Source: Candidatus Binatia bacterium (GTDB lineage Bacteria > Desulfobacterota > Binatia > Bin18). Taken from it: 64,000 nt of DNA. The notes under the pieces are model-generated. The model was not told where the DNA came from and ran no database searches. It saw only the letters and a program-made list of their open reading frames with translations. The number at the start of each line of letters is the position of its first letter. Position 1 is the first letter of the stretch. Below are positions 1 to 64,000 of the stretch, one piece after another. A program made the position numbers and the translations under genes. Location: assembly GCA_963666315.2 (NCBI GenBank), contig CAXXHG010000038.1, positions 64,001 through 128,000 on the forward strand, given 5' to 3'.

Positions 1-43
1 TCAATTTCCGACTCCTTCCCTCAGGTCGAAGAGGAGCCATTTT

Positions 44-556
44 GTGTCTAGCGTTATGGTCGAAAAGAGGCGCAATCCTAAGTCGCGTCGTACGATTGAC
101 GATATGCTCGGTCAGGATGAGGCCATCCAGATCACAGCGAATGGTGTAGCAGAGCACTTCCTGCTCGTCACCAACCAGCGGGTCGCGATTATACAGGAGA
201 AGGTGCGTGTGTGGGGCGCAAGCGAAACACAAACGGAGCCGCGTAACTTTCTGTTGCGAGATATTGTACGCGTAGAGATTCACGCCAAAGGCAATGTGTG
301 TAACTTAGAGCTGATCTTGTGTAAAAAAGACGACACAGCCGATACGTCTGTGCAGCTGGAGCGATGCATACCCTTTAACAGTCTTGACGCGAAAAAAGCT
401 ATCAAACTCGCGATAGACATCGAAGCAAAGATTAAACAGTTTTCAGACCATCAACCGACCGGTACCCCGCCTATGGCCAATACTGATCAGCTCGCCAGTA
501 TTCTCGATCAAGCCTTGCTCAGAGCTATGGCCAAGCGTGAGGGCAACTTCGCATAG
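44..556 (+). CDS. Hypothetical protein, possibly bacterial PH-like domain
   Basis: 170-aa ORF with GAGGAG RBS upstream of a GTG start; LLVTNQRVAII resembles PH-domain strands. Confidence 0.55.
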   Translation: MSSVMVEKRRNPKSRRTIDDMLGQDEAIQITANGVAEHFLLVTNQRVAIIQEKVRVWGASETQTEPRNFLLRDIVRVEIHAKGNVCNLELILCKKDDTADTSVQLERCIPFNSLDAKKAIKLAIDIEAKIKQFSDHQPTGTPPMANTDQLASILDQALLRAMAKREGNFA

Positions 557-598
557 AGTGGAGTGACCTCGTCGCGGGGAAGGCCAGCGGCGCGCTGC

Positions 599-2041
599 CT
601 ACATTTCTCGGCAGGCTGCGCGAATGTCTTCCACACACATCGCCACCCGATCGTGATGAGTCCGAAAGCATAGGGCACAAATCCGGATGACAAATTTGTC
701 GCCGAGCGTTTCCCCTGCCCGCTCGCTGAGCAGCGTTCCAGTGAGGAGGACGCGTTTACGGACGTTGATCGCGTTGAGCAGTCTCTGATTGAGTTGATTT
801 AATGCGGACGTATCGAATCCAGATCGGTTGAGCCGAAAGGCGACGATCGATAGTTGTGGTTCAGCGATGATTTCTATGTCTGCAATGGTCCGCAGCTGTG
901 CGGTTGCCCATTCGGCTAAGGCGAGCTTTTCTTCAAGTGCCTGCCGAAACGGCTCAATGCCGTGCATTTTGAGTGGCAGCCAGATGCGTAGCCCACGAAA
1001 ATCGCGAGACAACTCAGGTGAGATCTGGCAGAAGTCTATAAAATCCGGATCAGCTTGCATGCTGGGCAAGTAGGCGGCTGCGTCCCCGCTATGCGCGCGT
1101 CTGAGCGTCTCTCGATCTCGGACAATCAGTGATCCTGTTCCAAAAGGAAGAAACAGCCCCTTATGAGGATCCAGCGTGATCGAGTTTGCACGCTGGAGGC
1201 CGGCCAAACGGCTCTTGCCGCGTTCGGTCAACACGAAGAATCCACCATAGGCTGCATCGATGTGGAGCCACAGATTTTCACGCTGAGCGATGTCAGCCAA
1301 AGCGTTGAGATCATCAACGGCTCCGGTATTGGTCGTCCCAGCATTGCCGACAATGAGAAATGGTTGCTGACCGGCATGCCGATCTGTCTCGATCTGCTGC
1401 TGCAGGGCCGTGAGACGAATACGGTAGTGGGCGTCCGTCGGAACCGCCCGGATGGTCTGCGGCGGAAAGCCGGCCAGGAGCGCCGCCTTTTGGACCGAAT
1501 GGTGCGTCTGGTCGGAGGTATAGATCGTTCCCGAGAGAAAGTTGTCGGGCAGACGCTCGCGACGAGCCGTAAAGATAGCCGAGAAATTCGCCAGCGAGCC
1601 ACCTGTGGTGAGAAATCCGCCCGCAGACTGGGGATAGCCTACGATATCGCAGAACCAGTGGACGACATTGGCTTCAAGCTGGGCCAAGCCTGGGGCTGCG
1701 GCCCACACGCCGACGTAGCGGTTGACGGCATTACTGATCAGATCGGCGACGGCCGCATGAAAAATTCCACCGCCGGGGACATAGGCCAGATAGCCCGGTC
1801 CGGCACAGTTAAAGCTGGTGGGAATTGCGGTCCGAAATAAGAATTCCAGGATCTCGTGATAAGGCTGTCCCTGTTCGGGCAGGTCTTCTCTCAAGCCGCG
1901 CGCGAGTTCTGCTCCGCCTTCCGTATTAGCCGCGGGTTGATCCGGGAGCGATTCAATATGCGCGGTGATATACGCCATGGCCTGGTCAACCAGGCGGTGC
2001 ATGTCGGCGGTCGACGGTTCGAGCGGAAAAGTATGATCCAC
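599..2041 (-). CDS. PLP-dependent group II decarboxylase (aromatic-L-amino-acid decarboxylase-like)
   Basis: TTGGSLAN, HIDAAYGG and SITLDPHK (PLP lysine) motifs. Confidence 0.92.
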   Translation of the reverse strand: MDHTFPLEPSTADMHRLVDQAMAYITAHIESLPDQPAANTEGGAELARGLREDLPEQGQPYHEILEFLFRTAIPTSFNCAGPGYLAYVPGGGIFHAAVADLISNAVNRYVGVWAAAPGLAQLEANVVHWFCDIVGYPQSAGGFLTTGGSLANFSAIFTARRERLPDNFLSGTIYTSDQTHHSVQKAALLAGFPPQTIRAVPTDAHYRIRLTALQQQIETDRHAGQQPFLIVGNAGTTNTGAVDDLNALADIAQRENLWLHIDAAYGGFFVLTERGKSRLAGLQRANSITLDPHKGLFLPFGTGSLIVRDRETLRRAHSGDAAAYLPSMQADPDFIDFCQISPELSRDFRGLRIWLPLKMHGIEPFRQALEEKLALAEWATAQLRTIADIEIIAEPQLSIVAFRLNRSGFDTSALNQLNQRLLNAINVRKRVLLTGTLLSERAGETLGDKFVIRICALCFRTHHDRVAMCVEDIRAACREM

Positions 2042-2054
2042 AACGCCGTCCGCA

Positions 2055-2963
2055 TTACTGACCCGTGATCAAACTCTGATACACCAGGGTCAGCCATAGG
2101 TCGGTTGAGATCGACCCGCTGCCCCACGACTGCCATTCCTCAGGGACTCCGGCCGCTTTCATGTCATCCAGACTCGTGCCTGCCGAGATAGCCTGCTGAA
2201 CAGTATGCATCGTTTCGACCAACATCCGGTGCGATGTCTTGAGGTTGTCGAGCGTTGCGAGCGGACCATGACCGGGAATAATCTTGGTTTCAGCGGCTGC
2301 TTGGTCTATCACGCTCTGCACGTTCTGGGTGTAGCCTTGCACGCTCCCGCCGTTGTCTAAATCAATAAACGGGAAGCGCCCGACAAAAAAGTGGTCGCCC
2401 ATATGAATGACCTGTGACTGGGTGAAAAACACTATGCTGTCGCCGTCTGTGTGGCCGTGCGGAAAGTGCACGACTTTTATTTCTTCGCCGTTAAAATGAA
2501 TCGAAACCGAGGTATCAAACGTGACCACCGGCCAGGCAGCTTTGGGAGCTGCTGGGACCGTATTGTGAAAAACCTGCTGGTTGGCCGTGAGACGTTTGCG
2601 GACATTGGTGTGGGCAATGATCGGCGCGAGTGGACCAAATTCTACATTGCCGCCGGTATGATCACCGTGCCAGTGTGTGTTTAGAATAAACTTGAGCGGT
2701 CCAGTGTGGACGGCGTGCAAAGCCGCCGTGATTTTCTCGGCCAGTGGGGCAAATTGATCATCAACAATCAAAATGCCATCCTCTCCAATCGACGCCGCAA
2801 TATTTCCTGTGCCCCAGTTGGCGTGCAGCATATAGATGTTGCCACTGACCTGGGTTGTCGTAATTTCGACGTTGCTGAAGTCGCGTTGAGCCTGAGCAGG
2901 GCGGCCAAGAGCAAGCACAGCCCACAAGAGGCACAAGATGCAAACGAGACGGAATACAGACAT
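2055..2963 (-). CDS. Secreted MBL-fold metallo-hydrolase (cyclase-like)
   Basis: Signal peptide (AQA), THWHGDH, GHTDGD, IPGHG motifs. Confidence 0.9.
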   Translation of the reverse strand: MSVFRLVCILCLLWAVLALGRPAQAQRDFSNVEITTTQVSGNIYMLHANWGTGNIAASIGEDGILIVDDQFAPLAEKITAALHAVHTGPLKFILNTHWHGDHTGGNVEFGPLAPIIAHTNVRKRLTANQQVFHNTVPAAPKAAWPVVTFDTSVSIHFNGEEIKVVHFPHGHTDGDSIVFFTQSQVIHMGDHFFVGRFPFIDLDNGGSVQGYTQNVQSVIDQAAAETKIIPGHGPLATLDNLKTSHRMLVETMHTVQQAISAGTSLDDMKAAGVPEEWQSWGSGSISTDLWLTLVYQSLITGQ

Positions 2964-3000
2964 GACGGGTCTCCTGACACAATCACACCATTAAACTAAA

Positions 3001-3525
3001 CTAGCGTTGTAAGAGAATCTCTACACACTGCCGTACGGCGTCCTCGGCCTTTTCGCGCAGCACGGTGTCGGTATTACTCGCTATGGGATGCGGAATCACG
3101 ACAAATGGATAGTCCGGCAGCCCCTGCACCTTGGCCATGGCTTTCGCCGTAGGTTCAAAGCGATCCGTAATAATGGCGGTGGCGGCTAGGCCGGCTTTTT
3201 CCGCTGTAATGGCGTCGTGCAAACTGCACGACGAGCAGCTGCCTCAATCGCCGACTGCGGAGATCACGGCATCACAGTCTGCCATATGGGCAATAACGTC
3301 ATCCGGAGCAGGCCGGCTGGCATCGGGCTTTGAAAGCCGCACTACCTGGCTGACGTCGTACTGCGAGCGCAGTAACTCCTCGATGTGATTCAGCAGCGTA
3401 TCGACATTCAGTTTGCCGTTGTCGAGTAAGCCCACCGTACGTCCGGACAGCGAGTCCAAGCGTGCAACCGTTTTTTGTCTGGCCTGCTGGCCGTCAAAGG
3501 TCGGATCAAGAACGCGCAGGGTCAT
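3001..3525 (-). CDS. UGSC-motif selenoprotein (in-frame UGA at 3244-3246 read as Sec)
   Basis: ORFs 3244-3525 and 3001-3222 are in one frame; read-through gives AVGD-U-GSCSSCSLHDAI; a hairpin follows the UGA. Confidence 0.9.
3213..3233 (-). promoter_or_regulatory. Putative bacterial SECIS element
   Basis: CGTCGTGCA-GTT-TGCACGACG: perfect 9-bp stem beginning 10 nt after the UGA, with GU in the apical loop. Confidence 0.75.
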
Positions 3526-3537
3526 ACCTTTCCTCCT

Positions 3538-4592
3538 TTATGGGGTTTCGATAATTTGTGTGACAGCGCGGGCTCGCGAGCCGAGCCAGGGCGGAATGAT
3601 GGCCCCAAATCCACCGGCTGGTCCGCCGGCTGCAATCACCAGCAGATCGTCGGGCGAACACAGGGCGGTAAACTTTTGATCAGCTCCTTTGCCCATATTC
3701 ACAATCTGTTGTTTGCCCACGGTCGCCCAATCACGCCGGACGACGCGGGCTGAGCGATATACATATTCCTGAATGTCTTTCTTTTGCCAGCCGGCAGCTG
3801 CAATCAGCTCGCGCAGTTGTTTGGGAAGGATCAAGGCATAATTCCCAGCCCAGATCGAATACGTCAGCATATTATGCCGTATTGCTGCGGCAAAGGTTTC
3901 GACAATCTCTTCCGGATCGTCTGTCCATTCATTCATCGCCTGATGGGGTGATTCTCCGGCCATGACCGTCACCGCAGATGTCCCGTGGGGAACGCCACGT
4001 TCTTGAGCCAACGGAATCCACGGACTGTCTTCTTCATCTTCAGCAATGCAAAATGTGAATTTGCCCGGATGACCCAGCGTGGCCCGGTCGAGTTGGCCGG
4101 GAATACAGCCCAGTATATTGATCAGAATCAGGCGAATAGCTCGACCTATGCTGCCGTTGGCACGGGTGCTATTGCCCAAGACATTATGGGTGGCATTCAG
4201 ACCAATTGCCTGCCGGATCGGACCGTTGACCACAATGAATTGGGCGCTGCCTCCGGTGCTGGCCGTACTGCCATGCAGGTTGAATTCTTCCTGACACATC
4301 GCTTTGAGAATCGCCACGACTACAGGCATATAGACGGGGAGACAACCGGCCATGACGGCATTGATGGCGACTTTCTCTGCGGTAATGGGGCCGCTGGCGG
4401 ACCGACTCCACTCCTACGACGTCATGCGGAGCTAACCCGGCTGCATCCAAGCAAGCACCTACGAGATCTGCAGTCGGGGGCAGGATCGGCAGGCCGTCAG
4501 TCCAGCCGCGCTGATGGTATACATCATTAACCGCCAGGATGTCTTTCAAGTTCGTAGGTTGGCGACTGAAGAGCAGTATGCGTGTGTGTCAC
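3538..4592 (-). CDS. Conserved UGSC-associated protein (about 350 aa), two apparent +1 frameshifts
   Basis: GTG at 4592 with GAGGA RBS; GWTDGLPILPPT and AINAVMAGCLP join if one base is removed at 4544-4546 and one at 4387-4390. Confidence 0.75.
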
Positions 4593-4691
4593 AGCCTATT
4601 CCTCACGTGGGCGCAGCATGCCTCTGCTAGCCAGCATACAGACAGATTGCTGTTTGGCAATGCTTCACGTCTATTCAGTAGTGCTTCACAT

Positions 4692-4822
4692 CTAGAGCGT
4701 GGAAAAGGGAGAGGAAGTGTCATTGCGAGGAGCCGTAGGCGACGAAGCAATCTCTTTGCCCGCTGCAGATTGCTTCGCTTCGCTCGCAATGACGTATACC
4801 GCCACTTTCCAAACACCCTCTA
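4692..4822. repeat. MITE/REP-like palindromic element
   Basis: GTCATTGCGAG...GAAGCAATCT / AGATTGCTTC...CTCGCAATGAC stem at 4719-4793, bounded by CTAGAG...CTCTAG. Confidence 0.7.
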
Positions 4823-6000
4823 GGCGGCGACTGGCGCTTCTCCTGCCGCGTCCCGCAGGAAATACGGCAGAGCAGGAACCATCATCATAAGGGGCAGCAC
4901 GAGCAGGCCAGCCGCCCAGAGAATATTGAAATGCTCGGTGACATAGCCGCCCACCCACGGCCCAAACACAATACCAAGACTAAAGGCCATATTATAGAAA
5001 CCAAAGGCCTTACCTGATTGTCCCTCAGTCAGATTGTCGACCATGAGGGGCAGGGTAGGGACGAGGGCAGCCGAGAGGGCAATAATCGTGGCCACTGCAA
5101 GAGGCAGAAGCCACACCGAATCAAGAACATAAAACATCATGGGCACCAGGCCTGCCGCAGCCAGCAGACCAAATCGGATCGGTTCCCGTCTGCCTCGCCG
5201 GTCTGACCACCAGCCAATCACAGGCTGGATAACAAACATGGCCAGTCCCCAGCCCGAAAAGAACAGGCCGATATCTTGGCCGGGACCAACCCATATGAGC
5301 GAATTGCAGCGGGAGCAGCACCTCGATTGCACCGATAGTGGCACATGTGACCAGAATGACTAAACACGCGCAGACGAGTTGTCGCTGTACCCCGTCCCGC
5401 AAAGAAAGAGGTGAGGCAGAATGGGGGGAATGGGACGGAGACGCCGACCGCGTCGGTATCAGGATAAAAGTACACACAGCCAAAGCAAAAGGAATCCAGG
5501 CAAAGTACAAGAACGGATCACGCACCTGACCCAGGCTCCCCAAGGCAGGCCCCGCAATTACGCCAATACTAAAGGCCATGGTCAGGACACTCATTTCAAC
5601 CCCACGGCGTTCTTTTGTCGCAATTCGGGCAGCTAGGGGCAAGGCGGCGGCCCAGGTTGCCGAGGCGGCTATCCCTTGGCCCAGCCGACACCCGAGGAGG
5701 GAGCCGAAACCAGTCGCCTGCCAAAATCCGAGTGAGACACAGCCTAAGATCAGCATGCCGACTGTGAGCAGACTGCGTTCGCCCCAGCGATCGACCAGCA
5801 GCCCAAAGGGTAAATACAGCACGAGAGAGATCAGGCCATATGCTGCGTACAGCGCCCCGGCGCGTGTTTCGCCCAATCCTAACTCTTGGGCGAAAGTCGG
5901 CAGTGCGGGGATAATAACCGTGTAGCCGACGGCGTCTATAAAAATGATCACAACCGCAAGACTGAGCAGAAGCCAGCGGGGGCGAGTCGCGGTGATTTCA
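4820..6000 (-). CDS. MFS transporter, frameshifted near 5278 (start uncertain)
   Basis: Multiple TM segments; MFS motif A copies GLLVDRWGER and GWWSDRRGRR lie in two overlapping ORFs. Confidence 0.8.
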
Positions 6001-6033
6001 AGGGCTGCTGCAGGGCAGGGCGTGGGGCCAGCG

Positions 6034-6564
6034 TCATTCGTCGTTTTTGGCAATGACCTGCTCGTCTGTTCGGGTGGAAAAGAGATCCGGGTGTTGGGCA
6101 ACGAAGACGGTCGGATCGCCACGGTCGAGCCCACGCAGATAGGCTTGATTGTGGTCGTTAAGCCATTGTTTTTCTTGGCTCACATCACCGTTAGGATCGA
6201 CCTGAGTAGTAATAGCCGTCTTCAGCTGCAAGAGACGGTCTACGACTAGAAGAGGGTTCTGGCCGGCATTGTCTTCTTCTGTTTCTAAAAGCAATGCTGA
6301 GGTGCGATTGTTTAGATAGTCGAGCATGATGGTTCGCTGGCGCGGGGTTGCGACCTTGCCTGCCGCGAGTGCGGCGATCTTGGCATCTTCTTCGCCAAGC
6401 AAAGCGTAGACTTTGACAGCGTTGAAGAAATAGGAGGGCACACCATGCGTTTGTCCACTGCCCCGATACCAAACAAAGTATACGGCCAGAACGGCCAGTG
6501 CAGTTGCGAACATAACAAGCATGGAGCCGAAGGTCCTTTCCTTTTGCGCTCCAAACCATAGCAC
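6034..6564 (-). CDS. Hypothetical protein with N-terminal TM helix
   Basis: 176-aa ORF with hydrophobic MLVMFATALAVLAVYFVWY; the true start may be the internal Met. Confidence 0.55.
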   Translation of the reverse strand: MLWFGAQKERTFGSMLVMFATALAVLAVYFVWYRGSGQTHGVPSYFFNAVKVYALLGEEDAKIAALAAGKVATPRQRTIMLDYLNNRTSALLLETEEDNAGQNPLLVVDRLLQLKTAITTQVDPNGDVSQEKQWLNDHNQAYLRGLDRGDPTVFVAQHPDLFSTRTDEQVIAKNDE

Positions 6565-6619
6565 CGTTCGGGGGAGGGAGCCAGAGAAAAAAGGCGTTTA
6601 TCCGGTCAGTCTAGTCAGA

Positions 6620-6662
6620 CTCAGAATGACAGAACCGGGCGCTTATGGATTCGGATAGGCAC
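6620..6662. repeat. Truncated MITE/REP end, inverted near-copy of 13179-13223
   Basis: CTCAGAATGACAGAACCGGGCGC..TATGG..GATAGGCAC matches the reverse complement of 13179-13223. Confidence 0.75.
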
Positions 6663-6679
6663 GACGTGAGCTCTTCTCT

Positions 6680-7171
6680 TCAATCCCTTGCAAGTTCCCA
6701 CGCTTGCTCAGTATGCACAAGATTCAGGCTATGATTCTTTTCGCCTATTGCCTGGTCGGCCAGCGTCCCTAGTAGATCATAGGCGTTACACTCTTCCATT
6801 CCATCACGCGCAATGAAGCGCATCAGGTTTTCCAGGGCCTGTCCGCACTGCTCGTGTCCGTTCTCGATCCGCGATAGTGTCTCGGGTTCTACTCGTAGTC
6901 GCCTAGCCATTTCTTTCTGTGACGCTCCACGGTGCTTCCGCAGAAAGCGCAACTCAAGTCCAGACAGCATCGCGATCGCATCGTTCAGGGCTGAGTGCAG
7001 CGCGGATATACGTGGAATACGCGGCGCTTCTCGCTGACAGGTCGAGCACCGGTAGACGTCAATGTCGATGAGATACACATGGTCGATCCCAGACGCCGTG
7101 TACTGATACGGTTCTTCCGCCGTGGCTGTTCGCGTCTCTAGCTCGCCTTCGCATTGCTCACATACTATCAT
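6680..7171 (-). CDS. MqsA-like antitoxin (zinc finger + XRE HTH)
   Basis: CEQC...CSTC, then LRFLRKHRGASQKEMARRLRVEPETLSRIENG. Confidence 0.85.
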   Translation of the reverse strand: MIVCEQCEGELETRTATAEEPYQYTASGIDHVYLIDIDVYRCSTCQREAPRIPRISALHSALNDAIAMLSGLELRFLRKHRGASQKEMARRLRVEPETLSRIENGHEQCGQALENLMRFIARDGMEECNAYDLLGTLADQAIGEKNHSLNLVHTEQAWELARD

Positions 7172-7186
7172 CGTGACCTCTTCCCT

Positions 7187-7471
7187 TTACATGACTGTGA
7201 CAATGTACAGATCATCCTCAATAATCACGATACATCTTGTAGACTCACCCTCCAGGTCCTCGCCAGTGACTTTTTACCGCCAATTATTTTGCTTTCGTGT
7301 GACATGAGTTACTTTTCCGTATGTCAGGATATGTATGATATCAGCGGTGTCGATGCCGCGCTCCACCATGCGATCTTCCGCATGGTGCCCTAGCACCGTA
7401 CCGCCCTGGTTCACCAGCCGCCGAATTTGGCGCATGGCCTTGTCGAAACTTAACAACCCTTGGCCGGCCAT
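7187..7471 (-). pseudogene. DUF4258-like toxin with in-frame TAA at 7274-7276
   Basis: HAEDRMVERGI...NNWR*KVTGEDLEG...IVTVM; lies directly upstream of the antitoxin. Confidence 0.7.
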
Positions 7472-7717
7472 CCCTACTCTTCCACATTCATGCTGTCGAT
7501 ATACTTGAGGAGATATCAAGTTTTTGAACAAAAGCAATAGACTTGCATGTACTTTTACTCGCCGGATATCAGGCGTCCAATACTGACGAGGATGGTGTAG
7601 TTCTCCCCTAGGGCCGGGTGAGGGTGCGAAAAGCTGAGGTGCTGGCTGCTGCCACAGTCTTACGGGATACCCCATCAAAGACTATTAACTTTGTGGGGAT
7701 CTCTCGGCGTCTCCCTC

Positions 7718-8335
7718 TTATGCCGCCAGCCGTTCGCGCACGCGTACCAAACGCTCGGCGCCCCAAAAGAGTTCGCCGTTCACAATATAGCTCGGCACGC
7801 CGAACACGCCTGCCTTTTCGGCCTGGATCTGTATGTGGTCGTACTCTTGGCGGCCTTGGCCGCTGAGATAATCAAGAAATCCGCCGCTATCGATGCCGAC
7901 TTCTGTCAATACGCTTTGCAGGATCGTGGCGTCTTCGATGTCCAATTCACGCTTCCAGAATCGCTCGTACACGGTCTGATGATACGGCTGAAAATCGCCC
8001 TGCTGCTTGGCGTACAGCATAGCGATGTGACTGAGCGAGGAATCAAAAATTTTGCGTGGGCCACGAATAGTCAGCCCGCGTCGGGTCGCCTCACGCCGGC
8101 AGTCCATATAAGCATACTTCACTCGCCGCCACTGATGCGCATTGCGCTCTTCATCCACGACCTTGCCGGTCTCGTCCACCTGGGCCGAGCCGAGAAATTG
8201 GGGAATGTCCAAAGTGAGCGGAAGAAAATCCACACTGACGTCAAATTCCTTTTCCAGCTGAAAGGTGTCTTCTTGCGCCAAGTAGGCGTACGGGCTTTTA
8301 TAATCGAAATAATGCGTAAGAGTGGTAATGGCCAT
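7718..8335 (-). CDS. DsbA-family / 2-hydroxychromene-2-carboxylate isomerase-like protein
   Basis: YFDYKSPYAYL and GVFGVPSYIVNGELFWGAER motifs. Confidence 0.88.
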   Translation of the reverse strand: MAITTLTHYFDYKSPYAYLAQEDTFQLEKEFDVSVDFLPLTLDIPQFLGSAQVDETGKVVDEERNAHQWRRVKYAYMDCRREATRRGLTIRGPRKIFDSSLSHIAMLYAKQQGDFQPYHQTVYERFWKRELDIEDATILQSVLTEVGIDSGGFLDYLSGQGRQEYDHIQIQAEKAGVFGVPSYIVNGELFWGAERLVRVRERLAA

Positions 8336-8470
8336 GCGCGGTACTCCTGTCTTTTTGTAACAGCTCGAACCTAACGCATTCATCGATAGCGCTGCAAGGG
8401 AGACGCGGGGCGAAGCCGCGACCTTGCCTCCTGTCCAAATACCATTCATACAAGACTAGGGGAGCAAGTC

Positions 8471-9703
8471 ATGCAGAAGCAATGCGTAAAGGCGACAGCA
8501 CACAAAGCTCGCAAACGCTATCCACGCGTCGGCTCTCATGCAGAGCTCGTGCGGAGGGCTGAGGAGTTAGTACCGATTCTGCGCCAGCGCGCACCGCATA
8601 CTGATGAAATACGACGCCTGCCGGATGACACCCGGCATGATCTTCGGGCATCTGGTGTCGCGCGTATCCTCCAACCGTCCCGCTATGGCGGCTGTGAGGC
8701 CCATTTGTCCGGCATGGTGGATATTCTGACCACGATAGGCAGAGGGTGTGGCTCGACTGCTTGGTGTCTGGCTCAATACATTGGTCATAATTTTATGGTC
8801 GCCCAGTGGCCTGAACGTGCCCAAGAAGAAGTCTGGGGGACAAGTCCACAAAATCTGCTGAGTGGTATTCTCATTCCGCTGCTGGGCAACGTGCGCAGAG
8901 TGCGGGGTGGGTATGTGCTGTCCGGCCAGTTTCCGTTTGTGAGCGGCGTCACGACATGCGACTGGTGCCTGTTCGCTGGTATGGTGGAAAACGGATCGGG
9001 CGGAAAGCCGGAAGAGCGCTATTTTATCCTACCCCAGGGGAAATTTGAAATCCTGGATACCTGGGATGCCATCGGGCTGCGCGGATCGGCCAGCCATGAT
9101 GTCAAGGCGGATAACGTTTTTATTCCAACCCATATGACATTACCGATTAAACACCTCAAGGGTGGAGACAAGAGCCCGGGCCGGAAGGTCAACCGCGGGA
9201 CGCTGTACCGTTCGCCGAGCTATATGACGTTTGGCATTTTGATCTCCAGCGCATCAGTCGGCATTGCTGATGGTATTGTCCGAGACTACGTCGAGCAGGT
9301 GAAAAGTCGCGTGGCACTCATGTCCGGCCAGGGCCTCCACGATCAGGTGCTGCAACACACCAAAATTTCAGAAGCCACCATAGCAGTGGAAGCGGCCAAG
9401 GCACTGCTGTACAAAAACTGCGACGAGATTATGCAGATACTCGGAGCCGGGGATTTGCCGACACACGAACAGCGCACCAAATATCGTACGGCTGGCGCAT
9501 ATGCTGGCAAGCTGGCGTTTCAGGCTGCGAATTTGATTTGGGACGCTGGCGGGGGACGCGGCGTGTATATGAACAATCCGATTGCGCGTGCGTATCGCGA
9601 CATATGCACTGCCACGCGTCATTTTACCCATAGCTGGGATGTCAATGGTGCAACCCACGGGCGGGTCATAGTCGGTCTGCCGCTGGATAATCCAGCTCTG
9701 TAA
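8471..9703 (+). CDS. Flavin-dependent monooxygenase oxygenase subunit (acyl-CoA dehydrogenase fold, HsaA-like)
   Basis: LQPSRYGG, CGSTAW, DTWDAIGLRGSASHD, PIARAYRD motifs. Confidence 0.88.
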   Translation: MQKQCVKATAHKARKRYPRVGSHAELVRRAEELVPILRQRAPHTDEIRRLPDDTRHDLRASGVARILQPSRYGGCEAHLSGMVDILTTIGRGCGSTAWCLAQYIGHNFMVAQWPERAQEEVWGTSPQNLLSGILIPLLGNVRRVRGGYVLSGQFPFVSGVTTCDWCLFAGMVENGSGGKPEERYFILPQGKFEILDTWDAIGLRGSASHDVKADNVFIPTHMTLPIKHLKGGDKSPGRKVNRGTLYRSPSYMTFGILISSASVGIADGIVRDYVEQVKSRVALMSGQGLHDQVLQHTKISEATIAVEAAKALLYKNCDEIMQILGAGDLPTHEQRTKYRTAGAYAGKLAFQAANLIWDAGGGRGVYMNNPIARAYRDICTATRHFTHSWDVNGATHGRVIVGLPLDNPAL

Positions 9704-9740
9704 GTGGACAAGATGCCCTCCCTGGCGTAGTGGGCATCCT
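9673..9740 (+). repeat. Direct repeat copy 1 (3' end of monooxygenase gene plus downstream hairpin)
   Basis: Degenerate match to 11153-11223. Confidence 0.75.
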
Positions 9741-9849
9741 TACCCGAGGACATCCTGAGCACCTTCGAAGGCAAATTAAGTTCTTCCTTAAAAACTTAAT
9801 AAGGCGAGATAATTTGACATATTACTTCAGATTATCTCGATAATCAGGA

Positions 9850-11010
9850 GTGACTTCCCTATTATCCAACTATAAAAGAACTCTTCAGGTCTCCCTAGAA
9901 GACCATCAAGCCGCCTTTCTGTGGGGGCCGCGCAAGGTCGGGAAGACGACTCTCCTGCATCAGCAGTTTCCCTCTGCCAAGTTTTACGACCTGCTGAATA
10001 CTGATCTCAAAACACAGCTGATGTTACGCCCGGCGCTCTTGAGTGAAGAAGTGCTGGCCAGTCAGTATCCGCTGGTGATTGTTGACGAAGTCCAAAAAGT
10101 CCCAGCGCTCCTCGATGAGGTGCATTGGTGTATTGAAAACACGCCAACCCAGTTCATCCCGTGTGGCTCGAGCCCATGCAAACTGAAACGTGGGGCCGCG
10201 AATTTACTTGGCGGACGGGGGTGGCGGTTTGAGCTGTTTCCTCTGACCATACAGGAAATAGGAGCATACGATCTGGAACGGATCGTGAATCACGGTCTCA
10301 TTCCGCAGCACTATACAGCCAAAAAGCCAGAACGGAGCTTGCGTGGCTATGTCGTGGACTATCTCGAAGAGGAAATCCGGGCTGAGGCGCTGACACGCAA
10401 TATCCCGGCATTTGCTCAGTTTCTTGAAGCGGCCAGTCTGACGCATGGACAACTGCTGAATTATACGAATGTTGCGCGGGACTGCGGGGTGAGTGCGAAG
10501 ACCGTGCGTGAGTACTATCACATCTTAGAAGACACCCTCTTGGGCCATACTCTAGAGCCCTGGAGGAAACGGAAGGACCGCCGGCTTATTGAGACTGCGA
10601 AATTCTATCTCTTTGATCCAGGTGTCGCGCGCGCGTTAGCGGGAATGCGTCAGATCCAGGCTGGGAGCAGCGAGTTTGGTTATGCGTTCGAGCACTTTTT
10701 GTTGGAAGAGGTACGCGCGTATCTGAGCTATACGGAACAGTATCGCCCGGTGTCGTTTTGGCGCACGAGTATGGGTCTTGAAGTTGACGTCATAGTCGGA
10801 GACTTAGAGCTGGCCATTGAATGCAAGGCGGTTCCCCAGGTGGATGAACGCCATACCAAAGGGTTGCGAGCCCTGATGGAAGACCAGACGGTGAAACGGG
10901 CCATGGTCGTCAGCCTGGACGCCGCGCCGCGCCAGCTCGCTCGCGGCATTACTGTGTATCCATGGTCGGTCTTTTATCAGAAATTATGGGCCGGGGATTT
11001 GGGCGTATAG
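9850..11010 (+). CDS. AAA_14 ATPase with DUF4143 C-terminal domain
   Basis: GPRKVGKT, IVDEVQK, KFYLFDPG, EVDVIV...AIECK motifs. Confidence 0.9.
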   Translation: MTSLLSNYKRTLQVSLEDHQAAFLWGPRKVGKTTLLHQQFPSAKFYDLLNTDLKTQLMLRPALLSEEVLASQYPLVIVDEVQKVPALLDEVHWCIENTPTQFIPCGSSPCKLKRGAANLLGGRGWRFELFPLTIQEIGAYDLERIVNHGLIPQHYTAKKPERSLRGYVVDYLEEEIRAEALTRNIPAFAQFLEAASLTHGQLLNYTNVARDCGVSAKTVREYYHILEDTLLGHTLEPWRKRKDRRLIETAKFYLFDPGVARALAGMRQIQAGSSEFGYAFEHFLLEEVRAYLSYTEQYRPVSFWRTSMGLEVDVIVGDLELAIECKAVPQVDERHTKGLRALMEDQTVKRAMVVSLDAAPRQLARGITVYPWSVFYQKLWAGDLGV

Positions 11011-11152
11011 GAGCACTCCGCCGGCGACAGCGGGCAAGTACAGGGAAGTAATGGAGTCAGCGATTCAAGACGATCGGGAGACGGAAGCGCTGCGTTTGGC
11101 TCCGGTCGTACAGCGGGTATCCTTGAAAACAGATCTGTTAATCGAGTCTGCC

Positions 11153-11223
11153 CGGTCTGCCGCTGGATGATCCAACTCTGTCAATGGAGCAGGAGGAGTC
11201 CTCCCCGGCGTAGTGGATATCCT
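11153..11223 (+). repeat. Direct repeat copy 2
   Basis: CGGTCTGCCGCTGGATGATCCAACTCTGT...CCTCCCCGGCGTAGTGGATATCCT. Confidence 0.75.
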
Positions 11224-11438
11224 GCGGTAGCGAGAGCTGGGCTGGTGTCATTCCCGCCAATTCATCTCTGAGAGTAATGGCGCGCTGGCCTACCCTAAAC
11301 GGTATAAGTGGTCTCGGACACCGTTGCCCATTCGGGCGATTATGTCAGACTCTATGGCCGTCTGACGACCGCCTGGGGTGGGTGCCTGAGGCTCGTCATT
11401 CGTCATTTCGCTTGAAAAATCAGGGCAGTGTAGTGTGA

Positions 11439-11885
11439 GTGGTATGGCTGGTATTTCACTTGCTTTTTACTCGGAGCATGCCGCCTCTGAAATTTCTTTT
11501 CCTGATTTTCGGCTGTCTACTTTCTCTGAACTGGGCATCATTCTCAGACGCAGCGGCAGACGCAGCGAGTCCTACGAGGATACGCGTCCCTATGGCTCGC
11601 GTGGACACGCTTGATGAGAGGCTGCTGTGTAGCGTGACAAATACGCATAAGACCAAGACGGTGAGTGACACGCTGTATCTCGATGGCAATGATATACTGT
11701 TGCCGCCAACCCCGTTAGCCCCGGGCCAAACCCTATCCTTGGCTCTGAGCGGGGAACCGACCCAGGATCGACCCGGCTATTGTGAGGCTCAGATCTGGGG
11801 CTCTCCGCACTGGGTTGATGTGATCCTCGAAATCCACCCGCAAAACATGACTGCTCTCCTGCCTGAGGATGTAATTGTGAAGTAA
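11439..11885 (+). CDS. Hypothetical exported protein
   Basis: Signal-peptide-like N-terminus, two mature-region Cys, followed by a terminator. Confidence 0.55.
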   Translation: MVWLVFHLLFTRSMPPLKFLFLIFGCLLSLNWASFSDAAADAASPTRIRVPMARVDTLDERLLCSVTNTHKTKTVSDTLYLDGNDILLPPTPLAPGQTLSLALSGEPTQDRPGYCEAQIWGSPHWVDVILEIHPQNMTALLPEDVIVK

Positions 11886-11951
11886 GGTTACGTACTCTCT
11901 CGTAGTGTTGTTCCTCCCCTAGCTGTGTGCACACGGTGTCGTACGGCAGAG

Positions 11952-11987
11952 ACCGAGGCAGGTTGTGTGTCCTGCCTCGGTTTTTTT
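11952..11987 (+). terminator. Rho-independent terminator
   Basis: ACCGAGGCAGG / CCTGCCTCGGT stem followed by a T-run. Confidence 0.85.
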
Positions 11988-12099
11988 GTTTGCAGTTTGC
12001 GCACGCGTTTCACACGAGACAGCCCAAGGCCGACACTTTCATGCTGTCGTGTTGACAAGCCATCTTCCTAGCCGGGAAATCAAGGAATCAAGTATCTTT

Positions 12100-12852
12100 T
12101 TAGCTGCTAAGAATGGACTGTGTAGCCTGCTGTTTCCAGACGAGCCGGAGCACGAAGATTGCTGTCAAGACAAGGACATCCAGGCAGACATGGATGGCGG
12201 TCTGCATCTCGACGGATGCAACGTGTACGGTTGTGCCTAGTTGGACGAGAAACTCCGGCGCGTCGGGCTGATGGGCTGCGTGCTGCAGCAGCCTGTCTAG
12301 AATATATTGCTGCTGGTGTAAACTCGCGAGCTGGGTCCAATGGCCGTAGGCGAAAAAGACAAAGATCAGAGCACAGCCTGGAAAGAGGAGGCCTACTGTC
12401 CGAGACCCCCTGGGCAAATAGGCGAGCAAAGTGAGCAAGACTAGCAGCCCCAGGCTGACAACACTAAAGAGCAGCCATAACTGTCGGGCTGTCGTGGATT
12501 GCTGAAAAAATAAGAGCAGGATGTTCTGTTCCGTGACGATGGCCTGAGGGTTGAGACCGATTTGAGGCGGATCGATAGAAGGGTCTATGCCGAGCTCTGT
12601 TAGCGTATGGCCGGCCTCATCGACAAGACGAAAGCTCGCATCTGTGGGGGTCTTAGGTTTGTCAAATTCGACCGCCTCAACCGTCTCGGCTGCCTCAACC
12701 GGGCTGCTGTTAGCACTCCAGCAGAATAGGTCGGGTAGGCCGATCAGGACAGTCAGCAGAACCGTCGGCACTAGAGCTGGGTGTGGTATTGTACGTATCT
12801 GCATGGGCGTTAGTCTATAATCCCTCCTTTCTTTGTGCCAGAAGCGCAGCAT
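12100..12852 (-). CDS. Hypothetical membrane protein
   Basis: 250-aa ORF with 3-4 hydrophobic segments. Confidence 0.55.
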   Translation of the reverse strand: MLRFWHKERRDYRLTPMQIRTIPHPALVPTVLLTVLIGLPDLFCWSANSSPVEAAETVEAVEFDKPKTPTDASFRLVDEAGHTLTELGIDPSIDPPQIGLNPQAIVTEQNILLLFFQQSTTARQLWLLFSVVSLGLLVLLTLLAYLPRGSRTVGLLFPGCALIFVFFAYGHWTQLASLHQQQYILDRLLQHAAHQPDAPEFLVQLGTTVHVASVEMQTAIHVCLDVLVLTAIFVLRLVWKQQATQSILSS

Positions 12853-13095
12853 TCATGCTGGATCGTCGCCAGCCCGATAGATTTCGTAGCTGTAGTTACG
12901 AATGCGTCCGCTCTCGAAATCGATGAGTTCCCAGACATTCAGGATCACCGCGCTGTCGAAGCTTATCTGTCCTTCGAGCTTAGCGAGTGCAGCACCGATG
13001 GGGGCGAGCACTAATGTTGAGTGCTGGATGTTTGCATAACGCTCTGGCAGCGAGTAAATGAGTTCACTATAGGTCTGAAAATCTCGTATGGACAC
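12853..13095 (-). pseudogene. Truncated DUF6516-like (TA-associated) gene
   Basis: YSELIYSL...VWELIDF...RIRNYSYE resembles the family N-terminus; the His-rich C-terminal half is absent. Confidence 0.5.
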
Positions 13096-13178
13096 TACGA
13101 CGCTCCGCTGGTCGCGCTTTCGGGAACCAGATGGAGAGCACCAAGGCCCGCTTTCACACGCAGCTTGCGTAGATCTAA

Positions 13179-13282
13179 GTGCCTATCGGAATAACCATAG
13201 GCGCCCGGTTCTGTCATTCTGAGCGCAGCGAAGAATCTCTCCCAAGGCGTGGAGGTGAGATGTTGCGCTGCGCTCAACATGC
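13179..13282. repeat. MITE/REP-like element
   Basis: TGTCATTCTGAGCGCAGCGAAGAATCTC...GAGATGTTGCGCTGCGCTCAACATG imperfect palindrome. Confidence 0.7.
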
Positions 13283-13367
13283 CCAAGGCTTCTTGTTTGA
13301 GCATGCCGGCGCTAGCAATCCAGTGACTCAGCCCTCGCACTCGACGATTCTGACTGGGACGTATCCG

Positions 13368-13646
13368 CTAGTGCATGGGGTGCTCGACCGTATACATGTG
13401 CTGGGGGAGATAGGTATCTTGTGATCCGCGGAACAAGAGCGAAAATGGATCTCGGCGGATATAGTCGGGGTCGTCATCTGTCGCATAGGCGGGCAGCGCC
13501 TTGGCCTCAATCAGCTCCACTGCCAGCGTATGTTGCTGCGCATTTTCCTGTGCATTTTCCTCATGAACGATAATCCGAGACGTTTTGCCAATAGCCTCTG
13601 CAAACAGAGCCAGATTGATCTTGCTCGGGTCGATCATTATGTCCAT
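13368..13646 (-). pseudogene. DUF6916-like protein, 3'-truncated
   Basis: RDPFSLLFRG..YLPQHMYTVEHP, ending abruptly at a junction with a sulfatase-like fragment. Confidence 0.5.
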
Positions 13647-13690
13647 CCTTGTGTACGGAAAAATATCACCTGAAGTGTATTGATGAGGCG

Positions 13691-14893
13691 TTAGGCTGCT
13701 TTGAGTGCTAACGGCAGGCGATCAAAGCCGAAGATAATATAGCTGGTTGTTTGCCGTTCGGCGGGCGCTGTGCCGCGGGTCAAAACCGGAAAACGATCCA
13801 AAAAAGCGTTGAGTGTGATCTTGGTTTCGACGCGAGCCAACGGAGCACCTAAGCAATAGTGTATACCTGATCCAAACGCGACGTGATGCCGCAGGTCTCG
13901 ATCAAGCCGGAATGCATCCGGCTCAGGAAAGGCTGCGGGATCGCGGTTTGCCGCGCCGTAAAAAAGCGTGATGCGATCTCCCTGGGCGATAGACTGACCC
14001 GAGACCTCAACATCCCGTGCGGCCACCCGGAACAGCCGCTGCACCGGACTCGTAAAGCGCAAGGTTTCTTCAATCACCGGCTCTACCAGGCTGCGGTCAG
14101 CGCGTAGCTGTTGCCATAATTCCGGTCGGTCAGCCAGCAGGTTGAGCAGATTGCCCAAGAGGCTGGTGGTTGTTTCATTGCCGGCTATCAGCAGTAATAT
14201 GCAAAAGCCCAAGATCTCCCACTCCTGCAGCGACTCCCCCTCGACCTCCGCTTCCACCAGAGCGGTGATCAAATCCGGCGCTCCCTGCTCGCGCCGGACG
14301 GCGGCTATCTTGCCAAAATAAGCCACCATATCCTGCAGGTGTGTGGTCCGCTGCTCGTCGTTGCTCATGGGTTTGACCGAGAGAAAGGCATCCGACCACT
14401 GTTTAAAGGTCACGTAGTCTTCGCCCGGAATACCCAAGAGCCGAGCAATGACCTTGACCGGCAGGGGGACGGTGTAGGCCTCAATGACCTCAACGTCTCC
14501 ACACGGCATGACATCCAGAAGATCGCGGGCGACCTGAGTGATCCACGGGCTTAGTTCCTCGGTTCGTTTGAAGGTAAACGCCTGGTTGACTAGACGCCGG
14601 AAGCGCGTATGGCGGGGCGGGTCATCCTGCAGCAAAACCAGTGGTGGGCCGAATTGGCCGGCCATCGAGCTTTGGGATGAAAAGGTCGCGTGATCGCGCA
14701 ACGCGCCGTACACATCCGCATAGCGCAGGAAACCCCACGACTTAAGCCCAGTCTCAGCCCCAGCGACACTGCGGGCCGGCAGGCTCGTATAACGAACGGG
14801 CGACTCATCCCGCAACGCATGGTAGAGCGGGTAGGGGTCGGCCAGCATGGCTTTGGTCATGAGCTGCTCTGGTGTAGACAGATTCGTTGGCAT
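13691..14893 (-). CDS. Cytochrome P450
   Basis: AGNETT, EETLR, FGSGIHYCLG heme-binding motif. Confidence 0.95.
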   Translation of the reverse strand: MPTNLSTPEQLMTKAMLADPYPLYHALRDESPVRYTSLPARSVAGAETGLKSWGFLRYADVYGALRDHATFSSQSSMAGQFGPPLVLLQDDPPRHTRFRRLVNQAFTFKRTEELSPWITQVARDLLDVMPCGDVEVIEAYTVPLPVKVIARLLGIPGEDYVTFKQWSDAFLSVKPMSNDEQRTTHLQDMVAYFGKIAAVRREQGAPDLITALVEAEVEGESLQEWEILGFCILLLIAGNETTTSLLGNLLNLLADRPELWQQLRADRSLVEPVIEETLRFTSPVQRLFRVAARDVEVSGQSIAQGDRITLFYGAANRDPAAFPEPDAFRLDRDLRHHVAFGSGIHYCLGAPLARVETKITLNAFLDRFPVLTRGTAPAERQTTSYIIFGFDRLPLALKAA

Positions 14894-14914
14894 GGCGATT
14901 CTCCGCGCGGGTGC

Positions 14915-15802
14915 TTACAGTCCGTCCAGGATTTTCGCCCGCTTTTTTGCGTACTCCGCGTCAGACAGATAGCCTTTGTCGCGCAAACGCCCCACCTCGT
15001 CCAAACGTTCTTCGGTGGACACGTATTGTACCGCAAGGCCGGAGGCGAACGCGCTCCCGTCGGTCCGTGTTTTATACCGGGCCTTGATAATCGCGTCGAC
15101 CTGATTGCCGTATTTGCTGAGCGCATGCTCACTCAGTTTATTAAACAAGCCCGTGCGGCTCGTATCCGCCTCGTCACCCTTGAACCAGGATGTGGGTGCC
15201 TCCCACAGTGTCTGGGTCAGCGTTTTTTCCTTGAGCTTGACACTTGCCCGGACTTTGCCCAGCTTCCGATACGGCCGCACGGGCGTCCCGGCAGTGACTA
15301 CCACGTCGGCGGGTGCTTTTTTGCCGGAGTAGTCCCGTTGCCGCTGTGCGATTTTCACCGCCTGCTTAGGCGGTTCATAGTGCGTTGTGACAGTGGCCTT
15401 GAGAGGGGCGAGCAACCGTTCCGGCAGGGCGGCCATCCCGGTTCCGACCAAAATGGTGCTCCCGCCATCGGGGGCACTTTCAATGAAGACGTTTTGCTCT
15501 GAGCGTCCGGGCGGCTCGTTCGGGTCGCGCACTGTGACGATCCAGCGTCCGTCGTTTTTTACCGCCTTTTGCTTGGGCGCCCAGCCTTCGGCTTTAGCCG
15601 TTTTGATAAGCAGCGCTGCCAGTTGTTGGGGTGGGGGCGAGAAGTGGGCAGTCTTTGACACAGCGTCCAGTTGCCCCTCGTCCTTGAGGGCTGAAGCGGA
15701 TGTGCCGGGACTCGACAATTTCGGAATGATGCTCTTACTGCATCCCGGCACACTCAGCAGGAGGAGCGAGACACAGAAATAAACCAAAACCATACGGATC
15801 AT
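14915..15802 (-). CDS. Lipoprotein with C-terminal SHOCT domain
   Basis: Lipobox VPGC; LRDKGYLSDAEYAKKRAKIL. Confidence 0.75.
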   Translation of the reverse strand: MIRMVLVYFCVSLLLLSVPGCSKSIIPKLSSPGTSASALKDEGQLDAVSKTAHFSPPPQQLAALLIKTAKAEGWAPKQKAVKNDGRWIVTVRDPNEPPGRSEQNVFIESAPDGGSTILVGTGMAALPERLLAPLKATVTTHYEPPKQAVKIAQRQRDYSGKKAPADVVVTAGTPVRPYRKLGKVRASVKLKEKTLTQTLWEAPTSWFKGDEADTSRTGLFNKLSEHALSKYGNQVDAIIKARYKTRTDGSAFASGLAVQYVSTEERLDEVGRLRDKGYLSDAEYAKKRAKILDGL

Positions 15803-16027
15803 CCTTTCTCTCTTATCGTTCGTGTTGTGTTCGTCGTATCCCCTCTCAGTGGTGGGGGAGACGTGGCCCCGATTCTATGGCAAGTGGAGGACGGGGACAA
15901 CTCGGGCGGGCTACGCCGATTGCCGCAGACCGGATCTTGGGTCAGTTCCGTCACGAATGGGGAGGTTGGGAGCTGTCACGCGGGAAGATGGCATTCCGAG
16001 AGACGATGTATCGTGAGAGGAGGTTAA

Positions 16028-16683
16028 TGAGGATGGGCAAATATATGGGGCAATTCCTGACCATGCTCGTGCTGCTCGTGCTGTTTCTGGTGCTGCCTAG
16101 GCAGGCGTATACGCAGGAGAGCGAACAACTATCCCAGAGCGTGCAGGAGAAGAGAGACCAAAGACAGCGCTTCTTGCAGCTGTCACCAGGGGAGCGGCTG
16201 GCATGGGCGATGGGCGACATTACGGTTGAGAGCCTGAATGGGCTGTGGATTTTTTCAACCTCATCGAAAGCGATCATCAATCGCTACGAGTTGACGAAGC
16301 TGCATGAGGACGGGCCTATTCTGTTTTTGGAAGGCATAGATCTTGATGAAGGGACGCCCGTGGTGCTATTCCACCACTCGGCCGTGGAAGACATCGATAA
16401 GAAAAATGCGTTTGTATTAATCGATCCGGACGAAGAGGGCTGCGACGTCTTTTTTTTATATCGATCCAAGCCGCATTCGGCTAAAGGTGAGCACTATCGT
16501 TCGGAGACGCAGTGTCAAGCTATAGCTGGACAGGCGGAAATGCTCACTGCCGGTCGCAATCCGAAGTCGTTTCGCAAGCCAGGCCAAACACAGGTAAAGC
16601 GGCCCGCGGCTGAAAAAACACCAGCCCAGTCAGCGGAGACGACAGACACGGACGCCGAGGGTCAAACTGGAGAGTCAAACTGA
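16028..16683 (+). CDS. Hypothetical exported protein
   Basis: GGAGG RBS before ATG 16028; hydrophobic signal peptide. Confidence 0.6.
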
Positions 16684-17169
16684 CTGCTGCCGAGGAGCCA
16701 CCCACCCCATGCTGCCTATTACTCCTCCAGGAAACCTGTACAGAACCTCCGCGCAGGGGAGCTGCGAAGTTTTCCGCTATACGGGACTATTCTCTGTGTT
16801 CGCTGCAGCGGCGTCATTCTGGTCCGAGATAGGCGCTGCTGGCTGCTGCGATTGTGGTCCGAGTTCCCGTCTCTTTGTGCCTGAAAGAAAATTTGAGCTT
16901 TTGGACGAACTCAGCCCGAATATGCGTGGCGAGTGTACGTTTTGACGTGCCGAAATCTTGCTGGTCGGCCAGTTTGTCTAACACGGATTTGAGTAAGCCT
17001 GCCAGTCCGCCAAGAATATCCTCGAATTGCTTGCCAGCAGAATGAGCTGAATCAGCTAAAGCAGATTGTCAGACTTGCTCGCGCGGCAACTGCGTCTCCC
17101 GGGTCTCCTTGACGAGATTGTCAATGAATTGATTGGTGCTTTCGGCTGTAATAGGCGTTTGTCCCGGAG

Positions 17170-17912
17170 CGAGTGACTCAGAGACCGGGCTCGAAGTTGT
17201 CACCCAGATGAAGGCACATCCGCAGCTGGCTAGGAGTCCAGTCATCATGCAAACCGGGGCTACGGCAACGGAACAAGTCGTTGAGGGGATACAGGCCGGA
17301 GTATCTTACTATCTCACCAAACCGTTTGAGCCTGAGGTCTTGCTGTCCCTCATACAGGCGGCATCACGGGACGCGGCTGATGTCGATGCGTTGCAGGCCG
17401 AAGTCCGCACGTATCAGTCTATGCTCGAACTCGTAGAGCAAAGTGACTTTAGCTTTCGTACTCTGGCACAAGCCCATGCCTTGGCCGCATTTTTGTCTGC
17501 CTTCTCTCCTGATCCTGAACGGGTTGTGCTGGGATTGTTGGAGATGCTGCTCAATGCCGTAGAGCACGGGAATGTTGAGATTACGTACGAGGAAAAGACC
17601 CGTCTGGTGGCGGAGGGAACGTGGGAGCAAGAAGTGCTGTGGCGCCTTGCTTTGCCTGAGAACGCGGACAAAAAAGTGCACGTTCATTATGAAAAGACAC
17701 CACACGAAATCCTGCTCAGTATCACGGATGAGGGCCAGGGGTTTGACTGGGCGCGGTATCTTGATCTTTCGCTGGAGCGGGCGAACCACTCTCACGGGCG
17801 CGGCATAGCCATGTCTAAGATGCTAAGCTTCCACGAGATTCTCTATCTGGGCTGTGGCAATCAGGTTGTGTGCAAAGTCAATTTGGCGCGAGACGAAGAA
17901 GTCGAATCGTAG
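17170..17912 (+). pseudogene. Response regulator REC + HATPase_c protein, 5'-truncated
   Basis: GLEV...PVIMQTG...YLTKPF, then EMLLNAVEHG, DEGQGF, GRGI; the acidic pocket and phospho-Asp segment are missing. Confidence 0.7.
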
Positions 17913-17961
17913 TGCTCAAGCCCGGTGGACAGGCCACCCAATCGTCCACGCTGCCGAGTAT

Positions 17962-18743
17962 TCATCTTTTGCCCGCAAGGACTTCGACACGAGTCCCGAC
18001 TGCTATGGTTCCGGTACTCCGGTGGATAATATTCTGCCCGAAAAAGACCTTGGCACCAGCGCGACGATACGTCGCCAGCGTGCGGAGCGGCTCAACGCCA
18101 CGTGCGCCTGTGGTTTGGTCGGTAGTGGTCACCGCACAACGGTCGCACGGTTTGGCCACATCGAAGACAATGCTGCCGATCTTCAACTGTTGCCAATCGT
18201 CTTCGCCAAAGCGGTCGCAGCCTGCGACCACCAGGTTGGGACGGAAGCGGTTCATGGGCAGGGGAGTGTCGAGTCGGGCGTTGAGATCGTCTAACGAAGC
18301 CTCAGAAATAAGGAGCAGAGGAAAGCCATCAGAGTAGCCAGTGATGGCCGGCGTCTGGGTATAGCTTGGGTTCACCTGACGCTTGTAGTCGTCGGCCATT
18401 TTGACCAGCCGTACGGATTCGCCTAGCCAGTCTGAAAAGAACTGCGCTGCTTCGTCGCCTTGATCGACCGCTTCACACCGATCGCGCCAGACGCGGACGT
18501 GTCGTATTGGTCCGGAGCTGCCAGCCGTTAGCACGGCCAGCGTGTGTCCCTCAGACGTTGTGAGCCGGAGTCTATCGGCATCAAGCTGGGGTGTGATAAG
18601 CGCCAGGCGGGGATGCTGTCGTTGAGTCACGAACTCGTCGTGCCCATCCACGCGCATCTAATACGATGTGCTCATACGCGATGCCGGCGCACGACTTCAC
18701 CGGATAGACCTGGAGTGCTACGCCCTCTTTGGCCGTATTCCAT
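17962..18743 (-). pseudogene. MOSC-domain protein, disrupted N-terminus
   Basis: RFRPNLVV, KPCDRC, FGQN motifs; YPVKSCAG is in another frame and the DRRWM segment is absent. Confidence 0.75.
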
Positions 18744-18752
18744 TTCTCCTGA

Positions 18753-20285
18753 TTATTGCTGCGGTGGCGGCGGAGCAGCAAACACGTGTTTCTCAAATGC
18801 ATCCGCTGCTCGGAGTACGGTTCCCTCATCGCCGTGCCGACTGACCAGCATCATGCCAACCGGCAGTCCTTCTGAGACTGCGCACGGAATGCTGATGGCC
18901 GGATGCCCGCTGACATCGAACGGGCACGTATTGGGAAGCATCTCAAGCGCTCGCTCGACATATTCCTCTCGGCTGGCGTCTGGAGCCGGAATGAGGGTCG
19001 CTTTCATGGGCAAGGTTGGCATGACCAGTACGTCGTAGTCCTGCAGGGCGGCATCATATGCAGCGGTGAGCGAACGGGCTATGTTTTGCGCCTTCGCATA
19101 ATACCGGCCGTGATAGTTCTCCTGCATATACCGACCGAGTAAGACCACGAGCTTGACGGTTTCAGACAGATCGTTGGCACGAGTCAGCCGACCCCGCGCT
19201 GCGGCATTAAGCAGGCTGGTGGTGTAATGGCCCTTCCAATTCGTGCCCATGCCGCCGCCTTCGACCATGAGCAGGGTCGGGCCTTCAATGGCAATACCAT
19301 TCCATATATGGATGCCCTCCAGATGCCACGGAATGGAGACCGTTTTGACTGACGCGCCGAGTTTTTCGAACGCTTGCGCCGCCTCTCTGACGCTGTCGTC
19401 TACATCTTGCTGTGACACGTCCCAGCCAAAACCTTCTTCTACAATGCCGATCCGCAACCCTTGAATATTCCCAGTCAGGGCCTGTGTGTACGCCTGTCTG
19501 TGTAGCCCTGCTTGTTGGCGTGGATCGAGCCCGTCCGGGCCGGCAAGGACCTCAAGCAGCAGGGCGATGTCGTGTACCGTGCGCGCCATTGGGCCTGTAT
19601 GGTCGAGGGTGATTTCAATGGGCATGATGCCAGTGTAGGGAACCAATCCATACGTGGGCTTGAGGCCGTAGATGCCACACCATGAGGCGGGCATCCGAAT
19701 TGATCCGCCTTGGTCACCCCCAATGGCCATGTCTACAATGCCGGCAGTGACGAGCGCGCCACTGCCGCTGGAAGAGCCGCCGGTTGTACGGCTGGGGTCG
19801 TGCGGATTCCGAACCGGACCGGTTGCACTGGTGTGACTGCCGCCTGAAAAGCACAAATTCTCACACACCGCCTTGCCAAGAATATGTCCGCCCGCCTCAA
19901 GGATGCGGGTGACTATGGTTGCATCTATTTCAGGCGTATAGCCTTCGAGGATGTGGCTGCCATTCATCATGGGTACGCCGGCCACGCAGACGTTATCTTT
20001 GATCGCCAGGGTCTTGCCTGCCAGGGGGCCGGCTGGGGCTCCTTGGATGTCGGTTCGCCAATACCAGGCACCGAGTGGATTGTCCTCAGGTTGAGGGCGA
20101 AAGCCGGGCATGCGAGGATAGCTGACGGGTAAGCTTGGTTCAGTGAGTTCATCCAGGCGAGCATAGGAGGCCAGCACGCCGCTCATCAGTCCTTGAAAAG
20201 ATTCAAGATCCTGCTCGGTTAAACTCAGCGCATAGCCCGCTGCGATATCGGCTAACTCTTCAATACTCGGACGCTTGACTGCCAT
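18753..20285 (-). CDS. Amidase (amidase-signature family)
   Basis: AIKDN, GGSSSGS, GGDQGGSIRMPA motifs. Confidence 0.95.
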   Translation of the reverse strand: MAVKRPSIEELADIAAGYALSLTEQDLESFQGLMSGVLASYARLDELTEPSLPVSYPRMPGFRPQPEDNPLGAWYWRTDIQGAPAGPLAGKTLAIKDNVCVAGVPMMNGSHILEGYTPEIDATIVTRILEAGGHILGKAVCENLCFSGGSHTSATGPVRNPHDPSRTTGGSSSGSGALVTAGIVDMAIGGDQGGSIRMPASWCGIYGLKPTYGLVPYTGIMPIEITLDHTGPMARTVHDIALLLEVLAGPDGLDPRQQAGLHRQAYTQALTGNIQGLRIGIVEEGFGWDVSQQDVDDSVREAAQAFEKLGASVKTVSIPWHLEGIHIWNGIAIEGPTLLMVEGGGMGTNWKGHYTTSLLNAAARGRLTRANDLSETVKLVVLLGRYMQENYHGRYYAKAQNIARSLTAAYDAALQDYDVLVMPTLPMKATLIPAPDASREEYVERALEMLPNTCPFDVSGHPAISIPCAVSEGLPVGMMLVSRHGDEGTVLRAADAFEKHVFAAPPPPQQ

Positions 20286-20367
20286 AATTCTGATCTCCTC
20301 TGCTCGATATTGGATTGCGATAAGATTCTACGTAGCATAAATAGAATACAAGACCATCACGACCAGT

Positions 20368-20826
20368 ATGGCTTTTATTGTTGACATCGGAGATCGGGTA
20401 TCCCTCAGCGAGAAGTCGATTCTTGACTTAGACGGTGGATTTCGTGTCGAGGGTCCGGACTCAGGTCGGGTGATCGATATCTCGGTTGGCATGGACCTGG
20501 TGGCTGTTGAATGGGACGGGGCACAGTTCCGGGGCTGGTACGATGTTGAAACCCTCTCCCGCGTGGTAACCGTGAACGAGCTGCAGCCCCGGGAAACGCA
20601 GCGTCTTGCCCAAGAGGAGATGCTGCGCTTTGCCTCGATTCAAGATTTACTGACGCGCCTTGGATTTATCGAAGATCAACAATACGCCTGTCTGCGACAT
20701 CCTCACGATGCGCACGTTGTTGAATTTGATCAAATCGCGGGTCAGTCACTGACTGCATTTGTCACCGGTGGACTGCAAAAGGGGTGGCTGCGAAAGTATA
20801 GACGAGAGTCTCCCTCGCATTCCTGA
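20368..20826 (+). CDS. Hypothetical protein
   Basis: 152-aa ORF divergent from the amidase. Confidence 0.55.
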   Translation: MAFIVDIGDRVSLSEKSILDLDGGFRVEGPDSGRVIDISVGMDLVAVEWDGAQFRGWYDVETLSRVVTVNELQPRETQRLAQEEMLRFASIQDLLTRLGFIEDQQYACLRHPHDAHVVEFDQIAGQSLTAFVTGGLQKGWLRKYRRESPSHS

Positions 20827-20973
20827 AGACAACAGCCGGCATGGGGATCCTGGTATTCATCGCCTGTCAACCTGGCAACAGACTCCCCCTGGCACACAGG
20901 TTAGACACATTTCACATACGGGGCGCTGGTATGCTAGGATTGCGACCAAGAGGATGAGGTGGAGGGTGGATTG

Positions 20974-21537
20974 ATGCAGTTGCTCCTGTGGGTTCTTTGT
21001 TTTTCTCTTTCTTCGGTATTTGGCTGTGCGACGCTCCTGGCCAAATCGCACGAGACCAATGTATCTAAGCGTGAAACCTTTGCCGACGCGCGCAAGGCGT
21101 AGGAGATAATTATCCCGTATTAGACGTTGACCTCCGACCTCAAAGAATTAGGTCTCGATCCGTATTCCAATCCGAATATGACGATACGCAGTTACCGTGA
21201 AGTCCTGCACGCCTTCATGCTGGCGAATTCCAATATTACGGTCGAGCACTTGCCGGAAGGGGTTCAGGAGTGCCTTCAGGTCCGCGAGCGTTGTGCGTCG
21301 TATGAGGTTGAACTCGGACGACTGCAAACGAAGCGAGAAGGCAATGTGCTGCTCGACATGCTCCGTTTCACCCGCCATCGCACCATAACGGGCTGGAGCT
21401 TCATTCCCCAAATTGTCACGATTGATGATCGAGTCGTGTACAAGTTGTGGAGCGGAACGCCACAAAGTGTGAAGAAGAAACACGAGATCAATCCCCTCGG
21501 TCCCCTCCAAGATCCCTATAAATTCTTTCGATTTTAG
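20974..21537 (+). pseudogene. Lipoprotein-like gene with two in-frame TAG stops
   Basis: GGAGG RBS, lipobox VFGC, TAG at 21100 and 21121, in frame with ORF 21127-21537. Confidence 0.6.
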
Positions 21538-22278
21538 GTTTGTCCCTCGGCCAGCATAACGGTCGTAAGGTGAGGCATTTTTTGTCCTTCACGCAGGCAT
21601 CCTTGCGGACGCTCTTTACGAATTCTGTCTCATGGGACACAAAAGAACTACTAAAGGGGGTTAGTGTGATACTAGGGAATGAAAGTAGCCAGGATGGGAG
21701 TTTCGCCATTAACAGACTCGAATGGGCGTTCTCAGGAGTATGCGGTGGGCGGGCTGTCCAAACAAGACGTGGGCCTCTCCCGATATCTCTCACCTTTTAA
21801 GGTCCAGGTGACTCTTGGGGCGTACACCGGAGAGCTGGTTGAACCTGTCGATGGAGGAGCCACTGTCTCCGCCCAGCTAGAGGGGAATCAGGTCGTTGCT
21901 ACGGTTAGCTGATTTCGAGCTCAGCAGGGAATCGGCTCCCCCCGACCAAGAACGTGTACCGTTCCCGTCATCGCAAATCCCTCGCTCGCCACGGTGAGAG
22001 AAATCAACGGAGCTGTTGTCCTTCAAGCGCCGCCGTAGGGCACTATAGCGAAGCCCAGAAATAGTTAGACAATGGTGGGTAGCTTTGCCATGTCAGCGGG
22101 ATGCGATGCTTATCGGTTTTACGTAAGCGAGTGCCCGCCTCTATCGTAGCGTGTCTAAATAATCATGGGTTCAGCTATAGCAGTCCAATTTCGTCCCCAA
22201 ATCGCCATTCGGCCAGCCCGAAGCCCGTGGAAAGGCGCCGAGACCAATCTTCATTAGAGTCCTTAAGTCCCTGAAAAG

Positions 22279-22819
22279 AAAAGTGGAGCCGATGAGAATT
22301 GAACTCACGACCTCTAGAGTGCGATTGCAGCGGTACCAAGATCACCGAGTGTGACTGAGCATGAGGGAGAGATATGGAGGAGATCAAGAACCTCTGATTT
22401 GCTAGGAGGTTATGTCCTCTCTTCTATCACTGAGTGCTATCCAGGATGATTAAGGTCTACGTCGTGTACTGGCAGCAAATACGGCAGCAACGGTACTTGA
22501 GTGGCAGCAAATGTGGCAGCAAAAATTCCGGCTTTTCTGTAGCCTTTCGCCTCCCGGATAATCGCTCCGACCCACCCGTCACCTTACGGTCGCCTTTCTT
22601 GGTGGGGCCAGGACTCACTCGCTCAATGAAACGGGACAAGACAATTTTCCTCCCCCCTGCCGGAACACGGCTTACGCGCTGCTGGGCAGATGAACAGACA
22701 CCGATTCAGCGAGGGCCCTTAGTATAGGTCAAGCCGGGATCGTGCTGCACAGGCCAAATATGGCGGTCAGTCCATACGAGCTGGTGAAGCTGTCCAGGAG
22801 GACCCTCGGGGGTAAAGCC
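22279..22819 (+). repeat. About 540-bp direct repeat copy 1 (att core plus element end)
   Basis: Near-identical to 45540-46077. Confidence 0.95.
22283..22326 (-). tRNA. tRNA-Ala(CGC) 3' half only (att site, not an intact tRNA)
   Basis: AATCGCACTCTAGAGGTCGTGAGTTCAATTCTCATCGGCTCCAC: anticodon loop, T arm and acceptor 3' strand; 5' half absent. Confidence 0.85.
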
Positions 22820-23011
22820 ATGTCGAAACTTTAGACACCGATATGTCTGTATTCGGGACGACAAATGTGTAATACTCGTCGCGCTCGTCTCGCCGCTCGT
22901 TTGGAGGGTGTCCCTTGGCGAAATATACGATCATGAGGGTCGAATTACCGGGTCTGACGTTAGAGTATGTTCCTCTCCCCGTTGTCCGGGGTTTCAAAGG
23001 TTTGGGAGCCA

Positions 23012-23257
23012 ATGACAGATTCCTTAACGTGCCCTAAATGTGGCGCAGACTATCCAATGGACACGGGTATTTTTGATTATCTCAGTGAATGCCTTCGCCC
23101 TGGCGCCACCACCGTCTGCCTTTCCTGTCACGTCTTTCTCCGTATGGATGACGGTGTTTTGGTTCGATTCACCGCAGAAGAAATGGAGGTATTCTGGAAA
23201 TCTTTTATGAAAGTTCCTTCCGGGAAAATTGACTATGAAGACCCTAACGTGCCCTAA
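23012..23257 (+). CDS. Small zinc-ribbon protein
   Basis: GGAG RBS; CPKC...CLSC. Confidence 0.55.
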   Translation: MTDSLTCPKCGADYPMDTGIFDYLSECLRPGATTVCLSCHVFLRMDDGVLVRFTAEEMEVFWKSFMKVPSGKIDYEDPNVP

Positions 23258-23903
23258 ATGTGGCGCAGACCATCCAAGTGAATACCTTCGCCCTGGCACC
23301 ACCACCGTTTGCCTTTCCTGCAAAGTCTTCTGCCACTTAAATGATGGGTTTTTATGGACGGATGACAGCGACTTAGGCCGAAGAAGGAGGCAAGTAGTAG
23401 AGCGCTTTTTTCTAGTACACGCCATCACTGACGAAACTGTTAGCCACTATGGTGAATGGTATTTTGATTCGGCAACAAAGGAGCGAAGACCCCGAGATTT
23501 TCGTGGACGTTGGCAAGGCTTAGGTTGGGCAAAAACGCCGCACTCGTCACGAGAAGTAAACACAGAGAGCTGGGCGGAAGCATTTTCGTTCAGAGAATTC
23601 GGCGGGAAGCGTGCACAGGCGCATCCTTATGTGCGAGATCAAGCACGGATGTTGGATGTACTTTTCCATCCTGACTTTCTTGAATTTTCCGATGCTGAGC
23701 TTACCAAGCTGCTGGGCGAATGGCATGATGAAGCCAAGCACACGTTAGTTGAGGGGGGCCACAACCATGGACGATATAGAAGAAAGGAATTGATGAAATG
23801 GAGAGAGTCAGAAGCGGAGTGCGGTTATGACGAAGAACCGGGTAAAGACGACGACAACATATATGGAAAACTTGCGCCCGAAGATCATCTTGACTGGAGG
23901 TAA
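23235..23903 (+). CDS. Zinc-ribbon protein (N-terminus paralogous to the preceding ORF)
   Basis: CPKC...CLSC; later NTESWAEAF motif. Confidence 0.6.
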   Translation: MKTLTCPKCGADHPSEYLRPGTTTVCLSCKVFCHLNDGFLWTDDSDLGRRRRQVVERFFLVHAITDETVSHYGEWYFDSATKERRPRDFRGRWQGLGWAKTPHSSREVNTESWAEAFSFREFGGKRAQAHPYVRDQARMLDVLFHPDFLEFSDAELTKLLGEWHDEAKHTLVEGGHNHGRYRRKELMKWRESEAECGYDEEPGKDDDNIYGKLAPEDHLDWR

Positions 23904-23908
23904 TACCA

Positions 23909-24214
23909 ATGTTCAATCCACCAATGGGTTATGACTGCGTACACTTTGACGAAGAGGCGGAGCTTTCAACTACAAAATCATCGCCTCGCTGCGCTGCGTT
24001 TGATCATATTCCTGCCGATATTTGGCTTAGTCAGTTTGATCATCGTAATGAGACAGAAGGCGATAACGGAGTTCAGTTCGAACCGAAAAAAGGAAAATTT
24101 GCAAATCGTAGCCAGTCTCACTTTCTGTTAGGCTCACCAGACGCGCCTGTACCGCCAGGTTTCAACCCTGACGGTTCTCCACAAGCCCCCATGGACCCGC
24201 GTGCTGACTACTGA
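23909..24214 (+). CDS. Small Cys/His protein (C-x-AF..IP..I...DH...GDNG.QFEP family)
   Basis: GGAGGT RBS; CAAFDHIPADIWLSQFDHRNETEGDNGVQFEP. Confidence 0.65.
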   Translation: MFNPPMGYDCVHFDEEAELSTTKSSPRCAAFDHIPADIWLSQFDHRNETEGDNGVQFEPKKGKFANRSQSHFLLGSPDAPVPPGFNPDGSPQAPMDPRADY

Positions 24215-24434
24215 TGGCCCATACCTATCCTGCCAAAAGCCCGCTAGCGATACACTTCCGCAAACCCAAAGACCAGGGCTACGTTGGCAAATCGGCGATC
24301 CGGAATTCGACAAAGACCTGGGACGCTGTCCGGAGTGCAACGGGACCCAGGTGTCCGTCTGGGATGACCCCTATCCATGTCCGAAGTGTGCCAAGCCTAT
24401 GCCGCGTGGTGTCCCAGAACTGGATTGGGACTGA
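24214..24434 (+). pseudogene. Double CxxC protein ending in WD, frame-disrupted N-terminus
   Basis: CPEC...CPKC...LDWD; the coupled ATG at 24214 is out of frame with the C-terminus. Confidence 0.45.
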
Positions 24435-24657
24435 AAGGGAACCGACGGTGTGTTCCGCGTGACGTAGCCACACTGAGCATTGTCTAGGAAAAACATTCGT
24501 ATTGTCCACGTCCCAGATGAAGACTTCGCCGCAGTCACACTACACCTTGAGGAGAGGGGGCCTGCGTGCCAGGGAACAACGCTGCGGTCGAAAAGAGGCT
24601 GTACACTACTACCTACTAATTTCCGGCCCGAAATCTACCTCTAACGCCGCATGATCG

Positions 24658-24849
24658 CTCAACCTGGAACTGGCGAAAAAACCGCCGGCCTGCCTGGAGT
24701 ATATTATTGTCCACGAATTAGCGCACCTGATTGAGCCGAGTCACAATAGTCGATTCACCGCCGTACTGGATCGCTTCCTTCCGCACTGGCAGCAACAGCG
24801 GGATGAGCTGAAACGGCTGCCGGTGCGGCATGAGGAGTGGGGATATTAA
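24658..24849 (+). pseudogene. YgjP/M48-like metallopeptidase C-terminal fragment
   Basis: LNLELAKKPPACLEYIIVHELAHLIEPSHNSRF...RHEEWGY*; no N-terminus. Confidence 0.85.
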
Positions 24850-24926
24850 GCGGAGCAACCGTCTCAATTCATAGGTCCATTGAAGCTGAGCACATCAATG
24901 CTTAGTTTAAGAGTAGGAGGAGAGAG

Positions 24927-25287
24927 AATGACGAAGCCCGTCCAGGATTCGCTTACCAGCAAAGACGGAAGGCTTAGCGAACAGTCCACCACCATACCTT
25001 CGGGGAAGGGGAACGGACCGGCGAGCCGTCCCGGTTTAGCAAAGTTCCCCAGCTCAGTGGAGATGGGACCCAAGAAGTTCGGGGAGTGGGTAGAGCAGCA
25101 GATTCTCAAGAATCTCAAGAACCCGGCGCGCCACTACCCGGAGGAGGGCCAGGAGCCGGAACGAGTCCATTCACAAAGGCAGTTAGGATTGGAGGCGCCT
25201 GCCATGCCAGAACACGGTTCTATGTCGAAGATGAGACCGATGTGGGGACTGGCAACCACCCGAGGAGGTATCGACCATGCCACGTAA
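24927..25287 (+). CDS. Hypothetical protein
   Basis: Strong AGGAGG RBS before ATG 24927. Confidence 0.45.
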
Positions 25288-25519
25288 ACACTACATCACC
25301 CCGCCGGCAATGCGCCGAGAATTGGTGGCAAGGCAAAAGAAGGCGTTTGAGAAATATCAAGAATCAGGCGTCACCTGTTACGGGTACGGACCTCAGCCCG
25401 AAACGGAGATCGCCTGGTTGAAGGTCTGGGGCGAGCCAGTTCCGGACGACTTAATCGGCACGGCCACCCCGGCAGAGGAAGCGCGGGTGGCCAAGTGGAA
25501 GCGGAGGCATGCCCCATAG
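25277..25519 (+). CDS. Hypothetical protein
   Basis: GGAGGT RBS; 80 aa. Confidence 0.55.
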   Translation: MPRKHYITPPAMRRELVARQKKAFEKYQESGVTCYGYGPQPETEIAWLKVWGEPVPDDLIGTATPAEEARVAKWKRRHAP

Positions 25520-28500
25520 CTAGACCGTCTGCGCCAGCTCCAGATAGCGGCAGAAGCCGTTCGCCATCTTCATCTGATGCGGTGTTCTGCACTCCGGCTC
25601 AAACAGCGCAGGATTGCCGACCAAAATGCACAAAGCTCTCGCCCGCGACGTTGCGACGTTGAAGCGGTGGCGGTTGTAGAGAAACTCCATCCCTCGCGGT
25701 GCGTCTTCCGGACTGGAAGAGGTCATGGAGTAAATGACAACAGGCGCCTCCTGACCCTGGAAACGATCGACGGTGCCAATACGGTCTTTCAATTCTGGGA
25801 GCGCCTCGATCAACGCCGCCACCTGGGCATTATAGGGCGCGACGATGAGCAGGTCTTGCGCGGTCAGCTGAGAAACCTCGTTCTCTTTGTTTCGCCAGCT
25901 CGCCGTTTCCAACAGTTCCCTCACGATCTCGGCTATGGCGGCGACCTCCTCGAGCGATTTCGCCTGATTTCCTGTATGTGGTACGGCTACATAACGCAGG
26001 CCGGATCCAGAAAATCGCAACCCGTTTCCCTGCAGGGGAAGAATCGCCTGGTGCACCAGCTCTGGCCGGGCGGTGACTTTCCCTTCGTAATAAATCTCTG
26101 ACGTGAATCGGGCGATGTCTGGATGCAAGCGCCAGGTCTCACCGAGAAAGAGACCCTTATCCGGTGGCATCGTGTCTGCGCCGTCGAGCAGATGATACAG
26201 CGCGGACGCTTCGCTTCCTTCGGGATGACTGCTCTGGAGCGGTTGTTCGAGTTGCTGCGGGTCACCGAGCAATATCAGGCCTGTGCCTGCTGGGGATGCC
26301 GCCAGCACGTTACTCAATGTCATCTGACCGGCTTCATCAACGATCAGTACGTCCACACTTTGCTCGAATTCCGGCCGCGCCCAACACCACGGTGTCGCCC
26401 CGAGCACATCGATGCCGCCATCCCCAAGTTGGCTTCGAATCGCCGGATATGCGGTTTTTCGCTCGATACCCCACTTTCCCTCATATTCTCCGGATTGGCG
26501 GTGTATGGCACGCAGATCCACCCCTTGCTTCTCCGCGGCTTCCAGCGCGGTCTCCAACAGGTTGACGATGACTTTGTGACTGACCGCTGTAACGCCCACT
26601 TTCAGTCCGCGTCGCTTCAACTCACAGATCATCTGGCCGCCGGTGAATGTCTTCCCTGTTCCGGGCGGCCCCTGTATGGCGAGTACGTGTTCGTCGAGCC
26701 CTACGGCAAGTCGGCAGGCGGCCTCAACTGTCGTTTCATTCTGTTGTTGCAGGACACCGTGCTCGTCGACCAAGGGAGATGACCGCCTGAGCAACAATTC
26801 GATAGCGGACTTGTACGGGCTCGGTGCAGCAAGGCCGCATGCCAATACGGCTTCGCCCAGTCGCATCAAGGACCGTTGGAGCGGCTCCGCATTGACCCGG
26901 CTGTGGAATACGACGGCAGTCGGATGCGTATCTGCGGTGGCCTTGGATTTTTGAATGTCTATCGTCCGTTCCGAGTAATTGATGTCAGTGACTCCGCCGA
27001 GTCTCTTGTTGTTATCGAAGGAGATGTCGTCGCCTCGCCGGACATCCAGTTCCTGTGTAGGAAATTGATAGCGTTGTAGCGGGGCTGGCTTCGGGTCGAG
27101 TACCTCGCGGAAGGTGAGGCCGATTAACGCCCGCCGCTCATCGGCATAGTCGCTCTCCTCTAGCTCACGGACCCGAAAGTATTCCCACCAGCCCGCTTTG
27201 GCCTCCCGCCGGTGGAACTCCATCATATGCGCGAGTATAAACCGCGCCTGATGCTCGGCAGATCGCTCCTCGGGGTTAAGTGGAACAGCGTCGAGGAGGC
27301 CGTCTCGCAATCGCTGCAATTCGCGGTCGAGCTCGCTGATCTTCTCCGAAGCTTCGTCGTCCTGCGCCGCCGGTCGCGGGAGTTTATGTCCTTTCCCGAT
27401 GACCCCTGCCCGCAGGTGTTCGAGCCAATCCCGTAGGCGCTGAGCCGATTCGCAATCCTCGCGGTTGTAGTCCTCGACAACGCGCCGATGTTCGTCGAAC
27501 GTCTCGTCCATGTCACCCGCCTCGATGGCATGTTCGATGATTCGGCGGCTCAGTGAGGCGTCCCGCAAATCCTGCTGGCGCGCATACCCAAAGAATGGCT
27601 CTAGGTCCTTGATGGAGTAGCGTTCGACACCCGCGAGTAAGGCGTGTTTGACCACGGGGTAGAGATCCACGAACGCCTGGCCCCGGAGCAGCCGATCGAG
27701 CTCGACCTCCCGCGTCGCGAATCGCCCCATGAGTCGTTTGAGAGCCGTCGGTTCATACGGGGCGAAGTGGTAGATGTGCGCGTCCGGGTTGCGTTCTCGG
27801 ACCTCGGTCGCCGTATCCATGAAGCGCTCAAACGCGTGCCGCTCTTCTTCGAGCGTCCCGGCCCAGAGCGGCGTATACAGGTCCTTGCCGTTCGATCCTC
27901 GCGTGACATACCCGGTCAGATACTCCTGGACGCCGTGCTCCGTGAAATGATTGCCCTCAAAGTCGAGAAAAATGTCATCGGCAGTGGGAGACGGCAGTAA
28001 TGCGAGACCGTGCTCCGCATCAAAGGGTTCTTTCAGTTCGTAATAGGGCGCCTTTCGCTCCCGCCCCACATACTGCACTCGCGCCTGATCACGCACCCGT
28101 GTTAGGGCTTCCTTTGAGCCGTGCGGCGGATCTGGAATGTCCTTAGTCTGTGCCAGTGCGCCGAGGCGATCCACACCTATCGATCGCAGGCTTTTTATCT
28201 GACTCTTGGTGATCCCGGCCACATAACACAGTTGGTCGTCGCGCCGCCGCCGCTGCTCGCACGTCTTCCACCACGCACACAAGTCGCAGTGGGAGACGAG
28301 CTCCGGATAGGTCTCCTCGGGCTCTCGGATGAACTCACCAATACCGTTCTCCAGCAGGCGGAAATACGCAGCATACTCATCGACCCGGTACGGCAAGGGC
28401 TCGAAGTCATTGCCCGGCGTGACCACGTACATATTCTCGGGCCGGACGCCCTGCATCTTTCCAAGTAGATAGGAGTACACGCACAGTTGCAGGATCGTAC

Positions 28501-28939
28501 CCGCCCTCGTCTCGCGAGCCAGCTTTGTATCGATCACTGCGTAGGACCAGTCTCCGAGGTCGCTAGGTGTATCGATTTTCCGAAGGAAGTCAGCCTGGCC
28601 GCGCCAGGCATCATCCGCCAGCACGGCCTGGTAGATGATGTCTGTGCCGTCGCGCATTGCGGCAAGGGTTCCCGCTACGCCGGACGGCGAATCCACATGA
28701 TCCCCGTCAGGATTGTCCATATCGGCGATGGAGCATCCTTGATCGCGTAAATACTCCAGGTACTGTTCCTCGTGCGCCTGACCCCGCTCTCGGAGTTCGT
28801 CCATGAACGGTCCATAGCGAACAGGCCGTTTTGCCAATCCATTGGCTGCACGCAAATCGAGTGAAGACAGATGCCGGCAACTGAGGAAGTTGCCCAGATC
28901 TGTCGGGGCGAGAGAGATTCTGTCGGATCTCCTATGCAT
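25520..28939 (-). CDS. TM0106-family RecB-like nuclease / RNase H-like / SF1 (DNA2/NAM7-like) helicase
   Basis: GQADFL..DTK, FLDFEG, QGPPGTGKT, DEAGQ, GDPQQL, TVDRFQGQE, NVATSRAR motifs. Confidence 0.92.
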   Translation of the reverse strand: MHRRSDRISLAPTDLGNFLSCRHLSSLDLRAANGLAKRPVRYGPFMDELRERGQAHEEQYLEYLRDQGCSIADMDNPDGDHVDSPSGVAGTLAAMRDGTDIIYQAVLADDAWRGQADFLRKIDTPSDLGDWSYAVIDTKLARETRAGTILQLCVYSYLLGKMQGVRPENMYVVTPGNDFEPLPYRVDEYAAYFRLLENGIGEFIREPEETYPELVSHCDLCAWWKTCEQRRRRDDQLCYVAGITKSQIKSLRSIGVDRLGALAQTKDIPDPPHGSKEALTRVRDQARVQYVGRERKAPYYELKEPFDAEHGLALLPSPTADDIFLDFEGNHFTEHGVQEYLTGYVTRGSNGKDLYTPLWAGTLEEERHAFERFMDTATEVRERNPDAHIYHFAPYEPTALKRLMGRFATREVELDRLLRGQAFVDLYPVVKHALLAGVERYSIKDLEPFFGYARQQDLRDASLSRRIIEHAIEAGDMDETFDEHRRVVEDYNREDCESAQRLRDWLEHLRAGVIGKGHKLPRPAAQDDEASEKISELDRELQRLRDGLLDAVPLNPEERSAEHQARFILAHMMEFHRREAKAGWWEYFRVRELEESDYADERRALIGLTFREVLDPKPAPLQRYQFPTQELDVRRGDDISFDNNKRLGGVTDINYSERTIDIQKSKATADTHPTAVVFHSRVNAEPLQRSLMRLGEAVLACGLAAPSPYKSAIELLLRRSSPLVDEHGVLQQQNETTVEAACRLAVGLDEHVLAIQGPPGTGKTFTGGQMICELKRRGLKVGVTAVSHKVIVNLLETALEAAEKQGVDLRAIHRQSGEYEGKWGIERKTAYPAIRSQLGDGGIDVLGATPWCWARPEFEQSVDVLIVDEAGQMTLSNVLAASPAGTGLILLGDPQQLEQPLQSSHPEGSEASALYHLLDGADTMPPDKGLFLGETWRLHPDIARFTSEIYYEGKVTARPELVHQAILPLQGNGLRFSGSGLRYVAVPHTGNQAKSLEEVAAIAEIVRELLETASWRNKENEVSQLTAQDLLIVAPYNAQVAALIEALPELKDRIGTVDRFQGQEAPVVIYSMTSSSPEDAPRGMEFLYNRHRFNVATSRARALCILVGNPALFEPECRTPHQMKMANGFCRYLELAQTV

Positions 28940-29085
28940 GGGACTCCTATAACGCGAGCAAAGCCCTCTTCCTTAACGTGGCGGGTCAAGGGAGCCAAGG
29001 CGCCAGAAGGGCCGCACAATTCTCGTTCCGAAGGCAGGCTTGGGCATGTCCCGTCGTCCCGTATTCCGCCCGACCTTTCGCTCCA

Positions 29086-29646
29086 TCACTCAAGCAATGC
29101 TTTCAGCAATGCGTCCGGCGTATCCGAATAAAATTGGATGTTGACCCGCGTTGCCATGTCGTCGGAGAGTTCGTACAGCTGTTTGCGCGCCGCTACCGGC
29201 ATGAGCACCGTCTCCGCCCCCTTGTCGACAGCGACTTCGACGATCCCGACGGCATTCGCCAACGGTTCCACTGACCCGCCCAGGTTTAATGCGCCGACCA
29301 CGATCAGGCCGCCCTTCGTACTCTTCTCCAGTAGGCCGCTGCAAAGGGCCAGTAACGCCGGCAAGCCAAGGCCTGTACCAGCGCGGTCATTGTCCATAGC
29401 ACGGATCTGCACAGAGAACTCGTGCGCGCGCGGGTCTTTGTCACCAACAAGTTCCCTTGAACGGGTATAGAGGTTCTGCTCGGCATAGCGGGCACTCTCG
29501 CGAAATGCCGGCGGTACTGGGGCATTCAGTATTTTGACACCGCTGCCCCGGCCTACCGTCACTTCTAGGCGATAGAGGCTGGCCCCCGGCTCCGGCCCAC
29601 CCGGACTGATTCCCCATACCTGTCCTGGCGGCAGCGGGTCAGGCTC
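29086..29646 (-). pseudogene. brxL: BREX Lon-like protease BrxL, C-terminal fragment
   Basis: DPLPPGQVW...LYRLEV...LNLGGSVE...KGA..VLMPV..RKQL...FYSD. Confidence 0.8.
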
Positions 29647-29963
29647 ACATGATCGGGCTTCTGGGCATCCTTCAATTTGTTACTCTCCAGTCTGCTTCAA
29701 GCACGCGGGTGCTTGGCACCGATGGGCCAGCGGAGCACGTTGCGGAAAGAGTAAATGGAACACCAGCGAAATCAAGAGGTCGATGGCCTGTCTCTTGATT
29801 GTTGCCATCGCCGTTTTTCTGTGGGGTACGAGACGCGTCGAGAACCTGCCTTCGCCTTTGACGAAGCCACAATGGTACAGCACACGCTCTAGGTACTCCT
29901 TGAGAACGAAGGCGTTCCGCATTCCCAATAAACAGACCCGCGCATGGACTGCTCAGCATGACG

Positions 29964-30989
29964 TCAGCTATTTTTCGCAGCGCCCACCGCTCGTCGAATC
30001 ATGTTGTCCACGGCGGGCGAGCAGTGGACAGGTATGAGGCTTACATCCGGGTGCGAGCGGGCGAAGACACGGAAAAGCTCGTCTGCAAAAGCTTGCCCGA
30101 TGGTCGAGATTCCCTGGAAGTCCAGCTCCACGCGCCTAAACATCTCAAAACGGTAGGAAACACGACGGGCCTGGGAACGCGAGACCAGAACGTGACCTTC
30201 CTGCTGAGCCAAGTGTAGCGGCACCACAGTCTTGTCGAAGCTGTACTCCTCCGGGTCCGAGTACGCGTCGAAAACGTCGCTCGTGGTCCGCTCGCTTTGA
30301 TTGCCCAGCCGAAGACGGACGATTGTACCACCGGCGGAGTCACCCTCCTCTTCATCGAACCTATCGAAGGAGTGTTCTGAGTGGCGAAACCGCAGCCGCC
30401 CCGACTCAATGTCGAATGCATCCATAACCCGCGAAGTGAAGAAGATACCTTCACCGGAATGGTTCTCCGGCGCGGTTGTCAGCTTGCCTTTGGCCAGTTC
30501 AAGAATCGCCTCCCGCGGGTCACTCAGCCCCAGAATTCGCTGGATCTTCAGAAAGATGCCCTCCCCATCGTCGCGGACTGTCACTTCCGTGTGGAGCGCA
30601 TCCCGGCGAACGCCCACATGGACCTGGCTGGACCCGGAGTGCTCGATCGCGTTGTTGATCATCTCGCTGGCAGCGTAGCGCCAACTATTCTGGACATTGT
30701 GAGGCAAGTCTGCGATGACCGGGGATATGACCTGTGTCACTACTCGATCCTCCTCAAGGCCGTCGCACGCGAAGGAGTCGTGCCTATCGCTGAGCAGCTT
30801 CAGACTGTAGACGCACGCACGCGTCGCGCCCTCCACATTGACCATGCCGTCGCTGGCAAGGCGCTTTAAGTAGCCGTTAGCGACCTGCCGTGATACGCCG
30901 ATGGCAGACGCCAATCGAGGACCGAGGCGGCGGCCGTCCTCGAAAATAAGTTCCAAGGCTCGCAAACGGACGGAATTTTTGTCAGGCAT
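29964..30989 (-). CDS. HTH + HATPase + STAS-like (DUF4325) protein
   Basis: GVSRQVAN HTH; EMINNAIEHS, DDGEGI, SGEGIFF; SRSQARR..LDFQGI..IGQAFADE. Confidence 0.88.
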   Translation of the reverse strand: MPDKNSVRLRALELIFEDGRRLGPRLASAIGVSRQVANGYLKRLASDGMVNVEGATRACVYSLKLLSDRHDSFACDGLEEDRVVTQVISPVIADLPHNVQNSWRYAASEMINNAIEHSGSSQVHVGVRRDALHTEVTVRDDGEGIFLKIQRILGLSDPREAILELAKGKLTTAPENHSGEGIFFTSRVMDAFDIESGRLRFRHSEHSFDRFDEEEGDSAGGTIVRLRLGNQSERTTSDVFDAYSDPEEYSFDKTVVPLHLAQQEGHVLVSRSQARRVSYRFEMFRRVELDFQGISTIGQAFADELFRVFARSHPDVSLIPVHCSPAVDNMIRRAVGAAKNS

Positions 30990-31080
30990 AGTGGAAAAAT
31001 TTGTATCATTATTAGGTCCATATTGTCAAATTTCTTGAGTAATTTGGAAAGAAAATAGAAAGAATTAGCAAGGGTCGCTT

Positions 31081-34000
31081 TTACTCCTTCTCAAACCCGT
31101 GACTGGTGAACTTGAGTGTCCGGCTGTTTTCCGTCACCGTCCGCACGACATGTTCCGGCGCCCCATCAGGAATATCCGCTTCAATCTCTAGAGTGATTCG
31201 TACTGATGCCCCAACGAGACCGGCAAGGTGAGTAATTACCTCGTCAGCGATCCGGCTTGCGTCACGTCCAGCACGCTCAGGATCAAGCGTTATGGTACCG
31301 TGATAGCGTTTGGGTTGAGTTGGGGGTTGCGGGTCCGACGTTCCGTTCTCTGTGTCGCCATTATCCTCACCTGGGCCTCCCCCTATGGGAGGTTCTGCCT
31401 CTTGCGATTCTTCATCCATCTGCTGACGGGCAACATCGGACTGTACAATAAATCCGCTATCACTGTTCGTTATGGCTATATTCTGCCCGGCATGTAAGCC
31501 ACGATAACGCGACGCGGACTCGTCATACGTCTCCGCATAGGCGAAGGAGTCCTGTCGCCAGGTTAATAGGCCCACACCAGTACCCATTGCATCTAACAAT
31601 ACCGTTGAGTCTTGAACCCGTGGTAAATAAAGATACCGTCCAAAATCGTCAACCACTTGGCCGACTGCAACGTGGTCACCGCGCCACAGTGGGACCCGAT
31701 CCAGCTCCATTCGGAGGCGAACCCCGCCCAGACTGGTAATGAGCAACTCGTCTCGCTCCAATTTCTTAGCGGCTCGGACCGCAAGGGCGTCCTGACCGGA
31801 GAGTCGGATAGCTTGCCATTCTACCGCTGCTTGAGGCGTATCTTGAATGGGGACAAGTAACCATTGGTAGACCTCGGGCAGTCTCGCCGTCACTGCCCCA
31901 TCGGCTGCGCTCTTCTGCGTTTCCGCCTGCTTGACCTGATTGGGGGATAAGTCCAGGAGCTCCTTCTCACCCAGGATGGATTCCCAGGCGAGATATTTCC
32001 GCGCTGCCTCGTCCAAATCCTGTAGCCGCGTCTGATCCGCCGCGAGAAATACGAGCGTGTTGCGATACAGTCGTGGGATATTTCCTCGCGTTTCGAGAAT
32101 CGCCTGCGCGGCCTTCTGTGCCGCGTTACCCGAGTCCTTGCTGTAGACGTTCTGGGTGCCAAGGACGACCAACCGAGCATCAAGATCATCAGGCACGTCC
32201 GCGCTGGAACCGGGTAGGGGGTGTACGCGGCTAAAAGTGCCCGTCTTGCTCAAATCCGCCCGCAGCCGGCCATCAATTTCCTGGGTGACCTTGTCGAGGT
32301 CGCGTGTCAGTTGTGCGGCCCGGTCTTCAGCGAGTTTGGTGACGGTGGGCTGCGTGGAATACCAATAGCGTGGCCCGTCCTGATACAGGTATGTCGCGGA
32401 CGCCGCCAGTCGTCGGAGCGCATCCCCGAAGACGGCTGGCGACTCACCGGGCATCACGCACCCCAGCTTGACACGCCGATCTTCTAAGCCCCGGTTGGCC
32501 GCAGCCGTCGTTGGCGCAGAGCCAAGATAAATCGTTCGCGCCACCCGCCGCGTCGCGTGGTACTTCCCAAGGTTCGGCTGCTCTTCATCAAGCCGCAACG
32601 GTAATGAATTGGGTCCAGCAATGTCTTTCTCAATAATCGGTACCCAGTTATCCGACAGGTAGCGAGTGAGTTCAAATTGAACGCGCTGGTTGTCAATGAG
32701 GATATGACCCGGTTGGATCAGGGCGTTGCGGTCGCCCTGTTCCCAGAGGCTATGGATGACGGCCGCCATGAGCCGCAACACCCCGCGAGTGCGCTGGAAT
32801 TTCACGAGCGAAGACCAGTCGTTGTAGAGCCGGTCAAAGACTTCCGGGTGAATGGGGTAGGCCGCACGGATCCGTTTCTCATAGTCCGCTTCCCGACATT
32901 CCGGCGGAAACTCCTGATGCTGAGCGCGGTAAAACTCGGCATACGCACGGGCGACCACGTCCCGCTCGGTAAACTGTACAGGATCAATCAATGGCTCAAA
33001 CAGCCGGCGGCGGACAATCTCAAATCCTTCTTCTGCGCTTGCGGGGCGCCAAGACGACTCGACACGAGCGATGACGTTCTGTAACCGGTCCAGAGCCTCA
33101 CGGCCGCGCTGACCGCCGACTTCCACATCTTCGGCGTGGGTATGCGGCGATCCTGGCGAATCAGACGCCGGCAAACTGATGACTAGGAGACAGTTTTTAG
33201 CGGCTTTGGCGGCTTCTGTAAGGGCCTGGGCAAAGGTGAACTGCGTCTCAAAACTGCCTGCCGGGAGGTCACTCTGGTCATGCAGTTGACGGGCATAGGC
33301 CACCCACTCGTCGATAAGGATGAGGCAGGGGCCATACGTATTGAAGAGTTCTCGGATGACATCGCCTGGGCTGGTGGCTTTCTCGTCGTCGGCGCGGACC
33401 CGTTTCAACGCTTTTTTGCCACCAAGTTGCCACGCCATTTCTCCCCAGAGGGTCCGGACAACACTGCCATCCGGCTTGGTGACGGGGTTGCCTGGCGAAA
33501 TCTTATTCCCAACAAGGACCACTCGATTGATAGATGGGATGTTGTTGACCCCGGCCTCTTGCATCACCACGTCGATACCGGCTAATTCGCTCAGGGGCGT
33601 ACCGGAGAAGAGATGGTAGAGCGCAAGCATAGAATGGGTTTTCCCGCCACCGAAATTGGTCTGGAGATCGACCACCGGATCACCGCCTTGACCGACAACC
33701 CGTTGGAGAGATCCGACTAACAGTCGTTTCAGGCTTTCCGTGAGGTACGTGCGCCGGAAAAACTCGGTCGGGTCGCGGTACTCGTCCGTGCCCTCGCCGA
33801 TATGCACTTGCCACAGATCTGCGGCAAATTCCGCCTGCTGATAGCGTCCACTCGCCACGTCCTGATGCGGGGTTACGACTTCCCGCCACGGTTTGAGGGT
33901 CCCGGTTACTGCAGTTTCCACCGCTATCTTCGTGGTCTTCCGTTTTTCATAGCGGACCTGCTCGTCGTAGCGGATCCGAAGCAATTCCATTTTGGTTTTT

Positions 34001-34389
34001 TCAATCTCATCCGATTGCGGCGCGGAGACGGCGGCTAGGAGACGCCCTGCAGAGTCAAGCATCCGGTACGTATCGTCACTGGAGAATGTCTGCTGGTGTG
34101 CCCATTCGTTGCGCTGGCCTCGCAGTTCGCTTACCAGTGTACGCTCGGACTGGCCCAACGTATTACGGAAAACGTCATTCCAGGCGTTCCACATGAGTCG
34201 GAGTAGGGCGGCGGCATCCCATTCGGTTACGGGTTTGTCACCGACTAGACGATCGTCGCCAAGATACATTAACGCTTGAGGCTGTGCCTTGGCCTCGTAG
34301 GTATGGGTAAACTCTCGTTCGATAAATGGTCCGAGGCCGTCTTTGAGCAAATCCAATGCCTTCCCGACACGTTCATGATTGGTAGCCAT
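31081..34389 (-). CDS. Swt1-HEPN + DUF499 AAA+ ATPase
   Basis: RNEWAH HEPN motif; PWREVVTPH, QTNFGGGKTH, ILIDEW, YPIHPE, FQRTRGVLR. Confidence 0.92.
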   Translation of the reverse strand: MATNHERVGKALDLLKDGLGPFIEREFTHTYEAKAQPQALMYLGDDRLVGDKPVTEWDAAALLRLMWNAWNDVFRNTLGQSERTLVSELRGQRNEWAHQQTFSSDDTYRMLDSAGRLLAAVSAPQSDEIEKTKMELLRIRYDEQVRYEKRKTTKIAVETAVTGTLKPWREVVTPHQDVASGRYQQAEFAADLWQVHIGEGTDEYRDPTEFFRRTYLTESLKRLLVGSLQRVVGQGGDPVVDLQTNFGGGKTHSMLALYHLFSGTPLSELAGIDVVMQEAGVNNIPSINRVVLVGNKISPGNPVTKPDGSVVRTLWGEMAWQLGGKKALKRVRADDEKATSPGDVIRELFNTYGPCLILIDEWVAYARQLHDQSDLPAGSFETQFTFAQALTEAAKAAKNCLLVISLPASDSPGSPHTHAEDVEVGGQRGREALDRLQNVIARVESSWRPASAEEGFEIVRRRLFEPLIDPVQFTERDVVARAYAEFYRAQHQEFPPECREADYEKRIRAAYPIHPEVFDRLYNDWSSLVKFQRTRGVLRLMAAVIHSLWEQGDRNALIQPGHILIDNQRVQFELTRYLSDNWVPIIEKDIAGPNSLPLRLDEEQPNLGKYHATRRVARTIYLGSAPTTAAANRGLEDRRVKLGCVMPGESPAVFGDALRRLAASATYLYQDGPRYWYSTQPTVTKLAEDRAAQLTRDLDKVTQEIDGRLRADLSKTGTFSRVHPLPGSSADVPDDLDARLVVLGTQNVYSKDSGNAAQKAAQAILETRGNIPRLYRNTLVFLAADQTRLQDLDEAARKYLAWESILGEKELLDLSPNQVKQAETQKSAADGAVTARLPEVYQWLLVPIQDTPQAAVEWQAIRLSGQDALAVRAAKKLERDELLITSLGGVRLRMELDRVPLWRGDHVAVGQVVDDFGRYLYLPRVQDSTVLLDAMGTGVGLLTWRQDSFAYAETYDESASRYRGLHAGQNIAITNSDSGFIVQSDVARQQMDEESQEAEPPIGGGPGEDNGDTENGTSDPQPPTQPKRYHGTITLDPERAGRDASRIADEVITHLAGLVGASVRITLEIEADIPDGAPEHVVRTVTENSRTLKFTSHGFEKE

Positions 34390-34392
34390 CGG

Positions 34393-37272
34393 TTACTCCT
34401 GTTCAAAGAGCGCGTCTTGCTCAGTGATCGCGGTTTGCCTACCGCCAGCTTGACGAGCAAGCTTGATAATCTCAGGCCAGCTCTGGACGAGGCTGTTATA
34501 GGCCAAAGCTTCCTGCGCCCATTTTTTTCGTTCACAGACGGTGTAAAGCCGATAGGCTAGTTCACGGGCGGTCTCCGCCTTGGATCCGAGCTTCCTTACT
34601 AACTCCCCGGCGGCAATTTCCCCCTCTTCCAGTACACGTACTAAGTGATGCACTGTCTCCCAAACTGTGAGCCTGGAATCGGCGGTTGGGTCCCAATCGT
34701 CGGGAAGTTCATCCGGTTTGAGCAAACGTACCTTTCCTGCTTTAGACGCCGCGATGCCTGCTTCCACCATGCCGTCTACACTAATGTTCTTGGCTTTGGA
34801 GAGCGTCTCAGCTACCCCGTACTCGCCCTCAGCGAATCCACAATGCTCAAACCATGATAATGCCCAGCGACTGTCAGCGTCCAAATCGCCTTCCTGTTCG
34901 GCAAGGACCTCGTCAAGCGTCTGGTTTATGAGCACCAGTGCATCATGCACCCGCATCTCGTTCCCCTCAGCATCAAGAACCTTGGCATAGCGGGTGAAGA
35001 CAGCCATGCCAGGGCCGATGGCTGACTGTTGTAGGTCCACTGGAGCGATATTGCCACGCTGCAAATACGCCAAGGCTTTAGGTAGCTCACGCTTAAGCGC
35101 GTTCAAGAAATCCCGGCGTGTAGCGGCCGGGGAATCTTGCGGGCGAGGACGGCAGACTAAAATGATACTCGATGCCAACGCGTTGGTATTCTTCTTCAGA
35201 GCTTCTGTGCGTTCCGTTCGCATTGGCCACGTCCCGCTGATGGAAAACCCGGCATGGATTACGGCGTCGAGAAACGTCTCCCAACCGGTGCTCGCAGTGT
35301 CCGAGTCATCTTTGCTCTCAGATTGTCTAAACGCATAGTAGATTGTGACCGGGAAATCTGGGTGAGCCTGCTCTGCCAGTCGTTTCATCACTTGGGTCAT
35401 GCCGTCGAGAAAGAAGGTCTCGGCTTTCTCCTTGTCGCCGTGGCGGTAAGGAGTGGCGACGAGTTCCTCTGCTTTAGGAACTGCCATCGTTGTCAGTAGA
35501 TCAGGATAAATGGACTTGAGAGATCGTCGTAGCCAAACATAAAAGAAATCAGATAAATCCGCGTAGCAAATATTGTCATAGTAAGGTGGGTCGGTTGACA
35601 CTACTTTGTTAGCACTAATTGACTGAAGTCTGGCATCTAGCTGGGAAGAATGCCCGTCGGGTGTAGAAGGAAGACTAACCGAAAGTTTGTATATTGTCTC
35701 AATCGTAGAACTGAAGGATGCACCATTTCCAAACGGGTTTGACTCAGCATAATCCCAAACCATTGGAATGGCGTGCCTAGAGAAAAGATTCTTAATATTT
35801 TGATTTGTAGTGTTCCAAGCGGAGAGCGTGCAAAATAAGTCAGTCCATCGGGAGAGCGCCAAACTCAAATATACCCTCACCGCCTCGGCATATGCGGTCG
35901 CGCCCATGCCATTCTCTCGCAGAGGCTTGCCGTCATCGGACATGCCTGACTCAAGGGCGTCGCGTAGTATCAACTGGTGAACATCTCTTATTAGATCGGA
36001 AAAGGTTGTGAGTGATACGAGTTGACGAGGCGTAAAAAGATCGCTGTATTTTGTTAATCCGTATAATTGCGGTCGGATATCTCGGGGATTGTGATTTATA
36101 TTTAGTTCGGGGACCCATGTCGGCGAAGCACCCAGGGCAGTCTCTTCAGACTCCAAGTTCGGTTCTATATACACGCGTCCAGATTTCCCCTCAGCAACAA
36201 TCGCAATCAATCGAGCGCCTAGACGTCCGGCCTTCCCTTGCTCTCTTATGTAGTCAACTGAAATAGGAGTGCCAGTCAGTAGGCATCTAAAGTGCCCGCC
36301 CCTACCTACCTTGGTACCGTTCGCAATTGTCTGATTATCCTTAGGTTTGCCGATTTTGACAGTGAATCGGTATTTTTCTCCATCGATCAGTGGCTCTACA
36401 TAGGCTTCTTTGCTTTTTTTGGTGGATAGCATAAACGTAGAAGCCAGAGGCACGTGTGCATTGGCGAAGGCTGGGTTAGGACTCTTGACCGTTCGCGCCC
36501 ATAGCCAGGTGTTAACAATAAGTTTTTGACCTACTAAGGGCTTTAGGTCCGGACGAGACGTGGACATTTTGGTAGTAATCTCAATCTTCGAATAAAGGTG
36601 CCCTATACGTTTTTCTGCTTCGTCTCGTACCCACTTCGCATAGTAGCGTACGTCTTCTGCCAGTCGTCGTGCGCCTTGCGGAACATCAGCAAATACATTC
36701 CCCATCGAAGGTGCCTCTGGATTTACTGATGACTGCCCAGCGAACTTAGGCGGAATCTCGATCATTGCTTTATTAATCAGCACCGCTACTGGGTTAAGAT
36801 CGCTGGCATATGCCTCAAGCCCGAGGCGTTGCGCCTCTAGTGGAAATGCGCCACCGCCAGCGAACGGATCATGAAATGCTGGCAGCTTGTCCGGATTAAA
36901 GAGTTCTGCCGCTTGTGGATGATTCTTATTCTCGGCGCACGTAGTACGCCAACTCTTCCAAATCTCATCTTGTGCTTGGGATAGCACCATTTTATTTGTG
37001 GTATTCTCCCATTTCACCAGTTCTTCGATCAGGCGAAAGAGGCGCTGCCGTTCTTGCTCTTGAGATTCCTCAGTCGGGAACTGGTTCGGATGAGCTGACG
37101 GATCGTCTACCATTTGGCCGAAAATCACAGCCCGGGCTGCCGCAAGTCGCCGACGTGCCCACCAGACGTGCAACGAGCGAGGGTGGCGCGGCGTGAAAGG
37201 ACTAGCCTCTTTCACGCAGGCCTTGTTAATGGCCACTAATGGCATGGCAACCTCAATGAGTTTTTTCTTCAT
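34393..37272 (-). CDS. DUF1156 adenine-specific DNA methyltransferase
   Basis: LHVWWARR, DPFAGGG, TDPPYYDN motifs. Confidence 0.92.
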   Translation of the reverse strand: MKKKLIEVAMPLVAINKACVKEASPFTPRHPRSLHVWWARRRLAAARAVIFGQMVDDPSAHPNQFPTEESQEQERQRLFRLIEELVKWENTTNKMVLSQAQDEIWKSWRTTCAENKNHPQAAELFNPDKLPAFHDPFAGGGAFPLEAQRLGLEAYASDLNPVAVLINKAMIEIPPKFAGQSSVNPEAPSMGNVFADVPQGARRLAEDVRYYAKWVRDEAEKRIGHLYSKIEITTKMSTSRPDLKPLVGQKLIVNTWLWARTVKSPNPAFANAHVPLASTFMLSTKKSKEAYVEPLIDGEKYRFTVKIGKPKDNQTIANGTKVGRGGHFRCLLTGTPISVDYIREQGKAGRLGARLIAIVAEGKSGRVYIEPNLESEETALGASPTWVPELNINHNPRDIRPQLYGLTKYSDLFTPRQLVSLTTFSDLIRDVHQLILRDALESGMSDDGKPLRENGMGATAYAEAVRVYLSLALSRWTDLFCTLSAWNTTNQNIKNLFSRHAIPMVWDYAESNPFGNGASFSSTIETIYKLSVSLPSTPDGHSSQLDARLQSISANKVVSTDPPYYDNICYADLSDFFYVWLRRSLKSIYPDLLTTMAVPKAEELVATPYRHGDKEKAETFFLDGMTQVMKRLAEQAHPDFPVTIYYAFRQSESKDDSDTASTGWETFLDAVIHAGFSISGTWPMRTERTEALKKNTNALASSIILVCRPRPQDSPAATRRDFLNALKRELPKALAYLQRGNIAPVDLQQSAIGPGMAVFTRYAKVLDAEGNEMRVHDALVLINQTLDEVLAEQEGDLDADSRWALSWFEHCGFAEGEYGVAETLSKAKNISVDGMVEAGIAASKAGKVRLLKPDELPDDWDPTADSRLTVWETVHHLVRVLEEGEIAAGELVRKLGSKAETARELAYRLYTVCERKKWAQEALAYNSLVQSWPEIIKLARQAGGRQTAITEQDALFEQE

Positions 37273-38942
37273 TGTTTCAAGCCCTCAAGTTTTTCAGCAA
37301 GCGTTTTCGGGTCGGAGCCTTTTATTACTTCCCAAATCAATTTACACCGGTCTTTCGATTCAATTGGGGATGTCTCGATTCGGGCGATAAGTTCAAGTTC
37401 CGATCTGGAACGTTCCCGGATTCCTAGTAGTCCTTGGTCGCGGAGTAGCGCATCGTCCGCCACATTCATCGCTTCCACTAGTTCATCTTCCGATACTCGG
37501 AAGCCTTGAAAAAACCGTGAATTAGTGAGGCTCTGACGCGGGAACGCTGCAATATCTGAGAGCAGGGCGTAAGCCTGCCCCCACGGGTTTGCCCATGTGT
37601 TTGATTGAGTGCTGAATTGGATGGGTGAGTAGGTCAGTGCTGGCATGAAGTTGGCAGTCTGTGCCTTGATGAGACGTTCTTTGAGACTTTTTTCAACCTT
37701 CTCTATCGCTTCCTGTGGCACTGGCCCCTGCCGTCCCAGTTCTCGGGACATTGCGTTAAGGTCTGTGACGAGAGCGTCTCTCTTCCCTTTTATGAAAGCA
37801 TCAACATCGCCTTTTAATAAATCAGTAATCAGATTTTGCCCTTCCCGGTTAATCCTCTCTACCTCACTCTCAAACAGGGCTCTAGCGGGATGCGGCATCC
37901 ATCGGATGTTGTCCGCAAGCTTAAAGCTGAACTTATTCAGCAGCGTGCGCGGCGCCTTCCGCCTATTCTCAATCTCGCGGAGTGTCTTATCGTCAATGAT
38001 GGAGACTCTCATCTCTACTTTGCGCTTAACGCTGCCGCGTTGGAGTTCCGCCACTTCCCCGAATATTGCCGGGTCCACGGATGTATCGAGCGGGCGGATG
38101 CGACTCAGCTTGTCTATCGTGACGAGTGAGCCTTTAGGATAGAGACGGGCAACAAAATCGGCGAGGGGGTCAAACTGTGGGAGCCCAATTTCCTCTCCAG
38201 GCGAAGCAATAGGTATATTGTCTTCAGATATGAGGATGACCTCGCCGGTCTCTAGATTAATCTGTGCGGTTTCGATGGGCGCATCATGACGCCAGGCGTC
38301 AGAGAACGTCTCCCATCGTTGTTGAGCTTCCACCGAGCCTTTTGGCAGGACAAGTTCAGGGATATCAGGGAGGCCTTCTGCTCGAATGTCCTGGGACTCA
38401 ACCCACAGCCACGTAAAATGCCGCTGGAAAGACTCAACTAATGCCGGATCAGCATGAAAGACAAAATTGATCTTCCCGGTTGGACTAGGGTCAAATCCGA
38501 AATTTTCGCTGGATCCTGTCACAATGTCCGTGGCGCCTAGAGCACTATCGTGGAAGCAAAGCGCGTTGGTTGGTCGATCGGTGACCTGGTTGTACGGTCG
38601 AATACGGATCTGGAGTCTGTCGTGACAACGACGTACGAGCTCCTTCACTCTCTCAATGTCGGTTTGTTTAGTGGAGCAGGTCGGGTAGACAGCCACAATC
38701 AGTGTCGCCTGGAGCTCTGCATTGTCCGTCAGCCACCTCTCAAGGCAATCTATGCCCAGCGAGCTGAGCGAGGCCACGATACCTAATAAAGATTCTGCCT
38801 GCTGAACTACGCCCTCGAAAGCAACTTCCGATTCATACGATCGGATATCAGCCAAAACTATTGGTTCAGGCCAGATAAACGGAATCTCCGGCTTTATCGA
38901 GTCAGGCACGTATTTCCCCCTTGCTCTGAGAGCAAATGCCAC
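37269..38942 (-). CDS. Hypothetical protein with degenerate PLD-like N-terminal domain
   Basis: 557 aa; ATGA-coupled to the methylase; IVTGSSENFG...INF...FQRHFTWLW pattern without HxK; start is GTG at 38942. Confidence 0.65.
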   Translation of the reverse strand: MAFALRARGKYVPDSIKPEIPFIWPEPIVLADIRSYESEVAFEGVVQQAESLLGIVASLSSLGIDCLERWLTDNAELQATLIVAVYPTCSTKQTDIERVKELVRRCHDRLQIRIRPYNQVTDRPTNALCFHDSALGATDIVTGSSENFGFDPSPTGKINFVFHADPALVESFQRHFTWLWVESQDIRAEGLPDIPELVLPKGSVEAQQRWETFSDAWRHDAPIETAQINLETGEVILISEDNIPIASPGEEIGLPQFDPLADFVARLYPKGSLVTIDKLSRIRPLDTSVDPAIFGEVAELQRGSVKRKVEMRVSIIDDKTLREIENRRKAPRTLLNKFSFKLADNIRWMPHPARALFESEVERINREGQNLITDLLKGDVDAFIKGKRDALVTDLNAMSRELGRQGPVPQEAIEKVEKSLKERLIKAQTANFMPALTYSPIQFSTQSNTWANPWGQAYALLSDIAAFPRQSLTNSRFFQGFRVSEDELVEAMNVADDALLRDQGLLGIRERSRSELELIARIETSPIESKDRCKLIWEVIKGSDPKTLAEKLEGLKQ

Positions 38943-38990
38943 AACCGCACATTACAGACGCTATTGGTTTGGTTTACGGTTGTCTTTCAC

Positions 38991-41900
38991 TCATGATGGC
39001 TGCTCCGCTCGGTCCAGTAACGTGGCAAAGCGATAATTTACACTTGTCGCCCCGAAATCCGGCTCCCGCTGGAACGGGTGGCGCACGTAATGGACGCGAT
39101 GTTCGTCCCCTGGCAGAAACTCCACAATGGCCAGGATGAAATGGTCCGGTTTGTTGAGCGAGTAGAGAATCTCGTTCTTGGTGACGGTAATCGTCGCCGC
39201 GCTTGAATCCCGCCCCTTTACTTCCAGAAATCGTAACCGTCCCGTAGTAGGATCCCGACTTTCAATGTCATAGCCAAGTTTTTCGTACTCGCGGTCAACT
39301 GGCTCAAACCCGAGTTGACGTTCCGTATCCATAATAATCGCACGGGCACGAGCACCTGAGGCTTGCGTATTTGTCGGGTGGGCTGGGGTCCTCTGACCGG
39401 TCATGTGTGCAACGAGGCCGATTGGCACTACGGCCATCCCACCGAGAACTACGGGGGGCAGTGCCGAAATCTGCCCTTCCAGGTCTAATTGTTCCATACG
39501 TTTCTGTAGCCGAGCCTGGAGATCGTCGGCGCGTCGGCTGGATTCCTGCGAGTTCAACCGCGCATTAGTCTTCCCGGCTTGCTCTTGTAGTCTGAGGTCT
39601 GCGGCGCGGTGATCCCAGTAGCCGATTTCCTTGGTGAGCCGGTCTTTGACCGACACTCGCGTTTTTTTGATCCAACCCGTGCGCCGCTCCCGCACCTCTT
39701 GCAGATGCTCCGGGACGACGTGCGCAATAGCGTGTACCGTGGCCTTTTGTTCCAGGTCACGGGCGATCCAGGCGCACTCCGGACGCGATAGCAGTTCGTC
39801 AACACTGGGTTCATCACGTTGAAGCGGACGATAGTCGAGGTAGGGGGCATAATGTAAGTGGTGGGCCTCCCCATCTTGATCGATTTCTACATACAGCAGC
39901 TGCCTGGAAATCGTGCGCCGTTCCCCACTCTGGGTACTGCTCGCATCCTGAATCGCGTGTTCCAGATAAAACAGGACACGCGGAGCCATACCCGGATCAC
40001 GCTCATCGACCAGCACCGTGCCACGTCGTAACAGATCGCGGTGGCGCTCGAGCGTCAAGTCTAATGTCGCATCAAGCAGTGGGTGGCCAGGACAGACAAA
40101 GGCGGCGAGTGGCTGCCCTTGGGGTGAAAGAAGCGTTTTCTCGAACGCAATACGTTCATACCGTTGCAGCACCGGTTCTCCCACGCCGATGAGCCGATCA
40201 CGATTGCGGATGGGCGCTGGGACATGGGAGACTTGGTACCGCCGCGGTTCTCGCTCGCGCAGTGTGCCGCCTAACTGTTTAAAGGCTTCCAGAAAAAACG
40301 ACTCGATATAGTGCGGCTGTAGACGACGCGCTTCGGCCCGTTCCATATCTTCCCGCACTCGCGCCACCCGACTGGCGTCCATAGCGTCATGGGCCAGGGC
40401 ACGCTCTTCGAGGAGATCCTGGAGTTGTTTGCGATCGACCGCATCCGTAATGACCTGCGTGAGCCTTGCCTTCACCTCCGGTTGCTCACCGTAGCGGATG
40501 GCCTCAATGAGCAGCTCCCGCAGTGGGCGCCCATCAAACTGCAGCTTGCCGAGCACGTCAAAGACCTGGCCCCCCAGGGATTCACGGGCCTGGTCCAGTT
40601 TCTCAAGTAGCGTCCGGTAGACGTCGCCTTCCCTGGTCTCTTGCGCCACAAGATTCCAGAGGTGGCAGACCTCTTTCTGGCCAATCCGGTGAATCCGCCC
40701 AAACCGCTGTTCCAACCGGTTGGGGTTCCAGGGGAGATCGTAGTTCACCATCAAATGCGCCCGCTGCAGATTGATACCTTCACCCGCCGCATCCGTGGCA
40801 ATCAAGACCTGCACTTCGGGGTCATGCCGAAAGGACTCCTGCGCTTTCAGCCGCTCCTCACGACCCCTCCCGCCATGAATGATCACCACGGCGTCCTCGC
40901 GTCCTAAGGCTGTTCTGACCCGATCGGTGAGATAGCTCAGCGTATCGCGGTGTTCCGTAAAGATGACCAACTTCTGGTGGGGTGAGGGTGCCAACCGGTC
41001 GGCAGTGTCAGAGGACACCGTCTGTCGGTTAACATGCTGCGCGAGCGCAGCCGGTGTGAAGATGGCGCTGAGAAGGCCAGCCAGTTCACGCCATTTCCGA
41101 TCCTCGCCACTGCGGCGTACGGTGGCCGCGAGCGATTCCAGCCGGCCGAGGATGGCGATCTCTGCTTTCAACTCGTCAATTGTACGGGCCGCAGTCGCTT
41201 GGTCGAGAATCTCTTCTTCTACCGTGTGGACTTCATCGTCTGGGGCCTCATCGAGGTCCTCAACGTCTTCCAGATCAAGCGTCGGCACACCGATAGCCTC
41301 AATCGTGGCGCCTCGCTGCAACAGCTGTAACTCGCGTTGGCGCTTCTCCAGCCGCTCGCGGCGACGGCGTAACGACTGGTAAATCGCCTCAGGCGACGAT
41401 GCCAACCGACGCTGCAAGATAGTGAGGGCAAATCCTACCGTCCCGGCGCGTTTGTCATTCTGGAGCGCCTCTGCACGATTAAACTCTTCACGCACATACT
41501 CGGTGACCTGTTTATAGAGCTGGGCTTCTCCATCTGAGAGGCGGTAGAGGACCGTATGGGCGAGCCGCTCCGGGAAGAGGGGGGTGCCGTCAAAGGTGAG
41601 CAGGCTTTCCTTGACCATCCGGCGCATGAGGTCAGAGACGTCCACTTGGTGGACTCCATCGCGGAAGCGTCCCTCAAAGCGGTCGCCGTCCAGTAGGGAC
41701 AGGAAGAGCTGAAAATCTTCCTCTTTGCCGTTATGCGGCGTAGCGGTCATGAGCAGAAAGTTCCGCGTCAGGGTGCCGAGTAACTGGCCGAGTTTGTGGC
41801 GTTTGGTGTATTTGATCTCGCCGCCAAAAAAGGTTGCCGACAGTTTGTGCGCCTCGTCACAGACCACCAGATCCCACCGACAATCCGGTGCTTGCAACTT

Positions 41901-42551
41901 TTGCTGGACGTCCTCATTCCGCGACAGCTTATCCAACCGTGCAATCACAAAATTATTCTCCAGGAACCAATTGCCGGTGCGTGCGGCCTCAAACTTGTCG
42001 TTTGTCATGATCTCAAAGGGCAACTGAAACCGGCGGTACAGCTCGTCCTGCCATTGTTCGGCCAGACTCCCGGGGCAAACGACAAGGCACCGTTGGAGAT
42101 CGCCGCGGACGATTAGTTCCTTCATGAGCAACCCGGCCATGATCGTTTTGCCAGCGCCTGGATCGTCGGCCAGCAGAAAACGGAGCGGTTGACGCGGGAG
42201 CATCTCTTCATACACCGCCGTGATCTGGTGGGGGAGCGGATCGACCAGTGAGGTATGGACGGCGAGCACGGGATCAAACAGATGGGCCAGACGGATGCGG
42301 TACGCCTCAGAAACGAGCCGAAATGATCCACCGTCCCCGTCAAAACTCCACGGTCGGCCCTGTTCTACGACTTCGAGGCGCGGTTCGTCATGCCGGTAGA
42401 GGAGCTCGTTAGCGACACGGCCGGTTGGGGTCTTGTAGGTTAGTTCGAGCGCCTCAGAACCAAACCATTGGACGCTGGTGACCGCTACGAGGCTGTCGGG
42501 AAGGATACCCCGTACGGCGGCATTAGGCTGGAGGTCTTCGAGTTTACTCAT
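38991..42551 (-). CDS. SNF2 helicase with C-terminal DUF3883 (NOV_C) nuclease domain
   Basis: LADDPGAGKT, DEAH, TATPH, EQRFGRIHRIGQ, GYDIES..RFLEVKG motifs. Confidence 0.93.
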   Translation of the reverse strand: MSKLEDLQPNAAVRGILPDSLVAVTSVQWFGSEALELTYKTPTGRVANELLYRHDEPRLEVVEQGRPWSFDGDGGSFRLVSEAYRIRLAHLFDPVLAVHTSLVDPLPHQITAVYEEMLPRQPLRFLLADDPGAGKTIMAGLLMKELIVRGDLQRCLVVCPGSLAEQWQDELYRRFQLPFEIMTNDKFEAARTGNWFLENNFVIARLDKLSRNEDVQQKLQAPDCRWDLVVCDEAHKLSATFFGGEIKYTKRHKLGQLLGTLTRNFLLMTATPHNGKEEDFQLFLSLLDGDRFEGRFRDGVHQVDVSDLMRRMVKESLLTFDGTPLFPERLAHTVLYRLSDGEAQLYKQVTEYVREEFNRAEALQNDKRAGTVGFALTILQRRLASSPEAIYQSLRRRRERLEKRQRELQLLQRGATIEAIGVPTLDLEDVEDLDEAPDDEVHTVEEEILDQATAARTIDELKAEIAILGRLESLAATVRRSGEDRKWRELAGLLSAIFTPAALAQHVNRQTVSSDTADRLAPSPHQKLVIFTEHRDTLSYLTDRVRTALGREDAVVIIHGGRGREERLKAQESFRHDPEVQVLIATDAAGEGINLQRAHLMVNYDLPWNPNRLEQRFGRIHRIGQKEVCHLWNLVAQETREGDVYRTLLEKLDQARESLGGQVFDVLGKLQFDGRPLRELLIEAIRYGEQPEVKARLTQVITDAVDRKQLQDLLEERALAHDAMDASRVARVREDMERAEARRLQPHYIESFFLEAFKQLGGTLREREPRRYQVSHVPAPIRNRDRLIGVGEPVLQRYERIAFEKTLLSPQGQPLAAFVCPGHPLLDATLDLTLERHRDLLRRGTVLVDERDPGMAPRVLFYLEHAIQDASSTQSGERRTISRQLLYVEIDQDGEAHHLHYAPYLDYRPLQRDEPSVDELLSRPECAWIARDLEQKATVHAIAHVVPEHLQEVRERRTGWIKKTRVSVKDRLTKEIGYWDHRAADLRLQEQAGKTNARLNSQESSRRADDLQARLQKRMEQLDLEGQISALPPVVLGGMAVVPIGLVAHMTGQRTPAHPTNTQASGARARAIIMDTERQLGFEPVDREYEKLGYDIESRDPTTGRLRFLEVKGRDSSAATITVTKNEILYSLNKPDHFILAIVEFLPGDEHRVHYVRHPFQREPDFGATSVNYRFATLLDRAEQPS

Positions 42552-43074
42552 TGGGTATTACAGTAGCCCTATGAAGTGGAGTGGGAATTGTCTGAATCGA
42601 ACTCCTTGACGGGCTATCAAATCCGGTCGGAGAATAGAACCTCCAAACCAATTGATTTGTTCGGGGCGATTGTGTGCGGTGCCCGACTATCCCCAGTTTT
42701 CGAATTCTGGGGGTTTTGTGCATCGTTGCCATAAGGTAACATAAAGGACGTTATGCTCTATTAAACAACGGGGGATGAAGAGGCGGAAAATGTCACAACA
42801 ATTAGTGCCTGTGAAGGCGCAGAGCTCGCGCGTGGATGGGTCAAATTAAACAAACTGGGTAAAAGTTTCATAGAACCGTCCCATTAACTGACAGGGAGTT
42901 GAGTTTGTGGGAGCATGTTTTCTGAGATAGCCAGATGAGATAGATTTTTCGGATTCCCCCCCCCATCACGCTCTCCAAACCGTCTTAAAAAATCATCCTT
43001 CGTTGATACGCGCCGAACCCTTTTGTTGTCCCCTCAGAGATGGTGAGGCGGTGACTAAAAGGAGGACACTCGCT

Positions 43075-43265
43075 ATGCCTGTCTCGATTCCCTTTACGGG
43101 TGGGTGCGCGTGTGGCGCGATTCGGTATGAATGTTCGGCTGATCCGATGATGTCTCTCAATTGTCACTGTCGTGACTGCCAACGCGCCACGGGTAGCGCA
43201 TACAATACCGTAGTTGGTGTGCCTGCTGCCAGGGTGCAATTCACACAAGGGGTCCCCAATATTAT
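43075..43265 (+). pseudogene. GFA/CENP-V family N-terminal fragment
   Basis: AGGAGG RBS; GGCACGAIRY...CHCRDCQRATG; C-terminal FC..CG missing. Confidence 0.75.
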
Positions 43266-43428
43266 GAGACGACTGGGGAGCGAGGGACATTGCTCTATTG
43301 CCGTCCCAGCGCGGAACTCTTTATCATACTGGCCTAGGGGAAAGTGGACCACTATACCACGGCCCGTGAAAGCCAGTTCTTTCCGCTACCAGGTGTGCTC
43401 TGTGGATACCGAGCAATACGACCCAAAA

Positions 43429-43458
43429 GGATTTTGAGTCCACTGCGTCTACCAATTC
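43429..43458 (-). tRNA. tRNA-Leu(CAA) fragment (D arm to anticodon arm)
   Basis: GAATTGGTAGACGCAGTGGACTCAAAATCC. Confidence 0.7.
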
Positions 43459-43585
43459 TGGCTTCTTAGGGCAGAGGAGAGAGTTTCGGGTGAACTTCCT
43501 CTGAAGGCATGATCGTCTATCCGATTTTGCTGACTCTATGCTGACTCACTCCGTCACAAGCTCGTCTCACGTAACATGGCTAAAG

Positions 43586-43612
43586 AAAAACCCCCTGCAA
43601 ACACAGGGGGTT
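43586..43612 (-). terminator. Rho-independent terminator downstream of the tRNA-Thr fragment
   Basis: AACCCCCTG / CAGGGGGTT stem with a T-run on the minus strand. Confidence 0.65.
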
Positions 43613-43619
43613 AAAGAAG

Positions 43620-43662
43620 GCCACCCATCGGAGTCGAACCGACGACCTACTGATTACGAATC
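43620..43662 (-). tRNA. tRNA-Thr(CGT) 3' half only
   Basis: GATTCGTAATCAGTAGGTCGTCGGTTCGACTCCGATGGGTGGC. Confidence 0.8.
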
Positions 43663-43717
43663 GCTAGTCCTAAACACGCTCGCCCGCCGATTAGGGTCTA
43701 GCACTTGGTCCATAGCC

Positions 43718-44272
43718 TTATTTTTTTCTAGTTTTTCCCGTCGAGAAATACCCCTTGAGCCACGCCCATGACAGGCCTCCCACGACACCTGCAACAAGGC
43801 CCGCAATCATCGAACTACTGAGCCCAGCCGTGCGTTGTAGCTGGCTTGTCGTTACGCGTTCGACGGCCTGACGGTGATCTTGTTCGATCCAGTCTTGTAC
43901 CCGTTTTACCAATGGCCCAATAGGGATCTCGTGATCTCGGAGCATGTCGATTAAGGCCGCCGCACCAAACCGGCCGACGAAATGTCTACGCGTCGGGTCG
44001 TTTTCGAGTATGTGGCGAAGCGCCTCGACTTTGTCGCCATGTGGCCCGTCGTGGAGACCGTAGAGGTAGTTCAGCACCAAGAGCAGCGCCCCGGTTGGTC
44101 CTCCGACAGCTACATTATACTGCTCGCGACGCGCAATCGTTGCCTGGGCTTCCGAGGTCAACTCGGCAAACGGCCCCAGCTGAAGTCCTAACCAACGACG
44201 GATCAGCTTCAACTGTCGCCCGGTGAGAGGGGATTCACTCGCATGCTGTGCGGTGGGCATGTCGCTATTCAT
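43718..44272 (-). CDS. XRE-type HTH protein with C-terminal hydrophobic helix
   Basis: LKLIRRWLGLQLGPFAEL..AQATIARRE; C-terminal MIAGLVAGVVGGLSWAWL. Confidence 0.65.
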   Translation of the reverse strand: MNSDMPTAQHASESPLTGRQLKLIRRWLGLQLGPFAELTSEAQATIARREQYNVAVGGPTGALLLVLNYLYGLHDGPHGDKVEALRHILENDPTRRHFVGRFGAAALIDMLRDHEIPIGPLVKRVQDWIEQDHRQAVERVTTSQLQRTAGLSSSMIAGLVAGVVGGLSWAWLKGYFSTGKTRKK

Positions 44273-44368
44273 ACCACAGAAAGGGGGAATCGTCTGGTAT
44301 CATCGTATGATAACTATTGTTATATATTATTGATCGATCTCAAGCCACCTGAACAAGGGAGTTCATTC

Positions 44369-45501
44369 ATGGGCGTCAAAGTCCGCCAGAAGAATGGTAA
44401 GTGGTGGGTCTTCATCGACCACCACGGCAAACGCAAGGCCAAGTGTGTTGGGGAGAAGCGAACAGCTCAACACGTCGCGGAGCAGCTCCGGGCGAAACTC
44501 GCGCTGGGTGAGTTTGAGATTGCGGATGAGCAGGATCGAAGGCCCTTTGCTGACGTCTTTCGGCACTGGCTCGATACCTACCCCAGGCGCACTGCAAAGC
44601 CTCTACCATCGCCGGTTATGAGACGGCCTTCCGGGTCTATCTGTGTCCTCGTTTTGGCGAGAAGGAAATCACAGACGTCACCCGAGAAGACGTCAAGACC
44701 CTTGCCTATGAGATGTTAGCGCAGGGCAAAAGCCGCAGTTACGTCAAAGCCACTCTCGCCCCCCTCTCTGAGATGTTCAATCATGCGATTGAGGACGGGC
44801 ATCTTACTGCTAATCCGGCCCTGCGTATCTTACGGCGTAGCCGAGCAGAAGAGGGCAGACAAATCGCCACCTTTCTGACTCGAGGCGATCTCGGGCATTT
44901 TCTGGATACCTGTCGTGAACACTTTCCACAGCACTATGCCTTCGTCCTGCTCCTGGCGCGAACCGGGCTGCGCATTGGGGAAGCGGTGGCTGTGCAGTGG
45001 GGTGCTTTGGACTTTCATAATCGCTTCATCGATGTACGTCTGAACTGGGTCGATGGGGTGCTGACTTCTCCGAAACCGGGGCGACAGCGGCATGTCGATA
45101 TGTCCAAGATGTTGACCAAGAGGTTGCAGGCCTTCCAGATCGAACGGAAGAAAGAAACCTTGCAAAGAGGGTGGGGCGAGGTGCCGGCCTGGGTTTTCAC
45201 CAGTCGCACCGGGACCATGATGGACCCGGACAATTTTCGCGCCCGCGTGTGGCCAAAACTGCTGGCCAAAGCCGGTATCCGACAAATCCGTATCCATGAT
45301 CTGCGCCACACGTATGGGTCGTTGCTGATCGCGCAAGGGGAGTCCTTAGTGTATGTGAAAGAGCAGATGGGGCATCACAGTATTCGGGTCACCGTTGACA
45401 CCTATGGACACCTGGCTCCAGGCGGCAACAAAGCGGCCGCAGATCGGCTCGATGAGCCTGAAGAGCCCGCAACCAACCGCAACCTATCCGCAACCAAGTA
45501 A
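44369..45501 (+). CDS. Tyrosine recombinase/integrase, one-base frameshift near 44581-44584
   Basis: Arm-binding N-terminus MGVKVRQKNGKWWV; RTGLRIGE, HDLRHT, MGHHS, TYGH catalytic motifs; adding 1 nt restores 377 aa. Confidence 0.9.
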
Positions 45502-45539
45502 AGAAACAAAGTTTCCAAAAAGCGCTAAGTCCTTGATTT

Positions 45540-46077
45540 AAAAGTGGAGCCGATGAGAATTGAACTCACGACCTCTAGAGTGCGATTGCAGCGGTACCAA
45601 GATCACCGAGTGTGACTGAGCATGAGGGAGAGATATGGAGGAGATCAAGAACCTCTGATTTGCTAGGAGGTTATGTCCTCTCTCCTATCACTGAGTGCTA
45701 TCCAGGATGATTAAGGTCTACGTCGTGTACTGGCAGCAAATACGGCAGCAACGGTACTTGAGTGGCAGCAAAAGTGGCAGCAAAAATACCGGCTTTTCTT
45801 TAGCCTTTCGGCTCGTGTAATCACTCCGACCCACCCGTCACCTTACGGTCGCCTTTCTTGGTGGGGCCAGGACTCACTCGCTCAATGAAACGGGACAAGA
45901 CAATTTTCCTCCCCCCTGCCGGAACACGGCTTACGCGCTGCTGGGCAGATGAACAGACACCGATTCAGCGAGGGCCTTAGTATAAGTCAAGCCGGGATCG
46001 TGCTGCACAGGCCAAATATGGCGGTCAGTCCATACGAGCTGGTGAAGCTGTTCAGGAGGGCGCTCGGGGGTAAAGCC
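45540..46077 (+). repeat. About 540-bp direct repeat copy 2
   Basis: Near-identical to 22279-22819. Confidence 0.95.
45544..45587 (-). tRNA. tRNA-Ala(CGC) 3' half only (second att copy)
   Basis: Identical to 22283-22326. Confidence 0.85.
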
Positions 46078-46130
46078 GTAGTGGGGGAGGTTACCGTCAA
46101 AGATCGTCATTCAAGAGGGGAGCGCGGGGT

Positions 46131-46472
46131 ATGAGTGGCGTTCAACCCGATGGCCCGAAGCCAAACCCCTTTGCAGCGCTACCGCGCTGTGATGCTAAAA
46201 CCCGAGCGGGCCATCCCTGCCGGCAACCCGCCGCCCGTAAAGGCCGATGTCATTGGCACGGTGGTTCGCGCCTATCAGGAGCACCCAAGGGCAACAAGAA
46301 TCGTTGGGTGCAGGGGCAACGGTCGAGGGCGGCCATAGCGGAGCGGAAGCGCGTTCATCCTTTGCCGAGCTGTTGTTGTCACTCCCTTTTTCTGCTCTTA
46401 TTTCCTCAGTCGGCTAAGGGGATTCCGGTTAGCGTCACCGTAAAGATGCTGAGTCGCGCTGCTCGGAGATAG
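46131..46472 (+). CDS. HGGxSTG-domain protein (probably 3'-truncated)
   Basis: CDAKTRAGHPCRQPA..KGRCHWHGG..SGAPKGNKN. Confidence 0.75.
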   Translation: MSGVQPDGPKPNPFAALPRCDAKTRAGHPCRQPAARKGRCHWHGGSRLSGAPKGNKNRWVQGQRSRAAIAERKRVHPLPSCCCHSLFLLLFPQSAKGIPVSVTVKMLSRAARR

Positions 46473-46480
46473 TTCAAGCC

Positions 46481-47191
46481 ATGAAGACCAAAGGCTGCGC
46501 ACATGATCATGGCCACTTCTACGAATTGTTGAGCATCCTTGAGCAGCGTCTGGACGGTCCACGAAGCCTCTCGCGCTCCTCGGGTCGAATGAATTGGCCG
46601 CAGCGAGGCGTCTATTTTTTCAGGGAGGGAGGCGAAGGTCGCACGGACACTGGACTTGGTCCACGTATTGTACGTGTGGGAACGCACGCACTAAAGGCGG
46701 GCGCGGGGACGAAGCTGTGGACACGGTTATCACAACACAAGGGACAAGTGCGTAGCGGCGGCGGAAACCACCGGGGATCGATCTTTAGGCTCATAGTGGG
46801 CGCGGCGTTGATAGAACGGGATCGCCTTGATTATCCAACTTGGGGTCAGGGGAATTCAGCGCCACGCGAAGTACGGAATGGAGAGCAGAATCTGGAGAGA
46901 ACAGTCAGCGAAGTGATCGGCAAAATGCCGTTCCTTTGGTTGGCCGTAGAAGACGAACCTGGACCAGACAGCCAGCGCGGCTATATCGAACGCAACGCGA
47001 TTGCGCTGTTGAGCAACTTCACCAAAGACGCGCTTGACCCACCATCTCCAAATTGGCTCGGCCATTTCTGTAATCGGCAACGCGTTCGGGCATCAGGTCT
47101 GTGGAACTCGAACCACGTCGATGAGCCATACGATCCGACGTTTCTGAATAGGATGGAAGAGCTGGTTGACCAACTGGAGGAAACAGCATGA
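46481..47191 (+). CDS. GIY-YIG-like nuclease
   Basis: RGVYFF...IVRVGT...LWTRLSQH...SIFR...YIERNAI pattern. Confidence 0.7.
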   Translation: MKTKGCAHDHGHFYELLSILEQRLDGPRSLSRSSGRMNWPQRGVYFFREGGEGRTDTGLGPRIVRVGTHALKAGAGTKLWTRLSQHKGQVRSGGGNHRGSIFRLIVGAALIERDRLDYPTWGQGNSAPREVRNGEQNLERTVSEVIGKMPFLWLAVEDEPGPDSQRGYIERNAIALLSNFTKDALDPPSPNWLGHFCNRQRVRASGLWNSNHVDEPYDPTFLNRMEELVDQLEETA

Positions 47192-47844
47192 TCGTCATCA
47201 TTCAGTGCGCTGGGAGTAAGAAGCCCGAGGCTGGCCATCTTCGGCGGCGAGATGGACGGAACGTGTTATTCGTCGCTGATCCCAAGACTGCGCCAGCAGA
47301 TGGGCCATATGTGTATGCCCGCCCTGACGATGTCAGCGATACGGGCCGCTCATGGAGAGAGGAACTGTGCAGGTATAACGTTGCGCCTGGCAAAAACTCC
47401 CTACAACTCCTGCCAGCGTGGCAGCTCTATAAAGAAAGAACGTATGCGCTGCTCAAGGAGCGGTACGGCCTAGATCGGTTATATATCCTTTCTGCGGGTT
47501 GGGGATTGATTGCGGCAGATTTTCTGACGCCAGCTTACAACATCACATTTAGCGGCCCTAATGGGTACCAGCGAAGAAGCAGCAAGGAGTACTACGCTGA
47601 CCTGTGCATGCTGCCTGACGAGATTGATGAGCCAATTGTTTTCCTGGGTGGTAAGAAGTATGTGGACCTGTTTTGCAAGCTGACCGAGCGCGTCATGGGA
47701 CCGAGGTATCTGTTCTATAAAGCACCAAATGCTCCCGTCGTGCCCGGTTGCATGCTTAAAGGGTTCGAAACCACACGACGAACGAACTGGTACTATGGAT
47801 GTGCTAAAGCTCTCGTCGAAGGCAAGATTGGGATAGGCGAATGA
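47188..47844 (+). CDS. DUF6884/YaaA-like protein
   Basis: IIQCAGSK, PAWQLY, LYILSAGWGLI, AYNITF; ATGA-coupled to the nuclease. Confidence 0.7.
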   Translation: MIVIIQCAGSKKPEAGHLRRRDGRNVLFVADPKTAPADGPYVYARPDDVSDTGRSWREELCRYNVAPGKNSLQLLPAWQLYKERTYALLKERYGLDRLYILSAGWGLIAADFLTPAYNITFSGPNGYQRRSSKEYYADLCMLPDEIDEPIVFLGGKKYVDLFCKLTERVMGPRYLFYKAPNAPVVPGCMLKGFETTRRTNWYYGCAKALVEGKIGIGE

Positions 47845-47849
47845 TTTGA

Positions 47850-48395
47850 CTACTGGGTTCTGCGAGAGAGCTGTTCTTGGATAATCGATGCTTGTCTTTC
47901 CGCATCCACTCCTTCCTCCTCGAGCCCCTCGCTGTAATAAAGTGCCGCAAGGTTATGAAATCGAAGAGCCATTTCTTGATTGTATACTCCTACTGCCTCT
48001 TTCCAGATCGCTACGGACCGTTTGAAACAGTGTTCCGCCTCGGAGAATCGGCTGAGTTGTGTATACAGGAGCGCGAGGTTATTGAGGTCGGTGGAGAGAC
48101 ACGTCTGGGGGTCCCCAGGCGAAATCCGAAGTCGATTAGGCTGAGGGGACGGTGCTGGCTGTGAAAGCTGCTCGCCCGTTTCGATGGCCCGCTGAAATAA
48201 AGGCTCAGCCGCTTCATCCTTCCCTTGAAGCCGATAAATCTCTGCGAGGCTGCCAAGGCTGATGGCTAAACGTAGATGTGGCCTGCCGACGGATTCTGCT
48301 TTCTGGAGAGCTATTTTGTGCATCTGCTCTGCCTCGTCGTAGTCGCCGCGCTTTTGAGCCTGATAACCGGCGTGGTTATACGTTTTCCATGACAT
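47850..48395 (-). CDS. Tetratricopeptide-repeat protein
   Basis: LAEIYRLQGK.EAAEPLFQRAI and LNNLALLY..EAE..FKRS repeats. Confidence 0.85.
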   Translation of the reverse strand: MSWKTYNHAGYQAQKRGDYDEAEQMHKIALQKAESVGRPHLRLAISLGSLAEIYRLQGKDEAAEPLFQRAIETGEQLSQPAPSPQPNRLRISPGDPQTCLSTDLNNLALLYTQLSRFSEAEHCFKRSVAIWKEAVGVYNQEMALRFHNLAALYYSEGLEEEGVDAERQASIIQEQLSRRTQ

Positions 48396-48667
48396 AGCAT
48401 CTCGCTCCTACTCCGTTAGTGCCTGCTATCGAAACCACCTGGCGCTCATCATTACAGGTGTCGACTTCCTCGTCCAACATTAGCATCTCGAAACGCCAAC
48501 AATGCAAACTACGCACATGACCCCTAATATTCGTGATCTCAACAGGGCGGGTCAGACTAACTTTTTCGGGATTCGATGATGTAGGCTATTGTACTAGGAG
48601 GGGATTCAATCGATAGTGCTACTTAGGACGCGACGAGCGACTGGCGATAATCACAGAGCGAACTGAA

Positions 48668-49699
48668 ATGATTCCCGTATTCCTCACAACCTGCTCAAAA
48701 AGCAAGGTGGGCGTGGGGTCGTCATACCGCGATTGGCACACCGGAGTAACTGTACCAAACAAGATTCTCAAGGCCAGGAATAGTCTGTATGAGGTATTAA
48801 GACAGCGCGAGTTGCGGAGCCTCAGGGAGGCTGTTCGAGGGCTTGATTTTGTCAAGGATAGCTCAATGGGTGGGGCATATTTGCCGGCACATGTTCGGTA
48901 TGCCCGCGGGCAGTTTATGACATCCCTGGAAAGAGAGCTTCAAGAAACCCTCAACCTTTGGTTCGGTGCGAATCGGCTTTTTTTCCTCTCCGGTCTTTAT
49001 GGGATTGTGAGCGCGTTGGAGCCAATTCAGAACTATGATGTCGAGTTGGCGGGCAGGGCGGCGGTTCATTGGAACGAGAATCGAAACGCCTTGACTGATT
49101 ACCTTCTGGGATTGCTCGAAACGGGCTCGGTATTGCTGGACTGCTGCGGGGATGCGCGCTACTCCGATCTTGTGGACTGGAAGAAGATCGAAGAGAGTGG
49201 CTTTCCAGTCTTGCATGCAACCGATAGACAACGCGAAGGCGCGCAAGTGCGCGCAGAGGCAGGATTTCTCGCGGCCAACATCAATGAAGAACGTCTTAAG
49301 AGAATGAGAGATGGTGAAAAGTTTCCAGGGATAAATGCCGACATCAAGTTTATCAGCCACAAGGACTTCCGCCAGCTTCCTACTGATACTTCTGGGCATC
49401 TTCCTCTGGTGGGCGTAGTTGAGACGGGTGAAGATGAGTTCTGTGACGTCATTAAGGAGGCCGCACGTCAGCGATGGGACGAGCATTTTAGATTCGAAAA
49501 AATTTTAGCATTTGAAAAGCTTAAACGTTCCTTCAAAGATGGGGTGAGTCAGTGCATCTGTATCATCCCCAAAAAAGGCCACGCGTACCTAGTTCAATGG
49601 TGTAAAGGGAGCCAGATTGAGGATGTTTTTGGCGGTGAGCTACTCAAGGTTCACTCCCCTCATGAACTTACCGTGAAGGAAAGACTAAGCCGTCGATAA
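48668..49699 (+). CDS. YaaA (DUF328)-like protein with C-terminal extension
   Basis: TTCSKSK, LPAHVRY..G.F, LFFLSGLYGIV..EPIQNYD motifs. Confidence 0.75.
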   Translation: MIPVFLTTCSKSKVGVGSSYRDWHTGVTVPNKILKARNSLYEVLRQRELRSLREAVRGLDFVKDSSMGGAYLPAHVRYARGQFMTSLERELQETLNLWFGANRLFFLSGLYGIVSALEPIQNYDVELAGRAAVHWNENRNALTDYLLGLLETGSVLLDCCGDARYSDLVDWKKIEESGFPVLHATDRQREGAQVRAEAGFLAANINEERLKRMRDGEKFPGINADIKFISHKDFRQLPTDTSGHLPLVGVVETGEDEFCDVIKEAARQRWDEHFRFEKILAFEKLKRSFKDGVSQCICIIPKKGHAYLVQWCKGSQIEDVFGGELLKVHSPHELTVKERLSRR

Positions 49700-50231
49700 T
49701 CTCACTCTCACTGGTTTCCCCTCAAGAAATTACATCGCGCGAGCTGAATACGAAATCATTTCGCTGGTTTGGTCCACTCATTCTGGGAGCGCTCCCTGAA
49801 ACTCAGTCGCGCGTCTCCTGGTTGGATCGTAGAGTTTCCCTTTCGCTGAAGCGTCCCACTGTGTGCTCTGCATTTTTATCGAGGGGCAGAGGGAAGATGG
49901 ACACTAGCTGAGCCTCACCTCCTATAACGGTGAGACTCTTTCCTCGCCTTGTCAGCGAATGTTTCGGATTAGGAAAGCTATCATTTCGTACTTTCCGCCA
50001 CAATTTGGAAAATGATATTGCGGACAGGAAAATGTACATGCTGACTTCTGCGACCACCCGGGATTAACTTTTCCCATCACAGAAAGGCCTCCACAGGCCC
50101 GCATGTTCGCATTTGCGTCTGTAACTAGGTACTGGGCTTTGGTCACAGCTAATCTTTGACGAGTGAAAGGGGGATACCTATGGCTAGGTTTGCTTTGTCT
50201 ATGCTTTCTGGATTCATTGGTGGTGTGATTG

Positions 50232-51794
50232 CTACATACCTGGGGGCCGTGACGGTCTTCCGCGTTGCGCCAGAAAGTGTGCAATCTCCACCAATGCCCA
50301 GGTGTCTTGCCGACAATACCTGCGCAGTTCTTGCTCTAACCGAGCCTTGTCTTCGTCCGGCGTATTTTCGTTGAGGGCGGCCTCCAGGTAGGCTATTTGG
50401 GCAGCAGTTCCTTCTTGCACGCCATCGAGCGCGCCATAGTCGAGGTCGGGCGCGATAGCCGGCAATACTTTCTTCATAGAGAACGAGCCGCACATGTGCG
50501 GGTGGTAGAAATGTTGCTTCACCAGCGGAAGCAGATCGACGACACGATTCAGGTATTTTTCGACCAAGTCAGCATAACGGGAATGGCGCTCTGAAAGCTC
50601 CCGTAAACGTGTTTTCTCGTAGGCTGCAAAGTAGACAAAAATAGGCCCATCATCATCCTGATCGATCATCTCCTCCATGCGTTGGATGCACGGAAGCGAG
50701 GGATCGCCGCCGGTGAGATCAAGAAACTCCGCGTGCTCGAAAACGCCCGGCGCGCGCTCTATATGACATGACCATTGAAAGGGAATTTGTTCGTAGGGCC
50801 GAACACCTGGCCAGACCGGCACCGGGAGATCAATGCCCTCGAAATCGAAGTAATAGCGCGGATACGGGAAGCGTTCGATAATTTCGGCACTGCCAGGCAC
50901 TATGACAGCCTGTCCTGAACGGTGGGCTTCCTGAATGCGTCGGTACAGGTCTTTCTGCGAGCCCGTCAGCTCTTCGGGGCTCGGGTCGAGAATGGAGAGA
51001 TATCCTTTTTTCTCCCGCAATTTCCTAGCAAGCGACTTCCCACCGACATCTGGCAACAACTCAATCGGATGATCTGGTTCCGGCGGCTCCAGGGTCCGAC
51101 AATGGTCTTGGAACTGGCACTCATAGGGGTTGTGGCAGTGTTTCCCTGTGCGGACTTCGGGTTTGTCGCCATTGATCGCTGATTGCGCGCCGTCAAGCCA
51201 TCCTGGCACTTGGCCGACTCTATCCCTGATTTCCGCTGTCGCGTCGAATTGGCGAAATAGGCCGGAGTAGTCACCACCTCCCGGATAACGCCATCTGTTG
51301 TTCAGGAGGTTAAGTTCAGCTCGATTCATTGGAATCCCGCTGTGCGACATCACCCACGCTTGTATTGCCAAATCGTCCAAATGGTGTTCCTTTGGCTTCC
51401 CTAGTGTGACCTTGTCCGATTTCAGCGGAAAAGTTGATGCCTTTGTTTCCTGGAGGACATAGCCCCCACCTTCTGGGATGAGCGCATCCGTACGTGCGTA
51501 CAATCCTCCATGAACCATCGGGACTTCCGTGGCGGGTGACTGCGGATATCTGCGCAGAAGAGATTTTGCCTCTTCCGCCGCTACGGTCTGATCGTCCAAC
51601 GCCGGAGGCCACAGGAAATCTTGACTTAGCTGCTCACGTGCCTTTGCACCGACGAGGTTCCCATCAACAGATCTTCGACGGCTTGAAGCATCCTCGGGGC
51701 TGGCAAGCTCCGGCTCATGCTGCTCAAGCCAAAGCTTCCGTGCACACTGTAGGTACGACAGGATATTTGATTTGCTGAGCATATTTAGCTCCAT
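50232..51794 (-). CDS. DUF2779-domain PD-(D/E)XK nuclease-like protein
   Basis: LSKS..QCARKLW, ARTDAL..ETKAS, YFDFEG, RPYEQIPFQWSCH, GSFSMKKVLP, YCRQDT motifs. Confidence 0.88.
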   Translation of the reverse strand: MELNMLSKSNILSYLQCARKLWLEQHEPELASPEDASSRRRSVDGNLVGAKAREQLSQDFLWPPALDDQTVAAEEAKSLLRRYPQSPATEVPMVHGGLYARTDALIPEGGGYVLQETKASTFPLKSDKVTLGKPKEHHLDDLAIQAWVMSHSGIPMNRAELNLLNNRWRYPGGGDYSGLFRQFDATAEIRDRVGQVPGWLDGAQSAINGDKPEVRTGKHCHNPYECQFQDHCRTLEPPEPDHPIELLPDVGGKSLARKLREKKGYLSILDPSPEELTGSQKDLYRRIQEAHRSGQAVIVPGSAEIIERFPYPRYYFDFEGIDLPVPVWPGVRPYEQIPFQWSCHIERAPGVFEHAEFLDLTGGDPSLPCIQRMEEMIDQDDDGPIFVYFAAYEKTRLRELSERHSRYADLVEKYLNRVVDLLPLVKQHFYHPHMCGSFSMKKVLPAIAPDLDYGALDGVQEGTAAQIAYLEAALNENTPDEDKARLEQELRRYCRQDTWALVEIAHFLAQRGRPSRPPGM

Positions 51795-51965
51795 TCGCTC
51801 ATTGACGACACCCTATAAAAACGACGGCAATGACCACAACGAGGCGTACACGCATAAACAATCCCTCTATCTGGTAGGGATACTTTCCCCTTAGCCGGTC
51901 CCGATCTGCGCGGTCAAGGAGGAATTATCGAGATCATTGGCGACATCGAGAGAACTCATACAACG

Positions 51966-54221
51966 TCACGGATTCATCAGATTCTCAGCGTCGCGATGTT
52001 TAGCCGGTTCTGTCGGCAGAGACCCCAATTTTGACCGTCGTTCTTCTTCAAACGCTTGTTCCAGTAATCCTTTCAGAGACTCTGGATTCACCGCCTCCTG
52101 GGCTGCCTCCTTCAGCGCACTCCGATCAGCATAGGCCATAATATCTTTGATCTTCGATCCTAAGAGCGTTCTCAGTCGCTCGTCATAGGTGTCCTCTGCA
52201 ATCAGACGATGGACATGCACGCGACGCAACTGACCAATACGCCGCGTTCTCGCGATGGCCTGCCATTCTGTCGTCGGCTTCGTCTGTGGCTCCATGATAA
52301 CAACAACAGATGCGGCCTGGAGATTCAGACCAACCCCGCCGGCATTGATCTGAGAGACGAGGATCGCGTGCCCCGGCTCGTTAGTGAACTCCTCAACAGT
52401 CCGTTGCCGCTCATTTGATGAAAGAGCGCCCGTAATCACGTAGCGCGTCCCACAGGTCCCTTGGACGGTTCGGACAATATCGAGATAGAAGGAGAACACT
52501 AGAACTTTCTCATTCGTTTCTTGATAATTCACGATGAGTTCGTCAAGCCGCTGCATTTTGCCGCTTTGTCCATCTCCACGTCCAATTGTGGCTGCACGCA
52601 AGGCATCGTGGTAGGTGCCTCCCATAAGGGCGTCCATATACGCGCCATGGTCCGTCGAGGTCAGGTCCACCCATTCATCTTCCTCAATCATTTCCGGTAG
52701 CTCCGGGAGAACATCTTCCTGTTTGCGTCGCAGATAGACAGGCGCAATGGCCTTCCGAAAGCGCAGCGGTCCTAGCGTGCCGGCGTCGTGCGAGTCGGCC
52801 AGGCGCCGACCAAGTGATGGTTGAAGCATGGCAATCAACGCGATCATCTCCGACGGACGGTTCTCGATAGGCGTTCCGCTCATCAGCATGGCGTAGTCAG
52901 CCCATTTTACAATGCGCTGCGCCTGATGAGACCTGTTTGCTGCGGGATTCTTCACATAATGGCACTCGTCGATGACGGCCAGATCGACTTGCGGTGGCAG
53001 TTTGCAAGACGCCCGTGATAAGGCTCCGAGCGAGATGATGAGTACGTCAAATTTCATCATCTTCTCCGAAACCTCGCGGGGGTTGGCAATATCAACCGTG
53101 AGGGACGTGAGTCGTTCGATTTCGTGACGCCACTGTGCACAGACGGGAGCTGGCGCTACGACAATGGCGTTGAGACGCTTGCGTTCACGTTTCAGATGCG
53201 TCGCCACAGCAAGGGCTTCTATCGTCTTGCCCAAGCCCATCTCGTCACCAAGCAGCACACGCTCCTGCGCTAATGCGAACTTCGCACCAAACGCTTGATA
53301 CCGTCTCAGCGAAATCTCTTTGAAGTGCGGGTGTAAGGGAGTCGCTTCGATCCGTTCGACTAGATCATCGCTCTTGAGTCCGTGGACTTTGCCTGGGTGA
53401 AAGCGGTCAAGGAGTAGTTCTATGACCTGAGTCCGGCTTTCGGCATAGAGATCGGTGAGAGACGATTCTGCTCGTTTAGCGTCTTTGCTTTCCAGATCGG
53501 CCTTGAGCGCGCGGGCAGTCTCTCGCGTCTCATCTACGTTTGACTGGTTGCGAGCGGTGGATACGTGCTCTCGTATGTGTACCGGCTTTTGTCCAGCCAG
53601 ACATCGAAGGAGCGCGCGGCGGTGCACCTTTTTCCAGGCGCGGTGCTCTTGTGGCAGAGCACGTTCTTGGGCAGCAATTTGCTCTTGAAACTCGTCATCA
53701 CTGTCGAGGAGGGCCAGGGCCGTCGTGGCGACGTTCGTCTCTTCAGGGAGCAAATGGGCTCCTGGGATGGCTGTCCAGTGTTCCTCCCAATATTCGTCGC
53801 GGAGGCTGTCTTTCAGAGAAAGGAGATTGAACAGAGCGTCGCCGCGCAGACGCGGGATTGTCGGAACGCCTCGGTCGACGTCCGCGATTCGGCTGTACCC
53901 GTCTGACTCAAGCCGCTCCACCCCCTGTTTCCCCAGCCCATCGACTTTGAAATCACGGATACGGAGTTTACGCCATTCCCGTTCAAACCGCTCTGTCGCC
54001 AATCTCCGGTATGCTATATCGAGCCGATCTTGACGTGTACTGAACTCATTGGCGGCCCAGGCCATATCAGCTTGGCAGCTCGCCAGGGTCCGTTTCCAGT
54101 CCCTTATTTCCTTGCGCCAGATGAACAAGTAATAGCGTGCCAAGAGGCACGTGATCACGATGATGACAGCAGCTATGCCGGCCAGCTCAGTTGTCACGGC
54201 GGACTCCTGTGGTGGGATCAT
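51966..54221 (-). CDS. SNF2-family helicase with N-terminal TM helix
   Basis: DEMGLGKT, DECH, SGTPIEN, QAIARTRRIGQ; hydrophobic N-terminus. Confidence 0.88.
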   Translation of the reverse strand: MIPPQESAVTTELAGIAAVIIVITCLLARYYLFIWRKEIRDWKRTLASCQADMAWAANEFSTRQDRLDIAYRRLATERFEREWRKLRIRDFKVDGLGKQGVERLESDGYSRIADVDRGVPTIPRLRGDALFNLLSLKDSLRDEYWEEHWTAIPGAHLLPEETNVATTALALLDSDDEFQEQIAAQERALPQEHRAWKKVHRRALLRCLAGQKPVHIREHVSTARNQSNVDETRETARALKADLESKDAKRAESSLTDLYAESRTQVIELLLDRFHPGKVHGLKSDDLVERIEATPLHPHFKEISLRRYQAFGAKFALAQERVLLGDEMGLGKTIEALAVATHLKRERKRLNAIVVAPAPVCAQWRHEIERLTSLTVDIANPREVSEKMMKFDVLIISLGALSRASCKLPPQVDLAVIDECHYVKNPAANRSHQAQRIVKWADYAMLMSGTPIENRPSEMIALIAMLQPSLGRRLADSHDAGTLGPLRFRKAIAPVYLRRKQEDVLPELPEMIEEDEWVDLTSTDHGAYMDALMGGTYHDALRAATIGRGDGQSGKMQRLDELIVNYQETNEKVLVFSFYLDIVRTVQGTCGTRYVITGALSSNERQRTVEEFTNEPGHAILVSQINAGGVGLNLQAASVVVIMEPQTKPTTEWQAIARTRRIGQLRRVHVHRLIAEDTYDERLRTLLGSKIKDIMAYADRSALKEAAQEAVNPESLKGLLEQAFEEERRSKLGSLPTEPAKHRDAENLMNP

Positions 54222-54431
54222 TTACTAATGGGTCATCTGTTGGCCCTCTGTCAACAGGCGACGCTCAAGAGGACCGCGCGCGTTTCGCCATTGCCGGCAA
54301 ATGACGGGTCGTACCTAGGGCGCGAGTGAACCCAGATAGGCCATGGTATCGACTCTCTTCGCTTGACCCCGGCATATCCCGCGCGGTACATTCCGGCATT
54401 ATCACGACACACATTAGGAGAGGGGGTCTTC

Positions 54432-54578
54432 TTGCCGGCAAACACCACGGAGATAGAAAAGCGGCTGTGGGATGCGGCGGATGAGCTACGCGCCAATTCC
54501 CGCCTCAAAGCATCGGAATACTCAGTGCCCGTCTTGGGTCTGATCTTCCTCAAGATCGACGTGAGGGAAGCCGCATGA
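54432..54578 (+). pseudogene. hsdM: Type I RM HsdM N-terminal fragment
   Basis: [35 protein letters not shown], then an abrupt end. Confidence 0.85.
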
Positions 54579-56830
54579 GCGAAATGTTATTCCAACAGGT
54601 CCAGTACAATCTGGAGGCGTTAGTCAATTTCATCGAGTTGGGACAGATTGGTCTGCCGAACATCCAGCGGCCCTTTGTCTGGAAGAATACCAAGGTACGC
54701 GACCTGTTCGATTCCATGTACCGAGGATATCCGGTCGGCTACCTGCTCCTGTGGCAAAACGGCTTTAGCGATGACATCCGCACCATCGGCACCGATCACA
54801 AGCAAACGGCTCCACGGCTCCTGATCGTGGACGGCCAGCAACGCCTCACCTCTCTCTACGCCGTTGTCAAAGGTGTCCCGGTGCTCCGAGAGAACTACAG
54901 CACCGAAACGATTGCTATTGCCTTTAGTCCGCTGTTAGAGCGCTTCGAGGTGGCCGACGCCGCTATCCGGCGTGACAAGTTCTATATCCCGAATATTTCC
55001 GTCCTCTGGAGCCCCGATACCGACCTGTTCGACCTGGTCGATGACTATCTCGAAAACCTGTCGTCGAATCGCGAGGTCAGCGCAGAGGAACGCAAACACA
55101 TCCGCAAGGTCATCCAGCGGCTCAGCAACTTGCTCACCTATCCGTTGACCGCGCTGGAGCTGTCTCCCAAGATTGACGACGAGCAAGTGGCGGAAGTTTT
55201 TGTTCGCATTAATAGTAAAGGGACCGCCCTCGTTGAGGCCGACTTTATCCTGACTTTGATGTCAGTCTTTTGGGATGATGGCCGAGCCGAATTGGAGACC
55301 TTCTGCCGCACGGCTCGCACGCCGACCGTCGGCGAGGCGTCCCCATTTAATCACTTTATCCACCCGGACCCGGATCAACTGCTGCGTGTCAACGTCGGTG
55401 TCGGATTCAAACGGGCGCGGCTCAAGTTCGTCTACTCCATCCTGCGGGGCAAAGACCTCGAAACCGGGCAGTTCAGTGCCGAGCGCCGGGACGCGCAATT
55501 TAAGATACTCAAACAGGCGCAGACTCGTACCCTCAACCTCCAATACTGGCATGACTTCTTTAAGGCCATTGTCCAGGCGGGCTACAAGGGAGGCCGGCTC
55601 TTTACCTCACAGAACAATCTGCTGTTCACCTACGTCATGTATCTGATCGGACGCACCGAATACGGCGTCGGTGAACGCACCTTACGGCAGGCCATCGCCA
55701 AATGGTTCTTCATGTGTAGCCTCACCGGGCGGTATACCCGCTCCCCCGAAAGCGACTTCGAGTTCGACTTAGCCCGGCTGCGTGAAATAAAAGACGGCGA
55801 CGCCTTCATCACCATGTTGCATCAGATTTGCGATACCACCCTGACCGGCGACTTCTGGACGCTCACGCTGCCGAACGAGCTGGCAACCTCCTCACCCAGG
55901 AGCCCCTCACTCTTCGCGTATTACGCCTCCCTCATCCTCCTAGACGCCAAAGCCTTGTTCTCCCCGCAACGAGTCGTGGACCTTATGGACCCCTCAGTGC
56001 ACGCGCGCCGCAATGCCATTGAGCGCCATCACCTGTTTCCGCTGGGCTATCTCAAAACCCTCGGCATTACCGATATCCGAGAAACCAACCAGATCGCCAA
56101 TTACGCCATTACCGAATGGAATGACAACGTGGACATCAGCGACCAGCCGCCGGCAGTGTATCTGCCACAACTGATAGAGCAAGTGGACGTCAAAGAACTG
56201 GATCGCATGACCTACTGGCACGCCCTCCCAGACGGATGGGAGAACATGAAGTACAGCGATTTCCTGACCCAGCGCCGGGAGCGCATGGCCCGTGTCATGG
56301 CCGACGCCTATAAGCGCCTGTCCGGCCCCAGCGAGGAAGAACGGCGCGGACAAGAGGTCTCCTTAGTCGATCTGATCGGAGACGGCGAAACGAGCCGGGT
56401 GGAGTTCAAAGCCACCTTGCGGGTCAATCTGCACACCGGCCAAAAAGACCCACGCATGGAGCTGGCCATCCTCAAGACCGTCGCCGGCTTTCTCAACACC
56501 CAAGGCGGGACGCTGCTGATTGGGGTGGGCGATCACGGCAATCCGGTCGGCATCGAGGCAGACGGCTTTGCCAATGAAGATAAGATGAACCTGCATCTCA
56601 TTCACCTGCTGCGGGATCGCATCGGGACCGCCAAACTCATGTATGTGCATCCCCGCTTTGAAGACCATGAGGACGAGCGGGTGCTCGCCGTCGATTGCTG
56701 GCCGGCCAAGTCGCCGGTGTTTGTCAAAGACGGCAATACCGAACACTTCTACATTCGCACCGGCACCTCGACCTCGGAGCTGACCTCCAGTCAGACCCAC
56801 GACTTCATTACACAACACTTCGACTCTTAG
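54575..56830 (+). CDS. GmrSD-like DUF262 + HNH-like protein fused to an AlbA_2/Schlafen domain
   Basis: [21 protein letters not shown]; ERHHLFP..NQIANY; [21 protein letters not shown]. Confidence 0.88.
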
Positions 56831-56842
56831 CTGACAATTATG

Positions 56843-56934
56843 ATGGCTAGCGACTACTCCGAAGATGTCCTTGTTGGATAGCCGACAATCGCCCTGTTGC
56901 CGAACTCGGCTACAAGACCGCCAATTGTCTCTAC
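56843..56934 (+). pseudogene. hsdR: Type I RM HsdR N-terminal remnant
   Basis: MASDYSEDVLVG*PTIAL/AELGYKTANCLY, with a stop and a frameshift. Confidence 0.55.
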
Positions 56935-56966
56935 GGGCAATCGATGCGTAAGGAACCCACATAGCC

Positions 56967-59366
56967 ATGGCCATCAAGAAATCCGACCTCTACTCATCGC
57001 TCTGGTCGAGCTGCGACGAGCTGCGCGGCGGCATGGATGCGAGCCAGTACAAAGACTACGTGCTCGTGCTGCTGTTTGTAAAATACGTCAGCGATAAATA
57101 TGCCGGCCAGCCCTACGCGCCGATTTCTATCCCTGACGGCGCGAGTTTTACGGACATGATGGCCCTCAAGGGGTCGAGCGACATCGGCGACCAGATCAAC
57201 AAGAAGATCCTAGGCCCCTTGGCCAACGCCAACGAGCTGTCCGACATGCCGGACTTCAACGACGCCACCAAGCTCGGCACCGGCAAAGAGATGGTGGATC
57301 GACTCACCAATCTGATCGCCATCTTCGAGAATCCCGCACTCGACTTCTCCAAGAACCGGGCGGATGACGATGACATCCTGGGCGACGCCTACGAATACCT
57401 GATGCGCCACTTCGCCACCGAGAGTGGCAAGAGCAAAGGGCAGTTCTACACCCCGGCTGAAGTGAGTCGTATTATCGCCCAACTGCTTGGCATCCGTGAC
57501 GCCGTCACCACTAACGATACAACTGTCTATGACCCGACCTGTGGTTCAGGCTCACTACTCTTGAAAGTGGGCGAACAGGCGACCGCACAGGTCACACTCT
57601 ACGGGCAAGAAAAAGATGCGGCCACTTCCGGCCTCGCCCGTATGAACATGATCTTGCATGATAACCCCACGGCGCTGATCCGGCAGGGCAACACGTTGAC
57701 CAATCCGCTGTTTACAGAAAATGGGCGGCTCAAGACCTTTGACTATGTGATTGCCAATCCGCCCTTTAGCGACAAACGCTGGAGTACCGGGCTCGACCCG
57801 CTCAACGACCCCCATGAGCGCTTTAGTCATTTCGGGGTACCGCCGGCCAAGCAAGGCGACTATGCCTATCTCCTGCATATTGTGCGCTCACTGAAGAGCA
57901 CCGGCACCGGCGTGTGTGTGCTCCCGCACGGGGTCTTGTTTCGCGGCAACGTCGAGGCCGACAGCCGCCGGAATCTGATCCGTCGGGGCTACATCAAAGG
58001 CATCGTTGGCCTACCGGCCAATCTCTTCTATGGCACGGGTATCCCGGCCTGTCTCATTGTCCTCGATAAAGCGCGCGCGGCGGCCCGCACAGGCATCTTC
58101 ATGATCGACGCCTCCAAGGGTTTCATGAAAGACGGCAACAAGAACCGCCTGCGAGAAATGGACCTCCATCGGATTGTCGATGTCTTCACCAAACAGCGCG
58201 AAGAGCCCAAGTATTCCCGCCTGGTGCCTTTTGAGGAAATAGAGAAAAACGAGTTCAACCTGAACATCCCGCGCTACATCGACAGCCAGGAACCTGAAGA
58301 CATTCAGGACATTGAGGGCCACCTACGCGGCGGGATGCCGGTAGCCGATGTGGATGCTCTGGAATCATATTGGTCGGTCTGCCCACACCTACGCGGGAGT
58401 CTCTTCAACGAGATGCGTCCCGGATACCTGAGCCTGGCCGTCGACACGTCAGCTATCAAGCCGGTCATCTATGAACACGCGGAGTTCGCCGGTTTCATCG
58501 CCCGGATGGAGGATCATTTTAATCAATGGCGCAATCAGGCCGTAGCGGGGCTCAAGTCCCTGGCGCAGGGCTGTCATCCCAAAACTATTATTACCGAGTT
58601 GAGCGAGGGCCTGCTCAACCACTACGCCGGCATGCCGCTCATAGGCAACTATGATGTCTATCAGCACCTCATGGATTATTGGGCCGCAATCATGCAGGAC
58701 GACTGCTATCTGATCGCCGCCGATGGGTGGAAGGCCGAGCCAGAGCGCATCATCGAGACAGATAAAAAAGGCAAAGAGAAAGACAAGGGCTGGGCCTGCG
58801 ACCTGGTGCCCAAGGCCCTTATTGTGGCCCGCTACTTTGCGGAGGAGCAGGCGGCCCTCACCGCGTTGGAGGCTGAACTGGAAAGTATCAGCGCGCAAAT
58901 GGCCGAACAGGAAGAAGAGCACGGCGGAGAGGAGGGTCTTTTCGCGGAGCTGGAGAAGGTAAACAAGGCCAACGTCACCGCCCGGCTGAAGGATATCAAA
59001 CGTGATCCCGATGCCAAGGACGAAGCCAAGGCGCTGAACGACTGGCTCATGCTCTGCAACGAGGAGGCAGCAAAAAAGAAAGTCATCAAAGAGGTCGATG
59101 CCGCCCTCGATGCCAAAGCGCTGGCCAAGTACCCGATGCTCAGTGAGGATGAGGTCAAGACGTTGGTGGTGGAAGACAAATGGCTTACGACCCTTGCCGG
59201 CGCTCTGCACGGCGAGATGGACCGCATCAGCCAATCTTTGACACAGCGTGTGAAAGAGCTGGCCGAACGCTATGAAACCCCGCTGCCCCAAGTCGGAAGC
59301 CAGGCTGCTGAGCTGGAGCAGAAAGTGAATTGCCACCTGGAGAAGATGGGTTTCTCATGGAACTGA
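56967..59366 (+). CDS. hsdM: Type I RM methyltransferase subunit
   Basis: GQFYTP, DPTCGSG, NPPF, LPHGVLFRG motifs. Confidence 0.95.
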   Translation: MAIKKSDLYSSLWSSCDELRGGMDASQYKDYVLVLLFVKYVSDKYAGQPYAPISIPDGASFTDMMALKGSSDIGDQINKKILGPLANANELSDMPDFNDATKLGTGKEMVDRLTNLIAIFENPALDFSKNRADDDDILGDAYEYLMRHFATESGKSKGQFYTPAEVSRIIAQLLGIRDAVTTNDTTVYDPTCGSGSLLLKVGEQATAQVTLYGQEKDAATSGLARMNMILHDNPTALIRQGNTLTNPLFTENGRLKTFDYVIANPPFSDKRWSTGLDPLNDPHERFSHFGVPPAKQGDYAYLLHIVRSLKSTGTGVCVLPHGVLFRGNVEADSRRNLIRRGYIKGIVGLPANLFYGTGIPACLIVLDKARAAARTGIFMIDASKGFMKDGNKNRLREMDLHRIVDVFTKQREEPKYSRLVPFEEIEKNEFNLNIPRYIDSQEPEDIQDIEGHLRGGMPVADVDALESYWSVCPHLRGSLFNEMRPGYLSLAVDTSAIKPVIYEHAEFAGFIARMEDHFNQWRNQAVAGLKSLAQGCHPKTIITELSEGLLNHYAGMPLIGNYDVYQHLMDYWAAIMQDDCYLIAADGWKAEPERIIETDKKGKEKDKGWACDLVPKALIVARYFAEEQAALTALEAELESISAQMAEQEEEHGGEEGLFAELEKVNKANVTARLKDIKRDPDAKDEAKALNDWLMLCNEEAAKKKVIKEVDAALDAKALAKYPMLSEDEVKTLVVEDKWLTTLAGALHGEMDRISQSLTQRVKELAERYETPLPQVGSQAAELEQKVNCHLEKMGFSWN

Positions 59367-60638
59367 GACCTGGTTACAAGCAGACTGAGGTGGGGGCGAT
59401 CCCGGAGGATTGGGAAGTTGGCTCTTTAGAATTTTTGACTGACCCGAGACGGCCCATCTCCTACGGTATCGTTCAGACAGGGCCGACTGTCCCGAATGGG
59501 GTGAGATGCCTGCGCGTCTTGGATGTTAATGATGGCCGAATAAGCAAGGACAAGCTCATAACGACAAGCAAAGAAATCAGCAGCGCTTACAAAAGAACCA
59601 TCCTAAAAGCTGGCGACTTGGTTATGCCGCTGCGCGGCAAAGTGGGAGACGTAGCAATCGTTGATCAGGACCTGGCTGGCTCCAATCTCACTAGGGGCAT
59701 CGCGCTAATTTCGATTCGGTCAGATTGGAGCGCCTCCTACAGTCAGCAATTTATTTCGTCGCCTGCCACGCGAAACAGGCTAGAGCACTCCTTAAACGGA
59801 TCGGCTTTACAGGAGATTCCAATAGCAACCTTACGCGCCTTCAAAATTGCCCTCCCCCCCACCAAAGCCGAACAAGAAGCCATTGCCCAGGCGCTCTCAG
59901 ATGCGGATGCCCTCATCGCATCCCTAGAGCACCCTCATCACCAAAAAACGCCGGATCAAACAAGGTGCCATGCAGGAATTGCTCACGGGGAAGAAGCGAC
60001 TGCCGGGGTTCGAGACTAATCCGGGTTACAAGCAGACCGAAATCGGAAGGATTCCAGAGGATTGGGAGGTTCACGGGCTGGGTCAACTCTGTAATTGTTT
60101 CTCTGGTGGAACGCCAAGTACTTCGAATCCTAGCTATTACGGCGGAAACATTCCATGGATTACTTCAAGTGATTTGAACAAGGAACGAATAACAGAAGTC
60201 GAAGGCCGCATTACTGATGCTGGCCTCGCAAATTCTTCAGCCAAGATCACCAACGAGAATTCATTGCTTCTAGCCCTTTATGGTGCAACTGCTGGAGTAA
60301 GTGCCATAACTGAGATACGGGCAGCGATAAACCAAGCTGTATTAGTGATTATTCCAGTTAGACTAAATGTCGATTACCTTTTTCAGTATCTACGACTGAA
60401 AAAGGACTCATACATCAAGACATATACCCAAGGTGGGCAGCCAAACTTTAGCGGCGAGATCGTTAAGTCATTTTTAATTCCGATCCCCCCCACCAAGGCC
60501 GAACAAACCGCCATCGCCGGCATCCTCACCGACATGGACACCGAAATCACCGCCCTAGAATCAAAACTGACCAAGACCCGCCAGCTCAAACAGGGCATGA
60601 TGCACAACCTGCTCGCCGGGAGGATTCGCCTGGTATGA
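59357..60638 (+). CDS. hsdS: Type I RM specificity subunit copy 1, +1 frameshift at 59932-59934
   Basis: Two TRDs, GYKQTE.G.IPEDW and PPTKAEQ.AIA repeats; one extra C relative to copy 2. Confidence 0.88.
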
Positions 60639-60748
60639 CCACCATCGGCACACCCGAACGAGTCACCCAGGACCGCGTCTGAAACCATGAGCAAGGTTGC
60701 TGAGCTGGAGAAGAAAGTGAACGGCCACTTGGAGCAGATGGGATACTC

Positions 60749-62084
60749 ATGGACATGATGAGCCGTTCTTCATGTCCGAAAGGGTACAAGCAGACCGAGG
60801 TAGGGGTGATCCCGGAGGATTGGGAGGTTGTCTGTTTATCTGACGTATTGGATGGGTTTCAGAATGGTTACGCTTTTTCTGCCCAAGCATATACTTCTTC
60901 GGGAGTGCCTATCGTAACAATGGCGCAAATCAGCCTCGATGGCTCGTTTCAGTTTGATGAGGCTATTGTAAATAACTGGGACGATGAAGAGGCTAAGAAA
61001 CTCAAGGCTTTCTTCGTAAATGATGGCGATGTCATTGTTTCCATGACTGACGTAACACCCTCCAAGAATCTGATTGGCAGAATGGCTTTGACCAAGCTCG
61101 ATAAGCCAGCTCTTCTAAATCAACGAGTGGGTTTACTACGGCTAAACAGGGATAGAATCCTTCCTGGGTATCTCGTCCCTTTATCCAATCAGAGTGCATG
61201 GCGAAGCTATTGCAAAGGAGCCGCTACCTTAGGAGTCCAGGCAAATATTGGAACGAAGGAGCTGAAAAATGGACTAATTCCTCTCCCCCCCACCATCGCC
61301 GAACAAGAAGCCATCGCCGAGGCGCTCTCCGATGCGGATACCCTCATCGAATCCGTTGAGCAACTCATCACCAAAAAACGCCAGATCAAACAAGGGGCCA
61401 TGCAGGAATTGCTCACTAGCAAGAAGCGCCTGCCGGGGTTTGAAATCAAATCCGGCACCAAGCAGACCGAGGTCGGGGTGATTCCAAACGATTGGGAAGC
61501 AAAGCAAATTCAAGAAGTTTGTGATTTCATCGTGCCAGGAAGAAACAGACCCCGAGTTTTCAACGGGGATATTCCCTGGATTACGACTCCCGATTTAGAA
61601 GATGGCAGAAATGTACATGAGTCCCGTTTGTCGCTCAGAGTATCGATAAGCGAGGCCAAGGCCGTCGGATCGAAGGTTGTTCCAGAAGGCTCAGTGTTGA
61701 TGTCGTGCGTTGGAGAATTGGGGATCGTGGCGCTGGCTGGACGTGACATTGTCATCAATCAACAACTTCATGCTTTCTTACCGACGGGAGCGATCAACCC
61801 AGTGTTCCTAGTTTACGCTATCAAGACCCAGGCATCTTATATTGAAAGCGTCGCAACGAAGACGGCTTTACCTTATCTGAATAAAGAAAACTGCAACTCA
61901 ATTCCAATTCCACTGCCTCCTCTTGCCGAACAAGAAGCCATAGCCGACGCGCTCTCCGACATGGACACGGAAATCGACGCCATACAATCAAAACTGACCA
62001 AGGCCCGCCAACTCAAACAAGGCCCGCCAACTCAAACAAGGCATGACGCACAACCTGCTGACCGGGAGGATTCGCCTGGTATGA
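60749..62084 (+). CDS. hsdS: Type I RM specificity subunit copy 2, reading through in frame into hsdR
   Basis: Hand translation is open from ATG 60749; TRDs differ from copy 1; 19-bp duplication at 61999-62036 bypasses the stop. Confidence 0.88.
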
Positions 62085-64000
62085 CCACCATCGGCACTCC
62101 CGAACGAGTCACCCAGGACCGCGTCATCACACTCTTCCGGGAAGAGCTGGGCTACGACTATCTCGGCGACTGGCAAGATCGTGCCGACAACAGCAACATC
62201 GAAGAAGACCAGCTCACCGCCTATCTAAAAAAGACCGGCTACAGCGCAGAGCAAATTGCCAGGGCGCTGCACGCGCTTCGCACTGAAGCCAACAACCCGA
62301 ACCGCAGCCTCTACGACAACAACAAAACGGTCTATGGCCTACTCCGCTACGGCGTGCCCGTGAAAGCGGCGGCTGGCGAAAACACCGAAACCGTCAAACT
62401 CATCAATTGGGACGAGCCGGCAGCAAACGACTTCGCCCTTGCCCAAGAGGTTACCCTCAAAGGCAACCACGAACGCCGGCCTGACCTGGTGCTGTATATC
62501 AATGGCATCGCCGTGGGCGTCATCGAACTCAAGAACAGCCGCGTCTCCATTGGCGATGGTATTCGCCAGAACATCTCCAACCAGCAAAAAGAGTTTAACC
62601 AATGGTTCTTCGGTACCGTGCAATTCGTCTTTGCCGGCAATGACAGCGAGGGACTCAAATACGGCACCATTGGCACCCCGGAGAAATACTACCTTCAGTG
62701 GAAAGAAGACGAGGCCGACAATACCCGCTTCACGCTCGACAAATATCTACTCAAGATGTGCGCCAAGGACCGGCTCATCGAATTGATACACGACTTCGTG
62801 CTCTTTGACGGCGGGATCAAGAAACTGCCGCGCGTGCACCAGTATTTCGCCGTGAAGGCCGCCCAGCAGCGGGTCGATGAAGGGAAAGGCGGCATCATCT
62901 GGCATACCCAGGGCAGCGGCAAAAGCATCGTCATGGTGCTGCTGGCTAAATGGATGCTGGAGCACCAGCCCAACGCGCGGGTGGCCATCGTTACCGACCG
63001 CGACGATCTGGACAAACAGATCGAGAGTGTTTTCTCCGACGCCGGCGAGGACATCTACCGCACCCGCAATGGTAGCGACCTCATGACCCGGCTCGGCCAC
63101 GCCACGCCACGACTGATCTGCTCGCTGGTCCATAAGTTCGGCAAAAAGGAAGTCGATAATTTCGAGCAGTTCATCACAGAACTTGAGGCCCAGCCCTGCC
63201 ATACCGTCGGCGATATTTTCGTGTTCGTGGACGAGTGCCACCGCACGCAGAGCGGCAAGCTGCACCGCACCATGAAGGCAATCATGCCACACGCGGCGTT
63301 TATCGGCTTCACCGGCACGCCGCTGCTCAAGAAAGACCAGCAGACCAGCCTGGAAGTCTTTGGCCGCTATATCCATACCTACAAGTTCACCGAAGGGGTC
63401 GAGGACAAGGTGATCCTCGATCTGGTCTATGAGGCACGTGACATCGACCAGCGTATCGGTTCCGAAGACAACATCGACGCCTGGTTCGAGGCCAAGACCA
63501 GGGGTCTCAACGACTGGCAAAAAGGGGTGCTGCGCGAGCAGTGGGGCACGATGCAGCAGGTGCTCAGTTCCCGCTCTCGTATGGATAAAGTGGTGCAGAA
63601 CATCGAGCTTGATTTTGCGGTGAAGCCCCGGCTGGCCAATCAACGCGGCACGGCCATGCTCATCGCCGCCAGCATCTACGAAGCCTGCAAATACTTCGCG
63701 CTGTTCCAGCGCTCAACGCTCAAGGACAATTGCGCCGTGATCACGTCCTACAGCCCCCTGACACAAGACATCACCCTGGAGGACACCGGCGCCAATACCG
63801 AGACGGACAAGGAGTTCATTTACCATACCTACACCGAGCTACTGAAAAATATCGACGCGCGCCCGGGCAAGACCAAGACCGAGACCTACGAAGAGGATGC
63901 GAAAGACCTCTTCAAAAAGCAGCCGGCCAATATGAAGCTCCTGATAGTGGTAGACAAGCTGCTCACCGGCTTCGACGCGCCGAGCTGTACCTATCTCTAT
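62081..64000 (+). CDS. hsdR: Type I RM restriction subunit (3' end outside the window)
   Basis: RPDLVLYING..IELK, WHTQGSGKS, DECHR, GFTGTP, VVDKLLTGFDAP motifs. Confidence 0.95.
   Translation, partial: MTTIGTPERVTQDRVITLFREELGYDYLGDWQDRADNSNIEEDQLTAYLKKTGYSAEQIARALHALRTEANNPNRSLYDNNKTVYGLLRYGVPVKAAAGENTETVKLINWDEPAANDFALAQEVTLKGNHERRPDLVLYINGIAVGVIELKNSRVSIGDGIRQNISNQQKEFNQWFFGTVQFVFAGNDSEGLKYGTIGTPEKYYLQWKEDEADNTRFTLDKYLLKMCAKDRLIELIHDFVLFDGGIKKLPRVHQYFAVKAAQQRVDEGKGGIIWHTQGSGKSIVMVLLAKWMLEHQPNARVAIVTDRDDLDKQIESVFSDAGEDIYRTRNGSDLMTRLGHATPRLICSLVHKFGKKEVDNFEQFITELEAQPCHTVGDIFVFVDECHRTQSGKLHRTMKAIMPHAAFIGFTGTPLLKKDQQTSLEVFGRYIHTYKFTEGVEDKVILDLVYEARDIDQRIGSEDNIDAWFEAKTRGLNDWQKGVLREQWGTMQQVLSSRSRMDKVVQNIELDFAVKPRLANQRGTAMLIAASIYEACKYFALFQRSTLKDNCAVITSYSPLTQDITLEDTGANTETDKEFIYHTYTELLKNIDARPGKTKTETYEEDAKDLFKKQPANMKLLIVVDKLLTGFDAPSCTYLY

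Follow-up and report, generated by a model that had tools for sequence, protein, structure and literature searches.

Type I hsdM-hsdS-hsdR operons in which the hsdS stop overlaps the hsdR start are found in many phyla, including two genomes of the same genus as the source organism (G001 and G022). These operons and the locus described here have in common the HsdM, HsdS and HsdR domains, the conserved tail of HsdS and the ATGA overlap, and the truncated HsdR of this locus (HsdR') is 75-76% identical to the orthologues of the operon family. Besides these similarities, the locus is distinguished by having hsdS twice in tandem, with remnants at the flanks of the cassettes, by a 19-nt duplication within hsdS2, by a frameshift in hsdS1 (in this assembly) and by an hsdR truncated at its 3' end.

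Regarding changes of frame within hsdS, the poly-G tract of NgoAV and the hsdS genes of a REBASE survey, as presented in passages of Atack et al. (PMC7383803), resemble this locus in that the repeat number shifts the hsdS frame and alters the HsdS that is made. According to these passages, the tracts consist of 1-9-nt units in many copies, always located between the two TRDs and giving a half-HsdS, whereas the tract of this locus has two copies of a 19-nt unit, located at the very 3' end of hsdS, and reading continues into hsdR. A further likeness is seen in the M-S fusion of EcoKI (PMC3510504) and the CC398-1 fusions (PMC6158711), where subunits are fused when the frame offset at an overlapping junction is removed. 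However, those engineered proteins join M to S, or a nuclease domain to M, and the M-S fusions keep both partners complete, while the present fusion joins S to R and truncates both. An S-R fusion is absent from the passages of these two papers and from the matches listed on hsdS/hsdR fusion or frameshift.

An S-R fused ORF of 1424 aa (P0004/L036), belonging to the same family and having the same junction frame, is carried by a single contig of a Candidatus Acidiferrales MAG that is unrelated to the source organism. Its lesion lies within the same few codons, being a 14-nt deletion compared to the 19-nt duplication of this locus, and its HsdR is full-length.

Organization of the locus

The window, that is, the whole stretch of 64,000 nt that was analysed, contains the following features of the locus:

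56967..59366, + strand: hsdM, intact, 799 aa (N6_Mtase, PF02384, 8e-99; HsdM_N, PF12161)
59357..60638, + strand: hsdS1, two TRDs, canonical tail, stop overlapping an ATG (ORFs 59330-60019 and 59970-60638, both Methylase_S)
60635..60682, + strand: hsdR 5'-end remnant of 15 codons plus stop (44/45 nt identical to 62081-62125)
60687..60758, + strand: remnant of the hsdM 3' end, 23 codons, stop overlapping the hsdS2 start (repeat D7)
60749..62023, + strand: hsdS2 portion of the fused ORF, with two TRDs and the conserved regions (central and C-terminal) as far as ...KQG (Methylase_S x2, 7.9e-39; translation)
61999..62042, + strand: 19-nt unit x 2.3, perfect tandem duplication (direct reading, Tandem Repeats Finder)
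62024..62080, + strand: 19 out-of-frame codons joining S to R, in place of the canonical 13-residue HsdS tail (translation)
62064..62070, + strand: GGGAGGA, Shine-Dalgarno-like, 10 nt 5' of the hsdR ATG (direct reading)
62081..64000, continuing to window-equivalent 64690, + strand: hsdR', nuclease and motor domains, without the C-terminal ~200 aa (Pfam, orthologues)

HsdM bears the N6-adenine methylase domain of a type I system, and its orthologue in the same genus has 798 aa. Regarding hsdS1, the frameshift reported in the first-pass annotation is present in this assembly, where one extra C at ~59932, in the central conserved region, splits the gene into two ORFs (CACCCTC, compared to CAACTC in hsdS2). 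A 3223-nt contig of run X1 has one letter fewer at 59932 and no other differences, and hsdS1 read in this form has a frame open for 426 aa. As assembled, the locus encodes no HsdS having both two TRDs and complete conserved regions, with hsdS1 split by a +1 shift and hsdS2 deprived of its tail; the earlier statement that no canonical HsdS is encoded therefore holds for the locus of this assembly, but not for the X1 contig, which has hsdS1 without the extra base, nor for contig C6, on which another hsdS is present. The flanks of the cassettes are themselves repeated, as D5 (60572-60679 and 62018-62125) has 94% identity and D7 (59298-59366 and 60690-60758) has 58/69 identical nt.

The 19-nt duplication and the fused reading frame

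Read directly, the unit CAAGGCCCGCCAACTCAAA occupies 61999-62017, a second copy spans 62018-62036, and CAAGGC comes next at 62037-42. Tandem Repeats Finder reports the same tract (61999-62042, period 19, 2.3 copies, 100% matches) with a score of 88, which is the highest among 32 rows in the window, the runner-up having 54, and the chance expectation for perfect 25-nt echoes in 64 kb is ~5e-9; the tandem duplication described in the first-pass annotation is thus real. The ancestral unit of hsdS2 is bounded by CAAGGC as a direct hexamer, and hsdS1 has at the corresponding place the single unit that had been described, in a diverged form.

As 19 is not divisible by 3, a change in unit number shifts the frame of hsdS2, and the outcomes were computed for 0-5 units. 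In the window, the hsdR ATG (62081-62083) is in frame with hsdS2, since 62081-60749 equals 1332 nt or 444 codons, and the resulting ORF (60749..64000) has 1084 aa within the window, where its 3' end is open, and 1313 aa in the full contig, with no stop elsewhere in its 1313 codons. The frame arithmetic of the first-pass annotation and its single S-R ORF running off the window edge were hence reproduced. The Pfam domains follow in the order of two Methylase_S stretches, HSDR_N, SWI2_SNF2 and a T1R_D3-like domain. The canonical frame of the same DNA stops at the TGA at 62082-62084; in the fused frame, the last ~13 HsdS residues are replaced, as had been proposed, by the out-of-frame stretch at 62024-62080, whose 19 residues are rich in P, T, Q, D, E and S.

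The hsdR frame upstream of its ATG is open for 59 codons in this locus and for 15-75 codons in 12 other loci where S abuts R, 0/12 of which are fused. Because this frame is open upstream, any +1 shift late in hsdS is expected to produce an S-R fusion. Judging by its sequence and position, the GGGAGGA motif could let hsdR' start on its own. A promoter scan of 56700-62600 found one promoter-like site, on the minus strand, compared to 3.0 expected, and no separate promoter signal for hsdR, and the terminator scan of the same region found 10 terminator-like sites compared to 6.9 expected, with nothing above chance.

Distribution and stability of the fused allele

The first-pass annotation had allowed for an assembly artefact in which only one unit is real, and an assembly or sequencing error of this type is hardly credible. 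It could be favoured by the source genome being a 47-contig draft, 92% complete, by runs only 2-7x deep and by the extra C of hsdS1, which is not reproduced in X1. Nevertheless, X2 and X3 (another study) have independent contigs with two units, where record 13 of X2 (61366-62091) and record 19 of X3 (61298-62091) cross both units with 0 gaps, the comparison of four runs being at contig level and reporting presence only. The same allele is carried by another assembly, whose 250,886-nt contig encodes P0001, a protein that is identical at 1306/1313 residues and shares both the junction and the end. Moreover, each of two X1 contigs has sequence possible only with at least two units, and a perfect 19-nt duplication is atypical of read errors.

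The fused allele is consequently present in two strains differing at 7 residues, which could reflect retention, not drift, and the cluster of the P0001 fused ORF has 6 members. As for a stand-alone HsdS2, no near-identical protein of 233-744 aa is on record, the best match of this length reaching 78% identity across 45% of the query, or 45-49% when the full length is covered, and all records of this hsdS2 are of the fused allele. Exact-pattern scans for the junction of the S tail and the hsdR head gave 0 in genome contigs and 0 in metagenome contigs, sets that possibly do not include near-identical records, and a DNA search of 55 family genomes, including G000, had no match exceeding 73% identity apart from the own genome. 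Among metagenome relatives of HsdS2 (80 loci of 125 relatives), the best segments have 71% identity and none is close; the ancestral one-unit allele was not recovered in these 80 loci, 28 of which have this tail family, with the tail followed by a stop in 11 and fused in 0.

A reversible slipped-strand switch, where the unit number would toggle the states of hsdS2 and hence determine which specificity subunit serves HsdM, is considered unlikely, with several observations pointing in its direction. As computed, a canonical HsdS2 of 438 aa, coupled to hsdR, results from one unit, the S-R read-through from two, a 438-aa form with an early stop from three and a 19-residue in-frame insertion from four, and it is established knowledge that tandem duplications can be lost again through the same slippage. 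In addition, the break in X1 leaves one contig ending at 62028 and another starting at 62013, and a k=31 graph simulation yields exactly these ends if k-mers of at least three units are present; a mixture of one and two units gives ends at 62023 and 62018, two units alone give no break, and the same graph logic reproduces, as an internal control, the 24-nt contig overlaps at a 36-nt repeat. A third unit in X1, as hinted at by these contig ends, would mean an unstable tract, as in a switch. Likewise, hsdS1 is not in the same state in the window as in X1, and cases where repeats switch hsdS are known from NgoAV and the REBASE survey, as reported in passages of PMC7383803. However, the tracts described there have many copies of 1-9 nt between the TRDs, compared to two copies of a long unit here, and 2.3 copies of 19 nt fall outside the criteria given in that source for high-rate tracts. 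Two units are seen alike in the window, X2, X3 and the P0001 strain, the one-unit product is absent from the records, and the third unit in X1 is derived from contig ends, not seen. Besides, with a truncated hsdR, the 'on' state would not restore restriction.

Loss of HsdR and HsdS ends and meaning of the fusion

Four orthologues with 75-76% identity match residues 1-838/839 of the 869 residues of hsdR', their own open frames having 1045-1181 aa, and the HsdR gene of the same-genus G001 encodes 1041 aa. Instead of a full-length HsdR, with nuclease, two motors, helical and C-terminal domain, the homology of hsdR' ends at ~838, and the last 202 aa of the orthologues have no match in its own 92%-complete genome. 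The break adjoins the 3' part of a YgjP/M48-like gene in inverted orientation, and this fragment occurs repeatedly in the genome. In EcoR124I, docking on the methylase core is believed to be a function of the C-terminal region of HsdR; by analogy with that enzyme, which belongs to a different type I family, the missing region may have had this role.

The end lost from HsdS2 is conserved in relatives, as the tail QGMM..LLTGRIRL[VI] is nearly invariant and is the most conserved motif of the family. Among 45 tails, drawn from 88 tail matches in 50/80 loci, L is at position -9 in 45/45 and G at -6 in 42/45.

The favoured and probable reading is that the locus is decaying and dead for restriction, that its duplication arose by strand slippage between CAAGGC hexamers and that the fusion is incidental. 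An ancestral hsdS2 would have had one 19-nt unit bounded by these hexamers, and mispairing between them would have doubled it, adding 19 nt and shifting the frame by +1. As the hsdS stop overlaps the hsdR start (ATGA) in this type I family and the hsdR frame is open upstream, a shifted ribosome would miss the stop and read straight into hsdR, the predicted product being HsdS2 without its conserved 13-residue tail, followed by the 19 out-of-frame residues and HsdR'. A separate rearrangement would have cost hsdR' its ~200 C-terminal residues. Since hsdR' lacks the putative docking region, restriction by the locus is probably already dead and the fusion an incidental by-product, while methylation by HsdM and HsdS1 may persist in cells with an intact hsdS1. 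Some observations speak against this reading, namely the possible retention of the allele in two strains, the absence of stops in the remainder of the fused ORF, the Acidiferrales fusion with its full-length HsdR and the hint of an unstable tract in X1.

A working S-R enzyme, in which the covalent link would tether the docking-less HsdR to the methylase core and restore restriction, is quite improbable. Truncation and fusion occur together in both strains, the composition of the 19-residue joint resembles that of a flexible linker, and the Acidiferrales MAG offers a second independent S-R fusion in the same frame; nevertheless, that fusion has a complete HsdR, so no rescue is needed. In addition, type I enzymes have the stoichiometry R2M2S1, in which a single S serves two R and cannot tether both. 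The fusion also removes the nearly invariant HsdS tail and is not conserved among relatives, as it is absent from the 12 other loci where S abuts R and HsdR domains occur in only 3/19 long proteins matching the S part, which is very rare, one of the three being this locus and one a frameshift-ridden contig. As concerns engineered proteins, passages of PMC3510504 and PMC6158711 describe active M-S fusions of EcoKI and of a staphylococcal system, respectively, but in the latter source, laboratory-made nuclease-HsdM fusions failed to restrict. Slightly less credible still is an adaptive duplication, giving a re-tethered single-chain S-R enzyme toggled by unit number, with four products from one to four units and the Acidiferrales fusion as a second instance. 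Apart from these, P0005 (1010 aa), which has S and R domains, was rejected as evidence of fusion, its sequence being riddled with out-of-frame stretches.

The choice offered by the first-pass annotation, between a natural fusion enzyme and an on/off switch, is thus not supported, because hsdR, whose end lies beyond the window and hence out of sight of that annotation, lacks ~200 residues, the replaced tail is the most conserved one and only the fused allele is on record; what persists of it is the hint of a switch in the X1 contig ends. The case it had named against itself, a fixed and inactive allele resulting from simple pseudogenisation, agrees with this fused-only record.

As read here, the locus represents ordinary decay of a restriction system, where the endonuclease would be lost first and the specificity genes then drift, an order of events that we infer. 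It also serves as a warning, as in families with overlapping hsdS stop and hsdR start, a late +1 shift in hsdS mimics a long 'fusion protein' in gene calls, and such ORFs should not be counted as new architectures before both partners are checked. Were one of the minority readings true, the locus would matter more, since neither a switch based on the number of 19-nt copies at the S/R junction nor an S-R enzyme working as a single chain would have a precedent among type I systems, and either would be relevant to the origin of single-chain restriction enzymes from multi-subunit ones.

Tandem hsdS cassettes and the fused open reading frame

The type I locus lies in a defence-island-like setting (window 51966-56830 and 10835-17999 of L025, a stretch of the same contig reaching beyond the window end), with the following features.

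Features of the type I locus and its neighbours
Upstream of the locus, minus strand: SNF2-family helicase
Upstream of the locus: GmrSD_N and Schlafen AlbA_2 protein
56967-59366: hsdM, intact
59357-60638: hsdS1, interrupted within its central conserved region by an extra C (about 59932)
60635-60682: hsdR-start remnant, 15 codons and a stop, 44/45 nt identical to 62081-62125
60687-60758: hsdM-end remnant, 23 codons, 58/69 nt identical to 59298-59366, its stop overlapping the hsdS2 start
Downstream of the locus: ResIII/endonuclease protein, 1019 aa
Downstream of the locus: N6_N4 methylase, 676 aa
Downstream of the locus: 254-aa protein, no Pfam match
Downstream of the locus: UvrD-like helicase

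Because the hsdR-start and hsdM-end remnants both sit behind hsdS1, it is a unit of hsdM 3' tail, hsdS and hsdR 5' head that is duplicated in tandem (59298-60682 and 60690-62127), with different TRDs and with flank identities of 84% in the M tail and about 94-98% in the R head. The first-pass annotation had not pointed out this arrangement. hsdS1 and hsdS2 are a direct-repeat hsdS pair and not an inverton. In the orthologous locus of G022, a genome of the same genus, there is a single hsdS, and its tail is canonical. Through the short remnant ORFs between the cassettes, stop-start overlaps continue from one gene to the next.

In hsdS2, the 19-nt unit CAAGGCCCGCCAACTCAAA is read directly at 61999-62017 and again at 62018-62036, followed by CAAGGC, as reported by the first-pass annotation, and Tandem Repeats Finder recovers it (61999-62042, period 19, 2.3 copies, 100% matches) with a score of 88, the highest among its 32 rows for the whole window (runner-up, 54); the computed chance expectation of a perfect 25-nt echo in 64 kb is about 5e-9. 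The single S-R ORF leaving the window, also proposed there, is confirmed: starting at 60749, it is open through the window end (1084 aa), reaching 1313 aa in the contig, and joins Pfam domains in the order Methylase_S (two stretches), HSDR_N, SWI2_SNF2/ResIII and T1R_D3-like, with the hsdR ATG (62081) correctly placed 444 codons downstream. Read without the shift, this stretch gives a canonical 13-residue HsdS tail, with a TGA (62082-62084) overlapping the hsdR ATG; the extra 19 nt replace this tail by 19 out-of-frame residues (62024-62080), in agreement with the linker described earlier.

Among 45 hsdS tails of this family (from 88 tail matches, in 50 of the 80 fetched loci, whose genomes span many phyla), there is hardly any variation in the final 15 residues, QGMM..LLTGRIRL[VI]: all 45 have L at -9, 42 have G at -6, and 13 of the 15 are gone in the two-unit allele. 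In three loci of the family, L037, L039 and L052, the hsdS frame runs about 200-210 codons past the conserved RIRL tail, near to hsdR; the C-terminus may be naturally extended there, or another gene may be fused.

Short direct repeats are a classical substrate for slipped-strand duplication. The single ancestral hsdS2 unit would have been flanked by the direct hexamer CAAGGC, and slipped-strand mispairing would duplicate the unit; we infer this mechanism for the 19-nt duplication.

Other data sets covering the locus

The duplication is a real, heritable sequence feature. The sequencing runs are represented by assembled contigs, not raw reads, and those of X2 (record 13, 726 nt, 61366-62091) and X3 (record 19, 797 nt, 61298-62091), both from one study, cross both units without a gap; in X1, from another study, record 2 extends to 62028 and record 3 begins at 62013, and both contain sequence requiring at least two units. 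The same fused ORF is found in P0001, a 1313-aa database protein of a sister strain on a 250,886-nt contig (the window's own has 158,014 nt), which is identical at 1306/1313 residues, including the junction and C-terminus. With two units in the X2 and X3 contigs and at the P0001 junction, an assembly artefact, for which a single unit had been anticipated, is extremely improbable. Of the seven residues at which P0001 differs, six fall within the central conserved region of hsdS2 (residues 183-212, against window 61295-61384) and are those of hsdS1, a gene-conversion tract between the tandem hsdS copies of the sister strain.

Regarding hsdS1, it reads CACCCTC at about 59932, against CAACTC in hsdS2. 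A 3223-nt X1 contig matches 58800-60645 with no other letters and one letter fewer at 59932, a site outside X2 and X3 coverage, and this reading gives a canonical 426-aa gene; the frameshift reflects either strain variation or a mistake in the draft's consensus. In addition, a second type I locus of this genome (G000:C6:15223-19182) has an HsdS frame open for 444 aa and an HsdR frame open for only 637 aa. Thus, the claim that no canonical HsdS is encoded as assembled stands for the split hsdS1 and the tailless hsdS2, but not for hsdS1 in X1 or for the open HsdS frame of the second locus.

Truncation of hsdR

The HsdR part of the fused ORF has 869 aa, of which four orthologues (75-76% identity) match residues 1-838/839 only, their open frames being 1045-1181 aa; the 1041-aa hsdR of G001, of the same genus, parts from hsdR' (hsdR without its C-terminal part) after ...YEADMRHLI. 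The final 202 residues of an orthologue had no match in the 92%-complete genome. Adjoining the break, on the opposite strand, are the 3'-terminal ~53 codons of a gene for a YgjP/M48-like peptidase, HExxH kept (L025 10561-10724, window-equivalent 64560-64723), a gene that in G001 comes after hsdR on the same strand. As orthologue homology stops, the 202 residues have no match and the inverted ygjP piece abuts, a rearrangement removed the hsdR 3' end. Further copies of this ~160-nt fragment are present at window 24688-24848 (94%) and G000:C43:389361-389479 (91%), making three in the genome and suggesting recombination among type I-associated ygjP copies. The sister strain has the identical truncation, seen in P0001. 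Because GGGAGGA is retained 10 nt upstream of its ATG, hsdR' could also be translated separately.

Switching, decay and S-R fusions in other loci

The first-pass annotation offered a fusion enzyme or a reversible switch, both of which rank below decay. A copy-number switch would agree with the X1 contig breaks, as a k=31 graph simulation with third-unit k-mers yields exactly 62028 and 62013, while a mixture of one and two units yields 62023 and 62018 and two units alone no break; as an internal control, a 36-nt repeat in both S tails (60616, 62062) gave the predicted 24-nt overlaps. This third X1 unit is deduced from contig ends at ~6x depth, where a mixture and a pure form of at least three units look alike. 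The computed ORFs for one to five units are 438, 1313, 438, 457 and 1332 aa. However, the unit is long and present in only two copies, unlike the hsdS tracts described in PMC7383803 (many copies of 1-9 nt, between TRDs), and every data set bridging the site has two units. Moreover, in the 233-744 aa range no stand-alone protein was near-identical to HsdS2; the top matches reach 78% identity across 45% of the query, or 45-49% when the full length is covered. The switch is unlikely.

When the S part was compared with proteins of 722-2298 aa, the majority of the 19 matches combined Methylase_S with methylase (M-type) domains, and three carried HsdR domains: P0001, from the same locus; P0005, set aside for its out-of-frame stretches throughout; and P0004 (1424 aa; Candidatus Acidiferrales MAG, L036 about 4150-4230), a clean, independent S-R fusion in the same frame. 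The latter results from a 14-nt deletion in the codons duplicated here and has a full-length HsdR, in contrast to the 19-nt duplication and truncated HsdR of this locus. Of the 80 loci that P0004 retrieved, 75 allowed the hsdR start to be placed; hsdS abuts hsdR in 13 of these, and leaving aside L036, itself the query, none of the remaining 12 has an S-R fusion. A working S-R fusion is very doubtful here, with the conserved tail lost and none of these 12 loci fused. Among the type I fusions in the available portions of PMC3510504 and PMC6158711, M-S and nuclease-M are described and S-R is not.

We consider it rather probable that a slipped-strand duplication frameshifted the second hsdS where the endonuclease gene was already truncated, the 1313-codon S-R' ORF being incidental. 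In the 12 abutting loci, the hsdR frame is open 15-75 codons upstream (59 in the one-unit form here), therefore any late +1 shift in hsdS gives an S-R ORF. As judged from these sequences, the S-R fusion is the expected by-product of frameshifting and not a conserved design.
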